A DNA stretch of 64,000 bases from Verrucomicrobiota bacterium (GTDB lineage Bacteria > Verrucomicrobiota > Verrucomicrobiia > Opitutales > Cerasicoccaceae), in NCBI GenBank assembly GCA_039818205.1, contig JBCBUK010000016.1:1-64000 (forward strand), read 5' to 3'. Below are positions 1 through 64,000 of this stretch, one piece after another (within the stretch, counting starts at the first letter, position 1; every line of letters starts with the position of its first letter). The notes under the pieces were generated by a model. The model was not told where the DNA came from. It worked only from the letters and a program-made list of their open reading frames with translations, and searched no databases. The position numbers were made by a program, and so were the translations under genes.

Positions 1-1334
1 TCCAAGGAGAGAATTTCGCATCGCCCACCGGACATGACCAATTCCAAGGCGACAAAACGATTGTTTCCTTCGAAGATTCAGGAAGCTAAGGCTGGCAAAT
101 CCGGGCGAATTTCTCCACGTCACCCGCAGAAACAAGTTGATAATAATGTCGGTATATCACGTCAGGCGAATTACCGGCCTCCCGAGCAACTTGCCTCTCA
201 TCGTTTGTTTCCGCCAATCGATAAGATATCCATGTATGGCGAAGGATATCCTTTACCCAGATCTTCGATAAGCCGGATTGCTCAATGGCCTGCTCTTGAA
301 GTTTCCGAAAGTTGGTTGGTTTGAGTGGGGATCTGGGATAGGCATTGAGCAAAAAATGCAGTGTAATTGAAATGGGAACGATCCGAATAGCTCGGCGACC
401 TCGGATCTTACCTTGGGCGACACGGATGCCGTCGGAAAGGATATCTTGCTCTCGAAGTATTTCTTGCTCACCTGGACGAAGTCCGGCGAACAATCGTAAA
501 GCCACTGCTCGAACTATCCGACCATCCTTCAACTTTCTGCATTCGCGGATAAATCGATCTGCTTCCTCAGGCGAGAGAATTGCTGGTTCCTTTGCGTCGA
601 TAGTAGGCTTTTCAATTCCCATGAGGGGATCAATCGCAAGCCAGTTACGCTTTCGGCAATAGTCGAAAAAACTGCTTAGAGTCGCATAATAACGCTTTAT
701 GCTCGCCGGAGAAAGATGGGGACGAGCCAAATAATCCTCACACGACTCTGAACTAACCTGATTCACCGTTTCAGCCAAAGAAAAAAGCTGAAACTCTCTC
801 AGCCTGTAACGAATTTCTCTGAGCGTCGCTGGACGCCGATTTGCTCTTTCCTTTGTCATAACAAAGTCGTCTATTGCATCGATGAACGGTTTCTGAGTAG
901 TCGATGGATGCCGTGCGATCCAATCGCGAGCAAGATCAACCAAAGAAACTCCGTGCCCTTCGATTAGGCGCTTTGCCGCTATATACTCTGCCCTCGCCTC
1001 GGCACCAAAAACAACACCCTCAATACCCTCGACGGCAATCGTATCGTTGAGTCGCTTTTGTTCAATTACAGCTTCCTTTTCCGTCTTAAAATGCTTACGA
1101 AACGGCTTCTTACCAGGTTGGTTCAAATATACCTGCCAAGGGTTAGATTTGTTGTTAACCCGATAAACTTTTGCACCCTCACTTCTGCGTCCCATTTGTC
1201 GACAACTATTTGACAAGAAAACTGCATTTTTCAAGAAATTTGAGACATAATTCCACTGATTTTTCGTTTACCTTGATAAATCACAAAAAATCCCGCAGAC
1301 GCTCTTTTCATGCGGGTTTCAGGGGTTTTAAAAT
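1..1334. mobile_element. Right edge of a putative integrative element inserted at tRNA-Thr; continues beyond the left window edge
   Basis: Integrase adjacent to the tRNA 3' end. The second att copy is not visible in the window. Confidence 0.55.
86..1195 (-). CDS. Tyrosine recombinase / phage-type integrase
   Basis: Catalytic motifs LFAGLRPGE (R), ILRHTW (RH) and YRHYY (Y). The usual second His is Asn (AGNS). Lies just downstream of a tRNA 3' end. ATG at 1195 (MGRRSEG) preferred over TTG at 1234. Confidence 0.9.
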   Translation of the reverse strand: MGRRSEGAKVYRVNNKSNPWQVYLNQPGKKPFRKHFKTEKEAVIEQKRLNDTIAVEGIEGVVFGAEARAEYIAAKRLIEGHGVSLVDLARDWIARHPSTTQKPFIDAIDDFVMTKERANRRPATLREIRYRLREFQLFSLAETVNQVSSESCEDYLARPHLSPASIKRYYATLSSFFDYCRKRNWLAIDPLMGIEKPTIDAKEPAILSPEEADRFIRECRKLKDGRIVRAVALRLFAGLRPGEQEILREQDILSDGIRVAQGKIRGRRAIRIVPISITLHFLLNAYPRSPLKPTNFRKLQEQAIEQSGLSKIWVKDILRHTWISYRLAETNDERQVAREAGNSPDVIYRHYYQLVSAGDVEKFARICQP

Positions 1335-1409
1335 GGAGCCGAGCATCGGATTTGAACCGACGACCTATTCATTACGAGTGAATCGCTCTACCAACTGAGC
1401 TAGCTCGGC
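1334..1409 (-). tRNA. tRNA-Thr(CGT)
   Basis: Reverse complement GCCGAGC-TA-GCTCAGTTGGTAGAGC-G-ATTCA-CTCGTAA-TGAAT-AGGTC-GTCGG-TTCAAAT-CCGAT-GCTCGGC-T-CCA; canonical 76-nt cloverleaf. Confidence 0.97.
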
Positions 1410-1482
1410 ATCGAAGAAACCAGTAGTCGAAACAACTGCGAGGTGGGACGTCAAGGCTGAAGTCGACGCATTCACGGATCTT

Positions 1483-2916
1483 ATGAGAGCTTGCTATTGC
1501 CCCCGGGCACAGCATGTTGAATCCATGTTCAAGTTGTGTGTACCATTCGTGGCCAAGCGCTTCGGTTTAATCGCCCTCGTATTGTGTGCGGCGATCGGCT
1601 CCGACGCGAAACCGCTTGGAGATTCCGCCTCCAATCCGAGTGAACTGGAACGTGAGGGCTTCGACCAATTGCTCAACAGTGTGGTCCGCCTGGACGTTTG
1701 GGAAACAACTTTCCATGGGGGCGCAAAGCGCACCGCGCGCGGTGTTGGAAGTGGCGTCATTATGACCGAAGATGGCGTGATTCTAACCAATGCCCACGTG
1801 GTTAATCCCTACGCCGAACGTATTTCGGTAACGCTCAATAACCTGGAGCGCGTGCCTGCCGAACTCATCGGTTGGGATCACTGGACCGATCTTGCGGTTG
1901 TGAAGCTCGATGCCGATGAGATCGCGGATCGCGGTCTTCAGTTTTCTCATGCTGAGTTCGGTAATAGTAATGAGCTGCGTCCTGGAGAACCCGTTTACGC
2001 CGTCGGCACGCCCAATGGATTAACCCGGACGGTGACTCGCGGTATCATTTCCAATACGAATCGTTTCTTCGAAGGCCGAACCGTTGGCGAAGGCTACGAA
2101 ACCGGCAATTTCAACACTTGGCTACAAACCGATGCGGCAATCAATCCTGGCAATAGCGGCGGCCCGCTTGTCTTGCCCGATGGCAAAGTTATCGGAATCA
2201 ACACGCGAGGCTATCTGGGGTCGAACAACCTGGGCTTTGCTGTTCCGAGCAACATCGCCCATAAAGTCCTTGAGCAACTTGTTGTAGCCGATTCGGTTGT
2301 TCGTAGCTACGTGGGCATCATCCCAGGGGCGCTACAAGATCTTGAGAATTTCTATCAGTTGGAGGCCAATCAAGGTATGCTGGTTCAAAGTATCGACCCT
2401 GGATCGCCCGCGGCCGAAGCTGGCCTGCGAGCAGGAGATATCATCTTGAGCTTAGACGAAGAATCGGTCGACGGACGTTTTCCGGAGCAGCTCCCCGCGA
2501 TCCAAAATAACATCGCCAGCCGCCCCGTGGGCAGCGAGATCAACCTACAGTTGAAGCGTGGCAATGAATCAAGCGAGATCGCCCTTGTGACGGAGCCTCT
2601 CGAAAGCCGCGTTGGGGCAATGGAAGCATTCGAGGATTGGGGAGTAACGGTTCAACGCATTTCCAAAGCAGTCGCCCGCGAAGAGAAGCTAAAGTCTTCC
2701 GATGGGGTTCGCGTCATGGGCGTTCAAGCTGGGTACCCAGCATCGGAAGCGGGTGTCCGCAAGAATGACATCATTCTCCAGGTTGGCGACCAGGCGATTA
2801 CAACGCTGGATTCGCTTCAAACAGCCTATGATGCCTGGGTTGCCGATCCGACAAAGATCCTGGTGGAAGTTGAGCGAGATCGCCGCGTATCGTACCTCGC
2901 CCTCAAGCCGCGCTAG
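1483..2916 (+). CDS. HtrA/DegP-family serine protease with two PDZ domains
   Basis: LTNAHVV (His), TDLAVVK (Asp), QTDAAINPGNSGGPL (Ser) and C-terminal PDZ repeats. The true start may be a later Met. Confidence 0.95.
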   Translation: MRACYCPRAQHVESMFKLCVPFVAKRFGLIALVLCAAIGSDAKPLGDSASNPSELEREGFDQLLNSVVRLDVWETTFHGGAKRTARGVGSGVIMTEDGVILTNAHVVNPYAERISVTLNNLERVPAELIGWDHWTDLAVVKLDADEIADRGLQFSHAEFGNSNELRPGEPVYAVGTPNGLTRTVTRGIISNTNRFFEGRTVGEGYETGNFNTWLQTDAAINPGNSGGPLVLPDGKVIGINTRGYLGSNNLGFAVPSNIAHKVLEQLVVADSVVRSYVGIIPGALQDLENFYQLEANQGMLVQSIDPGSPAAEAGLRAGDIILSLDEESVDGRFPEQLPAIQNNIASRPVGSEINLQLKRGNESSEIALVTEPLESRVGAMEAFEDWGVTVQRISKAVAREEKLKSSDGVRVMGVQAGYPASEAGVRKNDIILQVGDQAITTLDSLQTAYDAWVADPTKILVEVERDRRVSYLALKPR

Positions 2917-3143
2917 TTAGGTGCGGAGGCAACGAAATTGGCCAGTTGCCAAACAAATACCTAGGAAACGGCGCAGCGGCACAATCGACTCAATAGCTGA
3001 TTATCACTCGCGTCGGCGGGAATGCTTGGTTGCGCCAGGAAAAATAGTCCTGCTTGTTTTACAAACTGGTAGAATTATTGCTGTCCACGGCAATTCCCTT
3101 GCACTGGCAGCGACATTGCTGAATCTGTGCGTATATTTTTCAC

Positions 3144-4103
3144 ATGGTTCCTCAGCAGCATCCTTTTCCCTTTGACCCAACCTATGGATACACGTTGGAG
3201 GACCTTCTCGCGATCGAACAACCGCCAGAAGTCGTCGACTTTAAACCATTTTGGACAACGGCCTATCGCGAGGCCATGAACGTGAAGCCCAAAGCCCGGG
3301 TTGTTGACACTGGCTACACCAAAAAGGGCTGGCGCCTTTACGATCTATTTTACACGTCAACGGGCGGAAAAAAAATTGGTGGATGGATGGTCGTACCAAC
3401 TGCAGGCCCAATCCGCCGAGGCTTCGTCATCGGCCATGGCTATGGTGGACGGGCAAATGGTGATTTCCACTATCCGCTGGAAGAATCGGTTATCCTGTTT
3501 CCATGCATGCGCGGGCAAAGCCGAAGCCCAAACCCGCCCATTTCGGAAAATCCGCAGTATCACGTTCTCCACGACATCGACAAGCCCGATCGCTATGTAA
3601 TCCGAGGCTGCGTTGAAGACACTTGGCTGGCCTTTACGGTGCTCCTAAACCTCTTCCCCAACGTCGCGGGACACCTCGGATATTTGGGCGGGAGTTTTGG
3701 TGGTGGGCTGGGCGCCCTCGCCCTTCCGTGGGACGATCGCGTTCAGATGGCTCATTTCCGCGTGCCCACCTTTGGCCATGTCCCCTTGCGTATGCAATTG
3801 CCCAACGTTGGCAGTGGTGCGGCGGTAATTGAGTTCTCCCGACGCCACCCTGGCATGGCAGAGAACACGCTCCAATACTACGATGCGGCCGTCGCTGCGA
3901 AATACCTCAATATCCCCGTCCATTGCGCTTGCGCCCTGTTCGACCCAGCCGTGGCTCCACCCGGACAATTTGCGGTCTACAACGCCCTAGCCGGCCCGAA
4001 AGAGCTCTATGTATTGGATGCCGGACACTTTCCCTATGACCGCGAAGAAGTGCAGAATGTCGAGGTCATGGCTGAGATTGAAAAATTTTTCAAAGAACTG
4101 TAA
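3144..4103 (+). CDS. Acetylxylan esterase / cephalosporin-C deacetylase-like (CE7)
   Basis: HGYGG, RGQ, nucleophile GGSFGG, D..PP..FA.YN and AGH motifs. Confidence 0.85.
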   Translation: MVPQQHPFPFDPTYGYTLEDLLAIEQPPEVVDFKPFWTTAYREAMNVKPKARVVDTGYTKKGWRLYDLFYTSTGGKKIGGWMVVPTAGPIRRGFVIGHGYGGRANGDFHYPLEESVILFPCMRGQSRSPNPPISENPQYHVLHDIDKPDRYVIRGCVEDTWLAFTVLLNLFPNVAGHLGYLGGSFGGGLGALALPWDDRVQMAHFRVPTFGHVPLRMQLPNVGSGAAVIEFSRRHPGMAENTLQYYDAAVAAKYLNIPVHCACALFDPAVAPPGQFAVYNALAGPKELYVLDAGHFPYDREEVQNVEVMAEIEKFFKEL

Positions 4104-4127
4104 TTTCGCCGCTACTACACACTACTC

Positions 4128-4979
4128 ATGAAAACTAAAGCCAAGGTGAGCACAAAAACAGCCACGAAAAAAACGAAACGCATGCCGACCGATCCTGCGC
4201 CCGAAGGTCACGAGCCACAACCAGCCGTTCCCAATGATCCGCGACCACCGATCAAACGGGAATACCACAAATGGAAGAGCCCACGCTTGGAGCGGGAAAT
4301 GGAGCTGCTGGTCTTCGGTCACTCGGGCACGAAAATCCTAATGTTCCCGACCGCTGGAGGTCGCTTCTACCAATACGAAGACCTGCGAATCATCGACCGC
4401 CTGCGCGACCGCATCGCCGAGGGGCACTTGCAAGTCTATTGCCTCGACGCCATCGACGGAGAGAGTTTCTACTGCTGGTGGGCCGAGCCCCGCGGACGGA
4501 TCGAGCGCCACATGAAGTACGAGCAATACATCCTTGAGGAGGTTTTTCCGTTCATGGAGTCGCAGAACCCGGGCACACCGGTCATTTCTTACGGCTGTAG
4601 CCTTGGTGCCTTCCATGCGTCCAATATCGCATTCCGCCACCCTCACCTTTTCTGTAAGCTTTGCTCATTTAGCGGACGTTTCGACCTAACGACCCACATG
4701 AATGGTTTTCGCGACCTGTTCGATGGCTACTACGACCAGGACATCTATTACCACACACCATTTCATTTCGTACCCAACCTCAAAGAGCACCGCATCCTTG
4801 AGGCCATCAGGCGGATGGATATCCAGATCGTAATCGGCAAGGAAGACGCCTTTTACAAGCACAACATCGCAATGAGCACCTCGCTTCGCAAAAAAGGAAT
4901 CCCGCATAAACTCCATACTTGGGGCGAGGAGGCACACCGTGGCTATTATTGGCGGCGGATGACTAGCAACTACGTATAA
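4128..4979 (+). CDS. Alpha/beta-hydrolase esterase family protein
   Basis: W.S..L.R.M...VFGH.G, FPT..GRF, GCSLG nucleophile elbow and C-terminal H...W. Confidence 0.8.
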   Translation: MKTKAKVSTKTATKKTKRMPTDPAPEGHEPQPAVPNDPRPPIKREYHKWKSPRLEREMELLVFGHSGTKILMFPTAGGRFYQYEDLRIIDRLRDRIAEGHLQVYCLDAIDGESFYCWWAEPRGRIERHMKYEQYILEEVFPFMESQNPGTPVISYGCSLGAFHASNIAFRHPHLFCKLCSFSGRFDLTTHMNGFRDLFDGYYDQDIYYHTPFHFVPNLKEHRILEAIRRMDIQIVIGKEDAFYKHNIAMSTSLRKKGIPHKLHTWGEEAHRGYYWRRMTSNYV

Positions 4980-5008
4980 CGCAGGCTTCCCTCCAGAATC
5001 TCGCATAG

Positions 5009-6472
<1,464 letters not shown>

Positions 6473-6498
6473 GCGTCCGGTAATATATATTTCTAACG

Positions 6499-6525
6499 GC
6501 GGTGCCCCTAGGGCACCGCTTTTTT
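6499..6525 (+). terminator. Rho-independent terminator after eno
   Basis: GCGGTGCCC-cta-GGGCACCGC followed by a T run. Confidence 0.85.
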
Positions 6526-6595
6526 GTGCCCGTGCTCCAGGAAGAAATTCGGGTTCGTTTTGACTTCGGGCGCGAGTCAGCATTTATAAGAGGCT

Positions 6596-7060
6596 ATGAA
6601 TAAAAATCCACAAACGCTCCTTCTCACTTTAGTGGCCGCCGTTGCCATGATCTTTTCCACCCAAACGGCGTCGGCTCACTGCCAAATCCCGTGCGGCATT
6701 TACGATGACGACGCCCAGGTGAAGCTTATGCTGCTTGACGCCACAACCATCAAAAAGTCGGCGACCGAGATCAATAACCTCGCCGGTAAGACAGATCCCC
6801 AGTCTGCGAACCAATTGGCTCGCTGGGTAACCAATAAGGAAGCGCATGCGGAAAACGTCATCAACACCATCAGCAACTACTTCCTTACCCAACGGGTGAA
6901 AGCCAGCCAATCTGACTACGCTGAGCGCCTAAAGCGCCACCATGCAGTTATGGTTGCCGCAATGAAGTGCAAGCAAAGCGCCGACCCGGCCAAAGCCGAT
7001 GAGCTAGCTGCGGCGATCCTCGTCCTGCGCGCCTACTACCCTGAAACGCACAAACACTAA
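6596..7060 (+). CDS. sodN: Nickel superoxide dismutase with N-terminal signal peptide
   Basis: Ni-hook HCQIPCGIYD directly after an ASA signal-peptidase site; RWV..KE.HA and FLTQRVK motifs. Confidence 0.92.
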   Translation: MNKNPQTLLLTLVAAVAMIFSTQTASAHCQIPCGIYDDDAQVKLMLLDATTIKKSATEINNLAGKTDPQSANQLARWVTNKEAHAENVINTISNYFLTQRVKASQSDYAERLKRHHAVMVAAMKCKQSADPAKADELAAAILVLRAYYPETHKH

Positions 7061-7080
7061 GATCTGCCAAACGAATTTCC

Positions 7081-7111
7081 AAAAAGCCGGTCCCAATGGG
7101 CCGGCTTTTTT
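7081..7111. terminator. Bidirectional terminator between convergent genes
   Basis: AAAAAGCCGGTCC-caat-GGGCCGGCTTTTTT. Confidence 0.85.
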
Positions 7112-7114
7112 GTT

Positions 7115-7801
7115 TTAGAACTTCCGATCAATGACGCGGGTCTCAAGCTTGCCGTAAACAATTTTATTCTCTGCCAAGTAGCCTCCAAAGGGTAAGCTCG
7201 GCATCACTATCGACTTTCGGCAAAGGACCGTTCCCGGCTGAATCACTGAGTTGCACCCTGCCTCAGAATGGTCCCCAAAAATTGCTCCAAACTTGCGCAA
7301 GCCGCTGTCCACAACGCGGTCCGGCAACTTTACCGGAACGCTCAACTGATCCAGGCGAAGATTTGCGAGAATGACCCCAGCGCCCAAATGCGCCTTCTTT
7401 CCAAGGATTGAGTCACCCACGTAGTTGAAGTGAGGAATCTGGGCGCCATCAAGCACGAGACAGTTCTTAAATTCGCAGGAATTTCCGAGGACACAGCCCT
7501 GCCCCACGATTACCTTTCCTCGGATGTAGGCGCCCGGACGAATTTGTGTCTCCGGCCCAATCCAGCAGGGTCCTTCGATAACCGCGTGTGCAGGCAGCTT
7601 GACTGAGGGGTGAATATAGACGTCGCCCGAGATGTGGACGCCAGCCGGAATATTATCATGGCTCTCGGCCGATGCCCAATCGAAGGCCGCCAGTGCTTTT
7701 TGAATCTGCGGTATCCACGCCCACGGTTCCGCATCAGCCGGGAAATACTCGGCAAAGAGATTCAAGCTTTCAGGAAAAGTCAGTAGCTCGGAGGCTTTCA
7801 T
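7115..7801 (-). CDS. Hexapeptide-repeat (left-handed beta-helix) acyltransferase, GlmU C-terminal-like
   Basis: IEGPCWIG, IRPGAYIRG, HFNYVGDSILG, HLGAG..LAN and RKFGAI.GD. Confidence 0.85.
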   Translation of the reverse strand: MKASELLTFPESLNLFAEYFPADAEPWAWIPQIQKALAAFDWASAESHDNIPAGVHISGDVYIHPSVKLPAHAVIEGPCWIGPETQIRPGAYIRGKVIVGQGCVLGNSCEFKNCLVLDGAQIPHFNYVGDSILGKKAHLGAGVILANLRLDQLSVPVKLPDRVVDSGLRKFGAIFGDHSEAGCNSVIQPGTVLCRKSIVMPSLPFGGYLAENKIVYGKLETRVIDRKF

Positions 7802-7863
7802 AAGGGGCAAAGTAGGTATCTCTCACCCCGTGTCCAGTCTAGCCATGAAGATTTTTCATCCCA

Positions 7864-8934
7864 TTAAGCGCCGACCTTTGCTGTTGACTGATCTGCGTAG
7901 CTCAGGCCGGGATCGGTCAGGCGAAGATCATCATCGAGCGAAAACTTAGGCGGTATCGATAGGTTCTGGAGTTCACCATGATAGGCCTTAACCGCTTCTT
8001 CAGCCGTAAGCTCATCCTCAGCAAGCATTCTCAAGAATCGAACAAAGGTCAACGGGTGCTCGGCTTCCTTGATTTTGCGACCATACAAGGCGACACGGGC
8101 TCCATATTTTTTCGCTTCGGTGAGCTGTTTGAAGGCGTCGTAGGTAGTACCACTTCCGCCACCCAGAATACCGACAACAAGATCTGAATCGTAGGCCGCA
8201 AGTTCCTCCATTGGCCGTGGTCCAAAGTATGGTATCTTGAGAAATTTCGGCCAGTGCCCGCGAGCAACGCCAGCCAAAGCCCGCACCAAACAATCATTCA
8301 CAAAGTAAGGAATATCCTCCGCAGGAATCCCGCAGGAATCAACATTTGGCGCAAAGACCTCAAGGAAGTATTCGAACCCGGACTTCGCGGCGTCCGCACG
8401 AAACTCACGAAACGCCTGGAGGCTTTCAAAGTCAGCATCCAGTTCATTGTTGAAAGTGATTGAGTAGAGACCGAGGTTTACCTTCGGTTCACCGTCCGCA
8501 GGCGCGTCTAGTCGCCCGTATTGAGCCTCATGAATATAGGCTGAGCGATAGGGCCTCGACGGTCGATCTCGGTAATTCGCCACGCGGCTGATCCAAACAT
8601 CACTGGTATCATTTGCGCGGATCGCTGGCGTTACCGGACTGTCCGCAAAGACGTCCCGCTCGTGCGCTAGTTGACTCATGACTGAGTTCGAAGCGAGCAG
8701 AATATCGATCAACCCGCTCGCCACCATCTCGAGCATCTGATCGCGGAAGGCATCCATTGATTGGTACCGGTTATCACTGCCACTTGGGTAAAGTCGCCCT
8801 GGGCTCGAGATTCCCCAGGCCATGTCAGCATCCTTGGCATCGGCAATGATGAACTCGTTTGCTGACGGGTTCTGTTTAAGTATCGATAACTTTTGGTCCA
8901 GTGACTTCATTGGTTTCCTTCGATTCATGTTCAA
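7864..8934 (-). CDS. Uncharacterised TIM-barrel protein, probably a class I aldolase
   Basis: FLEVF, FLKIPY (candidate Schiff-base Lys), GILGGG and ALYGRKI; last gene of the isomerase-kinase operon. Confidence 0.5.
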   Translation of the reverse strand: MNMNRRKPMKSLDQKLSILKQNPSANEFIIADAKDADMAWGISSPGRLYPSGSDNRYQSMDAFRDQMLEMVASGLIDILLASNSVMSQLAHERDVFADSPVTPAIRANDTSDVWISRVANYRDRPSRPYRSAYIHEAQYGRLDAPADGEPKVNLGLYSITFNNELDADFESLQAFREFRADAAKSGFEYFLEVFAPNVDSCGIPAEDIPYFVNDCLVRALAGVARGHWPKFLKIPYFGPRPMEELAAYDSDLVVGILGGGSGTTYDAFKQLTEAKKYGARVALYGRKIKEAEHPLTFVRFLRMLAEDELTAEEAVKAYHGELQNLSIPPKFSLDDDLRLTDPGLSYADQSTAKVGA

Positions 8935-10054
8935 TATTCCCGCTTCCCCATGCGCTCAGAAACTCAACCAGCTCTGGCCAGTTGGCACTCCTACTCTTTC
9001 GAACAAAGAAGCCTGAGGAAGCGGTCCCCAAATATAAACAACCAGCTTCATCTAAGCCGAGCAGCTTGCCGGCAAGCAGCCCAGCATTGAACCGATCCCC
9101 AGCCCCCGCGCTCCGTTGTGGTCGCTCACAAAAAGGTCCATCAATCGTCACAGCCCTACTGCCTTGGGCCATTGTTGCGCTCGCTAATAAATGAATACAA
9201 ACCGTATCGATCTGCAGCCGATGGCGTAATTCGATCGCTAGTTTCTCGATTGCAGATCGATGGTCTCCAAGATCATCCATGTCCAAAGCCAGTGCGAGCT
9301 GCTTGGCCTCATTGCCGTTCAAGCTAAGGGTCACTGGCCCGATCGATTCAAACTCACACAACGCACTGACCATGTTTCTCAGGTCGCCTACTGGGCGACT
9401 CGCGGGGTCGGCGAGATCGAAGAGGAACTGAGGCTGATTCGTGATACCCGCAAGAACCTCACGACAAAGATATTGCCAACACGCGGTCATGTAGGGATAG
9501 ACCGACCAACTGGTGAACACAATTGCGCCCGCCTGTTCACAAGCACGGCGAAAGACTCCGTCCGCCAGGTTTTGCCGTAAATAGCTGGGCGTAAACTCTG
9601 CGAAGTGGCTGAACGAACAGAGCATGAGTTTGCCGTCATCAAACTCACTCACCAAGGCTCGACCCGGTTGCATACCCAATGGGTAAACACTCTCGCACTT
9701 CTCCGTGAAACTCTGGAACGCAGGATGTGGCGGATCACCAACGCCAGTAAATGCCGTCAAAGGAAATCCAAGACTCGCAACGCCGTCTCCCATGTTAACT
9801 GCGCAACCGCCAGCTAGGACCTCCTCACATACAAATTCCCGCGAGCCGCTATGCCCGGCCGATGCCATTGCCCATTGGCCAAAGGATGACATAGAAGCCA
9901 TCGGGGCATATGCTTCGGGAGACGTTCGTTCGCCCACAATGCGAATCGATTCATCGAGAAATGCATCGAACCCAATAACCACCGGCATCTCCTGAATTGA
10001 ATGACGGGCACAAGCCAGACGATCAGCGAGCCTAAGAATCGTATTGTTTTTCAT
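8876..10054 (-). CDS. PfkB/ribokinase-family carbohydrate kinase
   Basis: GGCAVN, N.NE and the SAGAGDRFNAG signature. Confidence 0.85.
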   Translation of the reverse strand: MKNNTILRLADRLACARHSIQEMPVVIGFDAFLDESIRIVGERTSPEAYAPMASMSSFGQWAMASAGHSGSREFVCEEVLAGGCAVNMGDGVASLGFPLTAFTGVGDPPHPAFQSFTEKCESVYPLGMQPGRALVSEFDDGKLMLCSFSHFAEFTPSYLRQNLADGVFRRACEQAGAIVFTSWSVYPYMTACWQYLCREVLAGITNQPQFLFDLADPASRPVGDLRNMVSALCEFESIGPVTLSLNGNEAKQLALALDMDDLGDHRSAIEKLAIELRHRLQIDTVCIHLLASATMAQGSRAVTIDGPFCERPQRSAGAGDRFNAGLLAGKLLGLDEAGCLYLGTASSGFFVRKSRSANWPELVEFLSAWGSGNIEHESKETNEVTGPKVIDT

Positions 10055-10058
10055 CGTT

Positions 10059-11572
10059 CTAGCGGCTTAGGCCGTAGTTGGTCGTTGATTGGCTAAGCGG
10101 CACTTCACTCAACCCACAAAAGTGATTCATCATACGGAGTTCCTCGAGCCAATGCCCGTAGCCGACACTCCAGTGGTGGTCGAGACCCGCATCAAAAATT
10201 GTCCCCATAATTTGGTTAAGTGTTGCCTCGCCCGTTGCCTGGAAGAGCCCATAGGTTCCGCGATACTCAAGTGGCGTGTCGACAAACTCCCCTTCGAAGG
10301 CAAACCATCGGGCGGCATCGGGTGCCAGGAATCGCATTACGGTCACCGGCCCATTCGCGAGTAGGAATTCCAACATAAGGCCGACTGCATTCGTCGGGTC
10401 ACCGTTCTCGAGGATCGAGTGTCGAGTCGCTGAGAATTTTGACCCCGGCTTCAACAGACGCGTTGGTGAGGCGCCACAATGCCAAATGCCCAATCGGTCT
10501 TCCGCCTGTTTCCACAAGGATAGATCCATCATCGTTGGAATCGCTTCGCCGTTGGAAAGCAACGAAAGAGCAAGCGATGATAACAAGCCATTCATCTCAC
10601 CTTCCTCGGCAACACAGAAGCCGAAATCGTTCATCATGGAAACCGAGCCATCAATCGCGCATCCATAGCATTCAAACAAATCGGGCCAGCTCTTTACCGT
10701 CGCCCCGAGATATCCTTGCTCGGCTGCGAGATCCAAAATACCGAGGCCAAAACGATAGGTCTGCATAATTTGTTCGTCCGGTAGATCGACTCGCTCACAA
10801 CTAGGATGCGCGATCAAGGCGTCTTTTAGCCGGGCAACATCAGCATCGCAGAAGCGTGATTGAGCATGCTGGTAGACGGTTTCGATATCGACACGGTCAA
10901 ACCGGCATCCCAAGTTCTTCATTACCGCAAGCTCATCCACCTCACCGTCGTAAAACCCGGTAACTCGTGAACCGCCAACGTGCAGAAGCTTGGCATGGAA
11001 GAATGAATGGCGAGCATAGGCGGCTCGGCAGAACCGCTCGATCAACGGAACTGCCCGGCGGTCAATCTCTTCGTGCAGCCACGCATACGTCGCACCCATC
11101 TGCTGCCACATTTGCAGAAGGAAGTTCTGGCAGGTCAGGCTATTGGCCTCGTTACTCCCGCCGGTACCCGTTTCCGGCCACGCCCACGAGAGAATTGGCG
11201 TTTTATGGTCCAAGAGCCAACGCCCGAGATAAGCCCCAATCTCTCCTGCGGTGTAAGCCGCATGGAATAGAACGATGCCCGCAATTCCATCTCGATAGAC
11301 TGAATCGAGGTAGGCACAGAGCTCCTCCGGGTTCTCAAATGGCTCTTCGGCACAAAGCGTGTCAACGGGCAGGCCTTCGATCGATTCGTTGAGGACCGAG
11401 TATGCCCTTCGATAGCGGTCGCATGCCTTATCCCACGGGAAGTGCGCCTTCACCCCACAAGCGATCATTACAATCCGAGCACGCCTTGGGGATTTTAACG
11501 GGGCGACCAGCTCGGACAAGGTGTCATCGAGGATACCGTTGGTCGGCAGCGGAGGTAATGCGGTCTGGAACA
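10059..11572 (-). CDS. L-fucose/L-arabinose isomerase-family protein
   Basis: EANSLT, KSWPD, AEEGEMNG, MMD, WHCG, GPVT..R and GLDHH.S..YG motifs. Start uncertain (ATG 11572 or TTG 11603). Confidence 0.75.
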
Positions 11573-11770
11573 TAGAACCAGTATACCGGAAGCGACGCTT
11601 CAATACTACATCTCAACTGGCGAATACTGATACTCTGTTAACTTAAACTAATTAATCAGCATTTCTGCAGTAAATATTCTAATCTTTTCAACTCTGATAC
11701 AATATCATCAACTATCCCGTTGACCCAACTAGCATGTTCTTATTTATTAAATGCTCAACCACCTATAATC

Positions 11771-11911
11771 ATGCGTCTATTTTCGAGAGACATATTTAGG
11801 ACATTCGGCTGCGAGGGCTCCATCATGAGTTCTCAGTGGCAACGGTATGTCCATATCTCCGGGATCAATCTGCATGAGCAAAAACACTATTCTGCATCTC
11901 TACATCGATAA
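11771..11911 (+). CDS. Putative leader peptide 1 (46 aa, MRLFSRDIFR...)
   Basis: Short ORF between a TTGACC box (11720) and a terminator; contains a copy of the terminator 3' arm. Confidence 0.4.
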   Translation: MRLFSRDIFRTFGCEGSIMSSQWQRYVHISGINLHEQKHYSASLHR

Positions 11912-11936
11912 GTAATTCAGCCATCAGACTATTTAG

Positions 11937-11971
11937 GATCCCGGGATGCAACTTCGCCTCCGGGATTTTTT
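11937..11971 (+). terminator. Intrinsic terminator / attenuator 1
   Basis: ATCCCGG (11938-44) pairs with CCGGGAT (11960-66), followed by a T run. Confidence 0.8.
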
Positions 11972-12076
11972 GTGTGCGAACACATCGACCAGACTAACCA
12001 AGATTGAATGGTTAAATGGCGGAGCCTTAAATAATATTATATTATATTTTTATATTGTATTTTTTAATTTTACTTA

Positions 12077-12105
12077 TTGACAGAGACACGAGCCTCACAC
12101 AATAT
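12077..12105 (+). promoter_or_regulatory. Putative sigma70-type promoter
   Basis: TTGACA-N17-CAATAT preceded by a very AT-rich UP-like tract (12030-12076). Confidence 0.5.
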
Positions 12106-12130
12106 TCCCTCCATAACTCAAACAACTCCT

Positions 12131-12304
12131 ATGTTTATTTTAAATTCAATAACGCAACAGCCTGAACGGCAAGGCGACTCACACCTCACCCAGCGTGAGA
12201 ACGAGTCCAATCCGGTAAGTCCGGATTATGTTTGTTCCATGGCGACAGGGAGTGCTTCACCCACCAGGCCGCGATCACGCGGTCCTCGGTTAACCAACGA
12301 ATAA
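12131..12304 (+). CDS. Putative leader peptide 2 (57 aa, MFILNSITQQ...)
   Basis: ATG follows an A/C-rich leader and the ORF ends 27 nt before a terminator; the ORF contains complements of the terminator 5' arm. Confidence 0.4.
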   Translation: MFILNSITQQPERQGDSHLTQRENESNPVSPDYVCSMATGSASPTRPRSRGPRLTNE

Positions 12305-12330
12305 CCGAATGAAAGATAAAATTTCAAGTG

Positions 12331-12375
12331 AAGCCCGAGTCGCCAACCAACAATGCACTCGGGTTTTTTGTTTTT
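12331..12375 (+). terminator. Intrinsic terminator / attenuator 2
   Basis: AAGCCCGAGT (12331-40) pairs with ACTCGGGTTT (12357-66), followed by TTTGTTTTT. Confidence 0.8.
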
Positions 12376-13078
12376 CCCAACTCAACGACTTCAACGGTGC
12401 CCTTGCCACCAACACGCAAGGTGAAACGTCACGTAAATGGCGTCCAAACCGCGTCTTCGGCCATTCCCGAATATCGCGATAGGGGCGGAATGGCATTACT
12501 GTGTCTGAAGTCCATTAAGAGACTCGGGCAAAGCATTAGGTTGGGAAAAGCGAATCATTGACTAAGTGGATATTATCAAAAGATAGGTGAAATATCTGAA
12601 AAATCGGCTATTATATAGTGGTCCCACAACTAATCACTCACCCTCGTAATCCAACTCCCCAATTACATGACCCCATTTCATCCCGCTGCGAAATTTTAAG
12701 GGAACTTTATGTCAGAAACACTGACGGATCCGGTATATAAATAGGATCTCCCGCTGCATCATTCGTGGTAAACCGGGGTTTACTGAACCATAACACCAGC
12801 AGCCAAAAGAATTGCTTTAAGGAAACATGCCGCCGCCCGGCTAATATAGCAGGAAAATAGCCCTCTGGTAGGATCTGGAGACAACCGGGCGGCGGCGAAT
12901 CCCCTTCCTTCGTTTTTGCGCAAATTCTTGCGCAATCTTTAAAGACTAACCGCCGATCCCTATCGCTGCACGGTGGCTTCAACGTGCCTAGGGTTTTAAT
13001 ACTACAGAGCAGCCGGTTGACCCTTCATAGGCAACGGGTATGTAGGCATTTCAAAACCACATCGCGGCTCACACTTTC

Positions 13079-13150
13079 GCCTTCTTAGTTTAATTGGCAG
13101 AACATCCGGTTTTTGCCCGGTTGGTCCTGGTTCAAGTCCAGGAGGGGGTA
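13079..13150 (+). tRNA. Atypical tRNA (anticodon TTT/Lys by position; possibly degenerate Gln-TTG), no encoded CCA
   Basis: GCCTTCT/AGGGGGT acceptor with three G-U pairs; GTTT-AATTGGCA-GAAC D arm; CCGG-TTTTTGC-CCGG; CCTGG-TTCAAGT-CCAGG. Confidence 0.7.
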
Positions 13151-13165
13151 ATTTCCAACAACACA

Positions 13166-13213
13166 ATGATTAGACTACGAGATACGATTCGTCTTCAGCG
13201 GGCTCAGACATGA
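13166..13213 (+). CDS. Putative leader peptide 3 (MIRLRDTIRLQRAQT)
   Basis: ATG ATT AGA CTA CGA GAT...ACA TGA after an A/C-rich stretch; its codons 3-6 are complementary to the downstream hairpin. Confidence 0.45.
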   Translation: MIRLRDTIRLQRAQT

Positions 13214-13253
13214 TCAGAATCGGGACTAGTCCATCTTATGCTACTACATACTT

Positions 13254-13290
13254 AAACCCATCTCGTAGTTACGATCTAAAGGGTTTTTCT
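13254..13290 (+). terminator. Imperfect terminator / attenuator 3 directly before the main tRNA array
   Basis: AAACCC (13254-59)/GGGTTT (13281-86) with inner TCGT/ACGA, ending in TTTTTCT. Confidence 0.45.
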
Positions 13291-13370
13291 GCCGTGCTGC
13301 CGGATTTGATGTCGAATCAAATACGGAAGCGGGAGCGTTATGCGCTCAATTGGGGACACACCCAAACCAT

Positions 13371-13446
13371 GGGCTCATGGTGAAAGCGAATATCATGGAG
13401 CGCTACGAACGCTTCGTTGGAGGTTTGAGTCCTCCTGAGCCTACCA
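13371..13446 (+). tRNA. tRNA-Arg(ACG), atypical D and T loops
   Basis: GGGCTCA/TGAGCCT acceptor; GAGCG-CTACGAA-CGCTT; GGAGG-TTTGAGT-CCTCC; ACCA end. Confidence 0.85.
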
Positions 13447-13460
13447 GTTCTACAATTGCT

Positions 13461-13537
13461 CAGGTGCGCAGCCCAAGTGGCAGGGGCACCGGTCCGTGAC
13501 ACCGGGGATGTGGGTTCAAATCCCACCCACCTGACCA
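13461..13537 (+). tRNA. Atypical tRNA, GTG (His) anticodon
   Basis: CAGGTG/CACCTG acceptor with an irregular base; GCCC/GGGC D arm; CCGGT-CCGTGAC-ACCGG (C33); GTGGG-TTCAAAT-CCCAC; ACCA end. Confidence 0.7.
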
Positions 13538-13568
13538 CCCTTTCGGCCAAGAGATCTCCTTGGCTCAT

Positions 13569-13642
13569 GCACGTATCGTCCAACGGTAAGACTGCGCTCT
13601 TCCACAGCGAGGATGCTGGTTCGATTCCGGCTGCGTGCACCA
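13569..13642 (+). tRNA. tRNA-Gly(TCC), A discriminator
   Basis: GCACGTA/TGCGTGC; CGCT-CTTCCAC-AGCG; GCTGG-TTCGATT-CCGGC; ACCA. Confidence 0.85.
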
Positions 13643-13650
13643 ATTGCCAT

Positions 13651-13727
13651 GGCGCTGAACCCAAATGGACGCGGGCGCGGGTCTGCAGAACCCGCCATAT
13701 CAGGTTCAATTCCTGACGGCGCCTCCA
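13651..13727 (+). tRNA. tRNA-Cys(GCA)
   Basis: GGCGCTG/CGGCGCC; CGGGT-CTGCAGA-ACCCG; TCAGG-TTCAATT-CCTGA; U73-CCA. Confidence 0.88.
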
Positions 13728-13732
13728 TTTGA

Positions 13733-13807
13733 TGCGAGAGACTGTATACGGCAACGCGGCAGAGGTTAATTCTGCAGTTGAAAGTTCGAGCCTTTCTCTC
13801 GTAACCA
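13733..13807 (+). tRNA. tRNA-like element, anticodon position TTA (pseudo/suppressor-like)
   Basis: TGCGAGA/TCTCGTA; GCAGA-GGTTAAT-TCTGC; GAAAG-TTCGAGC-CTTTC; ACCA; weak D arm. Confidence 0.65.
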
Positions 13808-13854
13808 AAAATATACTATTTATGGTTGTAATATACCGTATCACGTGAAGACTT

Positions 13855-13943
13855 TATTCGTCGAGTCGGCGGCGGTGGGTCCCTCCTAGCCATAGTCGGA
13901 TTGTGGATCCACCGTTCCGCCTCGGCCCTCTAAGCGACGAATA
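13855..13943 (+). ncRNA. Rod-shaped structured RNA inside the tRNA array (family unknown)
   Basis: Nested helices TATTCGTCG/CGACGAATA, GGCGG/CCGCC and CGGTGGGTCC/GGATCCACCG. Confidence 0.55.
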
Positions 13944-13953
13944 GAACAAGCAG

Positions 13954-14029
13954 GCAACAATCGTATAGCGGGCAAATACACTTGGGCATTGCCCAGGAAA
14001 CCTCGGTTCGAATCCGGGTTGTTGCACCA
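13954..14029 (+). tRNA. tRNA-like element, anticodon position ATT with self-pairing loop
   Basis: GCAACAA/TTGTTGC; GTAT/ATAC D arm; CTTGG-GCATTGC-CCAGG; CTCGG-TTCGAAT-CCGGG; ACCA. Confidence 0.75.
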
Positions 14030-14032
14030 AAC

Positions 14033-14107
14033 GAACTGTTAGCTCAGTAAGGTTAGAGCATTGGTCTGAAGAACCAAGTGTCTCAGGTTCAAATCCTGGA
14101 CAGTACC
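14033..14107 (+). tRNA. tRNA-Phe(GAA), no encoded CCA
   Basis: GAACTGT/ACAGTAC (one mismatch); GCTC/GAGC; TTGGT-CTGAAGA-ACCAA; TCAGG-TTCAAAT-CCTGG. Confidence 0.85.
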
Positions 14108-14212
14108 GCGAACCTAGAGAATGCGGGTTCGAGTCCCGCCTCCCCCGCATAGCCCATCGGCTGGTGGGCTGTGCGGGGGAGTAGTTCAATGGTCGAACAC
14201 TAGACGAGACGC
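14107..14212 (+). ncRNA. Circularly permuted tRNA mimic, YrlA-type bacterial Y RNA candidate
   Basis: Order is CTAG, T arm (GCGGG-TTCGAGT-CCCGC), 19-bp loop-closed acceptor helix (14140-58/14163-81), TA, D arm (GTTC-AATGGTC-GAAC), A, CTAG. Confidence 0.75.
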
Positions 14213-14406
14213 CAAGGCAAAGGCGAAAACATAAGCCACTAGCCTATTACGCTAGACACAACGCAAGTACGAGAGGAACGCAAATAACAGCCCAAGGGAA
14301 GCTTCGCGCGGATGGGACGCCAGGGTTTGGCCTGCTGGGAGATTCTCATCAGCCACGATCCAGCGCTGCGACCACCTGTATCAATGCGGATACCGGATTT
14401 GCCTTG
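14213..14406 (+). ncRNA. ~195-nt structured RNA containing a sarcin-ricin loop sequence
   Basis: Closing helix CAAGGCAAA (14213-21)/TTTGCCTTG (14398-406); internal hairpins CTAGC/GCTAG, GCGC-GGAT/ATCC-A-GCGC and GTATC/GATAC; AGTACGAGAGGA at 14266-77. Confidence 0.55.
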
Positions 14407-14675
14407 CCTCAGAAAACCACAAGCGCAAACCGCGCTACAATGAGTCCGACAGCAGGGGCCACGCGCTCCAGCCAGCTGACTTTGCGTAGCAAAGTTTCTG
14501 TCGACGATCGACTAAGAGCATCGCATTTCCTCAAGCATTGATCCGTGGCATCGCCGCGTGGCCAACCACCCTGCCCGACTTCCCGCGGGCCCATTTCCCA
14601 ATGCTAATTATTGCTCCAGCAGCACTCTGCTGATGGAGCTCATATAAAACCAAACAAACCTCAAACTCAAGTAAC

Positions 14676-16193
14676 ATGATACCAATCAAACATGCACAAA
14701 TCCCTTATGAGCACGTTGGTTTGGTATATCGTTCCGGTCGATTTGTGGAACTCCTGAAGCCTGGCCGCCACTGGTTCTTTAACCCACTGGGAGAGCTATC
14801 CATTGGCAAGCTATGGCAAGGAAACCCATGGATTGAAATGCCCGCTACACAACTGCGCCAGCTCCGCGAATCTGAATCGATTCAAGAGTATGCTGCATTC
14901 ATTGATCTCAATGACAATCAGCGCGCACTCGTGTGGTTGGACGACCGGTTCTACGGTATCCTAAACACCGGGCTCTATGCGTACTGGACAACTGTCGTCA
15001 AAGTTCGCATCGAAATCGTCGATATTCGCGAGATCGAATTCAAACACGATGAAGCGGATATTATCCTCAAGCACGCTGATGCGATTCGTCACCTCAACGT
15101 CTACGAAAACACCGAAAGCCAAGGTAGCGTGATCTACGTTAACGGTCGTTACCACAACGCATTCGGCCCTGGACGATTTGGTTACTGGAAGAATGGCCAA
15201 ACGGTTATCCGAGTGCCATTCCCCCTACCTTGGATCACCCTCCCTGATAAGGAGCTCAAGCTCCTGAAGGAATCCGGTGAAATCGATTCCAAGGTAAACT
15301 TCATCGACGTCAGCGATAAACAACGAGCCCTCGTCTGGATCAACGGCCGCTTCGGCCGCGCCCTCGGACCAGGCCTCTACGCACACTGGAAGGAAGGCTT
15401 TGATACCCGCGTCGAAATGATTGAGATCGATGCACCGCAGTTTCTTCACCAAGAACTCGATGCGATCCAAATCCACCCCGACGCAAATCAATTCCTGAAC
15501 TTCCATGATATCGGCGACGGTATGACGGGCTTGCTCTACCTCAACGGTGAGCTCGCCGAGATTCTTCCACCTGGACGCTACTCGTTCTGGAAGCATGTCG
15601 GCAACGTTCGTCTTTACCAATTCGATCTCCGTGAAAAAGTCCTCGACGTTACCGGACAGGACATCATGACGGCAGATAAGGTTACCCTGCGAATCAACGC
15701 AGTTCTAACCTACCGAATCGACGATGTTCGTAAGGTCGCAGAAACGGTTGAGAACGCCGAACAGGCACTCTACCGGGAGCTGCAACTTATCATCCGTGCA
15801 GAAGTCGGTGGACGTACACTCGACCAACTTCTGAGCGATAAAACCGCAGTGGCGCACGATGCGCTAACGGCGATCCAAAAGAAGGCTGAGCAATACGGTC
15901 TCCAAGTCAAAGGTCTAGGTATCCGCGATGTCATCCTACCCGGAGACATGAAGGAACTCCTCAACCAAGTGATCGAGGCTGAAAAGGCAGCGCAGGCCAA
16001 CGTTATCAAACGTCGTGAAGAAACGGCTGCGATGCGTAGCCAACTCAACACTGCCAAGCTCATTGAACAAAACCCGACGCTCTTGCGTCTGCGAGAACTC
16101 GAGTCCCTCGAGAAGATCGCCGAAAAGACCAACCTCCAAATCTTCGTGGGAGATGGCCAAGGTCTATCCAAGAGCCTCATGAAACTCATCTAA
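14676..16193 (+). CDS. Slipin-family (SPFH/band 7) protein
   Basis: GQDIMTADKVTLRIN, LYRELQ, IRDVILPGDMKELLNQVIEAEKAAQANVIKRREETAAMRS.LNTAK and NPTLLRLRELE. Confidence 0.93.
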   Translation: MIPIKHAQIPYEHVGLVYRSGRFVELLKPGRHWFFNPLGELSIGKLWQGNPWIEMPATQLRQLRESESIQEYAAFIDLNDNQRALVWLDDRFYGILNTGLYAYWTTVVKVRIEIVDIREIEFKHDEADIILKHADAIRHLNVYENTESQGSVIYVNGRYHNAFGPGRFGYWKNGQTVIRVPFPLPWITLPDKELKLLKESGEIDSKVNFIDVSDKQRALVWINGRFGRALGPGLYAHWKEGFDTRVEMIEIDAPQFLHQELDAIQIHPDANQFLNFHDIGDGMTGLLYLNGELAEILPPGRYSFWKHVGNVRLYQFDLREKVLDVTGQDIMTADKVTLRINAVLTYRIDDVRKVAETVENAEQALYRELQLIIRAEVGGRTLDQLLSDKTAVAHDALTAIQKKAEQYGLQVKGLGIRDVILPGDMKELLNQVIEAEKAAQANVIKRREETAAMRSQLNTAKLIEQNPTLLRLRELESLEKIAEKTNLQIFVGDGQGLSKSLMKLI

Positions 16194-16199
16194 ACCGGT

Positions 16200-16231
16200 C
16201 CCGGAGCCCACTGACTCCGGGGCTCTTTTTT
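16200..16231 (+). terminator. Terminator closing the RNA-array/slipin unit
   Basis: CCCGGAG...CTCCGGG hairpin followed by CTCTTTTTT. Confidence 0.7.
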
Positions 16232-16715
16232 ATGTACGCATCCCGAAGAAAAAATACGACGGATTCGTCGCCCAAAACCGGGCTATCAAAGGCGGTTCAA
16301 CTAAGCCCTCTCAATCCTGTTGCTGAGGCTTTTTGTCATTCTTAACAATAAGCAATAAACCTTAATAGACATATAAAACATTGGTATTGAGAAACATAAA
16401 CTAGAATACCTTAAAACTAGGCTCACCTTAAAAAAATCTAAAAATGTCAAAATTTTTTGCCTAATCGGTCATTCTCGGAACAATATAGTCCGAACATCAC
16501 CAATGCCGCATCAACTAGATGCGAACCCCATCTCATTTCGTTCCTCAGAACGCTCTCCCCTATCACCCCTAGAATTTCGTTACCCGATTTTTGCCGGAGC
16601 ATCTTCGGCTGAAAAGTTCCCCCCCTCGCCCGACGCGCTGCGCCACTCTCACCCCTGAGAGAGGCTATCTCGTTGGGAATATACATCCGTTGTATAACCC
16701 AGAATACCCATACCC

Positions 16716-19664
16716 ATGATCTACCATACCCGATTAAACGCGGGGAGGCAGTCGCGCGCGTTGTACGCAACGCTCCTAACCTGCCTCCTTCTCCTTCCGT
16801 CTGTGCTTCAAGCCCAGACCGTGTCTGGAGAGTTAAAACAGTGGCATACCGTCACTTTGACCATTGATGGCCCCAATACCAACGAGAATGCGAATCCAAA
16901 TCCATTCACGAACTATCGGATGAACGTTACCTTCACCCATCCGGGAACTGGCACTAGCTTTGTCGTTCCGGGATACTATGCGGCTGATGGAGACGCTGCC
17001 GAGTCCTCAGCGACAACCGGCAACAAATGGAGGGCTCACATCGCTCCGCCCGAAACTGGAACCTGGAACTACAGTGTCTCATTCCGCTCTGGGACCAATA
17101 TTGCCCTCAGCACCAGCCCGACTGCCGGCAGTCCGGTATCACCCTACAATGGCATATCAGGATCATTCAACATCGGCGCTTCCGACAAAACGGGGCGTGA
17201 CTTCCGCGCTCATGGGCGCCTCGCCTATGTTGGCAAGCACCACCTACAGTTCCAAGGCTCGGGCCGCTACTTCATCAAGTTCGGCGCAGACAGTCCGGAG
17301 AACTTCGTTTCCTACAACGATGTCGACAACACTCCAGTCAACGGACGTACCGGTATCCGCCACACTTGGGCACCGCACACACAGGACTGGAATACCGGTG
17401 ACCCGCAATGGCAAGGTACGAAAGGACGTGAAGCCATTGGCGCACTCAATTACTTGGCTAGCCAAGGCGCACACACCATCTCCACCCTGCTCTATACCAT
17501 CGACGGTGGCGACGACGGTCGAATCTTTCCCTGGACCGCCACGAACAACAAGAATCGCTTTGACGTCTCCAAGCTCGCTCAATGGGGAATCCTGTTTGCC
17601 CATGCCAACAACATTGGCCTGAACCTGAGTTTCAAACTCTCCGAAGAAGAAAACTGGGAGGATCTTTCGCAAAACGATGTTCGCCTCTACTATCGTGAAA
17701 TGGTTGCCCGGTTTGGTCACCACCTAGCAGTTACCTGGATTATCTCCGAAGAGTACGGTGGCTTCAGCATCGTCCAGGCTGAGGTCGACGAGCTCCAGTT
17801 CCGCGCAAACACAATGGCTGCCCTTGACCCTTGGGACAACAACTTGGTCACCCACACGGCTCCTGGTACGGTAAATCAAAACGCCATCTACCAACCGTCA
17901 GTAAACAATACTTCCTTCACGGGTGCATCCCTTCAAGTGCCCAACGCGGACACCACTGCAGAAAATGTTTTTAACCGAACGCTGTTCATCCGCAATCTGT
18001 CGATCAGCGCTGGGAATCCGTGGGTAGTCGCCAATGATGAACAAGGCCCCGCCGGCGAAGGCGTCCAAGAGCAAAGCGCTGGCGATCGCAAATACACGAT
18101 ATGGGGCAACCTTATGGCTGGCGGCGCCGGAACGGAGTTCTACGTCAACTGGTCGCAAAACAATCTGGATGCATCCCTTGAGGATTGGCGCACGCTCTCC
18201 ACCATGTGGGCCTGGGCGCGCTATTGCATCAACGACTTCGTGATCGCCAATAACATACCCTTCTGGGATATGGAGAATCGCGATGACCTCCTCTCCAACG
18301 GTGGCGGCAACCACTGCCTTGCCGTCGTCGGAAACACCTATGTCATCTACCTCGATGACGGCGGCACAACGAGCCTTAATCTAAACGGTCAATCCGGCAC
18401 CTTCGATGTTCGGTGGTTTGACCCTCGCAATGGTGGCAATCTGCAAAACGGCTCAGTCACCTCGATCACCGGTGGCGGCAGTCGCAGCATTGGGAACCCG
18501 CCAGGTGCCTCAGGATCTGACTGGGCGGTTCTAGTAACCAACCAAAGCGGACCGACACAAGACACGATTAGTTGTAGTCAACTGCCAACCACGGTGGCAT
18601 CGCAAACGTCCTATACGGTAACCATCCCCTACACCGCCACTCAATCGCGCGACATTGTCGTCGAGTTCTGGGACTCTGGATGGCTCTCCCAAGGCAAAAC
18701 CACCGTAAACAACAGTTCCGGCAATGCATCGGTTACGATCAATCTGCCCACTGCCCCAACTCCTGGAACCAACTATCTGTTCAAGGTCAGCATCCGCCCT
18801 GTTGGAGGAAATTGGACCACGGCTCTGGACTTCTGCCAGGAACCATTCACCGTCAGCGGCGGAAGCACGGGCGCAGACCTCGATCGTGCAATCACGGCAA
18901 CGCAGTTCGACGCCGAATCCAATCCCACCGATGACAACTTGATTCGAGTACTCACCGGGAAAGTTGGTTTCATCAAAGCTGGCACGTGGATCCGTTTCGA
19001 TTCATTCGATTTCGGAACGGGGGCTGCATCGGTCGATGTTTCCGCCTCAAGTGGATCCGTAGGTGGTCGAATCGAGTTCCGCCTTGGATCAACCACCGGC
19101 ACGCTGGTTGGCTCAGTCGATGTGACCAACACGACCGGCTGGAACACCTTCCAAACGTTCTCCACCAACGTCTCTGCCTCGGGGATTCACGACCTATTCT
19201 TGGTATTCGTCTCGCCGACAAACAGTACGCAATTCCTCTTGGACGTCCAAAGCTTCACCTTCAACTCAGGCACACCGCCCGCCAACAATGCGGACCTCGG
19301 TGTCTTGATTCAGGCCGAGCTCTTCGACGCCCAAAATGGCATTCAAGTCGTTGGTGGTACCAAAGTAGGTTTCGTCGAAGCCGGTGACTGGATTCGTTTT
19401 GACGCCGTCGAAATCGTCGGAGCGAGCTCATTCACCGCAAATCTCTCCAGCAATACGACGGGGGGAACGGTAGAGATTCGCACAGGATCTCCAACTGGAA
19501 CAATACTTGGAAGCGTCAGCACCGGCAACACCGGCGGTTGGAACACCTTCCTACCCGCATCCACGAACAGCCTAGGTAGCGTGTCCACCGTCACCGACCT
19601 CTATCTGGTCTTCACGGGCGGCAGCGGCTTCCTGCTCGACGTCGACTCCTTCCAGTTCGATTAA
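16716..19664 (+). CDS. Secreted DUF5060-type putative glycoside hydrolase with two C-terminal CBM6-like modules
   Basis: Signal peptide; WHTVTLT..GP, NPF.NYR..VTF.H, VPGYYAADG, ANDEQGP, WGNLMAGGAG.E and WFDPRNGG; two GFI..G.WI.F...TGGW..F CBM6-like repeats. Confidence 0.75.
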   Translation: MIYHTRLNAGRQSRALYATLLTCLLLLPSVLQAQTVSGELKQWHTVTLTIDGPNTNENANPNPFTNYRMNVTFTHPGTGTSFVVPGYYAADGDAAESSATTGNKWRAHIAPPETGTWNYSVSFRSGTNIALSTSPTAGSPVSPYNGISGSFNIGASDKTGRDFRAHGRLAYVGKHHLQFQGSGRYFIKFGADSPENFVSYNDVDNTPVNGRTGIRHTWAPHTQDWNTGDPQWQGTKGREAIGALNYLASQGAHTISTLLYTIDGGDDGRIFPWTATNNKNRFDVSKLAQWGILFAHANNIGLNLSFKLSEEENWEDLSQNDVRLYYREMVARFGHHLAVTWIISEEYGGFSIVQAEVDELQFRANTMAALDPWDNNLVTHTAPGTVNQNAIYQPSVNNTSFTGASLQVPNADTTAENVFNRTLFIRNLSISAGNPWVVANDEQGPAGEGVQEQSAGDRKYTIWGNLMAGGAGTEFYVNWSQNNLDASLEDWRTLSTMWAWARYCINDFVIANNIPFWDMENRDDLLSNGGGNHCLAVVGNTYVIYLDDGGTTSLNLNGQSGTFDVRWFDPRNGGNLQNGSVTSITGGGSRSIGNPPGASGSDWAVLVTNQSGPTQDTISCSQLPTTVASQTSYTVTIPYTATQSRDIVVEFWDSGWLSQGKTTVNNSSGNASVTINLPTAPTPGTNYLFKVSIRPVGGNWTTALDFCQEPFTVSGGSTGADLDRAITATQFDAESNPTDDNLIRVLTGKVGFIKAGTWIRFDSFDFGTGAASVDVSASSGSVGGRIEFRLGSTTGTLVGSVDVTNTTGWNTFQTFSTNVSASGIHDLFLVFVSPTNSTQFLLDVQSFTFNSGTPPANNADLGVLIQAELFDAQNGIQVVGGTKVGFVEAGDWIRFDAVEIVGASSFTANLSSNTTGGTVEIRTGSPTGTILGSVSTGNTGGWNTFLPASTNSLGSVSTVTDLYLVFTGGSGFLLDVDSFQFD

Positions 19665-19691
19665 ACCGAACCATACGTTTTCATCCATGCG

Positions 19692-19721
19692 AGGTGCGGA
19701 GTATTTCTCCGCACCTTTTTC
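19692..19721 (+). terminator. Rho-independent terminator
   Basis: AGGTGCGGAG-tattt-CTCCGCACCT followed by a T run. Confidence 0.85.
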
Positions 19722-19741
19722 ATTGATTCCCAATGATGCAA

Positions 19742-22621
19742 TCAGTCCGAAGAGACGTTTCGTTCACGGTGAAGCGTTGGATCCGCAACCGTTGCCATTT
19801 CGGCTTGATTCAACTCTCCACCAAGAAACGCATTAACCGCCGAGGCAACGGATGCGGGCTCATTGACTGCGTCGTGGAAGTTTACCGAAAGATAGGGGAC
19901 CTGATGCGCATCAAGCATCTCCTTCACGCCATTGATCTGCTTCGTGGCAAAATCAATAATCTTCTCATCAGTTAGGTTACCCCCTTTGGTCTTCATGCGG
20001 TCGAGCATACTATTTTGGGATGCGACAATTTCAACCGGATCACGCTCCATAAGGATCACACGCGCAGCAACCCGCTGCGGAACAAATGGAAGCAGCGGCG
20101 CAACCACCTTCAGCGCTTTTCCAGCCGCTTCTCCAACCCAAGTATTATCCTGGTTTAGACGTTTAACGAGATCGTATTCAAAGTAGCCCTTGGGATTATT
20201 CTCATCCGCCGATCGCTTCTCGTCCTGCATGATTGGCAGTCCACCTTGGCTAAGCATCTGCATCATCATGGACGTCCCGGATCGTGGCAAACCACTAACG
20301 ATCGTTACCGGTGTCCCATTCTGTTGAGCTTTCTCCTCGTCGCTTGGTTTAACCCCGAGTGGCATCAGCATATTTACGGATGGCGCAGGCGGAAGGTCCG
20401 GCAACTGTTTATCGATCTCGTCATCGCTGAGGGTTGGCAGCTCTCCAATGACATCCTGTTCCTCCGAGTCACGCTGCTGGCGTTCAAATCGCTCCGACAA
20501 TGCTTGGAATTGCTTTGCGAGAAAGTCATCCGACTTCTCGGTATAAATCTCGGAAAGAGCCCGATATGCCTCAGGGAAATTCGGGTTCTGGGAGGTCGCT
20601 AAGTTCAACGATTCAATCGCTTCGTCAACGCGACCAGCACGCCACAACGCACAAGCCAGGTAATAGTGCCCTGGTGGGAAATGATACTTGAGCGCAATCG
20701 CCGACGATGCCGCTTCAATGGCTTCGTCGAATCTTTCGGCAGCAAGGAAAGACCTGGCTTTACCCAGGTAAGCATCCTGATTGTCTCCATCGAGTTCAAG
20801 AGCACGATCAAAATTTTCGAGTGCAACCTCAACGTGATCGAGCGTCAAATGAACGTTACCCAAACGCAAAAAGAATCCAGGTGCCTTGGACTTCGTATCC
20901 GATGCCCGCTCTAAAAACTTTAATGCCTCATCATGCTCATCGCCGCTCATCGCGACGAGGCTCTCCAAGAAATCAATGATATGAGGGTCGCCTTTAGCAA
21001 TAGCTCGTAGGTTGCGAATAACCCTTAGCTCATTGTCGTTAAAAATGCGTTCGTCCTCCTCTAGTTTGCCATCGTCATCGACATTGGCCGCAGCACGGCG
21101 CTGCTTGCCAATCTGGCCAATGGTCATCAGGCGTTCGCGTGCCCGCTTGGAAGCCTGGTGCCAATTTTCTCTCAGACTCGGCGTCAGTCTCTTCAAATCA
21201 CTATACGCACCAATTGCATGGAGGCACATGCCTAGCTTCACCCCAAAACGAAACTCCAACGGATTCTCACGGTAAAGCTTAGCAAGCAAAGGAACCGCCT
21301 CGCCATGAAGTCCAGCATCCATGTACGACATTGAGAGATTGTAATCCAACTCGCGTTGAGTCCGACGAATGTTCTCCGTCATATCTCCACCGGGTTTTTC
21401 GATATAGCCAAGCGCCGCTAACTGATCGAGTTGCTCCTGCGCCTCATCAACGGAGAAGCCACGGTCTTTCGAGTGCTGACCGTCGTTGCCCTCGATCTCA
21501 TCCCAACTCGCGATCCTTTCGATCTTAACCTCATCAACAAAGGCTTCCTTGAGCACACGGCCATCCATGTCTTTCCCAACCGGAAGCCCGAACAAAGTTA
21601 ACACCGTTGGCGTGATGTCCAAGAGCGTCGCACGATGAATCGACTCGTCCTTTTTGATTCCTGGGCCCCGCATTGCCAAAACACCCAAGTCACGGTGCTC
21701 AATGGCTGGACCAGCTGGTTCAGCAGGGATGCCCTGCGGCCTCAAATGGTCTGGGTGAAAGCCGTGATCCGAAAGCAAAATGACCGTTGTATCGTCACCG
21801 GCCAGATTCATCAAATGGCCCAGCATCATGTCATGATAAACGTATCCGGCAGCCACCACGTTTTGGTAAAGCCGGAAGTCTTTCTCGGAAACGAATTCCT
21901 GCTTCGGAGGATGGTATTTCATGAAACCATGTCCGAAGTGGTCAATCGCATCGAAATAAATTGCGGCAAAATCCCACTCCTCAACCTGCAGCAGGTGGGT
22001 TGCGCAATTCTGAATCGAAGTCGCGTCCGCGATGATCCGCACAATGCTGTCCAAACGCCGATCCTTTTCCTGATCGACCTCGTGGGCATACGGAACAAAG
22101 GGAAGAATATGTTCCGCCTTTAAGTCCAAGGGATGACAACGAATCTCGGCGAGCTCGTCATCCAGCTCAGGCGGATGGACAGTTCCCGGAGCCATCTTCC
22201 ATTCTCGCTCAACCCCTTTCGGCGCACGCTGGTAGTGATTGGAAACCATGACGCCATCAATGGGCTCTGTGGGATGGCTCGGCCACCAGCCGACGACAAG
22301 CGAACGCTTATCGTTTTGTTGGAGAATATTCCAAACCGCCTTGGTCTTTCGCGAGAGATTCGTTACCGGCTGAACCGATTTACCATCAGGCGTCGGTTCC
22401 GAAAAACCATAAATTCCGTGTTTGTAGGCTCGCTTACCCGTAGCGATCGAAGTCCAAAGCATTGGAGACAATACCGGGCTCAGGGTTCGTAATTTCGCCA
22501 TGACTCCCTCATCGACAAGTTTCTGAACGTTCGGCATCAAACCGGCATCCATCAACGGGTGAATCATCTTCCAATCAGCGGCATCCCAGCCAATCAGCAT
22601 TACCTTCTTCGAATCGGGCAT
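19742..22621 (-). CDS. Alkaline-phosphatase-superfamily (NPP/phosphodiesterase) + TPR + sulfotransferase-fold fusion
   Basis: IGWDAADW, SPMLWTSIATG, D..GH and LSDHGF; central TPRs; C-terminal VSGLPRSGTSMMM and NPKGYFE. Confidence 0.8.
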   Translation of the reverse strand: MPDSKKVMLIGWDAADWKMIHPLMDAGLMPNVQKLVDEGVMAKLRTLSPVLSPMLWTSIATGKRAYKHGIYGFSEPTPDGKSVQPVTNLSRKTKAVWNILQQNDKRSLVVGWWPSHPTEPIDGVMVSNHYQRAPKGVEREWKMAPGTVHPPELDDELAEIRCHPLDLKAEHILPFVPYAHEVDQEKDRRLDSIVRIIADATSIQNCATHLLQVEEWDFAAIYFDAIDHFGHGFMKYHPPKQEFVSEKDFRLYQNVVAAGYVYHDMMLGHLMNLAGDDTTVILLSDHGFHPDHLRPQGIPAEPAGPAIEHRDLGVLAMRGPGIKKDESIHRATLLDITPTVLTLFGLPVGKDMDGRVLKEAFVDEVKIERIASWDEIEGNDGQHSKDRGFSVDEAQEQLDQLAALGYIEKPGGDMTENIRRTQRELDYNLSMSYMDAGLHGEAVPLLAKLYRENPLEFRFGVKLGMCLHAIGAYSDLKRLTPSLRENWHQASKRARERLMTIGQIGKQRRAAANVDDDGKLEEDERIFNDNELRVIRNLRAIAKGDPHIIDFLESLVAMSGDEHDEALKFLERASDTKSKAPGFFLRLGNVHLTLDHVEVALENFDRALELDGDNQDAYLGKARSFLAAERFDEAIEAASSAIALKYHFPPGHYYLACALWRAGRVDEAIESLNLATSQNPNFPEAYRALSEIYTEKSDDFLAKQFQALSERFERQQRDSEEQDVIGELPTLSDDEIDKQLPDLPPAPSVNMLMPLGVKPSDEEKAQQNGTPVTIVSGLPRSGTSMMMQMLSQGGLPIMQDEKRSADENNPKGYFEYDLVKRLNQDNTWVGEAAGKALKVVAPLLPFVPQRVAARVILMERDPVEIVASQNSMLDRMKTKGGNLTDEKIIDFATKQINGVKEMLDAHQVPYLSVNFHDAVNEPASVASAVNAFLGGELNQAEMATVADPTLHRERNVSSD

Positions 22622-22770
22622 AGTTGTCGAAATATCAAGTCAGTTGAAGAAACGTGCTTAGAGGCGCAGCGAACTCGACACCATGGTCCGCGAGCGCTCG
22701 CAGGGTCAAGAAAAGTCCGTCACCCAGTCGTATTCTCTCGCGGAATCATCAAATCTCCGTCAGTTGAATA

Positions 22771-22842
22771 AAAACTTAACCAAAAGGTTAAGTTTTATCT
22801 TGCAAGCCATCCATCTCCATGAATCCTTAACCACATGGTTAA
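22771..22842. promoter_or_regulatory. Two TTAACC-N4-GGTTAA palindromes (operator pair)
   Basis: AAAACTTAACC-AAAA-GGTTAAGTTTT (22771-96) and TTAACC-ACAT-GGTTAA (22827-42), upstream of the SRPBCC gene. Confidence 0.65.
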
Positions 22843-22946
22843 ATTTAATCCACTCAGCACCCTGCTGAACGATGTCACTCTTTCGCGCATCTGATCAATG
22901 ACTCGAAATGATGTCACTCGAAACAACACAATAATCAGACAAGACC

Positions 22947-23387
22947 ATGCCTACAGTTGAAGAAAAAAAGACCGCACGCATTGAGCGTGTTTTCGATGCT
23001 AACCCGGCCCGAGTATTCGAAGCCTGGACCAATCCTGAACAGATCGCCCAATGGTGGGGCTGCGAACAAACTGTGAACACCAATGCGACTCTGGACCTTC
23101 AGGTTGGCGGTGAACTCCGTTTTGAAATGAAAGGCGAAGGTGGCCAAGAACACCTGATTACCGGGAAGTTTATCAGAATCAACAAGCCGAGTGAGCTGTC
23201 GTTTTCCATGTGTTTCCACGGCTCTGATGGAACTGCGATGGAATCACAGGTTAGCGTAAGCTTCGTCGCACAGGACCCTGGCCAAACCCGACTGATCTTA
23301 GTCCACGAAAACCTCGTTGGCGAAATGGCTGAGCAAGTCGACTCCGGGTGGGGAACTGCTTTCGACAAGTTGGCAAAGTTCCTTTAA
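22947..23387 (+). CDS. SRPBCC/AHSA1-domain protein
   Basis: IERVFDA.P.RVFEAWTNPE...QWW, D.QVGG and GW...FDKL. Confidence 0.88.
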   Translation: MPTVEEKKTARIERVFDANPARVFEAWTNPEQIAQWWGCEQTVNTNATLDLQVGGELRFEMKGEGGQEHLITGKFIRINKPSELSFSMCFHGSDGTAMESQVSVSFVAQDPGQTRLILVHENLVGEMAEQVDSGWGTAFDKLAKFL

Positions 23388-23448
23388 TCCAATTAACATT
23401 CATCTCAATGGCCGGGGCTTACCACCTCGGCCATTTTTGCTTCAACGA

Positions 23449-24879
23449 TCAGTTACCCAACCGAACCCGCTCGGGTTGTTCAATGCTGCGAGCGCCACCG
23501 TTGATCACCCGGCCAGAAAGCCAGGCTTTTCCAACTTGTGCCCACGGAAACAGCGGTCCTGAGCTCATCACGACAACAACCGCGAATAGCACCATGCCCG
23601 AAACGGCTAAAACGCTTAGCCCGGTTAAGCTCGTTGGTGGAAGGAACGCCGCGATCAGAATCGTTATCATGAGTCGAGTCAGAGTTGCCGTTAAGGCGGG
23701 AAGTGGGCGCTTGATTCCCTGGCAACCAAATGAATAAGCGAGCCCAAACCCGAGCAACCCGATCGTCGGCCCGGTGATCACCAGGATCTCTTTTGCGGCC
23801 TGCGCCGTCTCAATGTCTCCCGAGAAGAACTGCAAAAATGAAAGCGGTGCGGTCGCCAGCGCGATACCCAGACCGGAGGTCAGCACCAACGACATCCAGG
23901 CTCCCGCGGTAACATAGCGCCTCGCCAAAACCTCATCGCCCGCGCCCCAGGCCATCCCCACCAACGCGATCAGCGAAGTACCGATACTAAACATTACCGG
24001 AAAAATGATCGCTTCGAAGCGGGTGCTAACGCCGTAGCCACCCAGCTCGTGAATGCCCATCCCGCTCGCCAATCCCGTCAATACAATCGAGATAATTGCG
24101 GCAACCAAAGTGTTGAAAGAACTGGGCAAGCCGACAATCAGAACATCGTAGAAATGATGGCGCCCTACCGGCATGAATCGGGACAGCAAGGGCTCTCCAA
24201 CAAAACGATTATCCAGAGCTCGCCATAGCAACACGACCTGAATCCCGAAACCAATGACTCGAACCAGGGCAGCACCCGTTAAACCCATGCCATCGTAGGA
24301 TCCGATCCCGAGAATCAAAGGGTAACTGATGAGTAGTTGGAGACCAATGCTTACTGCCCCAACCTTTGCCGGTATTCCCGGTTGTGCCAATCCGCGGTGA
24401 ATCCCTGCCAGGGTATTCGATAGCCAAATCAGCGGCGCGCCCAGAAAGTAAATGACCGCATAATCTACCGCCTGAGATACGAGCACAGCATCCGAACTCA
24501 ACCAGGAGAATATAACCCCAGGATTGAGACCGACCGCGAGCGCGAAAAAGATCCCAGCTCCCCCACCAAGAATTAGGGCGGCCCGGATGACAGATCGATT
24601 TCGCCCGGTATTTCCCAGCGACCGAGCCACCGCCGAGGTTACGCCTCCTCCCAAGCCACCTGCCGACATCGTGATCATCAACAAAATGAGCGGCAAGCAC
24701 AGGCTAAATGCTGCCAGCGCCTCCGCACCCAGATGTGAAATCAACCAAAGCTCAAAGATAAGCACACCCGAGTTCATTACCATAAAAAGGAACGTGGGGA
24801 ACGCGAAGGTAGTAATGCGCCTGACCACTCCCAGCCAGGTATGGTCGTCTATCGGTATGCTCTTGGAATATGGCTTCAT
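23449..24879 (-). CDS. MATE-family efflux transporter
   Basis: About 12 hydrophobic segments; LG..ALAA, G.G.GV..A.AR.LG, RG......P and G.G..GAAL. Likely ATG at 24879. Confidence 0.82.
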   Translation of the reverse strand: MKPYSKSIPIDDHTWLGVVRRITTFAFPTFLFMVMNSGVLIFELWLISHLGAEALAAFSLCLPLILLMITMSAGGLGGGVTSAVARSLGNTGRNRSVIRAALILGGGAGIFFALAVGLNPGVIFSWLSSDAVLVSQAVDYAVIYFLGAPLIWLSNTLAGIHRGLAQPGIPAKVGAVSIGLQLLISYPLILGIGSYDGMGLTGAALVRVIGFGIQVVLLWRALDNRFVGEPLLSRFMPVGRHHFYDVLIVGLPSSFNTLVAAIISIVLTGLASGMGIHELGGYGVSTRFEAIIFPVMFSIGTSLIALVGMAWGAGDEVLARRYVTAGAWMSLVLTSGLGIALATAPLSFLQFFSGDIETAQAAKEILVITGPTIGLLGFGLAYSFGCQGIKRPLPALTATLTRLMITILIAAFLPPTSLTGLSVLAVSGMVLFAVVVVMSSGPLFPWAQVGKAWLSGRVINGGARSIEQPERVRLGN

Positions 24880-24884
24880 ATTAA

Positions 24885-24933
24885 TTGCAAATTGCAATTG
24901 AATTAGAAGAACTCAAAAAATTGCATTTTGCAA
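24885..24933. promoter_or_regulatory. Two TTGCA-N3-TGCAA palindromes upstream of the MATE gene
   Basis: TTGCA-AAT-TGCAA (24885-97) and TTGCA-TTT-TGCAA (24921-33). Confidence 0.5.
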
Positions 24934-25065
24934 GTGATCATTACAAATGAGAGTTTATTGGAGCCGATTATTCCCAGAAAAATATATTCGCCCGCAAACC
25001 GCTGGTACGACGATCCGCGCAAGGTGATCTATGCGAGAACTACGCGATGACTGGGTAGCCGATTA

Positions 25066-25506
25066 CTACTCGCCCAACGAGAGGTGCAACTCGCGCCAAT
25101 CGTCCAAATTGTTTAGCATGATCGAGTCATCGATCGGAGAATCCAATGGCAGGCCATTTTGTTCCAACATTTTCTGGCGAGAGCCCTCCCCTTTTTTTCG
25201 AGCCACAACGATTTCATTGACCTTCGCAATGTTCTCGGGACTCACGTCGACCTCAGGTTGCGTTTTGACCCAATCCTCAAACTGAAGATAGCTTGGACGC
25301 TCTTCGAAAATGTAAGTGCGGACATTGTCCGGATCCAACCCCAAGCCTTCCAGGATCATAAAATCGAAGCCCGGGCGGACATCCTTGTAGCCATCTGGCA
25401 GGCGCCCGAAAGCGCTCAACAGCGTTTTTGCCCAAAGGCGAGGCAAGTGTTTGAGCCCAAGTGGACCCTCCGTTCCAGAACTTACCAAAGGAATTATTTT
25501 GTCCAT
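25066..25506 (-). CDS. DUF5069-like conserved protein
   Basis: GPLG..HLPRLW.K, GFD.M.L..LG, PSY.QFE.W and LNNLDDW. Confidence 0.6.
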   Translation of the reverse strand: MDKIIPLVSSGTEGPLGLKHLPRLWAKTLLSAFGRLPDGYKDVRPGFDFMILEGLGLDPDNVRTYIFEERPSYLQFEDWVKTQPEVDVSPENIAKVNEIVVARKKGEGSRQKMLEQNGLPLDSPIDDSIMLNNLDDWRELHLSLGE

Positions 25507-25627
25507 AGTCTAATGTAGTGGTCGTTAAAATTTAAAAACACTACCCATAGGAATGCATCGAAGGCTGTCGAGAACCGATCTTGGCATACAATTCGGACCA
25601 AGATCCCGCCAGGCTGACCCTACTACG

Positions 25628-26413
25628 CTAGTTTTTTACTTCTAGATCACGGATCCAAATATTGCGGAACTCCACTGGGCTGTTGTGTCCCTGAATCATC
25701 AAGGGCAAGCGCCGCTTATGGGCCTTATACGGTTTCGTGTTCTTGTGCGTCGTCGGTCCTAGTATCTCGGTGTTCTGTTGCACCAAAACGCCATTATGGA
25801 ACACGGTCATCGAGCCCGGTTTTTTGAGTTCGCCATCCTCGAAATCCGGCGCGGTGAAAACCACATCAAAGGTCTGCCATTCTCCTGGTTTGCGGGAAAC
25901 GTTCACAAGCGGCGGGCTTTGGCCATAGATGGCGGCGGCTGATCCATCGGCATAAATTTTACACGAGTACGAGTCGAAGATCTGGAGTTCGTACTGATAC
26001 ATAAATTTCAGGCCACTATTGCCCATTGAACAGGAATTTCCGGACGGCGGATTGGGTGCCCGCCACTCGACATGCAGTTGGCAGTCGCCGAACGGTTTGC
26101 AGGTCACAATATTTCCTTTCCCTGCAACCAAAACACCATCGACAATCTTCCACTCAGTTTCGCCAAACTGGTCCATCGAAGAGCCATCAAACAATACAAT
26201 AGCATCGGAAGGAGCACTCACCGGTGCCGATTCCGACGCTGCCGGAGGAGTCACGTATGGAGGCTGTGGACGGTCTTTATCGTGCACCCGATACTCGCTT
26301 CCAGGAATCAGCGGCGTATCATAGTTGCCCATACATTCAAAGATATGAAATCCTTCGTCAGCGATCGCGGCAAGGGATCCAAACAAGGTGGCAAAAATCA
26401 GCATTTTATTCAT
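25628..26413 (-). CDS. DUF1080 (3-keto-disaccharide hydrolase-like) protein
   Basis: PSDAIVLFDG, FGD.QLHVEW, GNSG, YE.QI.D, GEWQ.FD, HNGV, LQ/IQGH and FRNIWIR. Confidence 0.88.
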   Translation of the reverse strand: MNKMLIFATLFGSLAAIADEGFHIFECMGNYDTPLIPGSEYRVHDKDRPQPPYVTPPAASESAPVSAPSDAIVLFDGSSMDQFGETEWKIVDGVLVAGKGNIVTCKPFGDCQLHVEWRAPNPPSGNSCSMGNSGLKFMYQYELQIFDSYSCKIYADGSAAAIYGQSPPLVNVSRKPGEWQTFDVVFTAPDFEDGELKKPGSMTVFHNGVLVQQNTEILGPTTHKNTKPYKAHKRRLPLMIQGHNSPVEFRNIWIRDLEVKN

Positions 26414-26712
26414 TAGTTTCTCCTTTGTAATTGGAGTTCGGGCGCCACCAAAAGCGCCAAAACATCGGGGTTCGATCCTACTTTATCTGGCACTAGTAAG
26501 GGAATATTCGACCTTTTCTGACAACGAAACTGGAGTAGCAGCATCATTCACTGGATCAATTATGCGCTGCTATTGAATTCGTAACCGTTAGGACCGCTGT
26601 CTATTGGAATAAGGCATAGTAATCCGAACTCCAATTAAGTAGTCTCAAATCAGACAGCTTAGAAAGCAATTGGGAACGGCTGTAACGAAACTCCAATGCC
26701 TCCAAGAATCCT

Positions 26713-28008
26713 ATGAATCGAAGACAGTTTATTTCGCGATCCACCCTAGCGACTGTTGGTGCACTCGCACCACAGATTATTCCGTCTCGCCTGCTCGGTG
26801 CTTCGGCGCCATCGAACGAGATCACCGCTGCCTTTATTGGAACCGGAGGTCACGGTACTGGACGCAACCTGACGTGCATGCTGGCATGCCCAAATGTTCG
26901 AGTCGTCGCGGTCTGCGATTGCAATCTAAGTAAAACCGAAGCCGCTAAGGCCAAGGTCAATGAAAAGTTCGGGAATCAAGATTGCGAAGTCTATCAAGAC
27001 TTTCGGGAAGTCCTCGCCCGACCCGATATTGATGTGGTTGTCATTTCGACTCCCGACCATTGGCATGTGCCAATGGCGCTGATGGCCCTGGAGGCGGGAA
27101 AAGACGTCTTCTGCGAGAAGCCAAGCCTGACCATCACTCAGGGGCGTGAGATCGTCGATATGGCCAAGAAAAAGGATCGCGTTTTCCAGTGGGGTATCGA
27201 AGACCGCAACCTAATCAAATATTGGATGCTGGGAGGTCTCGCCCGCACCGGTGCCGTGGGCGATGTTCACACGGTTCACTGCACCCTCCCGTTGAAGCCA
27301 CTTTATAAATATGAAGATCCGAGCGCGATTCCTGAAGGTCTCGATTGGAATCTATGGCTAGGCCCCGCCGAATTCGTCGAATATACGCCAAACATTTTGC
27401 ATCCCCAACGTTGGCGCCAGCGCTCAGACTACAGTGGCGGATCTTTGACCGACTGGGGCGCACACCTTTGTGACACAGCACAAGTTGCCATCAGCAGAGA
27501 CGAATCCGGACCGGTCGAAATTTCTGGTACCGCCAAAGACTTGGGACCCGATTCCTACGTGGACGTGCCCTACGGCTACCACGTTGATTACATCTACGAC
27601 AATGGTGCGAAGGTAATCGTCGACAATGGCCCGGTAAACATCCGCATTGAAGGTTCCAAAGGCTGGATGCAGTGCGAAGGCTGGAACGGTAACCTGACCG
27701 CCCATGACCGGGAGATCTTCCGGAACAAAGACTTTGCCAATGATAGCCGCTTCTGGCCACGGCCAAAGATCGAGCACCAGAACTTCATCGACGCGGTTGT
27801 CAGCCGCTCCGAACCAACTTATCATCCCGAGGCGGGTCACCGCCTTGCCTCCATGTTGCACTTGGGACACATCGCGATTCGCAACGGCAAAACAATCTAT
27901 TGGGACCCTGCCAAAGAAACCTTCACCAAGGACGCCGACGAGCTCACTGCAGATAAGGTCTATCAACGAGAATTACGTGATTGGGAAAACGCCAGCCTCA
28001 ACGGCTGA
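26713..28008 (+). CDS. Tat-exported Gfo/Idh/MocA oxidoreductase
   Basis: MNRRQF twin-Arg signal; STPDHWH, CEKP, DW.LWLGPA and DWGAH. Confidence 0.9.
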   Translation: MNRRQFISRSTLATVGALAPQIIPSRLLGASAPSNEITAAFIGTGGHGTGRNLTCMLACPNVRVVAVCDCNLSKTEAAKAKVNEKFGNQDCEVYQDFREVLARPDIDVVVISTPDHWHVPMALMALEAGKDVFCEKPSLTITQGREIVDMAKKKDRVFQWGIEDRNLIKYWMLGGLARTGAVGDVHTVHCTLPLKPLYKYEDPSAIPEGLDWNLWLGPAEFVEYTPNILHPQRWRQRSDYSGGSLTDWGAHLCDTAQVAISRDESGPVEISGTAKDLGPDSYVDVPYGYHVDYIYDNGAKVIVDNGPVNIRIEGSKGWMQCEGWNGNLTAHDREIFRNKDFANDSRFWPRPKIEHQNFIDAVVSRSEPTYHPEAGHRLASMLHLGHIAIRNGKTIYWDPAKETFTKDADELTADKVYQRELRDWENASLNG

Positions 28009-28084
28009 CAAGGTCGAACAGAGTTGTCGAATCCCGACTGCGTGTCGGTTTGACAAGCGGTAGGGTTTCGGCAAAAAATACCTC

Positions 28085-29071
28085 ATGCAAAAGTTGCGCT
28101 GGGGAATTTTAGGAGCTGGATGGATCGCCCGTAAATTTGTCCACAGTTTGCGGGCTACCGAAAGCTCAGAAATCATCGCTGTGGCCAGCGAAACCGAAGG
28201 CAAAGCGCAAGCCTTTGCCGATGAGCTGGCGATTCCCCATGCCTACAGCAGCTACGAGGCGCTCCTTAGCAACCCGGATGTGGATGTCGTCTACATCGCC
28301 AACATCCACAATTTCCACCTCAAGACCGCCCTCCTCGCGCTCGAGGCTGAAAAGCACGTGCTTTGTGAAAAGCCCCTAGCAATCAATGCAGCGCAGGGGC
28401 TAGAGATGGTCCTGAAAGCTCGGGCAAAAAAGCGCTTTCTCATGGAAGCGATGTGGACTCGCTTCCTGCCCGCAGTGGTTCAATTGCGGGATTGGATTCA
28501 CGAAGGTCGAATTGGTGAGGTAGAAACCATCGACGCAAGCTTTGGCTTCGTCGCTGACCTTCCGCTAACAGGTCGCTTACTAAATCCAGCGCTCGCTGGT
28601 GGAGCGTTGCTCGACCTCGGCATTTACCCGCTCTCCTTCGCCAGCATGGCGGTCAATGGGCAGAAACCGATTGCTCTGGCAACCGAGGTCGTAATCGGTG
28701 AAACGGGGGTCGATGTCGACAGCGTGCAACTCTTTCGCTACCCGAAAAATCGAACGGCAATTCTGCGGTGCAGCTTTATCAAACGGACGCCCAATACCGC
28801 ATCGATAACGGGATCCCTCGGGTCGATCCAGCTTAGCCCTACATTTATCGGAACCGACACCGTGACCTTGGAAACCGATGAGGAAACCCTTGTCCGCCGG
28901 TTCCCATGCCCCGAAAACGAAGGCTTCAAATACGAGATTGAACACGTGGTAAACTGTATCCACGAAGGCAAACTAGAATCACCGGTGATGCCGCTCAAAG
29001 AAACGTTGGCGATCGCGGAAACCATGGACGAGCTCCGCGTTAATTGGGGTCTTTCTTACCCCGACGAGTAG
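28085..29071 (+). CDS. Gfo/Idh/MocA oxidoreductase
   Basis: WGILGAG.IA, KHVLCEKP, EAMWTRF.P and GGALLDLGIYP. Confidence 0.92.
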   Translation: MQKLRWGILGAGWIARKFVHSLRATESSEIIAVASETEGKAQAFADELAIPHAYSSYEALLSNPDVDVVYIANIHNFHLKTALLALEAEKHVLCEKPLAINAAQGLEMVLKARAKKRFLMEAMWTRFLPAVVQLRDWIHEGRIGEVETIDASFGFVADLPLTGRLLNPALAGGALLDLGIYPLSFASMAVNGQKPIALATEVVIGETGVDVDSVQLFRYPKNRTAILRCSFIKRTPNTASITGSLGSIQLSPTFIGTDTVTLETDEETLVRRFPCPENEGFKYEIEHVVNCIHEGKLESPVMPLKETLAIAETMDELRVNWGLSYPDE

Positions 29072-29327
29072 ATTGCGCGTCTCGCGAGCACCTTGAACTG
29101 GAATCACTTCAATTCGAATCGGCGCTGAATGATAGTTCGATCGCACAAGGCCTCGCCGGCCTAATCGTGGATTTCCGGAGCACATAACGGAAATTTCAGA
29201 TAATCAGGCTCTTAGCAGAATTTCCAAGTCGCGAAATGGAAAATCAAAAGCACTAAACTGGGATTGTTCAGATAAGATACATACCCTAAACTAGGGCGGT
29301 GAGACTAAATCTAAAAGTCCTTACCTA

Positions 29328-30131
29328 ATGCTTAATCTGCCAGTCATGTTCCGGATCAAACGAATGTGGGGAGCTATGTGCATTCTCACCTTGTTTACCA
29401 CGTGTGTCCCCGCCGAGCCAGTCACTGACTGGGTGGTGACCAATGGTTCCAAGAACGCGCTCAATGCAAACTCCTCCAACCCAATCTTTACGGGGAGCAA
29501 CATTTCCGTCATGGGAAACTGGGGTTACCCGGTTGCTCTCAATGATGGTGAGGCAATCTCGTTCACCGGGTCGCTTCTGCTAACCCAGGGAGCCTTTTAC
29601 GACGTTCAAGTTCGGATTGGCTTGTTCAATGGTCCTCAACCGGCCCGAACGGGTGTCGGTTCGGGATACGAAGGCATTTTCACGGCAATTAAAAGCAATG
29701 CGAATTCACGAAATGCCTTTACGGTCGGAAAACCGGACCCGTTCGCCTACGATGCAAGCTTGGATATTGGTAAGAACATCCTAAGTACGCCCTTAGGCCC
29801 AGCACCCGCCAAAATTCCGCTTGATTTCGAACTCAAACTGACCCGGAACGGATCGAATTGGGATTTCTTCGCCTCGTTCGATAATCGGGCCCACGGCGGA
29901 GATTTCTTTTCATCCGGCGAGAGAAATGGAGTACGTATCGCTCAGTTCGACGCCAGTGTTGAATCGTTCAACAGCGCAGGTGTTCTTTTCGGTTCAGGCC
30001 TCCCCGACGCTCAAGTACAAATCATAAACGCAAATATTGCGCGGATTCCCGAGCCCCAACACCTTTCAGTGATTGCGGGGCTTGCTGTCTTAGCGGGCTT
30101 GGCCTCTCGCTCACGCAGACTGGTGAGCTGA
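29328..30131 (+). CDS. PEP-CTERM-sorted surface protein
   Basis: C-terminal IPEP, hydrophobic helix and RSRR; N-terminal signal. Confidence 0.75.
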   Translation: MLNLPVMFRIKRMWGAMCILTLFTTCVPAEPVTDWVVTNGSKNALNANSSNPIFTGSNISVMGNWGYPVALNDGEAISFTGSLLLTQGAFYDVQVRIGLFNGPQPARTGVGSGYEGIFTAIKSNANSRNAFTVGKPDPFAYDASLDIGKNILSTPLGPAPAKIPLDFELKLTRNGSNWDFFASFDNRAHGGDFFSSGERNGVRIAQFDASVESFNSAGVLFGSGLPDAQVQIINANIARIPEPQHLSVIAGLAVLAGLASRSRRLVS

Positions 30132-30269
30132 TCGCGACCATTTCATTGGGCAGAACTCTCGGCCCACTTTTCCGAAACTGGCCCGCAGGCAACTTCATGC
30201 TGGCGTGGTTCATTTTTTGACGTTTTTCGATTGCATTTCGGGGCGTTGCATCACGATATCATAGCCAAT

Positions 30270-31007
30270 ATGCGACCGCACCCAACATTGGACCCGCACT
30301 ACGAGAGTCTAGACCACAAGCAACCATTCCTCCGTAAAGTTTTCGATGAAGCGGCGCCCCACTATGAGGGCATCGCCAAGTGGGGCTGGTTCGGTACGGG
30401 ACACAGCTACCGCGTGCGGACGCTGAAGCATTACGGGCTAGAACCCAAAATGAAAGTTCTGGATGTGGCAGCCGGAACGGGTCCAACGGCACGTGCCGTT
30501 CGCGACGTTATCGGAGCCGAGAATGAAGGCGACATCACCTGCCTTGAGCCCAGTGCCGGCATGATCGCTGAGTCAAAAAAGTTGCTCAACTGCGAACATA
30601 TCCAAGCTGGAGCCGATAGCATGCCGGTTCCCGATTCCCACTACGATTATCTGACGATGGGATTCGCTTTGCGGCATGTTGATGACCTTGAGCAGTCCTT
30701 TTCCGAGTTCTTTCGATGCCTCAAGCCTGGTGGCAGGGTTCTGATTATGGACGTAACCATGCCGCCGAGCAAGGTCGGACAGTTCTTCTTCAAACTGTAT
30801 TTCAAGAACATCTTACCGTTCCTCACCAAAGTGTTCACTGGCAGCGAGTCCGCGCGCTATCTGATGGCTTATTACTGGAAAACGATGGACCAAATGGTGG
30901 CCGAAGAAGAAGTCATTGCCGCCCTCAAAAAGGCTGGATTTCCCGAGCCCAAACGCCGATTACTACTCGGTTGCTTCAGCGAATACTACGCAGAGAAGAA
31001 ATCATAG
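30270..31007 (+). CDS. Class I SAM methyltransferase (UbiE-like)
   Basis: VLDVAAGTG, GFALRHV and LKPGG. Confidence 0.88.
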   Translation: MRPHPTLDPHYESLDHKQPFLRKVFDEAAPHYEGIAKWGWFGTGHSYRVRTLKHYGLEPKMKVLDVAAGTGPTARAVRDVIGAENEGDITCLEPSAGMIAESKKLLNCEHIQAGADSMPVPDSHYDYLTMGFALRHVDDLEQSFSEFFRCLKPGGRVLIMDVTMPPSKVGQFFFKLYFKNILPFLTKVFTGSESARYLMAYYWKTMDQMVAEEEVIAALKKAGFPEPKRRLLLGCFSEYYAEKKS

Positions 31008-31034
31008 AATTTCCAACTACGACACCACGCAAAC

Positions 31035-31451
31035 ATGAAACAATTACTCGCTATTTCATTGCTCAGCCTGTTCGGGCTTTTCGTAATTTCCGGTTGCAAC
31101 ACCCTCCGTGGCTCCGATGCCGCCAAGGATTATAATGAAGACCCGTTGACCGTTAGTGTCGCTTCTGGCATGCCAACGGCCGAGGTCACCACATTAATGA
31201 ACCAAGTCTTTCAGGGCCGGGACTGGACGGTTATTTCGAGTGAGCCAGGCCGCGTTGTGGCCGAGCTGAATCACCGCGGGTTCAAGGCACAAGCCACCAT
31301 GGTTCAAACTGGTGATAAGATCCAGATTCTCTCCAACTCCGAATACCTCTCGCCTAAATCAGGGGAGTATTCAGCAGCCGTACCCTACGGATGGTTGGAG
31401 AACCTCCAGAAAGACTTGAACCGCATGATGGCCCGCTCGGTCTACAATTGA
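31035..31451 (+). CDS. Lipoprotein of aryl-polyene-type cluster
   Basis: Lipobox ISGC; R.W...W..NL motif. Confidence 0.65.
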   Translation: MKQLLAISLLSLFGLFVISGCNTLRGSDAAKDYNEDPLTVSVASGMPTAEVTTLMNQVFQGRDWTVISSEPGRVVAELNHRGFKAQATMVQTGDKIQILSNSEYLSPKSGEYSAAVPYGWLENLQKDLNRMMARSVYN

Positions 31452-32356
31452 GCCCATTGCCTCCCATAAGGGTCAGGTTCGGCGCGGATCGGTCATTGCT
31501 CAACGCCTCTGAAGGCCTCATTTCGCTGGCCGTGCCGTTGCTGAGAGGCAATGCCGATGAGGTTGTCCAAAAAGATGTGAGTGAGCTCGCTACGCTATCA
31601 CCGAGCTGCCTACATGCATTGGGCCCTGCTGGGGAATGCGTCGCGATCTCAGTCCCGGTCGACCAGTCTCTGGCTGCGACGACCACCGAGCTATACCGGC
31701 AGTTGTTTCACGAGCTGGACGATGCCCGGCTGCTTCGGGTATGGAGTTTTATTCCAGAAATCAATACCTGCACTGACGGCCTTGAGAACTACCAAGCCTT
31801 TTGTGTTGGCCGCCACGAGGCATTCGAAACCCAGTATGGAGATAGCGCGAAGGAGGCCTACAGCGCTGCGTCCGCCGTGGGCGTAGATGATGACCGGCTG
31901 ACGGTGATCGCCATGGCGACTCGGCAGGTCGTTTCGCACGGAGAGAATCCACTCCAACAACCCGCTTATGAATATCCGCGACAGTATGGACCGCGGCCGC
32001 CAAGTTTCAAACGGGCCAGTTGGACACTCGACAACGAGCCGGCGTTCTACATTTCCGGCACTGCCTCAATCCGTGGATCGGATAGTATTGCTCCCAGTGA
32101 CTTAGGGCAGCAGCTTGTGGTAACTGAGGAGAACCTCCGGCTCGTCCTTGAGAATAGCCGCATGGAACCAGCGCAACTGTCTCAGGGGGTCTGCCGAGCC
32201 TACGTGCGGCACGCCCAAGACGCATCGGCGGTGGAGTCCTGGATACGGGCCCAATCGTGGCCAGGGGTTTCGGATTACTCGATCCTACGCAGCGACATAT
32301 GTCGATCCGAGCTCTTGGTTGAAGTCGAATTATCATGGCCTGCGCTGCTTGATTAA
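31448..32356 (+). CDS. FkbO/Hyg5 (XanB2-like) chorismatase
   Basis: LLRVW.FIP.IN, Y..FC.GR, AASAVG, ENP.Q.PAY.YP.QYGPR.PSF.RA, ISGTASI.G and DICR.ELLVEVE. Start approximate. Confidence 0.85.
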   Translation: MSPLPPIRVRFGADRSLLNASEGLISLAVPLLRGNADEVVQKDVSELATLSPSCLHALGPAGECVAISVPVDQSLAATTTELYRQLFHELDDARLLRVWSFIPEINTCTDGLENYQAFCVGRHEAFETQYGDSAKEAYSAASAVGVDDDRLTVIAMATRQVVSHGENPLQQPAYEYPRQYGPRPPSFKRASWTLDNEPAFYISGTASIRGSDSIAPSDLGQQLVVTEENLRLVLENSRMEPAQLSQGVCRAYVRHAQDASAVESWIRAQSWPGVSDYSILRSDICRSELLVEVELSWPALLD

Positions 32357-32374
32357 ACGGACAAAGCCTGCATA

Positions 32375-33634
32375 GTGGTTCTAATGGCTTCGAAGAGCTA
32401 CGACTGCGTAATTGCCGGAGGCGGTCCGGCCGGAACAGCGACTGGAATCCGGTTAGCTGAAGCTGGCATGTCGGTGCTCATTGTGGAAAAGAAGCCGTTT
32501 CCACGATTTCATATCGGAGAATCACTGATACCTGCGGCCAACCGGATGTTAAAGAATCTGGGTGTCTGGGATCAGATCGAGTCGGGAGGCTTTGTTCGCA
32601 AATACGGGGCCGAGTTTTGCTATGGTGACGGCACTGAAACCGTCCACAACGTATTTGCTGACGGCCTCGTTCCCGGCTATGAATATACCTATCAGGTCGA
32701 GCGTTCCCGCTTTGACAAAATCCTATTGGACCGGGCCTCCTCGGTCGGTTGTGAGGTATTGCAGCCCGTCGAAATTAAATCGATTGATCAATTAGACGAC
32801 CGCTGGGAGCTAGATATCCAAAGCCAATCATCTTCAGATCATCGTATATCTGCGAACTGGTTCTTGGACGCAACGGGTCGTTCCTGTTTGCTTGGTAAGG
32901 AGCTAACGCTCAAAAGGCGGGATTTTGACCTGCCAAAACGCTTTGCTGTTTTCAATCACTTCTTCGGAGTCAACCGTCATCCGGGAAGCCAGGCTGGTAA
33001 TATTATTATTGTGCGAGTCGCTCACGGCTGGTTCTGGTCGATCCCCCTCGATGAAGAGAGAACTTCAGTTGGGCTCGTAACCACCCGCAACGAGTTTCGC
33101 GATCGTCCAGAGGCCGTTTTTAGAGACGCTGTGGAGAACAATCCGTTTATGCGGGGATGGATGAAAAATGCGGAAGCGATCGATGATTTCCGATGCGAAG
33201 TCGATTACTCCTACTATCGCGAACAAAGTGCCGGCAAAAACTGGATGCTTTTAGGCGATGCCGCAGGGTTTATTGATCCCGTTTTCTCATCGGGGGTCTA
33301 TCTTGCGCTGGAGTCAGCGAGTGTTGCGTCCGAGCTGCTTACCGGCTCGGCACAAGCTCGTGGATCCTTAAGCCTCAAGGAGCAGCGACAATACCATGAG
33401 CAGATGCAGAGTCACCTGAACAACATGCTCGAATTGGTAACGCTTTTCTATGACGACCGAGCATTTGCGGTCTTCATGAAACCAAAAAATGTTTTTCAGC
33501 TGTTTGCAGCGGTGAACTCTGTGATCGCTGGGCATACGGAAAACGACCGTGCGGTACGCTGGCGTTTCGCTCTGTTCCGCGCCATCTGCCGACTCAACCG
33601 CCGAGTCAATCTAGTTCCATCTGTTTCGCTATAA
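32375..33634 (+). CDS. FAD-dependent halogenase-family oxidoreductase
   Basis: GGGPAG, FPRFHIGES, K.G, WFWSIP (WxWxIP) and GDAAGFIDPVFSSGV. Confidence 0.85.
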   Translation: MVLMASKSYDCVIAGGGPAGTATGIRLAEAGMSVLIVEKKPFPRFHIGESLIPAANRMLKNLGVWDQIESGGFVRKYGAEFCYGDGTETVHNVFADGLVPGYEYTYQVERSRFDKILLDRASSVGCEVLQPVEIKSIDQLDDRWELDIQSQSSSDHRISANWFLDATGRSCLLGKELTLKRRDFDLPKRFAVFNHFFGVNRHPGSQAGNIIIVRVAHGWFWSIPLDEERTSVGLVTTRNEFRDRPEAVFRDAVENNPFMRGWMKNAEAIDDFRCEVDYSYYREQSAGKNWMLLGDAAGFIDPVFSSGVYLALESASVASELLTGSAQARGSLSLKEQRQYHEQMQSHLNNMLELVTLFYDDRAFAVFMKPKNVFQLFAAVNSVIAGHTENDRAVRWRFALFRAICRLNRRVNLVPSVSL

Positions 33635-33738
33635 ACGGCTTCTGGAACTTGAGCAGCAACCTTGTTTGCTCTCGATCGCTGGTTCGTTGACTCTTGTCTT
33701 GCGGAATATCTTCGCAATTGTTTGGCTCATTATTTGAT

Positions 33739-34131
33739 ATGAAACCACGCGATTCGCATCCGCTGGCTAGTGAATTGAGCCTTTCTCCTGAAGAAGAGGC
33801 TCAGCTAGCGCATCGTGTACGGCATTATCCAGAGAGTTTCCAGCGGGCCTATATTGCTTATTTTGCCACTCAGGATCGAGTCCACCTCGGTCGATTGGCT
33901 GCCGGCATCCTCGAATTTCACGCGGACAATATCAGTTCTGAAGAGATTGAAGCTATCGGCGGTGATTTTAACCTCCGAACGGATGTTACGATGGATTCCA
34001 TCACCCTCGCGGAGATTGCGTTTGAGATCGAGGAATTGTTTGATACTCCCATGACAAACCATACGCTTGGCTCCCTTAAGACTCTTAACGACCTGGCGAA
34101 CTTTATCGAACAGAAGCGTGTCAAAGAGTGA
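33739..34131 (+). CDS. Acyl carrier protein-like with N-terminal extension
   Basis: D..MDSITLAEI...IEE.F phosphopantetheine motif in the C-terminal half. Confidence 0.65.
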   Translation: MKPRDSHPLASELSLSPEEEAQLAHRVRHYPESFQRAYIAYFATQDRVHLGRLAAGILEFHADNISSEEIEAIGGDFNLRTDVTMDSITLAEIAFEIEELFDTPMTNHTLGSLKTLNDLANFIEQKRVKE

Positions 34132-34774
34132 TCGGCCCAAGTCAAGCCCCTGGAGCCATTGGCTCATTTGGACGCTCCTCCTGGCCGGATTGGCCATAGT
34201 CTTTTGGCGCTTAGCCCTGAGCGGATACGACTGGCGAGATCTTTTGGAATCCGATAGTCCTTACCGGCCGCTAATCTTCGTCAGCTTGATGACCCTGATG
34301 CCCGTAGTCGGTTTTCCAATATCAGCGTTCTATATCTTTGCTGGAATCGGATTTGAACCGGTTACTGCGATCTCATTGGGCCTACTCAGCCTCTCGCTTA
34401 ACATGTCACTGAGCTATTTGCTTGCGCGTACAATTTGGCGTGAACCCATGCGAAAGAAATTTGCCGAACGTTGGCCCAAAGCCTTTACTCTGGACGAAAC
34501 ATCTGCTTCGCAAATTACGATTCTAATCCGGGCCATTCCGGGTATCCCCTTCTGGACCCAAAACTACATTCTCGGAGTCCTGGCAGTACCGTTTATCAAT
34601 TATCTATCCCTTTCATTGCTAATTCAGGGATGCTTCTTGACGGGAGTGGTGCTGACCACCCGTGGAGCAATGAATCAGGACGGCCAAATGGCCCTTTGGG
34701 GTGGTCTCTCGGTTGCTCTGGTTCTCATTGGCTTACGCATGGTTTTAAAGCGCCGAAAAGGCCTGAGGTCTTGA
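34118..34774 (+). CDS. TVP38/VTT (DedA-superfamily) membrane protein
   Basis: P..G.P......AG..F and IR.IPG.PF..QNY.LG. Confidence 0.75.
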   Translation: MSKSDRPKSSPWSHWLIWTLLLAGLAIVFWRLALSGYDWRDLLESDSPYRPLIFVSLMTLMPVVGFPISAFYIFAGIGFEPVTAISLGLLSLSLNMSLSYLLARTIWREPMRKKFAERWPKAFTLDETSASQITILIRAIPGIPFWTQNYILGVLAVPFINYLSLSLLIQGCFLTGVVLTTRGAMNQDGQMALWGGLSVALVLIGLRMVLKRRKGLRS

Positions 34775-34813
34775 CTTCGCAAAGGCCCTCGACACCTTCA
34801 CCGATAATTGAAC

Positions 34814-35080
34814 ATGAGTGATGAACTTAAACTCCGCCTGAAAGAGCTGATTATTGAAGCGCTCAACTTGGAAGATGTCCAAACCGATGACTTCGAGGAT
34901 GATGCGCCACTAATGGATGCACAACTCGGCCTCGATTCGATCGATGCACTCGAGTTGGTGGTCCGCGTGGAAAAGGAGTTCAGTATCAAGATCAAGAATA
35001 GCGAAGAAGCCCGTGATGCCCTTGGAAGTATCGACAAGCTCGCTGGCTTCATTCGGGCTCGTCAACAGGCAGGTGCCTAA
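34814..35080 (+). CDS. Acyl carrier protein
   Basis: LK.LIIE.LNLED and LGLDSIDALEL. Confidence 0.93.
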   Translation: MSDELKLRLKELIIEALNLEDVQTDDFEDDAPLMDAQLGLDSIDALELVVRVEKEFSIKIKNSEEARDALGSIDKLAGFIRARQQAGA

Positions 35081-35119
35081 CAACGACCAACAGAATTCGC
35101 ACGCCCAACGACCGAGTGA

Positions 35120-36205
35120 ATGCCAATCTATCTCCACGATTGTGAATGCCTCACGGCCCTTGGAAAAACCCAATCAACCTGGAGTAGATTAATCAACGGC
35201 GAGGTTGGGCTAAAGCCCGTTCCTCCCCTTGCGGATTCGACAGAAACCGTTCCCCTCGCCCTTACTGGTGACCTCGACGATCTAAATCCACCGCGGTGGA
35301 TCGATCCAGTGTGCGAGCTTATTCAATCGATTACCCAATATCCATGGGGTGATGCTCGGCATCCAATCGTGATCACCAGCAGCAATTTTGGCATCGACCA
35401 GATGTTGGCGGCCTTTCAAACCCAAAACACTGCCTACCATGGACAGGCAACCGTGACGAAGGCGGTCGGAACCATTGCTAACCGATTAGGCTGGGGAAGC
35501 AACCGGTTAATCATTTCCAACGCCTGTGTCTCGGCGCAACTCGGCATGATTCAAGCCGCCCGTTTGCTTGAGCAGAGGCTGGCGGATCGAGTCCTCGTCT
35601 TTTCATTCGACTACCTAAGCCGGTTTGTGGTGGGTGGGTTCCACGCCCTCAAGATCCTTAACGAGGACTTTCCACAGCCCTATTCAGAGCGGAAGTCGGG
35701 AGCAATTGGCTTGGGCGACGGTGCAGCATTCGCCGTCTTTAGCAACCAACCGTCACCGTTTTGCATCGAAGACGCAGCTACCCATTCAGAGTTCAAACAC
35801 ATGACCGGCAATGATCCGTCAGGAGCAGGATTTGATAGCGTTTTGGCTCCGATGACGACGATTGCCAAAGACAGGAATTTTTGGGTAAAAGGCCATGGTA
35901 CCGGCACTCTGGAAACGGGACGTCTCGAAGCAGAGTCCGTTGAGCGAAATTTTCCGAATGCCCCCTTGGTCTCCTGGAAAGGTTCCATCGGGCATACGCT
36001 AGGATCCTGTGGACTGGTCGAACTAGCAATTACCAAAGCAGCATTCCACCATGGCCTCGCTCCTGGGAATGTCGCAGCTCCTGCACCGCATTGTGTGGGA
36101 CAAGTTCATTCGGGCAACCTTGACCTCAACCGATTCGACGGAGTAATCCTTCTGAGCAGCGCCTTTGGTGGTGCCCACGCCGCCCATCTCATGACCCATG
36201 CTTAA
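35120..36205 (+). CDS. Beta-ketoacyl-ACP synthase
   Basis: SNACVS (Cys), GHGTGT, KGSIGHTLG and SAFGG. Confidence 0.88.
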   Translation: MPIYLHDCECLTALGKTQSTWSRLINGEVGLKPVPPLADSTETVPLALTGDLDDLNPPRWIDPVCELIQSITQYPWGDARHPIVITSSNFGIDQMLAAFQTQNTAYHGQATVTKAVGTIANRLGWGSNRLIISNACVSAQLGMIQAARLLEQRLADRVLVFSFDYLSRFVVGGFHALKILNEDFPQPYSERKSGAIGLGDGAAFAVFSNQPSPFCIEDAATHSEFKHMTGNDPSGAGFDSVLAPMTTIAKDRNFWVKGHGTGTLETGRLEAESVERNFPNAPLVSWKGSIGHTLGSCGLVELAITKAAFHHGLAPGNVAAPAPHCVGQVHSGNLDLNRFDGVILLSSAFGGAHAAHLMTHA

Positions 36206-36860
36206 ACGCTACATCACAAAGGCGGCAGGTGCCGTTCCGCAGCGAGAACTCGCACCCGAGCAACGAAAGTCACTGCGAAAGCAATTCAATCCACTGGCAG
36301 CTCGTCGGCTGACGGATCTGCCATTGCTCCTGGGAGACATTTGCAAGGATGCCGAACCCAATCTGGATGACGAATGGGTGTTTGCCTCGGCCTTCGGCGG
36401 CGCGCTTAGCCTTGAGCGCTATCTTGAGAGCTTTCCAACCCCCAGTCCGCTGCATTTCCAGAACTCAATTCAACCAGGACCATTGGATTTGGTGAATGTG
36501 GCCCGCGGCAAGCCGGCTCGATTATTGATGCCGGTTGTCGGTGATACCGAGCTTTTTGCTGATGCCCTTTTCGCCGCAATGATCTCGCCCAACCAAGTCG
36601 TGCACACCGTTGGAGGCGAAGAATACAGCCCTTGGACGGCATCCCACGAGTTAGGTGCCGAACACACCTTTGCCTGGTATTTAAAACTCGTTCAGTCCAC
36701 CGAGGCAGCCGCCGGAGAGATCACCTTCACGCCCAATCCATCCGCCAAGAAAAGTGAATCAATCCCGCTATCCGAGTCAGTACCCGAGCTCATCAACTCA
36801 GGTCGGGAATTAGAATTTTCTCAAGCTGGTCGAGGGTATTTTCGCATAGTATGGAATTGA
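36198..36860 (+). CDS. Ketosynthase chain-length-factor-like protein
   Basis: RRL, FAS..G and PSP..FQNS; overlaps the KS stop. Confidence 0.7.
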   Translation: MLKRYITKAAGAVPQRELAPEQRKSLRKQFNPLAARRLTDLPLLLGDICKDAEPNLDDEWVFASAFGGALSLERYLESFPTPSPLHFQNSIQPGPLDLVNVARGKPARLLMPVVGDTELFADALFAAMISPNQVVHTVGGEEYSPWTASHELGAEHTFAWYLKLVQSTEAAAGEITFTPNPSAKKSESIPLSESVPELINSGRELEFSQAGRGYFRIVWN

Positions 36861-37795
36861 ATGAACCCAGGAATCCCGGGCCAAGTTGGGGCTTCGAAGC
36901 GCTAAACTGGTGGGACCAGCGGCTCCCTCGTCCCCTGCGCAATGGTGTTTCCTATCTCGGCTCGGCTATCGCCTATGCGAGTATGCGATCCCAGCGCAAA
37001 GCCTCCCAAGAGTATCTCCAAGCCATCCTCGGGAGGCAACCGGCGAACCAGGAATGTATCCGGCAGTTTCATGCCTTTACCAACTCGCTCCTGGCTAAGC
37101 TTCGAGCTGGAAGGAACAACGATTTGCAGATCGACTGGGCAGACAAAGCGAACGAAAAGGCGGGCGCGATGATGTACTCGGATGAGCCGATCCTGCTTGG
37201 AACGTTTCACGTAGGTGCTTCGGATCTGATGGGCTTTCATATTCACCAAACGGGTCGTAAGGTATGCATGGTGCGCCAGCGGGTCGAGAATTCTGCCGAC
37301 TTGGAACACTTGATTAGCCTGACCGCCGGGATGGTCGAGATCATCTGGGTAAACAAACAGTCTGAGGTTGTGTATGCGATCCATCAGGCCTTGGGAGAAA
37401 AACGCTCGCTCGCAATGCAATGTGACCGCATCGAGCATGCCTCGAAAACGGAAAGCTTCGAATTTCTTGGAGAAAACCGCTTGTTTCCATTCACAATCTA
37501 TCGGTTGGCAAATATCTACGGTCGCCCCGTCCAATTCTGCATCGCCCTCCCCTTGGATTCCGAGAGTTCGTTTGGCGTTTACGCTCATGACGCCTATATA
37601 CCAGAAGGAAAAAGCCGTGAGGCCGACCTGCGATCAGCTCGAGAACATTTCCAATCCGTGCTCAACTGGCTGGAGGGACATTTACGCGAAAATCCTTATC
37701 AATGGTTCAATTTTTTAAAGTTGAATCCGATTGCCACAGCGGACACTGATTTGACTACATGCAATCGAGTGCCGCATCAAACGAAGCGCCCCTAG
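36851..37795 (+). CDS. LpxL-like acyltransferase
   Basis: H.G..D, DR, FLG....FP and LE......PYQWFNF. Confidence 0.75.
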   Translation: MELNEPRNPGPSWGFEALNWWDQRLPRPLRNGVSYLGSAIAYASMRSQRKASQEYLQAILGRQPANQECIRQFHAFTNSLLAKLRAGRNNDLQIDWADKANEKAGAMMYSDEPILLGTFHVGASDLMGFHIHQTGRKVCMVRQRVENSADLEHLISLTAGMVEIIWVNKQSEVVYAIHQALGEKRSLAMQCDRIEHASKTESFEFLGENRLFPFTIYRLANIYGRPVQFCIALPLDSESSFGVYAHDAYIPEGKSREADLRSAREHFQSVLNWLEGHLRENPYQWFNFLKLNPIATADTDLTTCNRVPHQTKRP

Positions 37796-38556
37796 GACGG
37801 TATATCATCTATTTGGGTCTAGTCCTATTTTTCGGACTAGGAGCACTCGCCTACAACCTCCTTTGTCTAATCAACGGGATTCTTCCATTTCGAGAGCGGC
37901 GGCGAGCGGTGATGCGTCGCCTAATGATCGGCCTGCTAAAACTCTTCATCGCAATGATTGAGTTCGGTGGAGTTGGTAAGGTCTCGTTCAAAGGTCTGCG
38001 AGAATCCATTCCGGAGGGGCCATCGCTCATTGTGGCCAATCACACCGGTTTACTGGATGCACTTTTCCTCCTTACTGAGCTGCCCGACGCCGTCTGTGTT
38101 TTCAAATCTGGCCTACGCAATAATCCGTTCTTTTGCGGAATTATTCGCGAAAACGGATTTATAGCCAACGATGAGGGGCTCGATCTTTTGCATGCCATGA
38201 ACGATGCACTAGCGACTGGACGGCCCGTACTCGTATTCCCCGAAGGCACTCGCACCGATGCACCGCCACTTAACGAATTCCATGGCGGTTTTGCCCTGGT
38301 GGCACGCCGTTCACAGGCCCCGGTTCGGACAATTATCATTCGAAACTCCTGTGGACTTTTGGCCAAAGGCGGTGGGCTCCTCCGCCGCTATGCCATTCCG
38401 TTTCGATATACATTCGAACCTGGAGATGTATTCTTCTATCAGGATGGCGAGCGAGCAGTTACTTTTAGTCATCGCATCGAACACTTCTTTCGAGAAATAC
38501 TATCCATTGACGACTTTGCTCCATGGCAGATAGCACGAATCAATCACTCTTCGTAG
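37759..38556 (+). CDS. PlsC-family acyltransferase
   Basis: VANH...LD and VFPEGTR. Confidence 0.88.
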   Translation: MQSSAASNEAPLGRYIIYLGLVLFFGLGALAYNLLCLINGILPFRERRRAVMRRLMIGLLKLFIAMIEFGGVGKVSFKGLRESIPEGPSLIVANHTGLLDALFLLTELPDAVCVFKSGLRNNPFFCGIIRENGFIANDEGLDLLHAMNDALATGRPVLVFPEGTRTDAPPLNEFHGGFALVARRSQAPVRTIIIRNSCGLLAKGGGLLRRYAIPFRYTFEPGDVFFYQDGERAVTFSHRIEHFFREILSIDDFAPWQIARINHSS

Positions 38557-38822
38557 ACGCCACAAACTCCTACAGCGACGGCCACTTTCCGGGGCATCCG
38601 ATTGTTCCGGCAGCAGCGCAGGTTGAATGGATCATGAAACAACTCGAAGCTCAACAGCCCCAGATTCGATCGTGGAAGATCAAACAGCTCAAGATGATTC
38701 GCGAACTCAAACCTGAACGAGAAGTCAACATTCGGACCGGGCCACACAAACAAGGTTGGCTTGGTAAGGTCGAAGATTCCGACGGTCCGTATGCGGAACT
38801 ATTCCTGGTTCCCCATGAGTAA
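38523..38822 (+). CDS. FabZ-like (ApeI-type) dehydratase
   Basis: GHFPG.PIVP...Q. Confidence 0.78.
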   Translation: MADSTNQSLFVDATNSYSDGHFPGHPIVPAAAQVEWIMKQLEAQQPQIRSWKIKQLKMIRELKPEREVNIRTGPHKQGWLGKVEDSDGPYAELFLVPHE

Positions 38823-39600
38823 GTCAGGCAGCCACGTCCTCGTGATTCCATCGTATAACACGGGACGCATTTTGGAATCAACCATTCGCGAGGCCATTGC
38901 CGAGTGGAATCCAGTTTGGTTGTTTATCGACGGATCAACGGACCAGGCCCATAAACGCTTCCTAGATGAGCCCGATAATTGGCCTGGCTTGAAGGTATTC
39001 GTCAGCGAATCCAATCGTGGCAAGGGAGCGACTAGTCTTTGGGCGGCTGACGAGGCTGCACGTGCCGGATTCACCCATATGCTATTGATGGATGCCGATG
39101 GCCAGCATCCGGCCAATCAGATTCAGGAGTTCATGGATCTATCGGCCCGATACCCAGAAGCACTCATCATGGGCCAGCCCGACTTTGGCCCAGATGCACC
39201 ATGGATCCGGCTAGCAGGAAGGCAACTGAGCGTTGCGCTCACCCAGATAGAAACGCTTTGGGGCGGACTGGCCGATCCACTGTTCGGCTTCCGGGTCTAT
39301 CCCGTAGAGCCCTTGCGCAAAGCCTTTACAAATACAGACCTTGGGCGCCGATATGACTTTGATCCAGCCGCAGCCGTGCACTTGTACTGGCAAGGAATTC
39401 GACCCGTTCGGCAGCGCGCAACGGTGCGCTACGTTTCAACGGAAGCCGGTGGCATAAGCCACTTTCATTATGTGCGAGACAATGTGACGATGGTCAAACT
39501 GCACCTGCGTTTGTTGCCGCATTTCCTGGCCAAGTTGCCGAAAGTCTTCCGATTAAGTCGTCAATATCGCGCGGCCGCCCGAGCAGCAGAGGCTCGATAA
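38815..39600 (+). CDS. Glycosyltransferase family 2
   Basis: IPSYN, DGSTD, N.GKG, MDADGQH, GFRVYP and SHF....DN. Confidence 0.9.
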   Translation: MSKSGSHVLVIPSYNTGRILESTIREAIAEWNPVWLFIDGSTDQAHKRFLDEPDNWPGLKVFVSESNRGKGATSLWAADEAARAGFTHMLLMDADGQHPANQIQEFMDLSARYPEALIMGQPDFGPDAPWIRLAGRQLSVALTQIETLWGGLADPLFGFRVYPVEPLRKAFTNTDLGRRYDFDPAAAVHLYWQGIRPVRQRATVRYVSTEAGGISHFHYVRDNVTMVKLHLRLLPHFLAKLPKVFRLSRQYRAAARAAEAR

Positions 39601-39673
39601 ATAGTAACGAATTTCACGCACCCCAAAAGCTTAGATTGAACTCGCCCGGCATCGTTGTATAACCAGAGCCTTT

Positions 39674-40267
39674 GTGAGATTATCTAAGATCATATTGGCA
39701 CTCGGTGCGATGTTCGTCGTTTCTTCCATATCTACCTGGGCAGAAAACGATGCGCTAACGCCCTACGTATCAGCGCTAGAATGGCCAGCCGACGCCCCGG
39801 TTATGATGATTGCTTTTTCGGAGGAGCGGCAGTTCCCATTCCGCAAATTCCCAAAGCGCTTTGCGGGCACGATGTATCGTTCCCCAAAGGGCGAGCTTGC
39901 TATCTGCTATAACTCACCGCGAGCGATGCGAATTTTGCTAAATAAAGATGAAATTCTGATCGAACGCGATGGCCGCCTAAGTCCGTTGCCAGCAAGCTCG
40001 GTTGACGCGGGTGCGATGTATGATCTCCTAGATGGCAACTTGGAAATGCTCCGAGCGAATTGGCAACCTGAAGCGCGAGACGATGGATTCCGGCTTCGCC
40101 CCAAAGCGGATTCGTTGCGGGACGCGGTCAAATGGATCGATGTAAGCATCGTGGACAATCAGGTCAGATCCGTGGCAGTCCACCAATCGAACCAAGCCAT
40201 TCGACGCTATGAATTTGCGGATTCGCGGCCTGCAGATTTAGCCGGATGGGATCCATTTTCTCGCTAA
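39674..40267 (+). CDS. LolA-like periplasmic carrier protein
   Basis: Signal peptide; F.EER......P....G; L.P; position before the MMPL gene. Confidence 0.6.
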   Translation: MRLSKIILALGAMFVVSSISTWAENDALTPYVSALEWPADAPVMMIAFSEERQFPFRKFPKRFAGTMYRSPKGELAICYNSPRAMRILLNKDEILIERDGRLSPLPASSVDAGAMYDLLDGNLEMLRANWQPEARDDGFRLRPKADSLRDAVKWIDVSIVDNQVRSVAVHQSNQAIRRYEFADSRPADLAGWDPFSR

Positions 40268-40268
40268 T

Positions 40269-42566
40269 ATGCAGGGATCCAATTCCTCAATGAAGAATCT
40301 GTGGATCGCCCTCATTCTGCTGTTGGGTTTTCCGATTGGCTATCTACTCACCGTCAATTGGCCCACGGCTTTCAACAGCAACATTCTCGAATTACTACCT
40401 GACGCAAACGATTCTGCGGCTGCGCGCGAAGCACGCCAACAAATCCGCGCCCACCTATCCAATCCGGTCCTCGTTAAGGTTAGCGGTTTTGATGCGCCAA
40501 GGGAAAACATGGTTCGCCAACTGCGTACGGCAATAGACAGTCAACCAGAATTCGGGGCCCCTTTCATCGTCGGTGATCCCAGTGAAGCGGCATCAGTTTT
40601 CGAGACCTTGCAATCCAACCAGGAAACGATTTTGGCTGCTTCATGGATCGATTCGCAGTTCCAGAGATTTGAAGAAGCTCAGCCCGAAACATCATTTCCA
40701 GAGTGGCTTGCAAGGGAGAGTGCCGACAACTTGGATACCTTTCTTGAGCAGCCCATGAGCGTTGCTTACTCAGAGCACATCCCGGCAGATCCGTTGTTAT
40801 TGCTGCCTGGACTCTTCGCAAAACTCCCTCAGCTCGAAGCAACGCAATCCGAAGCTATTTATGCTTGGATTCCTACAACCCATGATCCGATGTCAGCTGG
40901 TAGCAAGGCAGTCATTGAGGAATCACTCGACCTAGTCCTTGAAGCCCTGAAGCGAGCCGATGAAAAAACGGTGCTCAAGGCCAGCGGTGTCTATCGGCTC
41001 GCCGGAGTCAGCGCCGAACGAACCCAACAAGAGGTATCGCAGCTAAATATTGCTATGGTTGTTGGGATCTTTGGATTGCTGCTGCTGCTTGCTGGTCGAC
41101 CAGGCTTTCTCTTGCTCACTTTTATTCCGCTGCTGGTTGCCGCACTTTGGAGTATCGTGGGTGGCTTGTTGGCATTTGGACAAATTCATGTCATTGCGTT
41201 GGCGGTCGCATCAGTCGTGCTAGGTCTAGCAGTGGACTATGGTGTTCACCTTTCGACACAGCGGGGAAGTAGCAGTCTAGAAGCGACTTGGCCGAAGGTA
41301 AGGCTTCCGCTGATCACCAGCTGCATATCAACCTGCTTTGGGTTCTTTTTTCTACTGCTGTCCCCGAGTGCAGCGCTACGGCAAGTCGGAATTATGGCTC
41401 CCGCTGGATTGGTCGGGGCGCTGTTGGCGGTTCGGTGGCTTCTGCCGCATTTAGAACGTTGGGCGGGAGCCTATCGCATCCGCCCATTCTTGGAGCGGCC
41501 TGCACCGAGACTCCCGATGAAAGTGCGACTCGTGATTCCCCTCTCGACGGGTGCCATTGCCTGCATCATCATCGTCGGCCTTGGCTCCTTTGACGATGAC
41601 GTTCGAAGTTTTCAGATCCCCATCCAAGAGGAACTCGAAGGCTACCAACAACTCGTGAGCGAGATCAGCCCAGGCGCGACTACCAATCGTTGGCTGTGTT
41701 TTGCCTCAAGCCCGGCTGACCTGATTGACAATCTTAAGCAAACTCGTGACCAACTCGGAATCGACCCCTTGTTACCGATTGCCGCAATCGATCCCCAGGC
41801 GAAGTCATGGCAGACATTCATCGCCGAACAGGAAACGTTTACCGATGCCTTCCGCACGGAACTCGAAGCTCACGGGTTCGAGTCCACTGCCTTTCAGCCA
41901 TTCTTTGACAAGCTAAGTAATGCGAGTCGATGGCAATCACCCGAATCAGTCGAAAAAGCACTTACCGAACTTGCGAGTGAGCTACCACCCCCGCTGGCAC
42001 CCGTACTCCTCAACAAAGGAACGACATGGCTGTCGGTTTATGAGGTTCCCGATGGCACAACTCTACCTGACAGCCTGCGCGATTTCACCCTCGAGCTTTC
42101 CGAACGAAATTCACTAAATAGTGCACTTATGACGGCACGAAACGCTATCATCAACAGTATGCTCTGGGGCGTGATCGGGATGATGGCTTGTGTATTTTCT
42201 CTCTATGGACTCAGTCGTGGCACACAGGCACTCGCAGTACCTTTCTGGTCCGTTTCTCTCGGCTTAGCCACAATCGTGATCACCGGCCAGCACATCGGAT
42301 TGCTCGCGATTATCGGCGTGGTGCTTGCATTTTGTCTCGCTCTGGACTACGGCGCCTTCGCTGCCAGCTCTCGCGAACCACCAGCATCGATTCGAATTTC
42401 TTCCATCACTACCGTCTGTACGTTTTTGATTCTATCGCTGTGTAGTATTCCCGCAATCGCCCAATTAGGAAAGGTCGTGGCGTCGTCGGTATTTTTTGCA
42501 TGGATTGGTGCTGAACTCCTGTGTATGCAATCACCCATTAAATTGAGCAAGACCGCCCATGAGTGA
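40269..42566 (+). CDS. MMPL/RND-like exporter
   Basis: Two TM clusters with GLAVDYG.H and LALDYG.F; I..LLP at the N-terminus. Confidence 0.8.
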   Translation: MQGSNSSMKNLWIALILLLGFPIGYLLTVNWPTAFNSNILELLPDANDSAAAREARQQIRAHLSNPVLVKVSGFDAPRENMVRQLRTAIDSQPEFGAPFIVGDPSEAASVFETLQSNQETILAASWIDSQFQRFEEAQPETSFPEWLARESADNLDTFLEQPMSVAYSEHIPADPLLLLPGLFAKLPQLEATQSEAIYAWIPTTHDPMSAGSKAVIEESLDLVLEALKRADEKTVLKASGVYRLAGVSAERTQQEVSQLNIAMVVGIFGLLLLLAGRPGFLLLTFIPLLVAALWSIVGGLLAFGQIHVIALAVASVVLGLAVDYGVHLSTQRGSSSLEATWPKVRLPLITSCISTCFGFFFLLLSPSAALRQVGIMAPAGLVGALLAVRWLLPHLERWAGAYRIRPFLERPAPRLPMKVRLVIPLSTGAIACIIIVGLGSFDDDVRSFQIPIQEELEGYQQLVSEISPGATTNRWLCFASSPADLIDNLKQTRDQLGIDPLLPIAAIDPQAKSWQTFIAEQETFTDAFRTELEAHGFESTAFQPFFDKLSNASRWQSPESVEKALTELASELPPPLAPVLLNKGTTWLSVYEVPDGTTLPDSLRDFTLELSERNSLNSALMTARNAIINSMLWGVIGMMACVFSLYGLSRGTQALAVPFWSVSLGLATIVITGQHIGLLAIIGVVLAFCLALDYGAFAASSREPPASIRISSITTVCTFLILSLCSIPAIAQLGKVVASSVFFAWIGAELLCMQSPIKLSKTAHE

Positions 42567-42975
42567 CACGCTTCCGACAGTGCCTGAATTGATCCCCCAT
42601 CGCGATCCGATGATCTTCCTTCAGCATTTAACCCAGCTCTCGTCAGAGTCGGTTCAGGCCAGAACATACTTTCCGCAAGGTGCTTTGGGGCGTGATGGAA
42701 TTGAGCCCTCGAACGCCTGGTCCCTCGAAATCGTGTCGCAGGCCTGCGCGGCCTTCATTGGGCATAATTGTCAGGAGGAGGGCTATCGCCAAGGGCGACT
42801 CATCAAGGCAACCAATTGGATCCTCGAACAAACGACGATTCCGCTACACGAGGAGCTCACAGTCGAAGCAACACTAACGATGTCGAGTTCGTTGGGTTTA
42901 TTTGTTTTCACTGGCACCCTCGCCAGCAACAGCCAGCGGTTAGCGCACGGCCAAATTTCCATCCTTGCGCAATGA
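42559..42975 (+). CDS. Hot-dog-fold dehydratase (ApeP-like)
   Basis: LIPHR.PM..L and E..SQA.AA. Confidence 0.75.
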   Translation: MSDTLPTVPELIPHRDPMIFLQHLTQLSSESVQARTYFPQGALGRDGIEPSNAWSLEIVSQACAAFIGHNCQEEGYRQGRLIKATNWILEQTTIPLHEELTVEATLTMSSSLGLFVFTGTLASNSQRLAHGQISILAQ

Positions 42976-44324
42976 GCCAGCCTTCCATCTTAATCAACCG
43001 ATGGGAAGCGGTCATTTCCGAGCGGGCAGACCAGCCGGCGATCTTCGAGGGCGAATCCGATCGAGTGTGGACTTTCAACGAAATCGAAAAGCGTTCCTTG
43101 CACTGGAAGAAATCACTCTCGGGAGAAAAGATCGACCGCCACGCAGTTGTGCTCGATATGCCCAATGGATTAGATTGGGTCGCCGCATTGTTGATGCTTC
43201 TCCGAGAGGATTCCGTTGTTGTGCCAGTTGACACTGGCATAACCAATGAGCAGCGTATTGAGATCGGTGAGATGGTTGGCGCACGGGGTAGACTAAGCCT
43301 CGATGGTTGGCAGAAAGGAGTCACCAAGCCTCGCCAGTGGGATTCGGAGCTTTGCTTACTCAAGGTAACCTCCGGTTCGAGCGGCTCCCGCCAAGCAATC
43401 CCATTTACAGGCAACGAGCTATGTGCCGATGCCGACAACATCCAAACCACCATGGCGTTTGGACCAAATGATCGCAACTATGCCCTGCTACCCTTTGGAC
43501 ACTCCTACGCTCTGGGTAATTTGATCGTTCCACTACTCACCAATGGCGTGCCTTTAGTTCTCGGAAGTAGCGCGTTTCCCCGGGCAATTGCCGAGGAAGT
43601 TCGTCGGCACCAGGCAACGGTGTTCCCTGGCGTACCAGCAATATTTGAAGGCCTAGCGAATACGGACGACGTGCGCCTGGACTCGCTTCGGCTTGCAATT
43701 ACTGCAGCTGCACCGCTGAAGCCTGAGCTTGCAAAGCGATTTCTTGCCCGGTTTGGACAACCCTTGCATAACTTTTATGGAGCCAGTGAGTGTGGAGGCA
43801 TCGCCTACGACCGCACGGGTGATTGTGGATTCGATAGCCACGCCATCGGGACCCCCCTCAAGAATGTGGAGCTCGACACCGATGGCGACGGCCTGCTCAA
43901 CGTTCGATCTGCGGCCGTCAGCAGTTTTGGCCGCAAAAAAGACGCTTTGGGAAATGCATCGATCTGGCTCAATGACCGTGTGCATCTTGGACCGAATTCC
44001 GAAGTAAGCCTTCTCGGAAGAGCTGATCGAGTGGTCAAGTGCATGGGCAAACGCATTGATCTGGAGGCTATCGAGAGTGTAGCCAGTAAGATTCCATACG
44101 TTCGGAGTGCGGCAACCATCTACTTGGAGGATTCAGATCGACTTGCCATTGTATACTCCGGCTCGGCGAATTCCAAAACGGTGCTAGAGTCCATTCAATC
44201 GCACTTTCCAGAATACCGGGCGCGGTTTCGCGTAAAACGCGTCGATACACTTCCTCAAACGGAACGTGGAAAGATCGATCAGGCGAAACTGCGCCGGATG
44301 TTTAGCATGTCGCCATCGGCATAG
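42972..44324 (+). CDS. AMP-binding acyl/aryl-CoA or -ACP ligase
   Basis: TSGSSG, LP.GHSY.L, FYGASECGG, GR.D..K..G and LP.T.RGK. Confidence 0.88.
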   Translation: MSQPSILINRWEAVISERADQPAIFEGESDRVWTFNEIEKRSLHWKKSLSGEKIDRHAVVLDMPNGLDWVAALLMLLREDSVVVPVDTGITNEQRIEIGEMVGARGRLSLDGWQKGVTKPRQWDSELCLLKVTSGSSGSRQAIPFTGNELCADADNIQTTMAFGPNDRNYALLPFGHSYALGNLIVPLLTNGVPLVLGSSAFPRAIAEEVRRHQATVFPGVPAIFEGLANTDDVRLDSLRLAITAAAPLKPELAKRFLARFGQPLHNFYGASECGGIAYDRTGDCGFDSHAIGTPLKNVELDTDGDGLLNVRSAAVSSFGRKKDALGNASIWLNDRVHLGPNSEVSLLGRADRVVKCMGKRIDLEAIESVASKIPYVRSAATIYLEDSDRLAIVYSGSANSKTVLESIQSHFPEYRARFRVKRVDTLPQTERGKIDQAKLRRMFSMSPSA

Positions 44325-44364
44325 CCCAACAACCTAAAAGAACGATTCGACTCGAGTCGCTTTC

Positions 44365-45399
44365 CTAGAACTCGACCTGGTGACGCTGAAGTGTCTGTTT
44401 CACAACCAGGCTGATTTCAGCCATCTGATCAGGCGGGAACTCATGTTCCTGACTCGCCCAGTCGCGTAGCGAAGACGGATCCTCAGCCGCCCAGTTGTGA
44501 AAGAGCATCACCAGCGAAGTCGAACGATACATGGGGTCGACCGGTGCGGCCGCAAGGTCCACCAACTCAGAATAGGGATATCCTTTGTCAATACCCAGAC
44601 TCACGATGCTAGAAATCGCTCCATCAAGATCCGGCGTCTCTTCAATCGAGTTGATATAGTCGATTGCGGAATTTACGTCGCCCGCGGTTGATTCGACTAC
44701 AATCGCGGTAAAAGCCCGAGCCCGAATCGGTCCCTCAGGGAGGTCGACGGCTTTGCTCCAAGCAACCTCAGGGGTAAAGTTGCTAAGCATCGTACCAATC
44801 GTTGCACCCGATCTCAATGAGGCAGCGTCCTCGGGATTACTCATGATCCAATCGTAGGCGACATCGGCGCTTTCCGCCCCGCTACCGGCTAAGAAGAAGT
44901 CTCCAACAACACTACTGAACAGCGGCCCAGTTGCTCGAAGCTGCTCAATTTTCTCGAGATTCTCAGCCAACGGCTTCTCACGGTAAAAATCCATCATAGC
45001 CCGAGTAATCATCTCAATCTCCTCAAACTCGGGGTCCTCAACTTCCATAGACTCTGGATATCGGCGCTCAGCAAGGTATGCGAGCACCTCTGCTTCGTGC
45101 GTGCGCAATAGCTCGACGAGCAGAAGGTATTTGTCGCTGGAGACATGTGCATCCGTAAGAATAAAATCTAATTGCTCCGCCACCGTTGGAGGCGGCACGT
45201 AGTCTTCGATATTGAATTGGAGTTCTTCGGGCAGATATTCAATCGAATGGCCATCGGCTTTTGGCGAGTCATCTGTCGGCTCAACGGCGATCGATTTAAC
45301 CTCAATGGCACCATCGGGCTGGGACGTCTCCGGCAGAAACGTGATCACCAAAAATGCCGCAAGACAAAGAACAACAATAGTGACGATTTGGGCTCTCAT
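44365..45399 (-). CDS. Hypothetical membrane-anchored, acidic helical-repeat protein
   Basis: 344-aa ORF with N-terminal hydrophobic helix and W...DP..A..W-like repeats. Confidence 0.6.
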   Translation of the reverse strand: MRAQIVTIVVLCLAAFLVITFLPETSQPDGAIEVKSIAVEPTDDSPKADGHSIEYLPEELQFNIEDYVPPPTVAEQLDFILTDAHVSSDKYLLLVELLRTHEAEVLAYLAERRYPESMEVEDPEFEEIEMITRAMMDFYREKPLAENLEKIEQLRATGPLFSSVVGDFFLAGSGAESADVAYDWIMSNPEDAASLRSGATIGTMLSNFTPEVAWSKAVDLPEGPIRARAFTAIVVESTAGDVNSAIDYINSIEETPDLDGAISSIVSLGIDKGYPYSELVDLAAAPVDPMYRSTSLVMLFHNWAAEDPSSLRDWASQEHEFPPDQMAEISLVVKQTLQRHQVEF

Positions 45400-45415
45400 G
45401 GTGTGGGGGTATCGT

Positions 45416-46540
45416 TTAGTTGTCGCTGGAAGGGCTTAGTCGCTCAAACACGAGCATTTCATCGTAATTGATCAGGAAGTCGTCCATTTTTGGACCATTG
45501 ACCAGATAGGTCCGCCCCGAATATGGCGGCTCGTTTATTGGCGGTTCAATGCGTTCAGTCAGCCACTCAATAAATGCATAGCGATAGGCACCAGCACGAA
45601 CCTTCTTAAGCACACCCGTTGCGCCCTCCTCGCTTAGTCGCTCCTGTTCTGACATCTCGGTCTTACCGCCGAGATAGATTCGTTGGGTAAATCCATCGAG
45701 TGCCTCGAGTTCGAAATAGTGCTCGCCCGTGACTCCACCGTTCTCGCGCTCAAAGGATCCCGGTAAGACGTCCTTAATAAACATCGAAGCGAATGCGTAA
45801 TCAACCGTTTGAGTCAGATTGAGCAACTGATTCTTCCGCCCAGACTGGCCATCAACAATCGTATAAGGCTCCTCTCGGCTGCTCCGGTTTAGTACCCATA
45901 CTGGCTCGCCATCGATCACATAGGTAATGCGGCGGTAGGCGTAAGGGTTACTCAGGATGTTCATAATCCAATGAGAAGGTATCGTATTGAAAAACGCTAA
46001 TGAGCTTCCCACGAGCCGAACCTCATCGCTATCCGCAATCCGCACAAAACTTCGCCCATCGAACTCGTCCCCGAACATGATCGAAGCCTCACTGTCTGAT
46101 GCCTGAAGCGTGCCAACGATCAAGCTGGCATGATAACCATTGGCACCAAAGAGATCGACGCGACAGCCTTTCCCTGTGCCGCCGTTGGCCATCGGATCCT
46201 CCACGCCAAGCCGTTCCCATTGACTCTCATCAACTTCAGTTTTTTGGACAGACTGAAGCTCGGCCAACAAACTGAATATATCATGGAGTCTCGCCGCGTC
46301 AGCCAAGTAATTGTCTTTCTCAAGAATCACCCAATTGTTACCTTGCTTCAAGAAGGTCAAGGTTCCGAATCGATTGCTGACAACGAGCTTGTTTAGTTCG
46401 CTCACCGGCAAGCCTGGAAACACGAGCTTCTCATTGTGGCTCACCTCTTCACTGACGAACTGACGCTCCTGCAACATGAAGAACGCGACTCCGGCCAATA
46501 AACCAAGAAAGATCAGGATAACTAATGCTTGTTTTTTCAT
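45416..46540 (-). CDS. DUF4340-domain protein
   Basis: N-terminal TM; W.....Y.AD, L.VG and FVR; last gene of a Gld-type ABC set. Confidence 0.7.
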   Translation of the reverse strand: MKKQALVILIFLGLLAGVAFFMLQERQFVSEEVSHNEKLVFPGLPVSELNKLVVSNRFGTLTFLKQGNNWVILEKDNYLADAARLHDIFSLLAELQSVQKTEVDESQWERLGVEDPMANGGTGKGCRVDLFGANGYHASLIVGTLQASDSEASIMFGDEFDGRSFVRIADSDEVRLVGSSLAFFNTIPSHWIMNILSNPYAYRRITYVIDGEPVWVLNRSSREEPYTIVDGQSGRKNQLLNLTQTVDYAFASMFIKDVLPGSFERENGGVTGEHYFELEALDGFTQRIYLGGKTEMSEQERLSEEGATGVLKKVRAGAYRYAFIEWLTERIEPPINEPPYSGRTYLVNGPKMDDFLINYDEMLVFERLSPSSDN

Positions 46541-48363
46541 CGTGCTCTGGAATGAGAATTTCGACGGAAGATGACTACCGCTCCAACAACGAGGACGCCG
46601 ATAGGCACCGCCAAAGTATTCCCCCACTGATATTGGTTCTTAACTTGTTGCAGTGCGTAATCGATCTCACGGTCTATCGCGAGCAGGTCCTCTTCGGCAC
46701 TCGTTCGATCGGCCAGGAGGCCATTGAGCGTTTTCTTTTGCTCTACAAATTGGCCGGCATCTTTGGTCACCTCTCTCCTAGAAAGCTTGAGTAGATCTTC
46801 TTCAATCTGTTCCTGGCGCTCCTGCACCTCTAGACGGCGCGTCTCGAAACCTTCTTCGATGCTCAACTTGATATCAGACAGCCCGACCAAGGGATACTGA
46901 ACCGAACCTTTTCCCCGGGCCGCGAGCAAATTCCGCTCCCCAATCAGAGAGTCAACCGTATTGGAAAAAAGGGCCAAATTGCCGTTGTATGGGCGAACGG
47001 TCGATTCCGATTCAGATAGTTGAACAGACTCGCCAGCAAAGGGATCAAAAACAAAGTCTGCGTCAGCAAACAAGACCACCTGGCAATCATCCGGATTTGC
47101 CGTAAATGACTTTGTCGTCTCTGCATATACGGATTTAAGATCACCAAGCAATTTTGCGACAATTACTCGCCGGTGTCCATCCGGCTCGAAGCCTTTCATC
47201 AAGGCTTCATTCTTTTCACGGCCAATCCGGTAGATATCCGCCGATGCCACGGTCGATACCGCCTCAGATGTACTGACGAGCGGCACCAATCGTGAGGCCA
47301 TTTCAGCGGTCGGCCAAACGTGTCCGGCATAGGGGAACCCAAGGTTGTTGATTCCGGCAGTAATAGGGTCATCTTTGTGGATATAACGCTGCGGGATATT
47401 CAGTACCGTATGCATGATTTCCGGACCAAAACCACGATCAACCTCCGACCGCAAATTCATATCAGCAACGACCTCATCCGCGCGGTAATTCACTCCCCAA
47501 GCATTCAACAGCTTAAACGCGTTTGAACTCGCTAATCCTTTCTGCAGTCCAGGATTGATCATTTCGATAGCTCCCGAATGGGGATCGAGCATGACTATCG
47601 CCTTGCCTCCATTCGCGAGGTATTGATCGATCTTCCGCAAAGCAGCATCTTCTAATCCTATTGGGTGTATAATGACCATTAGTTCCGGTGGCACGGTACT
47701 CAGCGTTTCAATGTCTTCATTGAAAGAAACCACGTGATAGCTTTTCTGCAGTTCATTGACAAACAACCAAGGTGGGAAAACACCGGTCCCTTGGTCATTC
47801 GTATATTCTCCCCCGAAAACCGGCAATGAACTGAGGATACCAATGGTTTTTCGGTCCTGATTAGTTACCGTTGAGATAGCCTGAAGCATATCATACTCCA
47901 ACAAATCCTCACGATCAGGATGCAAGAACGGGATCTTTACTTTGCGATCCAAACTACTGATTGATAGCCCAAAATAAAACCGTCCTTGATTCCGATTGAA
48001 ATTGCTGGTGATGCTATCGAACTCCGCGGTTTTTTCCGCATCGCTACCTGGCTTCGGGTCATAGCGAATAACCTCGATTTTCCCTCTTCCAGCTCGCTCG
48101 AGAACATCCAAAAAGTATTCCACCTTCTCGCCATAAACGCGAAGATTGTAAGGAATCGTGTTCTCGCTGACGCTCGCATAGTAACGGATCGAAACCGGCT
48201 GCTCCAGCTCATTTAACGTTTCCTTGGTCGCGCTTGAGATTGAGTGCTGGCGAGACGCAGTCATATCCCATTGAAACGCCAGATTCCCGGCCACAAAGTT
48301 AACGAGAATGTATACCAGAACGGCTGCTACTAACAACAAGTATTGATTTCCAGATTTCATCAC
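46537..48363 (-). CDS. GldG-like ABC transporter auxiliary component
   Basis: D.T....SIS..TK..L..L, FYFGL, LEYD, IDQYL..GG and AD.DF. Confidence 0.82.
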   Translation of the reverse strand: MMKSGNQYLLLVAAVLVYILVNFVAGNLAFQWDMTASRQHSISSATKETLNELEQPVSIRYYASVSENTIPYNLRVYGEKVEYFLDVLERAGRGKIEVIRYDPKPGSDAEKTAEFDSITSNFNRNQGRFYFGLSISSLDRKVKIPFLHPDREDLLEYDMLQAISTVTNQDRKTIGILSSLPVFGGEYTNDQGTGVFPPWLFVNELQKSYHVVSFNEDIETLSTVPPELMVIIHPIGLEDAALRKIDQYLANGGKAIVMLDPHSGAIEMINPGLQKGLASSNAFKLLNAWGVNYRADEVVADMNLRSEVDRGFGPEIMHTVLNIPQRYIHKDDPITAGINNLGFPYAGHVWPTAEMASRLVPLVSTSEAVSTVASADIYRIGREKNEALMKGFEPDGHRRVIVAKLLGDLKSVYAETTKSFTANPDDCQVVLFADADFVFDPFAGESVQLSESESTVRPYNGNLALFSNTVDSLIGERNLLAARGKGSVQYPLVGLSDIKLSIEEGFETRRLEVQERQEQIEEDLLKLSRREVTKDAGQFVEQKKTLNGLLADRTSAEEDLLAIDREIDYALQQVKNQYQWGNTLAVPIGVLVVGAVVIFRRNSHSRAR

Positions 48364-48375
48364 GAGGTCATCATC

Positions 48376-49116
48376 CTATTTCCGCTTGTTATTAATCAGC
48401 ATCTGCGCGACGTATAGCCCCAGTGCGCCGGTTGAAACGAAATAAACAATTCCAGAAAACGAGATAACACCGCGTTGGAAGTGTTTGTAGTGGGCCGTAG
48501 AATTCATACTACCAAACCACTCGGAGACCCAACTGATTCCCGAAAACAGACGAATAAACGCGTCCATGTTCGCCACCGACCCGAAAACCAGAATCAAAGA
48601 ACAACAGCAAGCTCCCAATATATAGGAAATAAACTGATTCCGCGAAAAACTGGCGGCCGCAATTGATACTCCGAGCAGCGCACCAGAGAGCAATGAGCTG
48701 CCAACGTAACCGGAAACCAGTGGGCCAATGTCGGGCGGGCCAAGATGATACACCGTGAACACCAACGGCAACGTAAGCAACAAGGCGACAAGCAAGACTG
48801 TCCAGGATGAAAGGAACTTCCCTAGGACGATCTCCCAGGGCTGAAACCGCATCGTGAAGAGTAGCTCTATCGTTTTTTGACGATACTCTTCTGACAACAA
48901 ACGCATCGAGATGGCTGGAGCGAAGAATGCGTATAGCCAGGGGTGCCAGCTGAAGAAGCTACTCGCCAGTGACGCTTCGTTGCGCTGGAAGAAATGCCCC
49001 AAAACAAAATTCAGGTAGTTCGCGAAGAAAACGAAAAGTGCGAAGCATACGTAGATCGTCGGAGTATAGAAAAAGGTTAGCAGCTCTTTCTTATAAATAA
49101 CTCCAATTCGATTCAT
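48376..49116 (-). CDS. GldF-like ABC-2 permease
   Basis: KEL..FF.TP..Y, PAISMRL.SEE...TIELL.T and VLGKF. Start approximate. Confidence 0.87.
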   Translation of the reverse strand: MNRIGVIYKKELLTFFYTPTIYVCFALFVFFANYLNFVLGHFFQRNEASLASSFFSWHPWLYAFFAPAISMRLLSEEYRQKTIELLFTMRFQPWEIVLGKFLSSWTVLLVALLLTLPLVFTVYHLGPPDIGPLVSGYVGSSLLSGALLGVSIAAASFSRNQFISYILGACCCSLILVFGSVANMDAFIRLFSGISWVSEWFGSMNSTAHYKHFQRGVISFSGIVYFVSTGALGLYVAQMLINNKRK

Positions 49117-49171
49117 CGCTTTTGAAACCGGTAATGCACCCATTATGGAACTCCTTACTGAATCCGAACAA

Positions 49172-50116
49172 CTATCCACACGTTGCTTCGGTAAATATAT
49201 CCTTCAAGCTGGCTTCGATCGCTTTAATCTCAACCACCCGCCAACTGTTGTCATGGCAGAGGCTGGCTATTCCCGTCAAAACGCTGGAGATATTGGACGT
49301 ATCGCCTGAAACCGAAACGACGAACCCAAGCTCAGTCCCAGAATGACTTTGCTCCTCAATACTGGATACTCCGGGCACCGCCTTAAGCTTTGGAAGGACC
49401 TCAGCCGCCGATACACCGGCCAATTTCAAAACTATCCGTTCCTCGTCACCAAATCGCTTTCGGAGCTCTTCCATAGTTCCATCGGCTACCGCACTTCCAT
49501 GGCTCAACAACAAGATTCGGTCGGACATAAACTCCGCCTCCTCCATAATATGGGTCGACAGCAAGATGCTCTTATCTTGGCTCATCTCCCGAATCATCTC
49601 CTGAATGTCTTGCTTCTGATTAGGATCCAATCCATCAGTCGGCTCATCAAGGACTAACACCGAAGGATCGTGAATAATGCTTTGAGCCAAGCAGGTCCGC
49701 TGACGATAGCCTTTCGATAAGGTGTCGATCAACTGGTGCTGAACCTCTTTCAAACCACAACGATCGACGACGCTTAACACCGCATCGTTTTGCTTCTTAG
49801 CAGGCACCTCCCGTGCCGCGGCAGCAAAGCGGAGGAACTCAGTCACCGTAGCTTCTGTATACAGAGGCGTGCCCTCTGGCAGATAACCAATTCGGGATTG
49901 CGCCAATCCGGCATCCTTTCCCATGTCGAAGTCACAGATTGAGATCGACCCATCTGAGACCGGAAGAAAGCCGGTTAGCATCTTCATCGAGGTCGATTTA
50001 CCCGCACCGTTAGGGCCGAGAAGAGCCAAAACCTCCCCGGGCTTAACCTCGAAGGAGAGTTCTTTAACCGCGACCTTTTGTCCGAAGCGTTTCGTTACGT
50101 TTGAAAACGTGATCAC
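49172..50116 (-). CDS. ABC transporter ATP-binding protein (GldA-like)
   Basis: GPNGAGKST, LSKGYRQR, LDEPTDGLDP and STH. Confidence 0.95.
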   Translation of the reverse strand: MITFSNVTKRFGQKVAVKELSFEVKPGEVLALLGPNGAGKSTSMKMLTGFLPVSDGSISICDFDMGKDAGLAQSRIGYLPEGTPLYTEATVTEFLRFAAAAREVPAKKQNDAVLSVVDRCGLKEVQHQLIDTLSKGYRQRTCLAQSIIHDPSVLVLDEPTDGLDPNQKQDIQEMIREMSQDKSILLSTHIMEEAEFMSDRILLLSHGSAVADGTMEELRKRFGDEERIVLKLAGVSAAEVLPKLKAVPGVSSIEEQSHSGTELGFVVSVSGDTSNISSVLTGIASLCHDNSWRVVEIKAIEASLKDIFTEATCG

Positions 50117-50191
50117 CCAGTAAACTCAAAAAAATTTGCACCGTGGCTCTCATGGCAGCACCTGCCAATTCGGCCAGTCTAGGAAAGAAGT

Positions 50192-50225
50192 GAGCGCCCT
50201 AACCCCTCAAATAGTTAGGGCGCTC
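50192..50225 (-). terminator. 12-bp hairpin after the GH16 gene
   Basis: GAGCGCCCTAAC/GTTAGGGCGCTC. Confidence 0.6.
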
Positions 50226-50266
50226 GATTGGTGATAGTCGTTAGGAAAATAAATTCCCAACACTTC

Positions 50267-51106
50267 TTACGGGATGTGAGTTTCTACCCAATCAATGCGG
50301 AAGTCGGGATAGCTTCCTGGTGCTGGGAGGTGATTCACGTGGGGTGAGGACGTGAACAACATCTCCATGTTTGTATCAACCCGAGAAATCGTTGAGGTGT
50401 GCTCCAACTTACCGTTGATATAGAACGTTGGGTTGGTGTTACGCGTGGTGCGAGCTGCCCAGTGAGTCCAGTTACGAACCCGTTCCATCGCCCAGGTATG
50501 GTGCCAGCGAGGCTGCATCCATGGGGTCCATTGACGCTTGGAACTCTGGGTTGGGTTGGCCGCTTTTTCGTGGTGAGCGTGGTTCAAGATATCGCTCTGG
50601 TATTCCATGATATCAAGCTCATCGGCACCACCTTTATCCGTCCAGAACGTTGGCCAGATATCAGCGAAATTCCACTGAACCTTAGAGTGAGCCTGGAATT
50701 GACCTTCAGTTAGCCAGTTTGCCTTCGAAGAAAGCACACCACCAGAGTAGTCAAAGGTGCGACCATTTTCAGTAATTGGCGAAGAGTGATACCAGTTGAT
50801 GATACGCAGGTGCTGGCCAGTCATCTGAACGTTCTGGGTCCGGAAACGGGTCCAGGTTTGGGAGCCATTTTTGCGGGTTGAACGTTCCCAGTTGTAAAAC
50901 GGATGGACATCTTCCCATTGCCAGCCAATGGAAGTGTCGTTAAAGTAATCAGTTGCCCAATTGTAAATCGACCAGCCACCTGGTTTTCCGAGTTTCTGGG
51001 CATTAAGAGACAGGGGAACAACGGCAAGGATGCCAAGCAACGCAATACACTTGATGGAACCAAGCTTCGCGGAGTGAAGGGGTATACTTATACTAGGGAT
51101 ATTCAT
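50267..51106 (-). CDS. Glycoside hydrolase family 16, secreted
   Basis: D.FN, YSGG.L.S, WPTFW, catalytic ELDIME, FYING and IDWV. Confidence 0.8.
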   Translation of the reverse strand: MNIPSISIPLHSAKLGSIKCIALLGILAVVPLSLNAQKLGKPGGWSIYNWATDYFNDTSIGWQWEDVHPFYNWERSTRKNGSQTWTRFRTQNVQMTGQHLRIINWYHSSPITENGRTFDYSGGVLSSKANWLTEGQFQAHSKVQWNFADIWPTFWTDKGGADELDIMEYQSDILNHAHHEKAANPTQSSKRQWTPWMQPRWHHTWAMERVRNWTHWAARTTRNTNPTFYINGKLEHTSTISRVDTNMEMLFTSSPHVNHLPAPGSYPDFRIDWVETHIP

Positions 51107-51368
51107 TCTTGTTTGGGATTACACAACGAGCCAAGTGGGGTGAGAAGGCGCCTAAAGTTAGGTCACATAGAACTACTAAAAGCAGTGTGCGGTAAGATGC
51201 ATTCTCCGAGACTGAGTTGTAGGGTATTGGGGGTTGGGGTTGTTTACACAGTGTTGGACTAGTAGTAACTTAACTAACCTAACAAAGATTACTTTATACA
51301 AATTCCGTCTATTGCGCAATTGACATTCACGACAAAAAATTGTCACTACTGAACATGACTTCTACCCC

Positions 51369-52241
51369 ATGAGCAAACAAGTGCTGATCAACCTGTCTGA
51401 GCGACCCCGAATATTGTGGGCTGGATACGACAACTACAACCGGCTGACCAAGACGTCATTCCAACTGAAGGACGTCTGGTGCATGCACTACTACAAGTAT
51501 TCGGCACGAATCTCTCACAATAACACCCCACTCTCGATTCAGCCTGGATCGATCGGCATGTGCGAGCCCTATGCGCGGGTCAACTATGACAAATTCAGTG
51601 AGGGAAACCGCGAACACCTGGCCTTCAATTTTCACTTACCGGAAGCCGATGGCGACTTTCAATGGACGATTCCACTAGTCGCTAAACCCGCAGAAGATGA
51701 TCTTGGTGATGCCCTGCTTCGGTTTGAGCGGGCCATAAGACTTCACCTCGAAACCACCTGGGATGAACCGGTGTCTCTGAATGCCGAAGTCGAGCTTTGG
51801 GCCCTGCTCCTCGCAATGGCAAATAAAGTCGGCACACCAGCTGAGATCAGCGCTGTTGATCGACAGGGGCGCGATCATGTTCGCAATGCCCTTCGAATGA
51901 TTGATGCCCACCTCAGCTCGGATATCTACGCAGAGAAAATTGCGAAGCACATCGGCATTTCGGTAACTCACCTAGGAAGGCTCTTCAACAAGCATGTCGG
52001 CTGTCCGGTCGCCACGTTTATTCGCCGCAAACGCCTGAAGCTAGCCCACCGTCAACTCGCCTATTCAAATGAACCCATTCGCGAAGTCGCTGCGTCGATT
52101 GGTATGAACGACCTGGCAAATTTCAATCGCTTTATCCGGCGAGAATTTGGACAGTCCCCCAAACAAATTCGTGGGCGCAAACGGGACGGCTTCAACGTAT
52201 GTGAAAACGACCAAGAGGCACACAACGAACATCAAGATTGA
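51369..52241 (+). CDS. AraC-family transcriptional regulator
   Basis: IA...GIS..HL.RLF...G, RL..A...L and I.EVA...G......F.R...R.FG.SP...R. Confidence 0.92.
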   Translation: MSKQVLINLSERPRILWAGYDNYNRLTKTSFQLKDVWCMHYYKYSARISHNNTPLSIQPGSIGMCEPYARVNYDKFSEGNREHLAFNFHLPEADGDFQWTIPLVAKPAEDDLGDALLRFERAIRLHLETTWDEPVSLNAEVELWALLLAMANKVGTPAEISAVDRQGRDHVRNALRMIDAHLSSDIYAEKIAKHIGISVTHLGRLFNKHVGCPVATFIRRKRLKLAHRQLAYSNEPIREVAASIGMNDLANFNRFIRREFGQSPKQIRGRKRDGFNVCENDQEAHNEHQD

Positions 52242-52452
52242 ATCTTCGGGATAGTATAACGAATATTCTTTGAACAGATCCGACAAACAGCTAGGGGCAA
52301 TAGTCCCTTTGGGTAGGATTGACGAAATCCATCGAACTACATCGACTCCTGATTCGGACCACCATTGGTTGATATAGGCCACCTTGCAGTGCATCGCCTC
52401 TTTTTGGCTTAGCGATCGGAGAACGCAGTGGAAGAAAAACATCCTCTGTAGC

Positions 52453-52488
52453 AAAAAGAATGGAGCCACTCCGAAAAGTGGCTCCATT
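52453..52488 (-). terminator. Rho-independent terminator after the spondin gene
   Basis: AATGGAGCCACT/AGTGGCTCCATT with an adjacent A run. Confidence 0.8.
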
Positions 52489-52521
52489 AGGTTTCTCTGT
52501 GGCCTTGGGGCTTAAGACCGC

Positions 52522-53313
52522 CTACTTACCTGCCTTGCGGCGACGCAAAACCATTACAGTACCGAGCACTAAGCTGCCGAATATCGCTGCATAGGTCGAT
52601 GGCTCCGGGACTACGTTGACCGTAATCGTTGCAATCGGAGCAAGCCCATTGTCCAAGGCAACTCCAAGGATGTTACCATTACCGAGCGCAGTTCCGACGA
52701 AATTATCTAAACCAGCGTGAAGCGCTACCGTACCGCCTTCATCGGTACTGGTGCCTCCGATCATTGAGAATGGAGCACCAAAGGTGTCGTTAACCTCTGT
52801 TCCGGCATCCCAAACATTGGCTCCGAAAATCGTGATTGTTTGTTCGCCATTGAAATTACCAAGGGCATCGAAGAGTTCAATCGCGGTTGGGTTGCCATTC
52901 GCGAAGAATGCGTCATTCGATGGCAAGATCATGGACGCATAGCTGAAATAGCGATTGTCGGTCTCATCCACCATAATTTGGACCGAGTTACTTGAACCGG
53001 GGCCGAACAAGCCAGGACCAGGACCACTCGGATTGTTGACGGTTTGCGAGAGTCTTCCGCTAGCCGTTCCAAAGGCGGAATCAATTACACCGTTGTTTCC
53101 ATCCTCGGCCAGGGCTTCCAATCCAGCGGAAGCAGCAACACCTGGATCAAAGATATCGAAGCTACCATCGTGGAACGCAGTCCAAACCGGGGTAAAATAG
53201 ACGCCATCGGAGGCTGCGTTGCTGGTAATGGTCACCTCAAGGTTAACCACCGCGTGAGTCGTCGAAAGCGCACATAGACTCAATAGTGCGGTACAATATT
53301 TGACGTTTTTCAT
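52522..53313 (-). CDS. Spondin_N-domain PEP-CTERM protein
   Basis: FTPVW.AFH, G..AS.GLE.LAEDG, SM..PSND.F and WDAGTEVN; VPEP-TM-RRRK tail. Confidence 0.88.
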   Translation of the reverse strand: MKNVKYCTALLSLCALSTTHAVVNLEVTITSNAASDGVYFTPVWTAFHDGSFDIFDPGVAASAGLEALAEDGNNGVIDSAFGTASGRLSQTVNNPSGPGPGLFGPGSSNSVQIMVDETDNRYFSYASMILPSNDAFFANGNPTAIELFDALGNFNGEQTITIFGANVWDAGTEVNDTFGAPFSMIGGTSTDEGGTVALHAGLDNFVGTALGNGNILGVALDNGLAPIATITVNVVPEPSTYAAIFGSLVLGTVMVLRRRKAGK

Positions 53314-53574
53314 AATAAGTAGAGTTTTGTGTTAAGTTCGCAAGAACACACATGGGACGAAGGATGCTTCCCATTATTCGGAAAAATTTAAAATATTCTG
53401 AATAAAGTCTCTGACGGTTCGTCACATCTCTGGACCAACGCTTTCGGACACCTGAAACCAAAGACAGATGCTAAGTTCTAATTCACCTTTCGCCAAATCG
53501 GCACGCGCACGATTCGAGCTGCTGCGTGCCCTAGGGGCTGGGCGAAAAGCAAGGGGACTTACATCGCCACTACC

Positions 53575-54099
53575 ATGATCGCAAACCTGGAAGAGCACAT
53601 CAACTCCAACTACAAAAACCTGTACTACTTCGCTCTGAGCCTAACCAAGAATGAAGCAGACGCCTGTGACCTTACCCAACATGCCTTCTTAAAATTGGCC
53701 AAGAACGTAAACAAAATCCGTGACGACAAAAAGGTGAAGAGCTGGCTTTTCTCCACCCTTTACCGTGATTTTATCGATGGCAAACGACGAAGCCGTTTTC
53801 AGGCAGACCAACCTTTTGAAGAGGCGGCTGGAAACATGCATTCGGAATCGCCGCCAAGCGACAACCGCCTGGACAGTCAAGCAGTCCTGAAAATTCTGAT
53901 TAAACTGGATGACGACCTGCGCATCCCGCTTACCTTATTTTACCTCGAAGATTATTCCTACAAGGAAATAGCAAAACTACTGAAGATACCCATGGGAACC
54001 GTCATGTCTCGACTCCACCGGGGAAAAGAACTTCTTTACCAAACCCTCATCCAGCTCGACAACCCAAACCGACCAATATCAGGCGTGAGTCAGATCTAA
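53575..54099 (+). CDS. ECF RNA polymerase sigma factor
   Basis: DA.DL.Q..F, KSWLF and SYKEIA..L.IP.GTVMSRL.RG. Confidence 0.93.
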   Translation: MIANLEEHINSNYKNLYYFALSLTKNEADACDLTQHAFLKLAKNVNKIRDDKKVKSWLFSTLYRDFIDGKRRSRFQADQPFEEAAGNMHSESPPSDNRLDSQAVLKILIKLDDDLRIPLTLFYLEDYSYKEIAKLLKIPMGTVMSRLHRGKELLYQTLIQLDNPNRPISGVSQI

Positions 54100-54147
54100 A
54101 CCGCAGAAAGCCATCTTACAATTTTTCAATAGGAACGAAGAATAGCC

Positions 54148-54837
54148 ATGAATCACTCGAACAACCCAGAAGATCGCTCAGAGCGAGTGGTACCTTTTGA
54201 TCGCCGTCAACAGCTTGACCAGGAGATAAAAGACAGTTTATCAGACCTGCCACCGCCTGGCGGACTGAGAGAGTCAATCCTCCTTGGTTGCCAGGAGGTC
54301 AAGCCGAAGCCGAGGCACAATCCCGCCCTAATGAGTCTTGCGGCGGCGGCCACGCTCATTCTGACCCTGACCGTCCTGAGCATTGGCTACATGAGCTATT
54401 ACAACAGCAAGATATCCAAGCTAACGAGCTTTCGGGACGCCATGGCCTACTACGCTGCTGGAGCCTACTTCTCCTTGGATCATCTCAGCACTGAGCTTAG
54501 TACGATTTCCAATTGGTTGGACGAGAACAACTCCCCCAACTTTCAAGACATTCCGGAAGGCCTGCTTGCGATGGAGCCAATCGGGTGCAAGCAGATTGAT
54601 TGGCGCGGCGAGAGCGTGTCGCTGGTGTGCTTTCACCGAGACGACGGCAAGATCGTCCATCTTTTCATTATCGAGAAACGAAATGGCGGCAGTAATTCAT
54701 TTGTCGAGATTGAACGCATCGCTGAATCACATGGCTTACAAACTGGCGGTTGGAGCAATGAAGACTCCGTGTTCTTGCTTTCAGGCTCAGAACCCGGTGT
54801 CCGCATCGATTCGTTTCTTCCGTTTCCAGCCAGCTAG
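54148..54837 (+). CDS. Probable anti-sigma factor
   Basis: Follows the ECF gene; P.GLR..IL, AAAA TM segment and GC...W.G..V..VCF...HLF. Confidence 0.7.
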   Translation: MNHSNNPEDRSERVVPFDRRQQLDQEIKDSLSDLPPPGGLRESILLGCQEVKPKPRHNPALMSLAAAATLILTLTVLSIGYMSYYNSKISKLTSFRDAMAYYAAGAYFSLDHLSTELSTISNWLDENNSPNFQDIPEGLLAMEPIGCKQIDWRGESVSLVCFHRDDGKIVHLFIIEKRNGGSNSFVEIERIAESHGLQTGGWSNEDSVFLLSGSEPGVRIDSFLPFPAS

Positions 54838-55025
54838 TTTGCTGACACCGCTCAGTCATTCCGCACTGCCATTAGATGCGAACACGTATGGCCCGAGTCC
54901 GCCCTACGGTTCTCCGGTTGCTAGAGAAATCACGACCCGACTTTGATAAGCAGCAGAATCACAGAACGCGGTAAAATTGTCGTTCCCGAGTCCTTCCGCG
55001 GTGTCTATCTTACCGGTCGTGTGGA

Positions 55026-55757
55026 TTAGCGCTTTCCTTTAGAATCCACTGAACCTAACGGATGTATATTGACGTCAACCGCATCGGCGAGAACAACGTG
55101 ATCCGGGCTTCGCCCCGGGTCCTCGAAGCCGTTTAGTTCGAAGAGATGGCGGCTGTAATCACTCACTTCCGCTGGAGAAATATTATAAGGTTGGTGGCTC
55201 ACCATTCCCGAATAAAGCCGCCCACTGTTCTCTCGGAAAGAATACAACCGGTAGCGCTCGACCAGGAAATGGTCAAGGCTACCGTCCTCGGCAGGCGCAA
55301 AGTCTCCGCAACTCCGATAGCCGAAAAACTGCTCAGCATCTGCTGTTCGTTGTGAACGAAAAAGTATCCAACCATCGTCCTGGTCAGCTAGCTGCATTGA
55401 TGCATGCTGGTAAGGCAGCGAGAAAAACTTGCGGGCTATCCATACTGCGATCGCTTGATTTGCATCCAATGAATAAAACCAAACTCCAGGACGCCCACTG
55501 CGATCGCGCACGTAAGTCCTCAAGTTCAACTCCAGGAAATTGGACATTAGCGGCATGGAACACAAAAAACGCGGTCTGACTTGGCGCATTTTGAAAGGCA
55601 CGATACCGAGGAAGGCTTTTCCGTCATAGGTATCAACTTCTAGGCCCGTCGGCAGGGTCTCTTGAATGCGATGGGCAGCAATCTCCCAGTGCAGAAACAA
55701 GAGCGATTCCCATCGCTGATACATGATCACGGGACCTAAGGATTCAGGCTTTGGCAT
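55026..55757 (-). CDS. YqjF/DUF2071-family protein
   Basis: M.Q.W..LLFLHW, F.ELNLRTYV, GVWFYSLDA and FLVERY. Confidence 0.88.
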   Translation of the reverse strand: MPKPESLGPVIMYQRWESLLFLHWEIAAHRIQETLPTGLEVDTYDGKAFLGIVPFKMRQVRPRFLCSMPLMSNFLELNLRTYVRDRSGRPGVWFYSLDANQAIAVWIARKFFSLPYQHASMQLADQDDGWILFRSQRTADAEQFFGYRSCGDFAPAEDGSLDHFLVERYRLYSFRENSGRLYSGMVSHQPYNISPAEVSDYSRHLFELNGFEDPGRSPDHVVLADAVDVNIHPLGSVDSKGKR

Positions 55758-56094
55758 AGTGCGCGCGTAGCTTGGGGATTACTTTTTTGAGTTTGAAGAA
55801 GCCTTCAGTGGCAAAGGGATAGAAACTGTCGTCCCAGGACCGGCGAAACACACTTACGCGGAGCCCCTGCTCCTGCAATTGAGACTCGATCAAGGGCCAT
55901 GAATTCGACCAGAAACCAACCGCGAGCTCGGCAACTACAGTTTGCTCCAAACGATTTCTCTCGGCCCAGCCAATAACGTGGCGGGCCAAATCATAATCGA
56001 GCGCAATGGTTTCCTCCGCATTCGCCAATTCATCCAGTGAATCTTGCAACGCAGCTAACCGTGTTGGTGTCCAGATCGATGAAGAAACCATCAT
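55744..56094 (-). CDS. Hypothetical protein resembling the C-terminal tail of photolyase-related proteins
   Basis: RR.WD...YP.AT.GFF..K..IP motif, recognised from memory only. Confidence 0.45.
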   Translation of the reverse strand: MMVSSSIWTPTRLAALQDSLDELANAEETIALDYDLARHVIGWAERNRLEQTVVAELAVGFWSNSWPLIESQLQEQGLRVSVFRRSWDDSFYPFATEGFFKLKKVIPKLRAHYAKA

Positions 56095-56335
56095 GCAGAT
56101 TCCGCCAATTGCTTACAGTTGTCAAATAATGTGAAAGGAGTTTCGGCGACAAACGACAGACTCACTAGAGTTAATAGATCGATGCACTAATCGGACCAAA
56201 ACAGCTGATGCTGCGATAAATGTAAGGAACTATTTTCGGATCTACCGGTCACTTGCTGAGCTCATTTTTAGAAAACGTAGGGTTGCTTATGGCCGTATTT
56301 TCGCTTAAGGTCCTCTTCCTAAAAAACCACTGAAT

Positions 56336-59300
56336 ATGCATTACAAAGCTTGGCTATTGTTCCTATTTCCCATACTCACATTCCTGTATGCGAAAGCCTC
56401 ACCAACGCTAGATTCACTGTCGCCAACTCCCGTCTCCGCGGGCCAAACCTTTTCCATCATTGGCAGTGATTTCGATCCCGACAAGACCTACACCGCGAGC
56501 GTCGGTGACGAAGAATTGACGGTAGTCGGCACCACGCCTACCGAATTACAAGTTCAAGCTGGGTCTCAGTCCGGATTATTGCAAGTTGTCGAGGACGGCG
56601 TTGAGGTTACCAGCGATCTTTATGTCTCGGTCGTCACCTCGGTGCTTGGGCAGCTTGTCGCACCCCCTGGAGTCAATGTTGACGGCTACCAGGTAATGAA
56701 CGGCGATTCCACAACGGCTGTCGCCTCCGATGGGACCTTTAGCATACCCGTATCGGCCGATCGAACGACGGTCTTGTGGGCGTTCCGGGACGACGCCGAT
56801 CCCGTATTCTTTGCGGTTCATCTTCCTGGAGATTCGTCGGTCCTCATCGATTCCGCATCAACCGCAATCACTTCAGTCTTTCTGTCCCCACTCTTAACGA
56901 CTCGCAACGCAGAACTCGCCCAACAGCGCGTAGATGCCATTGCAGCCAGCGAGGAGACCGACGAGCTTGCCGCTTTTATCGAGGTCGCAGCGGCTGATAG
57001 CCGGGATCACCAACAAGATGGACGGTTTGACGAACTCTATTTAGCTGCTCTCGAATCGTCACTAACAGAGATTTCTCAGTTGGTTCCCACTCAGTCAACC
57101 CTCACGGCACCGCTTCGATTGTCAAGGCGCACAAATGAACCGAACCTGCCGATCATAATCAAGAGCCTCAATCGAGACGAGATCCCGAATAGCCCAGAGT
57201 CCGATGGAGCGATGAGCTGGATGAAGCTAACCGCAGAGCTCAAAGGCGACCGCTCAAACGGATCCGATTATTATCTAGTGAGTCTTGTAAACAAACAGTC
57301 TCGCCCCCTCCAAACGGACAATCCGCTGACCTGGATGTTTTCCGTGTACGAGATTAACCCCAATCGATTTAACGACCGTCAAGCAGTTGCCGATTTTGAC
57401 CAAAGTGATTCCGTGTTTCAATTCGTTGAACCGGGCTTTTCTCCAAACCCCGCAGTTGGACCGATCTATCAAGGTTCCGTTGATGCAGACCTCGGGGCGG
57501 CCGATGTCGATGTTGGCGAACTGTTGGTCAATGCAGTCTTCAGTCAGTTCGAGTCGGCGGTCGCAAATGACCACCAACTCATTACGGGAGCAAAGCCAAC
57601 GTTCACCCCAGCAAAGAATCAATTTTTGCTCCCGGGCGATCGCGAAGGAATCTACGTCATCCAAGCATTCAGCGGTAACCTCGCGTTCGGCTACGAGTAT
57701 TGGGATGATCCAGGAAGTGTTAGCCAAATTCGAATCTTGGAAGCCCAAGACCGGCTATCTCAGTGGGAAACCGCTCTGGCGCTGAACATCGTCATCCTTT
57801 CTGTGGACCTGCTTTCCATTGCGAATCTTCCAGATCACTTTGGCGATATTGCATCAGAAATTTTTGTCGATGTTAGCCAACTGCTGACCGCCGAGTTCGC
57901 CCAGCAAAAGGAGCTCAACGCGCAGTTGATGTATGTGGTTCTTCGACAAACCGTCATCTCGGCATTGGAAGCTACTCTAAAAACGAAATCTGCGTCGCTG
58001 ACTGACGCAATCTTTGCTGGCACGAAACTATTCGGAAAAAGCCTAGTTAAGTTCTTCGACATCACGAGTAAGGTCAGTGCATTTGCTGAATTCGGTCAGC
58101 GCACGAATGGGCTGCTGCTCAAACAAGCCTTCGCGACGGAACGTTTCCTTTTGATCGTCGGAAATCCATTCAAACCAAAGATATCGAACTACAGTCCTCG
58201 TTCCGGTCGTGCTGGAGATGTGGTAAACATCACCGGGTATAACTTTCCAGCAAACCCGAAGGTCAGTTTTTGCCGGAATCCTCAAACCACTACTAACGAC
58301 AGTGATCCCGCTTTTGATTCCAAGGCCGAGGCAACGATTCTCCGATCCAATGAGACGAGCATTAGTGTAACCGTTCCCGAAAACTGGGAAGGTGAACTGG
58401 GATCGGGAAACTTCGACGCGTTTATCTGCATCGAAGAGGACGGGGAGGATCACATCGCTACGACTCAAGGACGCATCGACATTCCGGAGTCATTCTTTTT
58501 CATTCCTCGACCCGTCATTACGAGCGTATTTCCCGACCCAATTTATCCTGGCTCAACCGTCACAATAAATGCCGAACACCTAACCGGCCTGAATCCCGAG
58601 CTCTATCGAATCCTTATTGATGACAGCCCAAGTGGTGATGTGATTAACTCCAGCGGACTAAGCGTTACCTTCGAGTTGCCCGATACCATCCAAACGGGCT
58701 TTCACAACTTGAAGGTGCGGATCGAACCCAACCCGAACTACACCTCCGACTCGTTCTCGTTCGTGGTCAGCCCTCGCCCGGAAGACAATCGCGACCGAGG
58801 ATTCCAAATTTCCGTGTCGACCGATTCCGACTCCTCAACCATCAGTGATGGCGTCGTGAGTCTACGTGAAGCAATTTTGATCCTGCGGGGAGAGCGTGGC
58901 TTCCAACAGCGCCCCGACGGAGTCGAGGGAGGACAGTTTGAGTCGGACTTCATCAGTGAGACAATTGGTCGATTCGCGATCGAGGCCCACGAAGACATTG
59001 AGTCCGAAACAATCACCCTGAACAGCCCCCTACCCGATCTTCCTTTGGGCACTCAGTTGAGTTTGGACGACGTCACGATCAACGCGACCAATGCAGGAGA
59101 TCCAACATTCGACATCCGCAACAATCTGGATACAAGCCTAAGCGGCTTTGCGATCGAAGATGCTCCGGGTATCGGTATCAACATCCAAAACTCCGAGCTG
59201 GTCACCGTCTCCAAAGTTACCGTTCGCAATAGCGGAGGCACTGGCATCAAGGTTACCGATTCGCCTAGTGTCCGCATCAACGGTGCCATTATCGAATCTC

Positions 59301-62300
59301 CGGGTGCGCATGGCATCCATCTAACGGGTCCCTTGACTCGAGGGGCGATCGTCAAGCCGGGCGTATTTATTAATCCCAACCCATTCGGTCGAGTTTTGAA
59401 TGCGACTAGTGGCTACGGGGTGCTGGTTGACAATGGCGTAAAAGATAGCCGTATAGATCCTGGCGACGTCCGCAACTGCTCAATGGGGGGTATCTGCGTG
59501 ACCGGCAACTCAACCGATGGAATCGTTGTGGGTGACGCAACTTTTGTTCGCCCAGCACTCCGGGCAATCGTCGACAATGGTGGCCATGGTGTTCACATCA
59601 AAGACGGCGCTGATCGAGCAATTGTTCGTTGGCTACTCACCGCGGGCAACTCTGGCGACGGCATTCGCATCGATGGTGGCTCCGGCCATCGTGTCGATAG
59701 CGTATTTAGCGGCATCGATATCTACGACACCTCGCCATCAGCCGATACCTATGGCTTCCCGCGCGCTCGGGCCTTCAACCCGAACCAGAATACGGGGCAC
59801 GGTGTCGCTTTCATCGACGTTTCCGATTCCATCATTGGCGGCAATTTTCCTGCACATGCCATTCGTGGCTTTGGTGAACGCTTCGGTCTTTTAAATAATG
59901 GGAAGAGCGGCATCTACCTACAAGACAGTAACGATGTCACCGTCGCCAGTGGTCATCTCGGCGATGTGTTTTCGCTAGACTTCGACGGAACTCTGCTCAG
60001 TCCCGCCCCGGTCATCCCCAACGGTGAGAACGGAATTCACATCAAAGGCGGTGGTCAGCACACTATCGGAGAGTTTCACAGTTTCTACGACCTGCATATC
60101 AATGGAGCACCCAATGGGGCTGGCGTTTTGATTGAAAACTCGGATGGCAACCAAGTTATCGGTAATCAAATTGGCATCGACCATGGATTTATTTTCACCG
60201 ATTCGAACCATCGTCTCAGATACGGTGTGCATATTAAAGGCACCTCGCGAAATAATAGAATTGGCGAGCTGGGAAGTTTCTTCGAGATTCCATTTCTACC
60301 CGGAGACTCTCCGCCATTCACCGGCCCGTATCGCCCCTATAACGTGATCTCAAACTGCCTTGTCGCCGGCGTATTTATCGAGAATGCAGGAGGCAATCCA
60401 GATTTTGGAAACCCCGCGCTAGCCGAACGGCCAAACATTGTGCAAAACAACTTTATCGGTGAGGATGAATTTCAGTTCAGCGAATTCGGCAATGCGGTTG
60501 GCATCCTAATTGAAGGATCGTCCTTTGTGAACGTCATTGGGGGCCCAACGAACGCTCATGGTAACACGATTCGCTACAACGACGATGCCGGTATTCGATT
60601 CGAGGACTTTAGTGTAGCCGACCTCGAAGACCGCTTACCCTTTCGAGTACGCATCGGAGGCAATACGATCATCGACCAAGGAAAAAACAACCAAGACCCG
60701 GTTCAGCCCTTGCTAGAAGGGTTTCCCGGCGGTGCTGGCATCCATGTGCACAACTGCCGTGGCTGCGTGATCTCGTCTCTACCGCTTGCTACCAACGTGA
60801 TTGAATCCAACAACGTTGGTATCTACGTCGAAAACAGCGAGCACGGCATCATCGGCCAACAGACCATTAAAGATAACCGCGAGGCGGGTATCGTCCTGCG
60901 AGCAAGTGACAACAACCGCCTCGCGGTTGAAAAGCTCGGTGCCCGCACAACCGTCGAGCTCAATGGGCAACAACCCGTTACTCAGACTGGCGGGATTATT
61001 CTTGCAGACTCCAACAATAATCGGTTGTCCGACATCGATATTACTAGCAACAGCGGACCCGGCCTTCACCTGCACGACTCGGCAAACAATCTTATAGGAA
61101 CCGTCAACACACGATCGCTCAAGATCAACCAGAATACCGGCGATGGAATTCTCGTTGAAGGCGGTGGCTCGAACGGTAACCAAATCAATGGATTCATTGT
61201 TGGAATCGACGGCTTGAATCCAGCGGGTAACCAAGCCAACGGCATTCACTTTTCCGATGGGGCCCACAGCAACCAGGTCGGTACGGCAGGCGGTAGTTTC
61301 CGAATCGGATTCAACAACGGGGCCGGTGTGCTGGTCGACGGCTCAAGCACAGTCGGTAATTCGATCAACCGTACGGCAATCTATCAAAACGCCACGGGAA
61401 TCACCCATCAAGGAGGCGGCAATCGGGATCAGGTCGCGCCACTCATTTCCACGGTCAGTCCGTCTGCTCGTGAGATCACAGGACTGGTTGCCAATACCAC
61501 AACGATCCCAGCTGGCAGCACGATTGAAGCATTTATCGATAGTGCTTCACCACCGCAGGGGCGCCGTTTACTGGGCCGGACGACGACGACTCCCGGTGGC
61601 GAATGGACACTGTTTGCTCCAGCTCTGGGCGTCGTTACGGGCAACGTTACCGTTACCGCAACCAACGCGACTACCAACGACACGTCCGAGTTCTCGACCG
61701 AGTTTGGCATCGCCCGCGGCTTTTCAATCGAGCGCACCGACTCCGACGCACCGAGCACCCGTACATTCTCGAAATCGAGACCAAGCCTCATTCTGGACCG
61801 CTATACCGTCAGCACAATCAATGCCCCGGTAACGATGTTGTCGGTTGATGTCAACTTGTCTGGAACGATCGATGACAGTCAAGTTTTTCAACAGATCGAA
61901 ATCTGGCTCGACGCCGATGAAAACGGTTTAGTTTCTGACGCCGACATTCTCCTAGGCTCCGAGGATATAATCACCGATGATGGAAGCATCAGCATTGAAT
62001 TCGCGGAACACTTTCTCGGTGAAAACACCAGTGAGTTCTGGCTACTAAACAGTGTCTTCAAATCCGAACCAAACGAAGGAACGACCGTTACCGCGTCGGT
62101 CGTTGCAGCGAGTGATGTGATCATTGATACGCCTTCCCAGCAATCGACCTTGGCGATTATTGGAAGCTTCCCCCTCGATGGAGACACCCATGAGGCCACG
62201 AGCTCAGACCTCTATTCGACTTTCCAGCAAGATGAGTTCGGCCCCGACGCAAATAACCCATTGATCGCGGGTCGTTTGGTCGACACGGACTTTGATAACG

Positions 62301-62611
62301 TCATCAACATATTCGAATTGATTCGCGGCCTCGACCCACAAACCGCCGACAACGGAACCTTCCTCGAAGGTATGGTGATCAACGGTTTCTACCAGTTCGA
62401 GTATGACCGGAAAAGTGGGATTGCGTCCGGCTTCAGCCTGCTACCCGAACTTTCCTCCGACTTGATCTATTGGTTCAATGACCCAAACCAAATCGATGAG
62501 ATTCGGGTGACCGATAACGGCGACGGGACAGAGAAGGTAACGATTGTTACTGCAATTCCTGACAGCACGGCATTACGCCTGTTCTGCCGAATACGAGTGG
62601 CGGAACTCTAG
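56336..62611 (+). CDS. Large secreted protein with IPT/TIG domains and parallel beta-helix repeats
   Basis: Signal peptide; P.I....P..G..G..V.I.G.NF IPT units; VSLREAI (CSLREA-like); many N...GI.I repeats; TSEFS; C-terminal D.D.D...N..E...G.DP and S.DL..W. Confidence 0.8.
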   Translation: MHYKAWLLFLFPILTFLYAKASPTLDSLSPTPVSAGQTFSIIGSDFDPDKTYTASVGDEELTVVGTTPTELQVQAGSQSGLLQVVEDGVEVTSDLYVSVVTSVLGQLVAPPGVNVDGYQVMNGDSTTAVASDGTFSIPVSADRTTVLWAFRDDADPVFFAVHLPGDSSVLIDSASTAITSVFLSPLLTTRNAELAQQRVDAIAASEETDELAAFIEVAAADSRDHQQDGRFDELYLAALESSLTEISQLVPTQSTLTAPLRLSRRTNEPNLPIIIKSLNRDEIPNSPESDGAMSWMKLTAELKGDRSNGSDYYLVSLVNKQSRPLQTDNPLTWMFSVYEINPNRFNDRQAVADFDQSDSVFQFVEPGFSPNPAVGPIYQGSVDADLGAADVDVGELLVNAVFSQFESAVANDHQLITGAKPTFTPAKNQFLLPGDREGIYVIQAFSGNLAFGYEYWDDPGSVSQIRILEAQDRLSQWETALALNIVILSVDLLSIANLPDHFGDIASEIFVDVSQLLTAEFAQQKELNAQLMYVVLRQTVISALEATLKTKSASLTDAIFAGTKLFGKSLVKFFDITSKVSAFAEFGQRTNGLLLKQAFATERFLLIVGNPFKPKISNYSPRSGRAGDVVNITGYNFPANPKVSFCRNPQTTTNDSDPAFDSKAEATILRSNETSISVTVPENWEGELGSGNFDAFICIEEDGEDHIATTQGRIDIPESFFFIPRPVITSVFPDPIYPGSTVTINAEHLTGLNPELYRILIDDSPSGDVINSSGLSVTFELPDTIQTGFHNLKVRIEPNPNYTSDSFSFVVSPRPEDNRDRGFQISVSTDSDSSTISDGVVSLREAILILRGERGFQQRPDGVEGGQFESDFISETIGRFAIEAHEDIESETITLNSPLPDLPLGTQLSLDDVTINATNAGDPTFDIRNNLDTSLSGFAIEDAPGIGINIQNSELVTVSKVTVRNSGGTGIKVTDSPSVRINGAIIESPGAHGIHLTGPLTRGAIVKPGVFINPNPFGRVLNATSGYGVLVDNGVKDSRIDPGDVRNCSMGGICVTGNSTDGIVVGDATFVRPALRAIVDNGGHGVHIKDGADRAIVRWLLTAGNSGDGIRIDGGSGHRVDSVFSGIDIYDTSPSADTYGFPRARAFNPNQNTGHGVAFIDVSDSIIGGNFPAHAIRGFGERFGLLNNGKSGIYLQDSNDVTVASGHLGDVFSLDFDGTLLSPAPVIPNGENGIHIKGGGQHTIGEFHSFYDLHINGAPNGAGVLIENSDGNQVIGNQIGIDHGFIFTDSNHRLRYGVHIKGTSRNNRIGELGSFFEIPFLPGDSPPFTGPYRPYNVISNCLVAGVFIENAGGNPDFGNPALAERPNIVQNNFIGEDEFQFSEFGNAVGILIEGSSFVNVIGGPTNAHGNTIRYNDDAGIRFEDFSVADLEDRLPFRVRIGGNTIIDQGKNNQDPVQPLLEGFPGGAGIHVHNCRGCVISSLPLATNVIESNNVGIYVENSEHGIIGQQTIKDNREAGIVLRASDNNRLAVEKLGARTTVELNGQQPVTQTGGIILADSNNNRLSDIDITSNSGPGLHLHDSANNLIGTVNTRSLKINQNTGDGILVEGGGSNGNQINGFIVGIDGLNPAGNQANGIHFSDGAHSNQVGTAGGSFRIGFNNGAGVLVDGSSTVGNSINRTAIYQNATGITHQGGGNRDQVAPLISTVSPSAREITGLVANTTTIPAGSTIEAFIDSASPPQGRRLLGRTTTTPGGEWTLFAPALGVVTGNVTVTATNATTNDTSEFSTEFGIARGFSIERTDSDAPSTRTFSKSRPSLILDRYTVSTINAPVTMLSVDVNLSGTIDDSQVFQQIEIWLDADENGLVSDADILLGSEDIITDDGSISIEFAEHFLGENTSEFWLLNSVFKSEPNEGTTVTASVVAASDVIIDTPSQQSTLAIIGSFPLDGDTHEATSSDLYSTFQQDEFGPDANNPLIAGRLVDTDFDNVINIFELIRGLDPQTADNGTFLEGMVINGFYQFEYDRKSGIASGFSLLPELSSDLIYWFNDPNQIDEIRVTDNGDGTEKVTIVTAIPDSTALRLFCRIRVAEL

Positions 62612-62786
62612 ACTGTACATCAGTCAAAAAGTAAGATGGCTCCAATCGGTCGGACGCGTAGAAGGCCAGCGAGCCTCATTTCCGCAGTATTATAGAGGGT
62701 GCTAGATTAATCGTTGTCGACATCCGGCATTGCGATTAAGAAACTTGAAAAATCACCACCTAGAAAATCGAACACCCCCCAATACT

Positions 62787-64000
62787 ATGAATTTTGGTTT
62801 CACAGCCAAAGGCATCTTTGTGATCGCCCTATCCGCAACTGTCAATTGTCTCGGCGTTGATCCCGCTTCCGTTACCGTACACCTTCTCCAAGAACAAGTG
62901 ATCGGAGAGACGTCTGAACTCGACCGGAGCAAATTTTTCAATGTACACAGCACTTACACTGGAGCTGGATTGACCAAGGACGACCTTGATCAACTCCAGT
63001 CACTCAACGTGGGATTTGGCCGGTCTTTTGATGGACCGTTCAGTGGGCATAAGAACGGAACTCCCTATCCAGACAGCGAAACGATCCAGGAAAAATCTGC
63101 CGAAGTAATCGCGAAGGCCAAAGCAGACCCTCTTTTTCCCTACCGGACAACACGACGCATTGTCACGACTGAGCCAAAGGCTGCATTCAACATGGAGTCT
63201 GATCCCAAAGAGATGGCACGATACGCGGTTGACATCTTGGAGTTCAACTATGAGGACGATTTTCGACCCGATTTCTTTTCGCCTATTTCAATTCCGTTCG
63301 TTGCCGCTGGTAGATACGGAGATGACCAGGCGGTCGTGCGTGAGCGAATGACCGACGTGATTGCCGAGGTCGGCAAAGAGATTGATCGCCGAGGCCTATC
63401 TACAAAAGTCATTGGCTACACCAGCGCCTGGCCCATGCCACACTATTGGGATTTCGGCCATTGGCGCAGTCGGATGCAGATGTTCATGGATAGAGCTGGG
63501 CCCCATATTGACGCCATTTGCTTCCTCATGATGGATTCAACCCAAATGAAAGAAAGTGATCGCTGGCGCAGCGGAAGCAGAGTCGAGGCGATCATGGACC
63601 TTATTGAGACTTATGGGGCGCAGAAATGGGGTGAGCCCAAGCCATTTGCTATTAGTGAGTATGGTGACGTTTCCTATGATTGGCCAGACGGTGATACCTA
63701 TTCGCCCGCAAGGGCATCCGCGGAGCTCAACTCGTATAATCACTTCTTGTTTTCTTTACTTGATCGCGAACATCGACTGCTCATTGCCGTTCCATTTATC
63801 ACAACGAAAAGCCCATGGTTTTTTAAGAGCCCAATGAACCAATGGCAGCCATTTTCGGCCGACCTTTGGCGACCTGACCCAGAAAGCATCATAGATGGCG
63901 CACCAACCCGATTTCTCGAAACCGAAAAGATGGAGTTCTACCGTCTTTGGCGGGATGTAAACGGCAATCGGGTTCTGACTGAGTCCACCGATCCAGACAT
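62787..64000 (+). CDS. GH86-like (beta-porphyranase/agarase family) protein, truncated by the window end
   Basis: Absent from the ORF track because it has no stop. Translates MNFGFTAKG...LDRSKFFNVH, GRSF.GPF, GY.SAWP, DF.HW..RM.MFMD.AG, RSGS..EA..DLIE.Y and KPFAISEYG. Confidence 0.8.
   Translation, partial: MNFGFTAKGIFVIALSATVNCLGVDPASVTVHLLQEQVIGETSELDRSKFFNVHSTYTGAGLTKDDLDQLQSLNVGFGRSFDGPFSGHKNGTPYPDSETIQEKSAEVIAKAKADPLFPYRTTRRIVTTEPKAAFNMESDPKEMARYAVDILEFNYEDDFRPDFFSPISIPFVAAGRYGDDQAVVRERMTDVIAEVGKEIDRRGLSTKVIGYTSAWPMPHYWDFGHWRSRMQMFMDRAGPHIDAICFLMMDSTQMKESDRWRSGSRVEAIMDLIETYGAQKWGEPKPFAISEYGDVSYDWPDGDTYSPARASAELNSYNHFLFSLLDREHRLLIAVPFITTKSPWFFKSPMNQWQPFSADLWRPDPESIIDGAPTRFLETEKMEFYRLWRDVNGNRVLTESTDPD

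What the first reader, a model, noticed from the sequence alone, without database searches (positions are those of the whole stretch)
14213..14406. Stand-alone structured RNA carrying an exact sarcin-ricin loop
AGTACGAGAGGA (14266-14277) is the universally conserved SRL dodecamer of 23S/28S rRNA. Here it extends to AGTACGAGAGGAAC and is closed by C14264-G14280 and G14263-C14281 in the rRNA register. It sits inside a domain closed by a 9-bp helix (CAAGGCAAA/TTTGCCTTG) with several internal hairpins, and the flanks are not rRNA. The chance expectation of a given 12-mer on either strand of 64 kb is about 0.008, and this copy falls inside the tRNA/Y-RNA cassette. Inference: an SRL mimic acting as a decoy or sensor for SRL-cleaving or depurinating toxins, or as a ligand for translational GTPases. 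Caveats: only two Watson-Crick pairs close the loop, and the AGUA/GAA bulged-G motif is a generic RNA module.
Basis: partly seen in the sequence, partly recalled or inferred. Interest (0 to 1): 0.9.

Follow-up and report, generated by a model that had tools for sequence, protein, structure and literature searches.

The report
SRL look-alike hairpin in Band-7 RNA
A small hairpin that copies the ribosome's sarcin-ricin loop letter for letter is real and conserved in four related marine bacteria, but it is one genus's version of an ordinary capped hairpin at the front of a much larger, widespread, uncatalogued folded RNA lying between a tRNA gene array and a vault-protein-like (SPFH/Band-7) gene.

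Summary
The 12-mer AGTACGAGAGGA is at 14266-14277, closed as described. Alone it is weak evidence: 0.57 copies are expected per genome. It is nevertheless under selection. In four same-genus genomes the 16-nt run AGTACGAGAGGAACGC is the longest invariant stretch of a ~400-nt conserved spacer that is otherwise 59-62% identical to the window.

It is not a stand-alone RNA. It is hairpin P1 of a ~390-nt RNA (about 14207-14600). The core of that RNA is closed by a covarying long-range helix, 14290-14301 with 14579-14590. The family lies between same-strand tRNA arrays and an SPFH/Band-7 gene in Verrucomicrobiota, Planctomycetota and other phyla, and is not in Rfam 15. Relatives carry at this position a plain hairpin, often GNRA-capped, or none; a same-genus genome has a GTAA-capped hairpin. 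The 12-mer is absent outside the four genomes.

Best reading: a genus-specific S-turn plus GAGA rebuild of a peripheral docking or protein-binding hairpin. A true decoy or sensor role remains possible, because the cassette is tied to RNA repair, but is untested. This scan noted the leader family before on other genomes.

The parts
13079..14107 (+). Array of 7 same-strand tRNA genes (Lys, Arg, His, Gly, Cys, Asn-ATT, Phe) upstream of the RNA
   Evidence: ARAGORN; Rfam tRNA. Orthologous SPFH loci also have same-strand arrays.
13856..13943 (+).
   Evidence: Read. Homologous blocks in L002-L004 and L012. No Rfam match. No TROVE/Ro gene in the genome.
14115..14206 (+). Circularly permuted tRNA-like element (T arm, capped acceptor stem, D arm) in the place where relatives have the last tRNA(-like) gene
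   Evidence: Weak YrlA match, 32.1 bits against gathering 69, E 1.4e-4; anatomy read.
14210..14225 (+). 5'-most hairpin (CGCC/GGCG, 8-nt loop).
   Evidence: RNAalifold: two pairs kept through changes on both sides. Equivalent hairpins in G116, G152, G090 and G281.
14239..14255 (+). P0 hairpin: 5-bp stem CTAGC/GCTAG with a 7-nt anticodon-loop-like loop
   Evidence: Conserved. Hairpins with 7-nt loops that mostly start with CT are common in the 46 family members.
14263..14281 (+). P1 hairpin, the SRL look-alike: 2 Watson-Crick closing pairs, bulged-G (S-turn) module, C-G pair and GAGA tetraloop; it ends 8 nt before the core
   Evidence: Relatives have a hairpin about 8 nt upstream of the core, GNRA-capped in 11 of 46.
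14290..14301 (+). 5' strand of the core-closing helix (Pa GCCC 14290-14293, 2-nt loop, Pb GGGAAG 14296-14301)
   Evidence: Covariation count: 491 of 571 cells paired in 44 distinct sequences.
14388..14395 (+). GGATACCG, the most conserved motif of the family
   Evidence: Invariant in 14 of 14 sequences. Exact in 27, and with <=1 mismatch in 45, of 71 loci, 150-450 nt upstream of the SPFH start.
14579..14590 (+). 3' strand of the core-closing helix (Pb CTTCCC 14579-14584, GC, Pa GGGC 14587-14590). A competing local hairpin GCCCG 14573-14577 with CGGGC 14586-14590 is possible.
14591..14600 (+). T-containing tail after the closing helix; probable 3' end or attenuation point of the RNA
   Evidence: >=4 T in the next 9 nt in 37 of 46 family members. 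The window itself has only 3 of 9.
14676..16193 (+). SPFH/Band-7 gene (505 aa) with a duplicated N-terminal beta domain; the model resembles major vault protein along its whole length
   Evidence: Pfam Band_7 7.3e-35; internal duplication E 2e-26; AlphaFold2 pLDDT 82; Foldseek MVP chains E 3e-14 to 6e-9 over 551-623 columns.

Best explanation
Window 14263-14281 is the P1 hairpin of a roughly 390-nt non-coding RNA (about 14207-14600). That RNA follows the last tRNA-like gene of a tRNA array and precedes a Band-7/SPFH gene.

Shown:
- The RNA has a ~300-nt core closed by a covarying long-range helix and followed, in most members, by a U-rich tail.
- One to three small hairpins sit outside the core on the 5' side.
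- The hairpin nearest the core lies about 8 nt from it and is often capped by a GNRA tetraloop.
- In four genomes of one genus its stem is a bulged-G (S-turn) module under a C-G pair and a GAGA loop. That combination is, letter for letter, the ribosomal sarcin-ricin loop.

Inferred:
- The identity with the SRL is convergence. An S-turn plus one closing pair plus a GNRA loop leaves few free letters. The alternative of a 12-13-nt patch copied from rRNA is less likely.
- The hairpin works as the plain GNRA hairpin of relatives does. It is an exposed, rigid docking element, either for a protein of the RNP (the vault-protein-like Band-7 protein or another partner) or for a tertiary contact with the core.
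- The S-turn adds a sequence-specific protein-binding surface, which would explain why every letter is frozen.
- The whole RNA is most likely either the RNA partner of the Band-7 protein or a cis-acting leader whose closing helix and U tail set read-through into the gene. The data do not tell these apart.
For: - Position: the SRL hairpin ends 8 nt before the core. A hairpin within about 4-14 nt of the core, most often 8 nt, is the rule in most of the 46 family members.
- Loop type: 11 of 46 have GNRA loops there (GAAA 4, GCAA 3, GAGA 2, GGAA 1, GTAA 1), not counting the 3 SRL-bearing rows that RNAfold cannot fold.
- Same-genus G004 has GGCGCGTAAGCGTC at the site, near-identical to the planctomycete form. 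The S-turn version is therefore derived.
- The 12-mer is absent from all other orthologous loci. A looser S-turn plus GNRA pattern hits only the four genomes and an rRNA-like contig.
- The core is real. The closing helix is 86% canonical (491 of 571 cells, 44 distinct sequences), against 73% for shuffles (maximum 76% of 1000) and 47-59% for slid partners, with 3-6 canonical pair types at most positions.
- The SRL flanks differ from the genome's own 23S SRL.
- The Band-7 protein model resembles major vault protein, the shell of an RNA-associated particle.
Against: - The 16-nt invariant run is the longest in the RNA within the genus, longer than the family-wide GGATACCGG. That is more constraint than a mere GNRA-presenting stem needs.
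- The cassette belongs to a predicted RNA-repair context (RtcB sits between the RNA and Band-7 in L117). The SRL is a classical target of RNA-damaging toxins (established knowledge), so functional mimicry is not far-fetched.
- No tetraloop receptor or protein partner was identified.
- Only four genomes, about three independent lineages, carry it (G001 and G005 are 93% identical).
- Many family members have no P1 at all, so even the generic role of P1 is dispensable.
- Transcript ends are not known.
Confidence: 0.55

Rival explanations
1. Functional SRL mimic. The hairpin imitates the ribosomal SRL in order to be bound or cut by SRL-directed toxins, as a decoy or as a cis-acting damage sensor that switches the cassette on, or to bind translational GTPases.
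For: - Exact 12-mer in the rRNA register with closing pairs.
- Longest invariant run of the RNA in four genomes.
- It lies exposed outside the core.
- The same RNA carries tRNA-like and anticodon-loop-like modules.
- The Band-7/tRNA-like cassette is linked to RtcB RNA repair.
- Earlier scan notes report S-turn arms on tRNA-like RNAs in phage tRNA clusters (unchecked here).
Against: - Confined to four genomes of one genus.
- A same-genus relative and many planctomycetes have a plain GNRA hairpin there, and others have none, so the family's function does not need an SRL.
- Only 2-4 Watson-Crick pairs close it.
- The window's genome has neither RtcB nor Ro.
- No assay was possible.
Confidence: 0.2
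2. Lineage-specific, functionally neutral elaboration of a dispensable hairpin; the match to the SRL is a coincidence kept by short divergence time.
For: - P1 is variable or absent across the family.
- 0.57 chance copies of the 12-mer are expected per genome.
- Only about three independent lineages carry it.
Against: The window's RNA is only 59-62% identical to the other three overall, with 45% of columns invariant. Yet 16 consecutive columns are invariant exactly over the motif. The linkers on both sides vary in length and sequence.
Confidence: 0.12
3. Stand-alone structured RNA domain 14213-14406 closed by the 9-bp helix, or a pseudoknot between the first hairpin's loop and 14398-14406.
For: A perfect 9-bp complement exists in the window. 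By eye, shorter and shifted complements (5-7 bp, several G-U) can be drawn in G001, G002 and G005.
Against: - Not kept in the aligned columns of relatives.
- It competes with a covarying local hairpin.
- Nothing comparable was seen by eye in G152 or G281, and only 4 bp in G116.
- Conservation continues to about 14600, and the covarying closure is elsewhere.
Confidence: 0.08
4. Fragment or pseudogene of 23S rRNA.
For: The 12-mer is shared with the genome's 23S gene.
Against: Identity stops at 12 nt and the flanks differ. There is no LSU rRNA match in 12800-14800 even at E<=10. The conserved context is the leader of an SPFH gene.
Confidence: 0.02

Closest known systems
Sarcin-ricin loop of 23S/28S rRNA (helix 95)
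   Same: The 12 universal nucleotides are identical, in the same register: closing C-G, bulged G, C-G pair and GAGA tetraloop (anatomy of the SRL from established knowledge).
   Different: - Not in rRNA.
- The flanks and the two 'flexible region' positions differ from the genome's own 23S.
- The lower stem has only 2-4 pairs.
- It is present in four genomes of one genus rather than universally.
Bulged-G / loop-E (S-turn) modules and GNRA-capped peripheral hairpins of large structured RNAs
   Same: AGTA/GAA consensus with a GNRA cap on an exposed hairpin outside a compact core. Relatives use plain GNRA hairpins at the same place.
   Different: No receptor or partner has been identified here. 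The whole SRL, not only the S-turn, is reproduced.
[quoted passage not shown]
   Same: A Band-7 gene is preceded by a tRNA-like gene. A YrlA-like element stands in for it in the window, as that passage says can happen. RtcB is adjacent in L117.
   Different: - The passage speaks of a tRNA-like RNA only. Here a further ~300-nt core RNA and whole tRNA arrays are attached.
- The window's genome has no RtcB or Ro.
- I could not read the original paper.
YrlA / bacterial Y RNA with Ro60
   Same: A permuted tRNA-like module at 14115-14206 gives a weak YrlA match.
   Different: The score is far below gathering (32 against 69). There is no TROVE gene in the genome. The SRL hairpin lies outside that module.
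Vault particle (major vault protein plus vault RNAs)
   Same: The Band-7 protein model aligns along its whole length with MVP chains: beta repeats, SPFH-like shoulder and long helix. A non-coding RNA is encoded beside it.
   Different: Identity is 11-13% and TM-score 0.32-0.36, with only 2-4 repeats. No assembly or RNA binding has been shown, and the RNA is unrelated to vault RNAs as far as Rfam tells.

Membership tests
Ribosomal sarcin-ricin loop (23S H95) | Universal 12-nt sequence with GAGA tetraloop and bulged G | tested here: met
   Exact at 14266-14277.
Ribosomal sarcin-ricin loop (23S H95) | Embedded in domain VI of LSU rRNA | tested here: not met
   No LSU match in 12800-14800 at E<=10. 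The true 23S is on contig C2.
Ribosomal sarcin-ricin loop (23S H95) | Binds EF-G/EF-Tu; substrate of sarcin- or ricin-type enzymes | not testable with these tools
   Needs biochemistry.
Bulged-G (S-turn) motif | AGTA on the 5' strand opposite GAA on the 3' strand, flanked by pairs | tested here: met
   14266-14269 opposite 14276-14278, with C14270-G14275 above and C14264-G14280 below. The 3D fold is not testable here.
P1 hairpin of the Band-7-associated leader RNA (family defined here) | Hairpin a few nt (most often 8) upstream of the core-closing helix | tested here: met
   The hairpin ends at 14281 and the core starts at 14290. Spacing in relatives.
P1 hairpin of the Band-7-associated leader RNA (family defined here) | GNRA or other tetraloop cap | tested here: met
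   GAGA here. GNRA in 11 of 46 relatives and other 4-nt loops in 5.
Band-7-associated leader RNA (core) | Covarying long-range closing helix, GGATACCG motif, position between a tRNA(-like) gene and an SPFH gene | tested here: met
Band-7 / b7a-tRNA RNA-repair system (as described) | Band-7 gene next to a tRNA-like RNA gene | tested here: met
Band-7 / b7a-tRNA RNA-repair system (as described) | Adjacent RtcB ligase | tested here: not met
   No RtcB in the window's genome. It is present in L117.
YrlA / Y RNA | Rfam YrlA score at gathering and a neighbouring Ro60 (TROVE) gene | tested here: not met
   32.1 bits against 69. No TROVE gene in the genome.
Any Rfam 15 family (T-box, GOLLD, ROOL, riboswitches and so on) for 14207-14600 | Covariance-model match | tested here: not met
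   No match at E<=10 in the window, nor at E<=0.01 in 12 related loci.

The most novel reading that the evidence does not exclude
The leader RNA is a cis-acting 'bait' that displays copies of the classical targets of RNA-cutting toxins: whole tRNA mimics, an anticodon-loop-like hairpin and, in Cerasicoccus-like bacteria, a perfect sarcin-ricin loop. A cut or depurination in a bait module would refold the closing helix and U-tail region, or create repairable ends. That would switch on or load the vault-protein-like Band-7 (and, where present, RtcB) response. This would be a riboswitch-like sensor of RNA damage.
Probability: 0.12. Interest if true: 0.9.

Novelty: new variant of a known kind. Interest (0 to 1): 0.5.

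Why it matters
A complete sarcin-ricin loop maintained by selection outside the ribosome is rare. It sits on an RNA attached to a cassette that comparative genomics links to RNA repair. It therefore gives a concrete handle for asking whether bacteria use target mimics to sense or absorb ribotoxic damage. C. frondis NBRC 105381, whose title names a culture-collection strain, carries the same block (L038), so the question can be put to a cultured bacterium.

Independently of that, the work places the hairpin in a large, covariation-supported RNA family. The family is absent from Rfam 15, spans at least Verrucomicrobiota and Planctomycetota, and is always tied to same-strand tRNA arrays and to an SPFH protein whose model resembles major vault protein. 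That is a possible bacterial counterpart of an RNA-associated cage. This scan has met the leader family before on other genomes, so the family itself is not new to the scan. The SRL version of its P1 hairpin is.

Tried and rejected
- Metagenome pattern scan with GCCCAAGGGRAG, a gap and GGATACCGG, free of the SRL. It gave 27 loci; by their upstream sequence all look like unrelated, mostly coding DNA, and none carries the 12-mer. No new members came from it.
- The look-up of sequencing runs: no RNA holder listed, and one DNA holder that may be the source. Read laying was therefore not used, and expression remains untested.
- RNAduplex between the 5' and 3' regions over-extended and was useless as a detector. 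It was replaced by a column-wise pair count. One search was flawed because the window's 5' block was misaligned, and one search corrects it.
- RNAalifold on a MAFFT alignment of the middle region of 33 planctomycete members gave no structure. The helices I saw there by eye are not claimed.
- The simple promoter and terminator scan of 12400-14800 gave nothing above shuffles on the + strand.
- PADLOC: no defence family for the SPFH protein or its neighbours. NCBIfam: only sub-threshold HflK/C matches.
- The upstream genes (PfkB-type kinase, isomerase-like) look unrelated to the cassette.
- Literature. 'tRNA array' with 'SPFH': 0 papers. 'b7a-tRNA': 1 paper. The sarcin-ricin/mimic/decoy search returned only irrelevant lncRNA papers. 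Burroughs and Aravind 2016 is not held under its DOI or PMC id, so I cannot say whether it already describes the RNA beyond the tRNA-like part.
- A resemblance of the GGATACCG region to the tRNA-acceptor-binding bulge of T-box leaders was considered from memory only. Rfam's T-box model does not match, and I make no claim.
- rRNA-fragment origin: rejected.

Full report
**Observation.** Reading the window confirms AGTACGAGAGGA at 14266-14277, its extension to 14279, the possible closing pairs C14264-G14280 and G14263-C14281, and the 9-bp complement 14213-14221 / 14398-14406. Rfam 15 finds only tRNAs in the window at gathering. In 12800-14800 at E<=10 it adds nothing over 14213-14406 apart from a weak YrlA match just upstream, at 14115-14206 (32.1 bits, gathering 69). 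ARAGORN finds seven same-strand tRNA genes in 13079-14107.

The 12-mer by itself is not rare enough to matter. The composition-aware expectation is 0.0075 per window but 0.57 per genome. With one mismatch allowed, 18 of 100 shuffles of the window give a hit. The genome holds the 12-mer at four places:
- the true 23S gene on contig C2 (Rfam LSU 718 bits);
- this site;
- two inverted copies on a 1.4-kb contig, C51, that is a poor LSU-like fragment (144 and 131 bits).

**Conservation.** A DNA search of 61 related genomes found the region in three same-genus genomes, G001, G002 and G005. All three carry it in the same place, after tRNA genes and before the ortholog of the downstream gene. The alignment shows a conserved spacer of about 400 nt, window 14207-14600. 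The window's copy is 59-62% identical to the other three. G001 and G005 are 93% identical to each other, so there are about three independent lineages. 189 of 423 columns are invariant. The longest invariant run is the 16-nt AGTACGAGAGGAACGC at 14266-14281, ahead of runs of 11 and 9 nt. The linkers on both sides of the hairpin vary in length and sequence. The motif is therefore under purifying selection in this genus.

**What it belongs to.** The downstream gene (14676-16193) encodes an SPFH/Band-7 protein. Its orthologs occur in 17 of 301 genomes sampled from the order. Most of the fetched loci have same-strand tRNA genes in front of the gene, several of them arrays of 6 to 12. The spacer between the last tRNA and the gene keeps a set of blocks across families, among them the invariant GGATACCG. 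A scan of genome contigs with an alignment of the protein found more than 581 relatives, and the best 80 loci were kept. They come mostly from Planctomycetota and Verrucomicrobiota, with some Desulfobacterota, Acidobacteriota and Lentisphaerota MAGs. The nearest titled record is Cerasicoccus frondis. Of the 71 loci with at least 600 nt upstream:
- 45 have GGATACCG with at most one mismatch (27 exact) 150-450 nt before the start codon, against roughly 0.11 expected per locus by chance;
- 51 have a same-strand tRNA ending 200-750 nt upstream;
- 37 have both.

All 226 upstream tRNA genes are on the gene's strand and none is on the other. No Rfam family matches the spacer in 12 related loci at E<=0.01.

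**Anatomy of the RNA.** In an E-INS-i alignment of 46 members the 5' block, GCCC then two nucleotides then GGGAAG in the window, pairs with the 3' block, CTTCCC then GC then GGGC. Over 13 positions and 44 distinct sequences, 491 of 571 cells are canonical (86%). Row shuffles give 73% (maximum 76% in 1000) and partners slid by 1-2 positions give 47-59%. Most positions show three to six canonical pair types. In the window this helix is 14290-14293 with 14587-14590, and 14296-14301 with 14579-14584. It encloses about 280 nt. In 37 of 46 members it is followed by a stretch with at least four T in nine; the window itself has three. A small local hairpin that competes for the 3' strand can be drawn in 23 of 46. 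I regard a terminator/anti-terminator switch as a hypothesis only.

Outside the core, on the 5' side, members have one to three hairpins:
- One common type has a 5-bp stem and a 7-nt loop, mostly starting with CT, like an anticodon loop. In the window this is 14239-14255.
- The hairpin nearest the core lies about 8 nt from it. It has a GNRA loop in 11 of 46 members (GAAA 4, GCAA 3, GAGA 2, GGAA 1, GTAA 1) and another 4-nt loop in 5.

The SRL hairpin ends at 14281, exactly 8 nt before the core. It is therefore the P1 hairpin of this family. Same-genus G004 has GGCGCGTAAGCGTC there, almost the planctomycete consensus, so the S-turn form is a derived state of four genomes. Other Verrucomicrobiota (G085, G116, G152, G090, G281, G010) have no P1-type hairpin at all. 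The exact 12-mer was found in:
- 9 of 35 loci, all from the four genomes;
- 1 of the 80 genome-contig loci, which duplicates G005;
- none of the 27 metagenome loci.

A looser S-turn-plus-GNRA pattern hits nothing else except contig C51.

Most of its 5' strand (14214-14221) is the loop of a hairpin, 14210-14225. That hairpin's stem changes on both sides in relatives while staying paired. The 9-bp pairing is not kept in the aligned columns of G001 and G002. It may be a window-specific pseudoknot, but it does not define the domain.

**Context and likely function.**
- The Discussion of bioRxiv 10.1101/312249 (passage read) reports that Burroughs and Aravind (2016) predicted a Band-7 protein with a 'band 7-associated tRNA' next to RtcB. 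It adds that YrlA is occasionally found next to the Band-7 gene. That matches the permuted tRNA-like, YrlA-like element at 14115-14206.
- I could not obtain the 2016 paper.
- In L117 the order is tRNA-like, GGATACCG RNA, RtcB (370 bits), Band-7.
- The window's genome has neither RtcB nor a TROVE protein.
- The Band-7 protein has a tandem duplication of its N-terminal domain.
- Its AlphaFold2 model (mean pLDDT 82) aligns over its whole length with major vault protein chains (E 3e-14 to 6e-9, 551-623 columns, 11-13% identity, TM 0.32-0.36). Stomatin-type hits cover only the C-terminal half. The RNA may thus be the partner of a cage-forming protein, or a leader that controls it, or both.

**Verdict on the hairpin.** The most economical reading is that P1 is an exposed docking hairpin and that one genus rebuilt its stem as an S-turn. 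With a C-G pair and a GAGA cap this necessarily spells the SRL. The frozen 16 nt fit a sequence-specific, non-Watson-Crick module that binds a protein. A true mimic, decoy or sensor role is not excluded, and the RNA-repair context makes it attractive.

**Earlier notes of this scan.** Several notes describe the same leader family before SPFH genes in other genomes, and others describe S-turn arms on tRNA-like RNAs of phages. I reached the family independently and tested its core here. I did not check the phage notes.

Noticed in passing
window 14115-14206: Circularly permuted tRNA-like element: T arm, an acceptor stem capped by its own hairpin, then a D arm. It gives a weak YrlA match (32 bits) although the genome has no Ro/TROVE gene. 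G001, G002 and G005 have an ordinary-order tRNA-like gene at this spot.
   Followed up: partly
window 13856-13943; L012 about 750-840; L002-L004 about 1140-1330: A ~90-nt rod-like hairpin RNA embedded in the tRNA array, with conserved internal blocks. It has no Rfam match. A similar block seems to be present upstream in a planctomycete locus (L111).
   Followed up: partly
window 14239-14255 and the equivalent hairpins of 46 family members: A 5-bp hairpin with a 7-nt loop, mostly starting with CT, that looks like an anticodon stem-loop recurs at the 5' end of the leader RNA across phyla.
   Followed up: partly
window 13079-14107; loci L012, L026, L038, L078 and others: The arrays hold odd tRNAs (for example Asn with anticodon ATT, and genes ARAGORN cannot assign). 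All 226 tRNA genes upstream of the 71 SPFH loci with enough upstream DNA are on the gene's strand. The tRNA next to the leader often matches the Rfam model only from about position 3-5 to 66-68, so its acceptor end is aberrant.
   Followed up: partly
G000 contig C51 (L036, 1391 nt): A short contig made of two inverted, poorly scoring LSU-rRNA-like pieces (144 and 131 bits), each with the SRL 12-mer. It may be an assembly artefact, a contaminant or an organelle-like fragment.
   Followed up: no
window 14676-16193: The SPFH protein model has repeated five-strand beta modules, an SPFH domain and a long helix. It aligns end to end with major vault protein. The 505-aa form (G000, G001, G002, G005, G085) arose by tandem duplication of the N-terminal module of the 371-aa form.
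   Followed up: partly
L117 860-3589: In a Desulfocapsaceae MAG the same RNA (tRNA-like gene, then the GGATACCG motif) precedes RtcB, and the Band-7 gene follows RtcB. The RNA thus heads the operon whichever gene comes first.
   Followed up: partly
L002 about 1900-2270: G001 has an extra ~300 nt between the end of the RNA and the SPFH start that the other genomes lack.
   Followed up: no
window 14573-14600: A local GC-rich hairpin (14573-14577 with 14586-14590) competes with the long-range closing helix for the same 3' strand, just before the T-containing tail. This could be a switch.
   Followed up: partly
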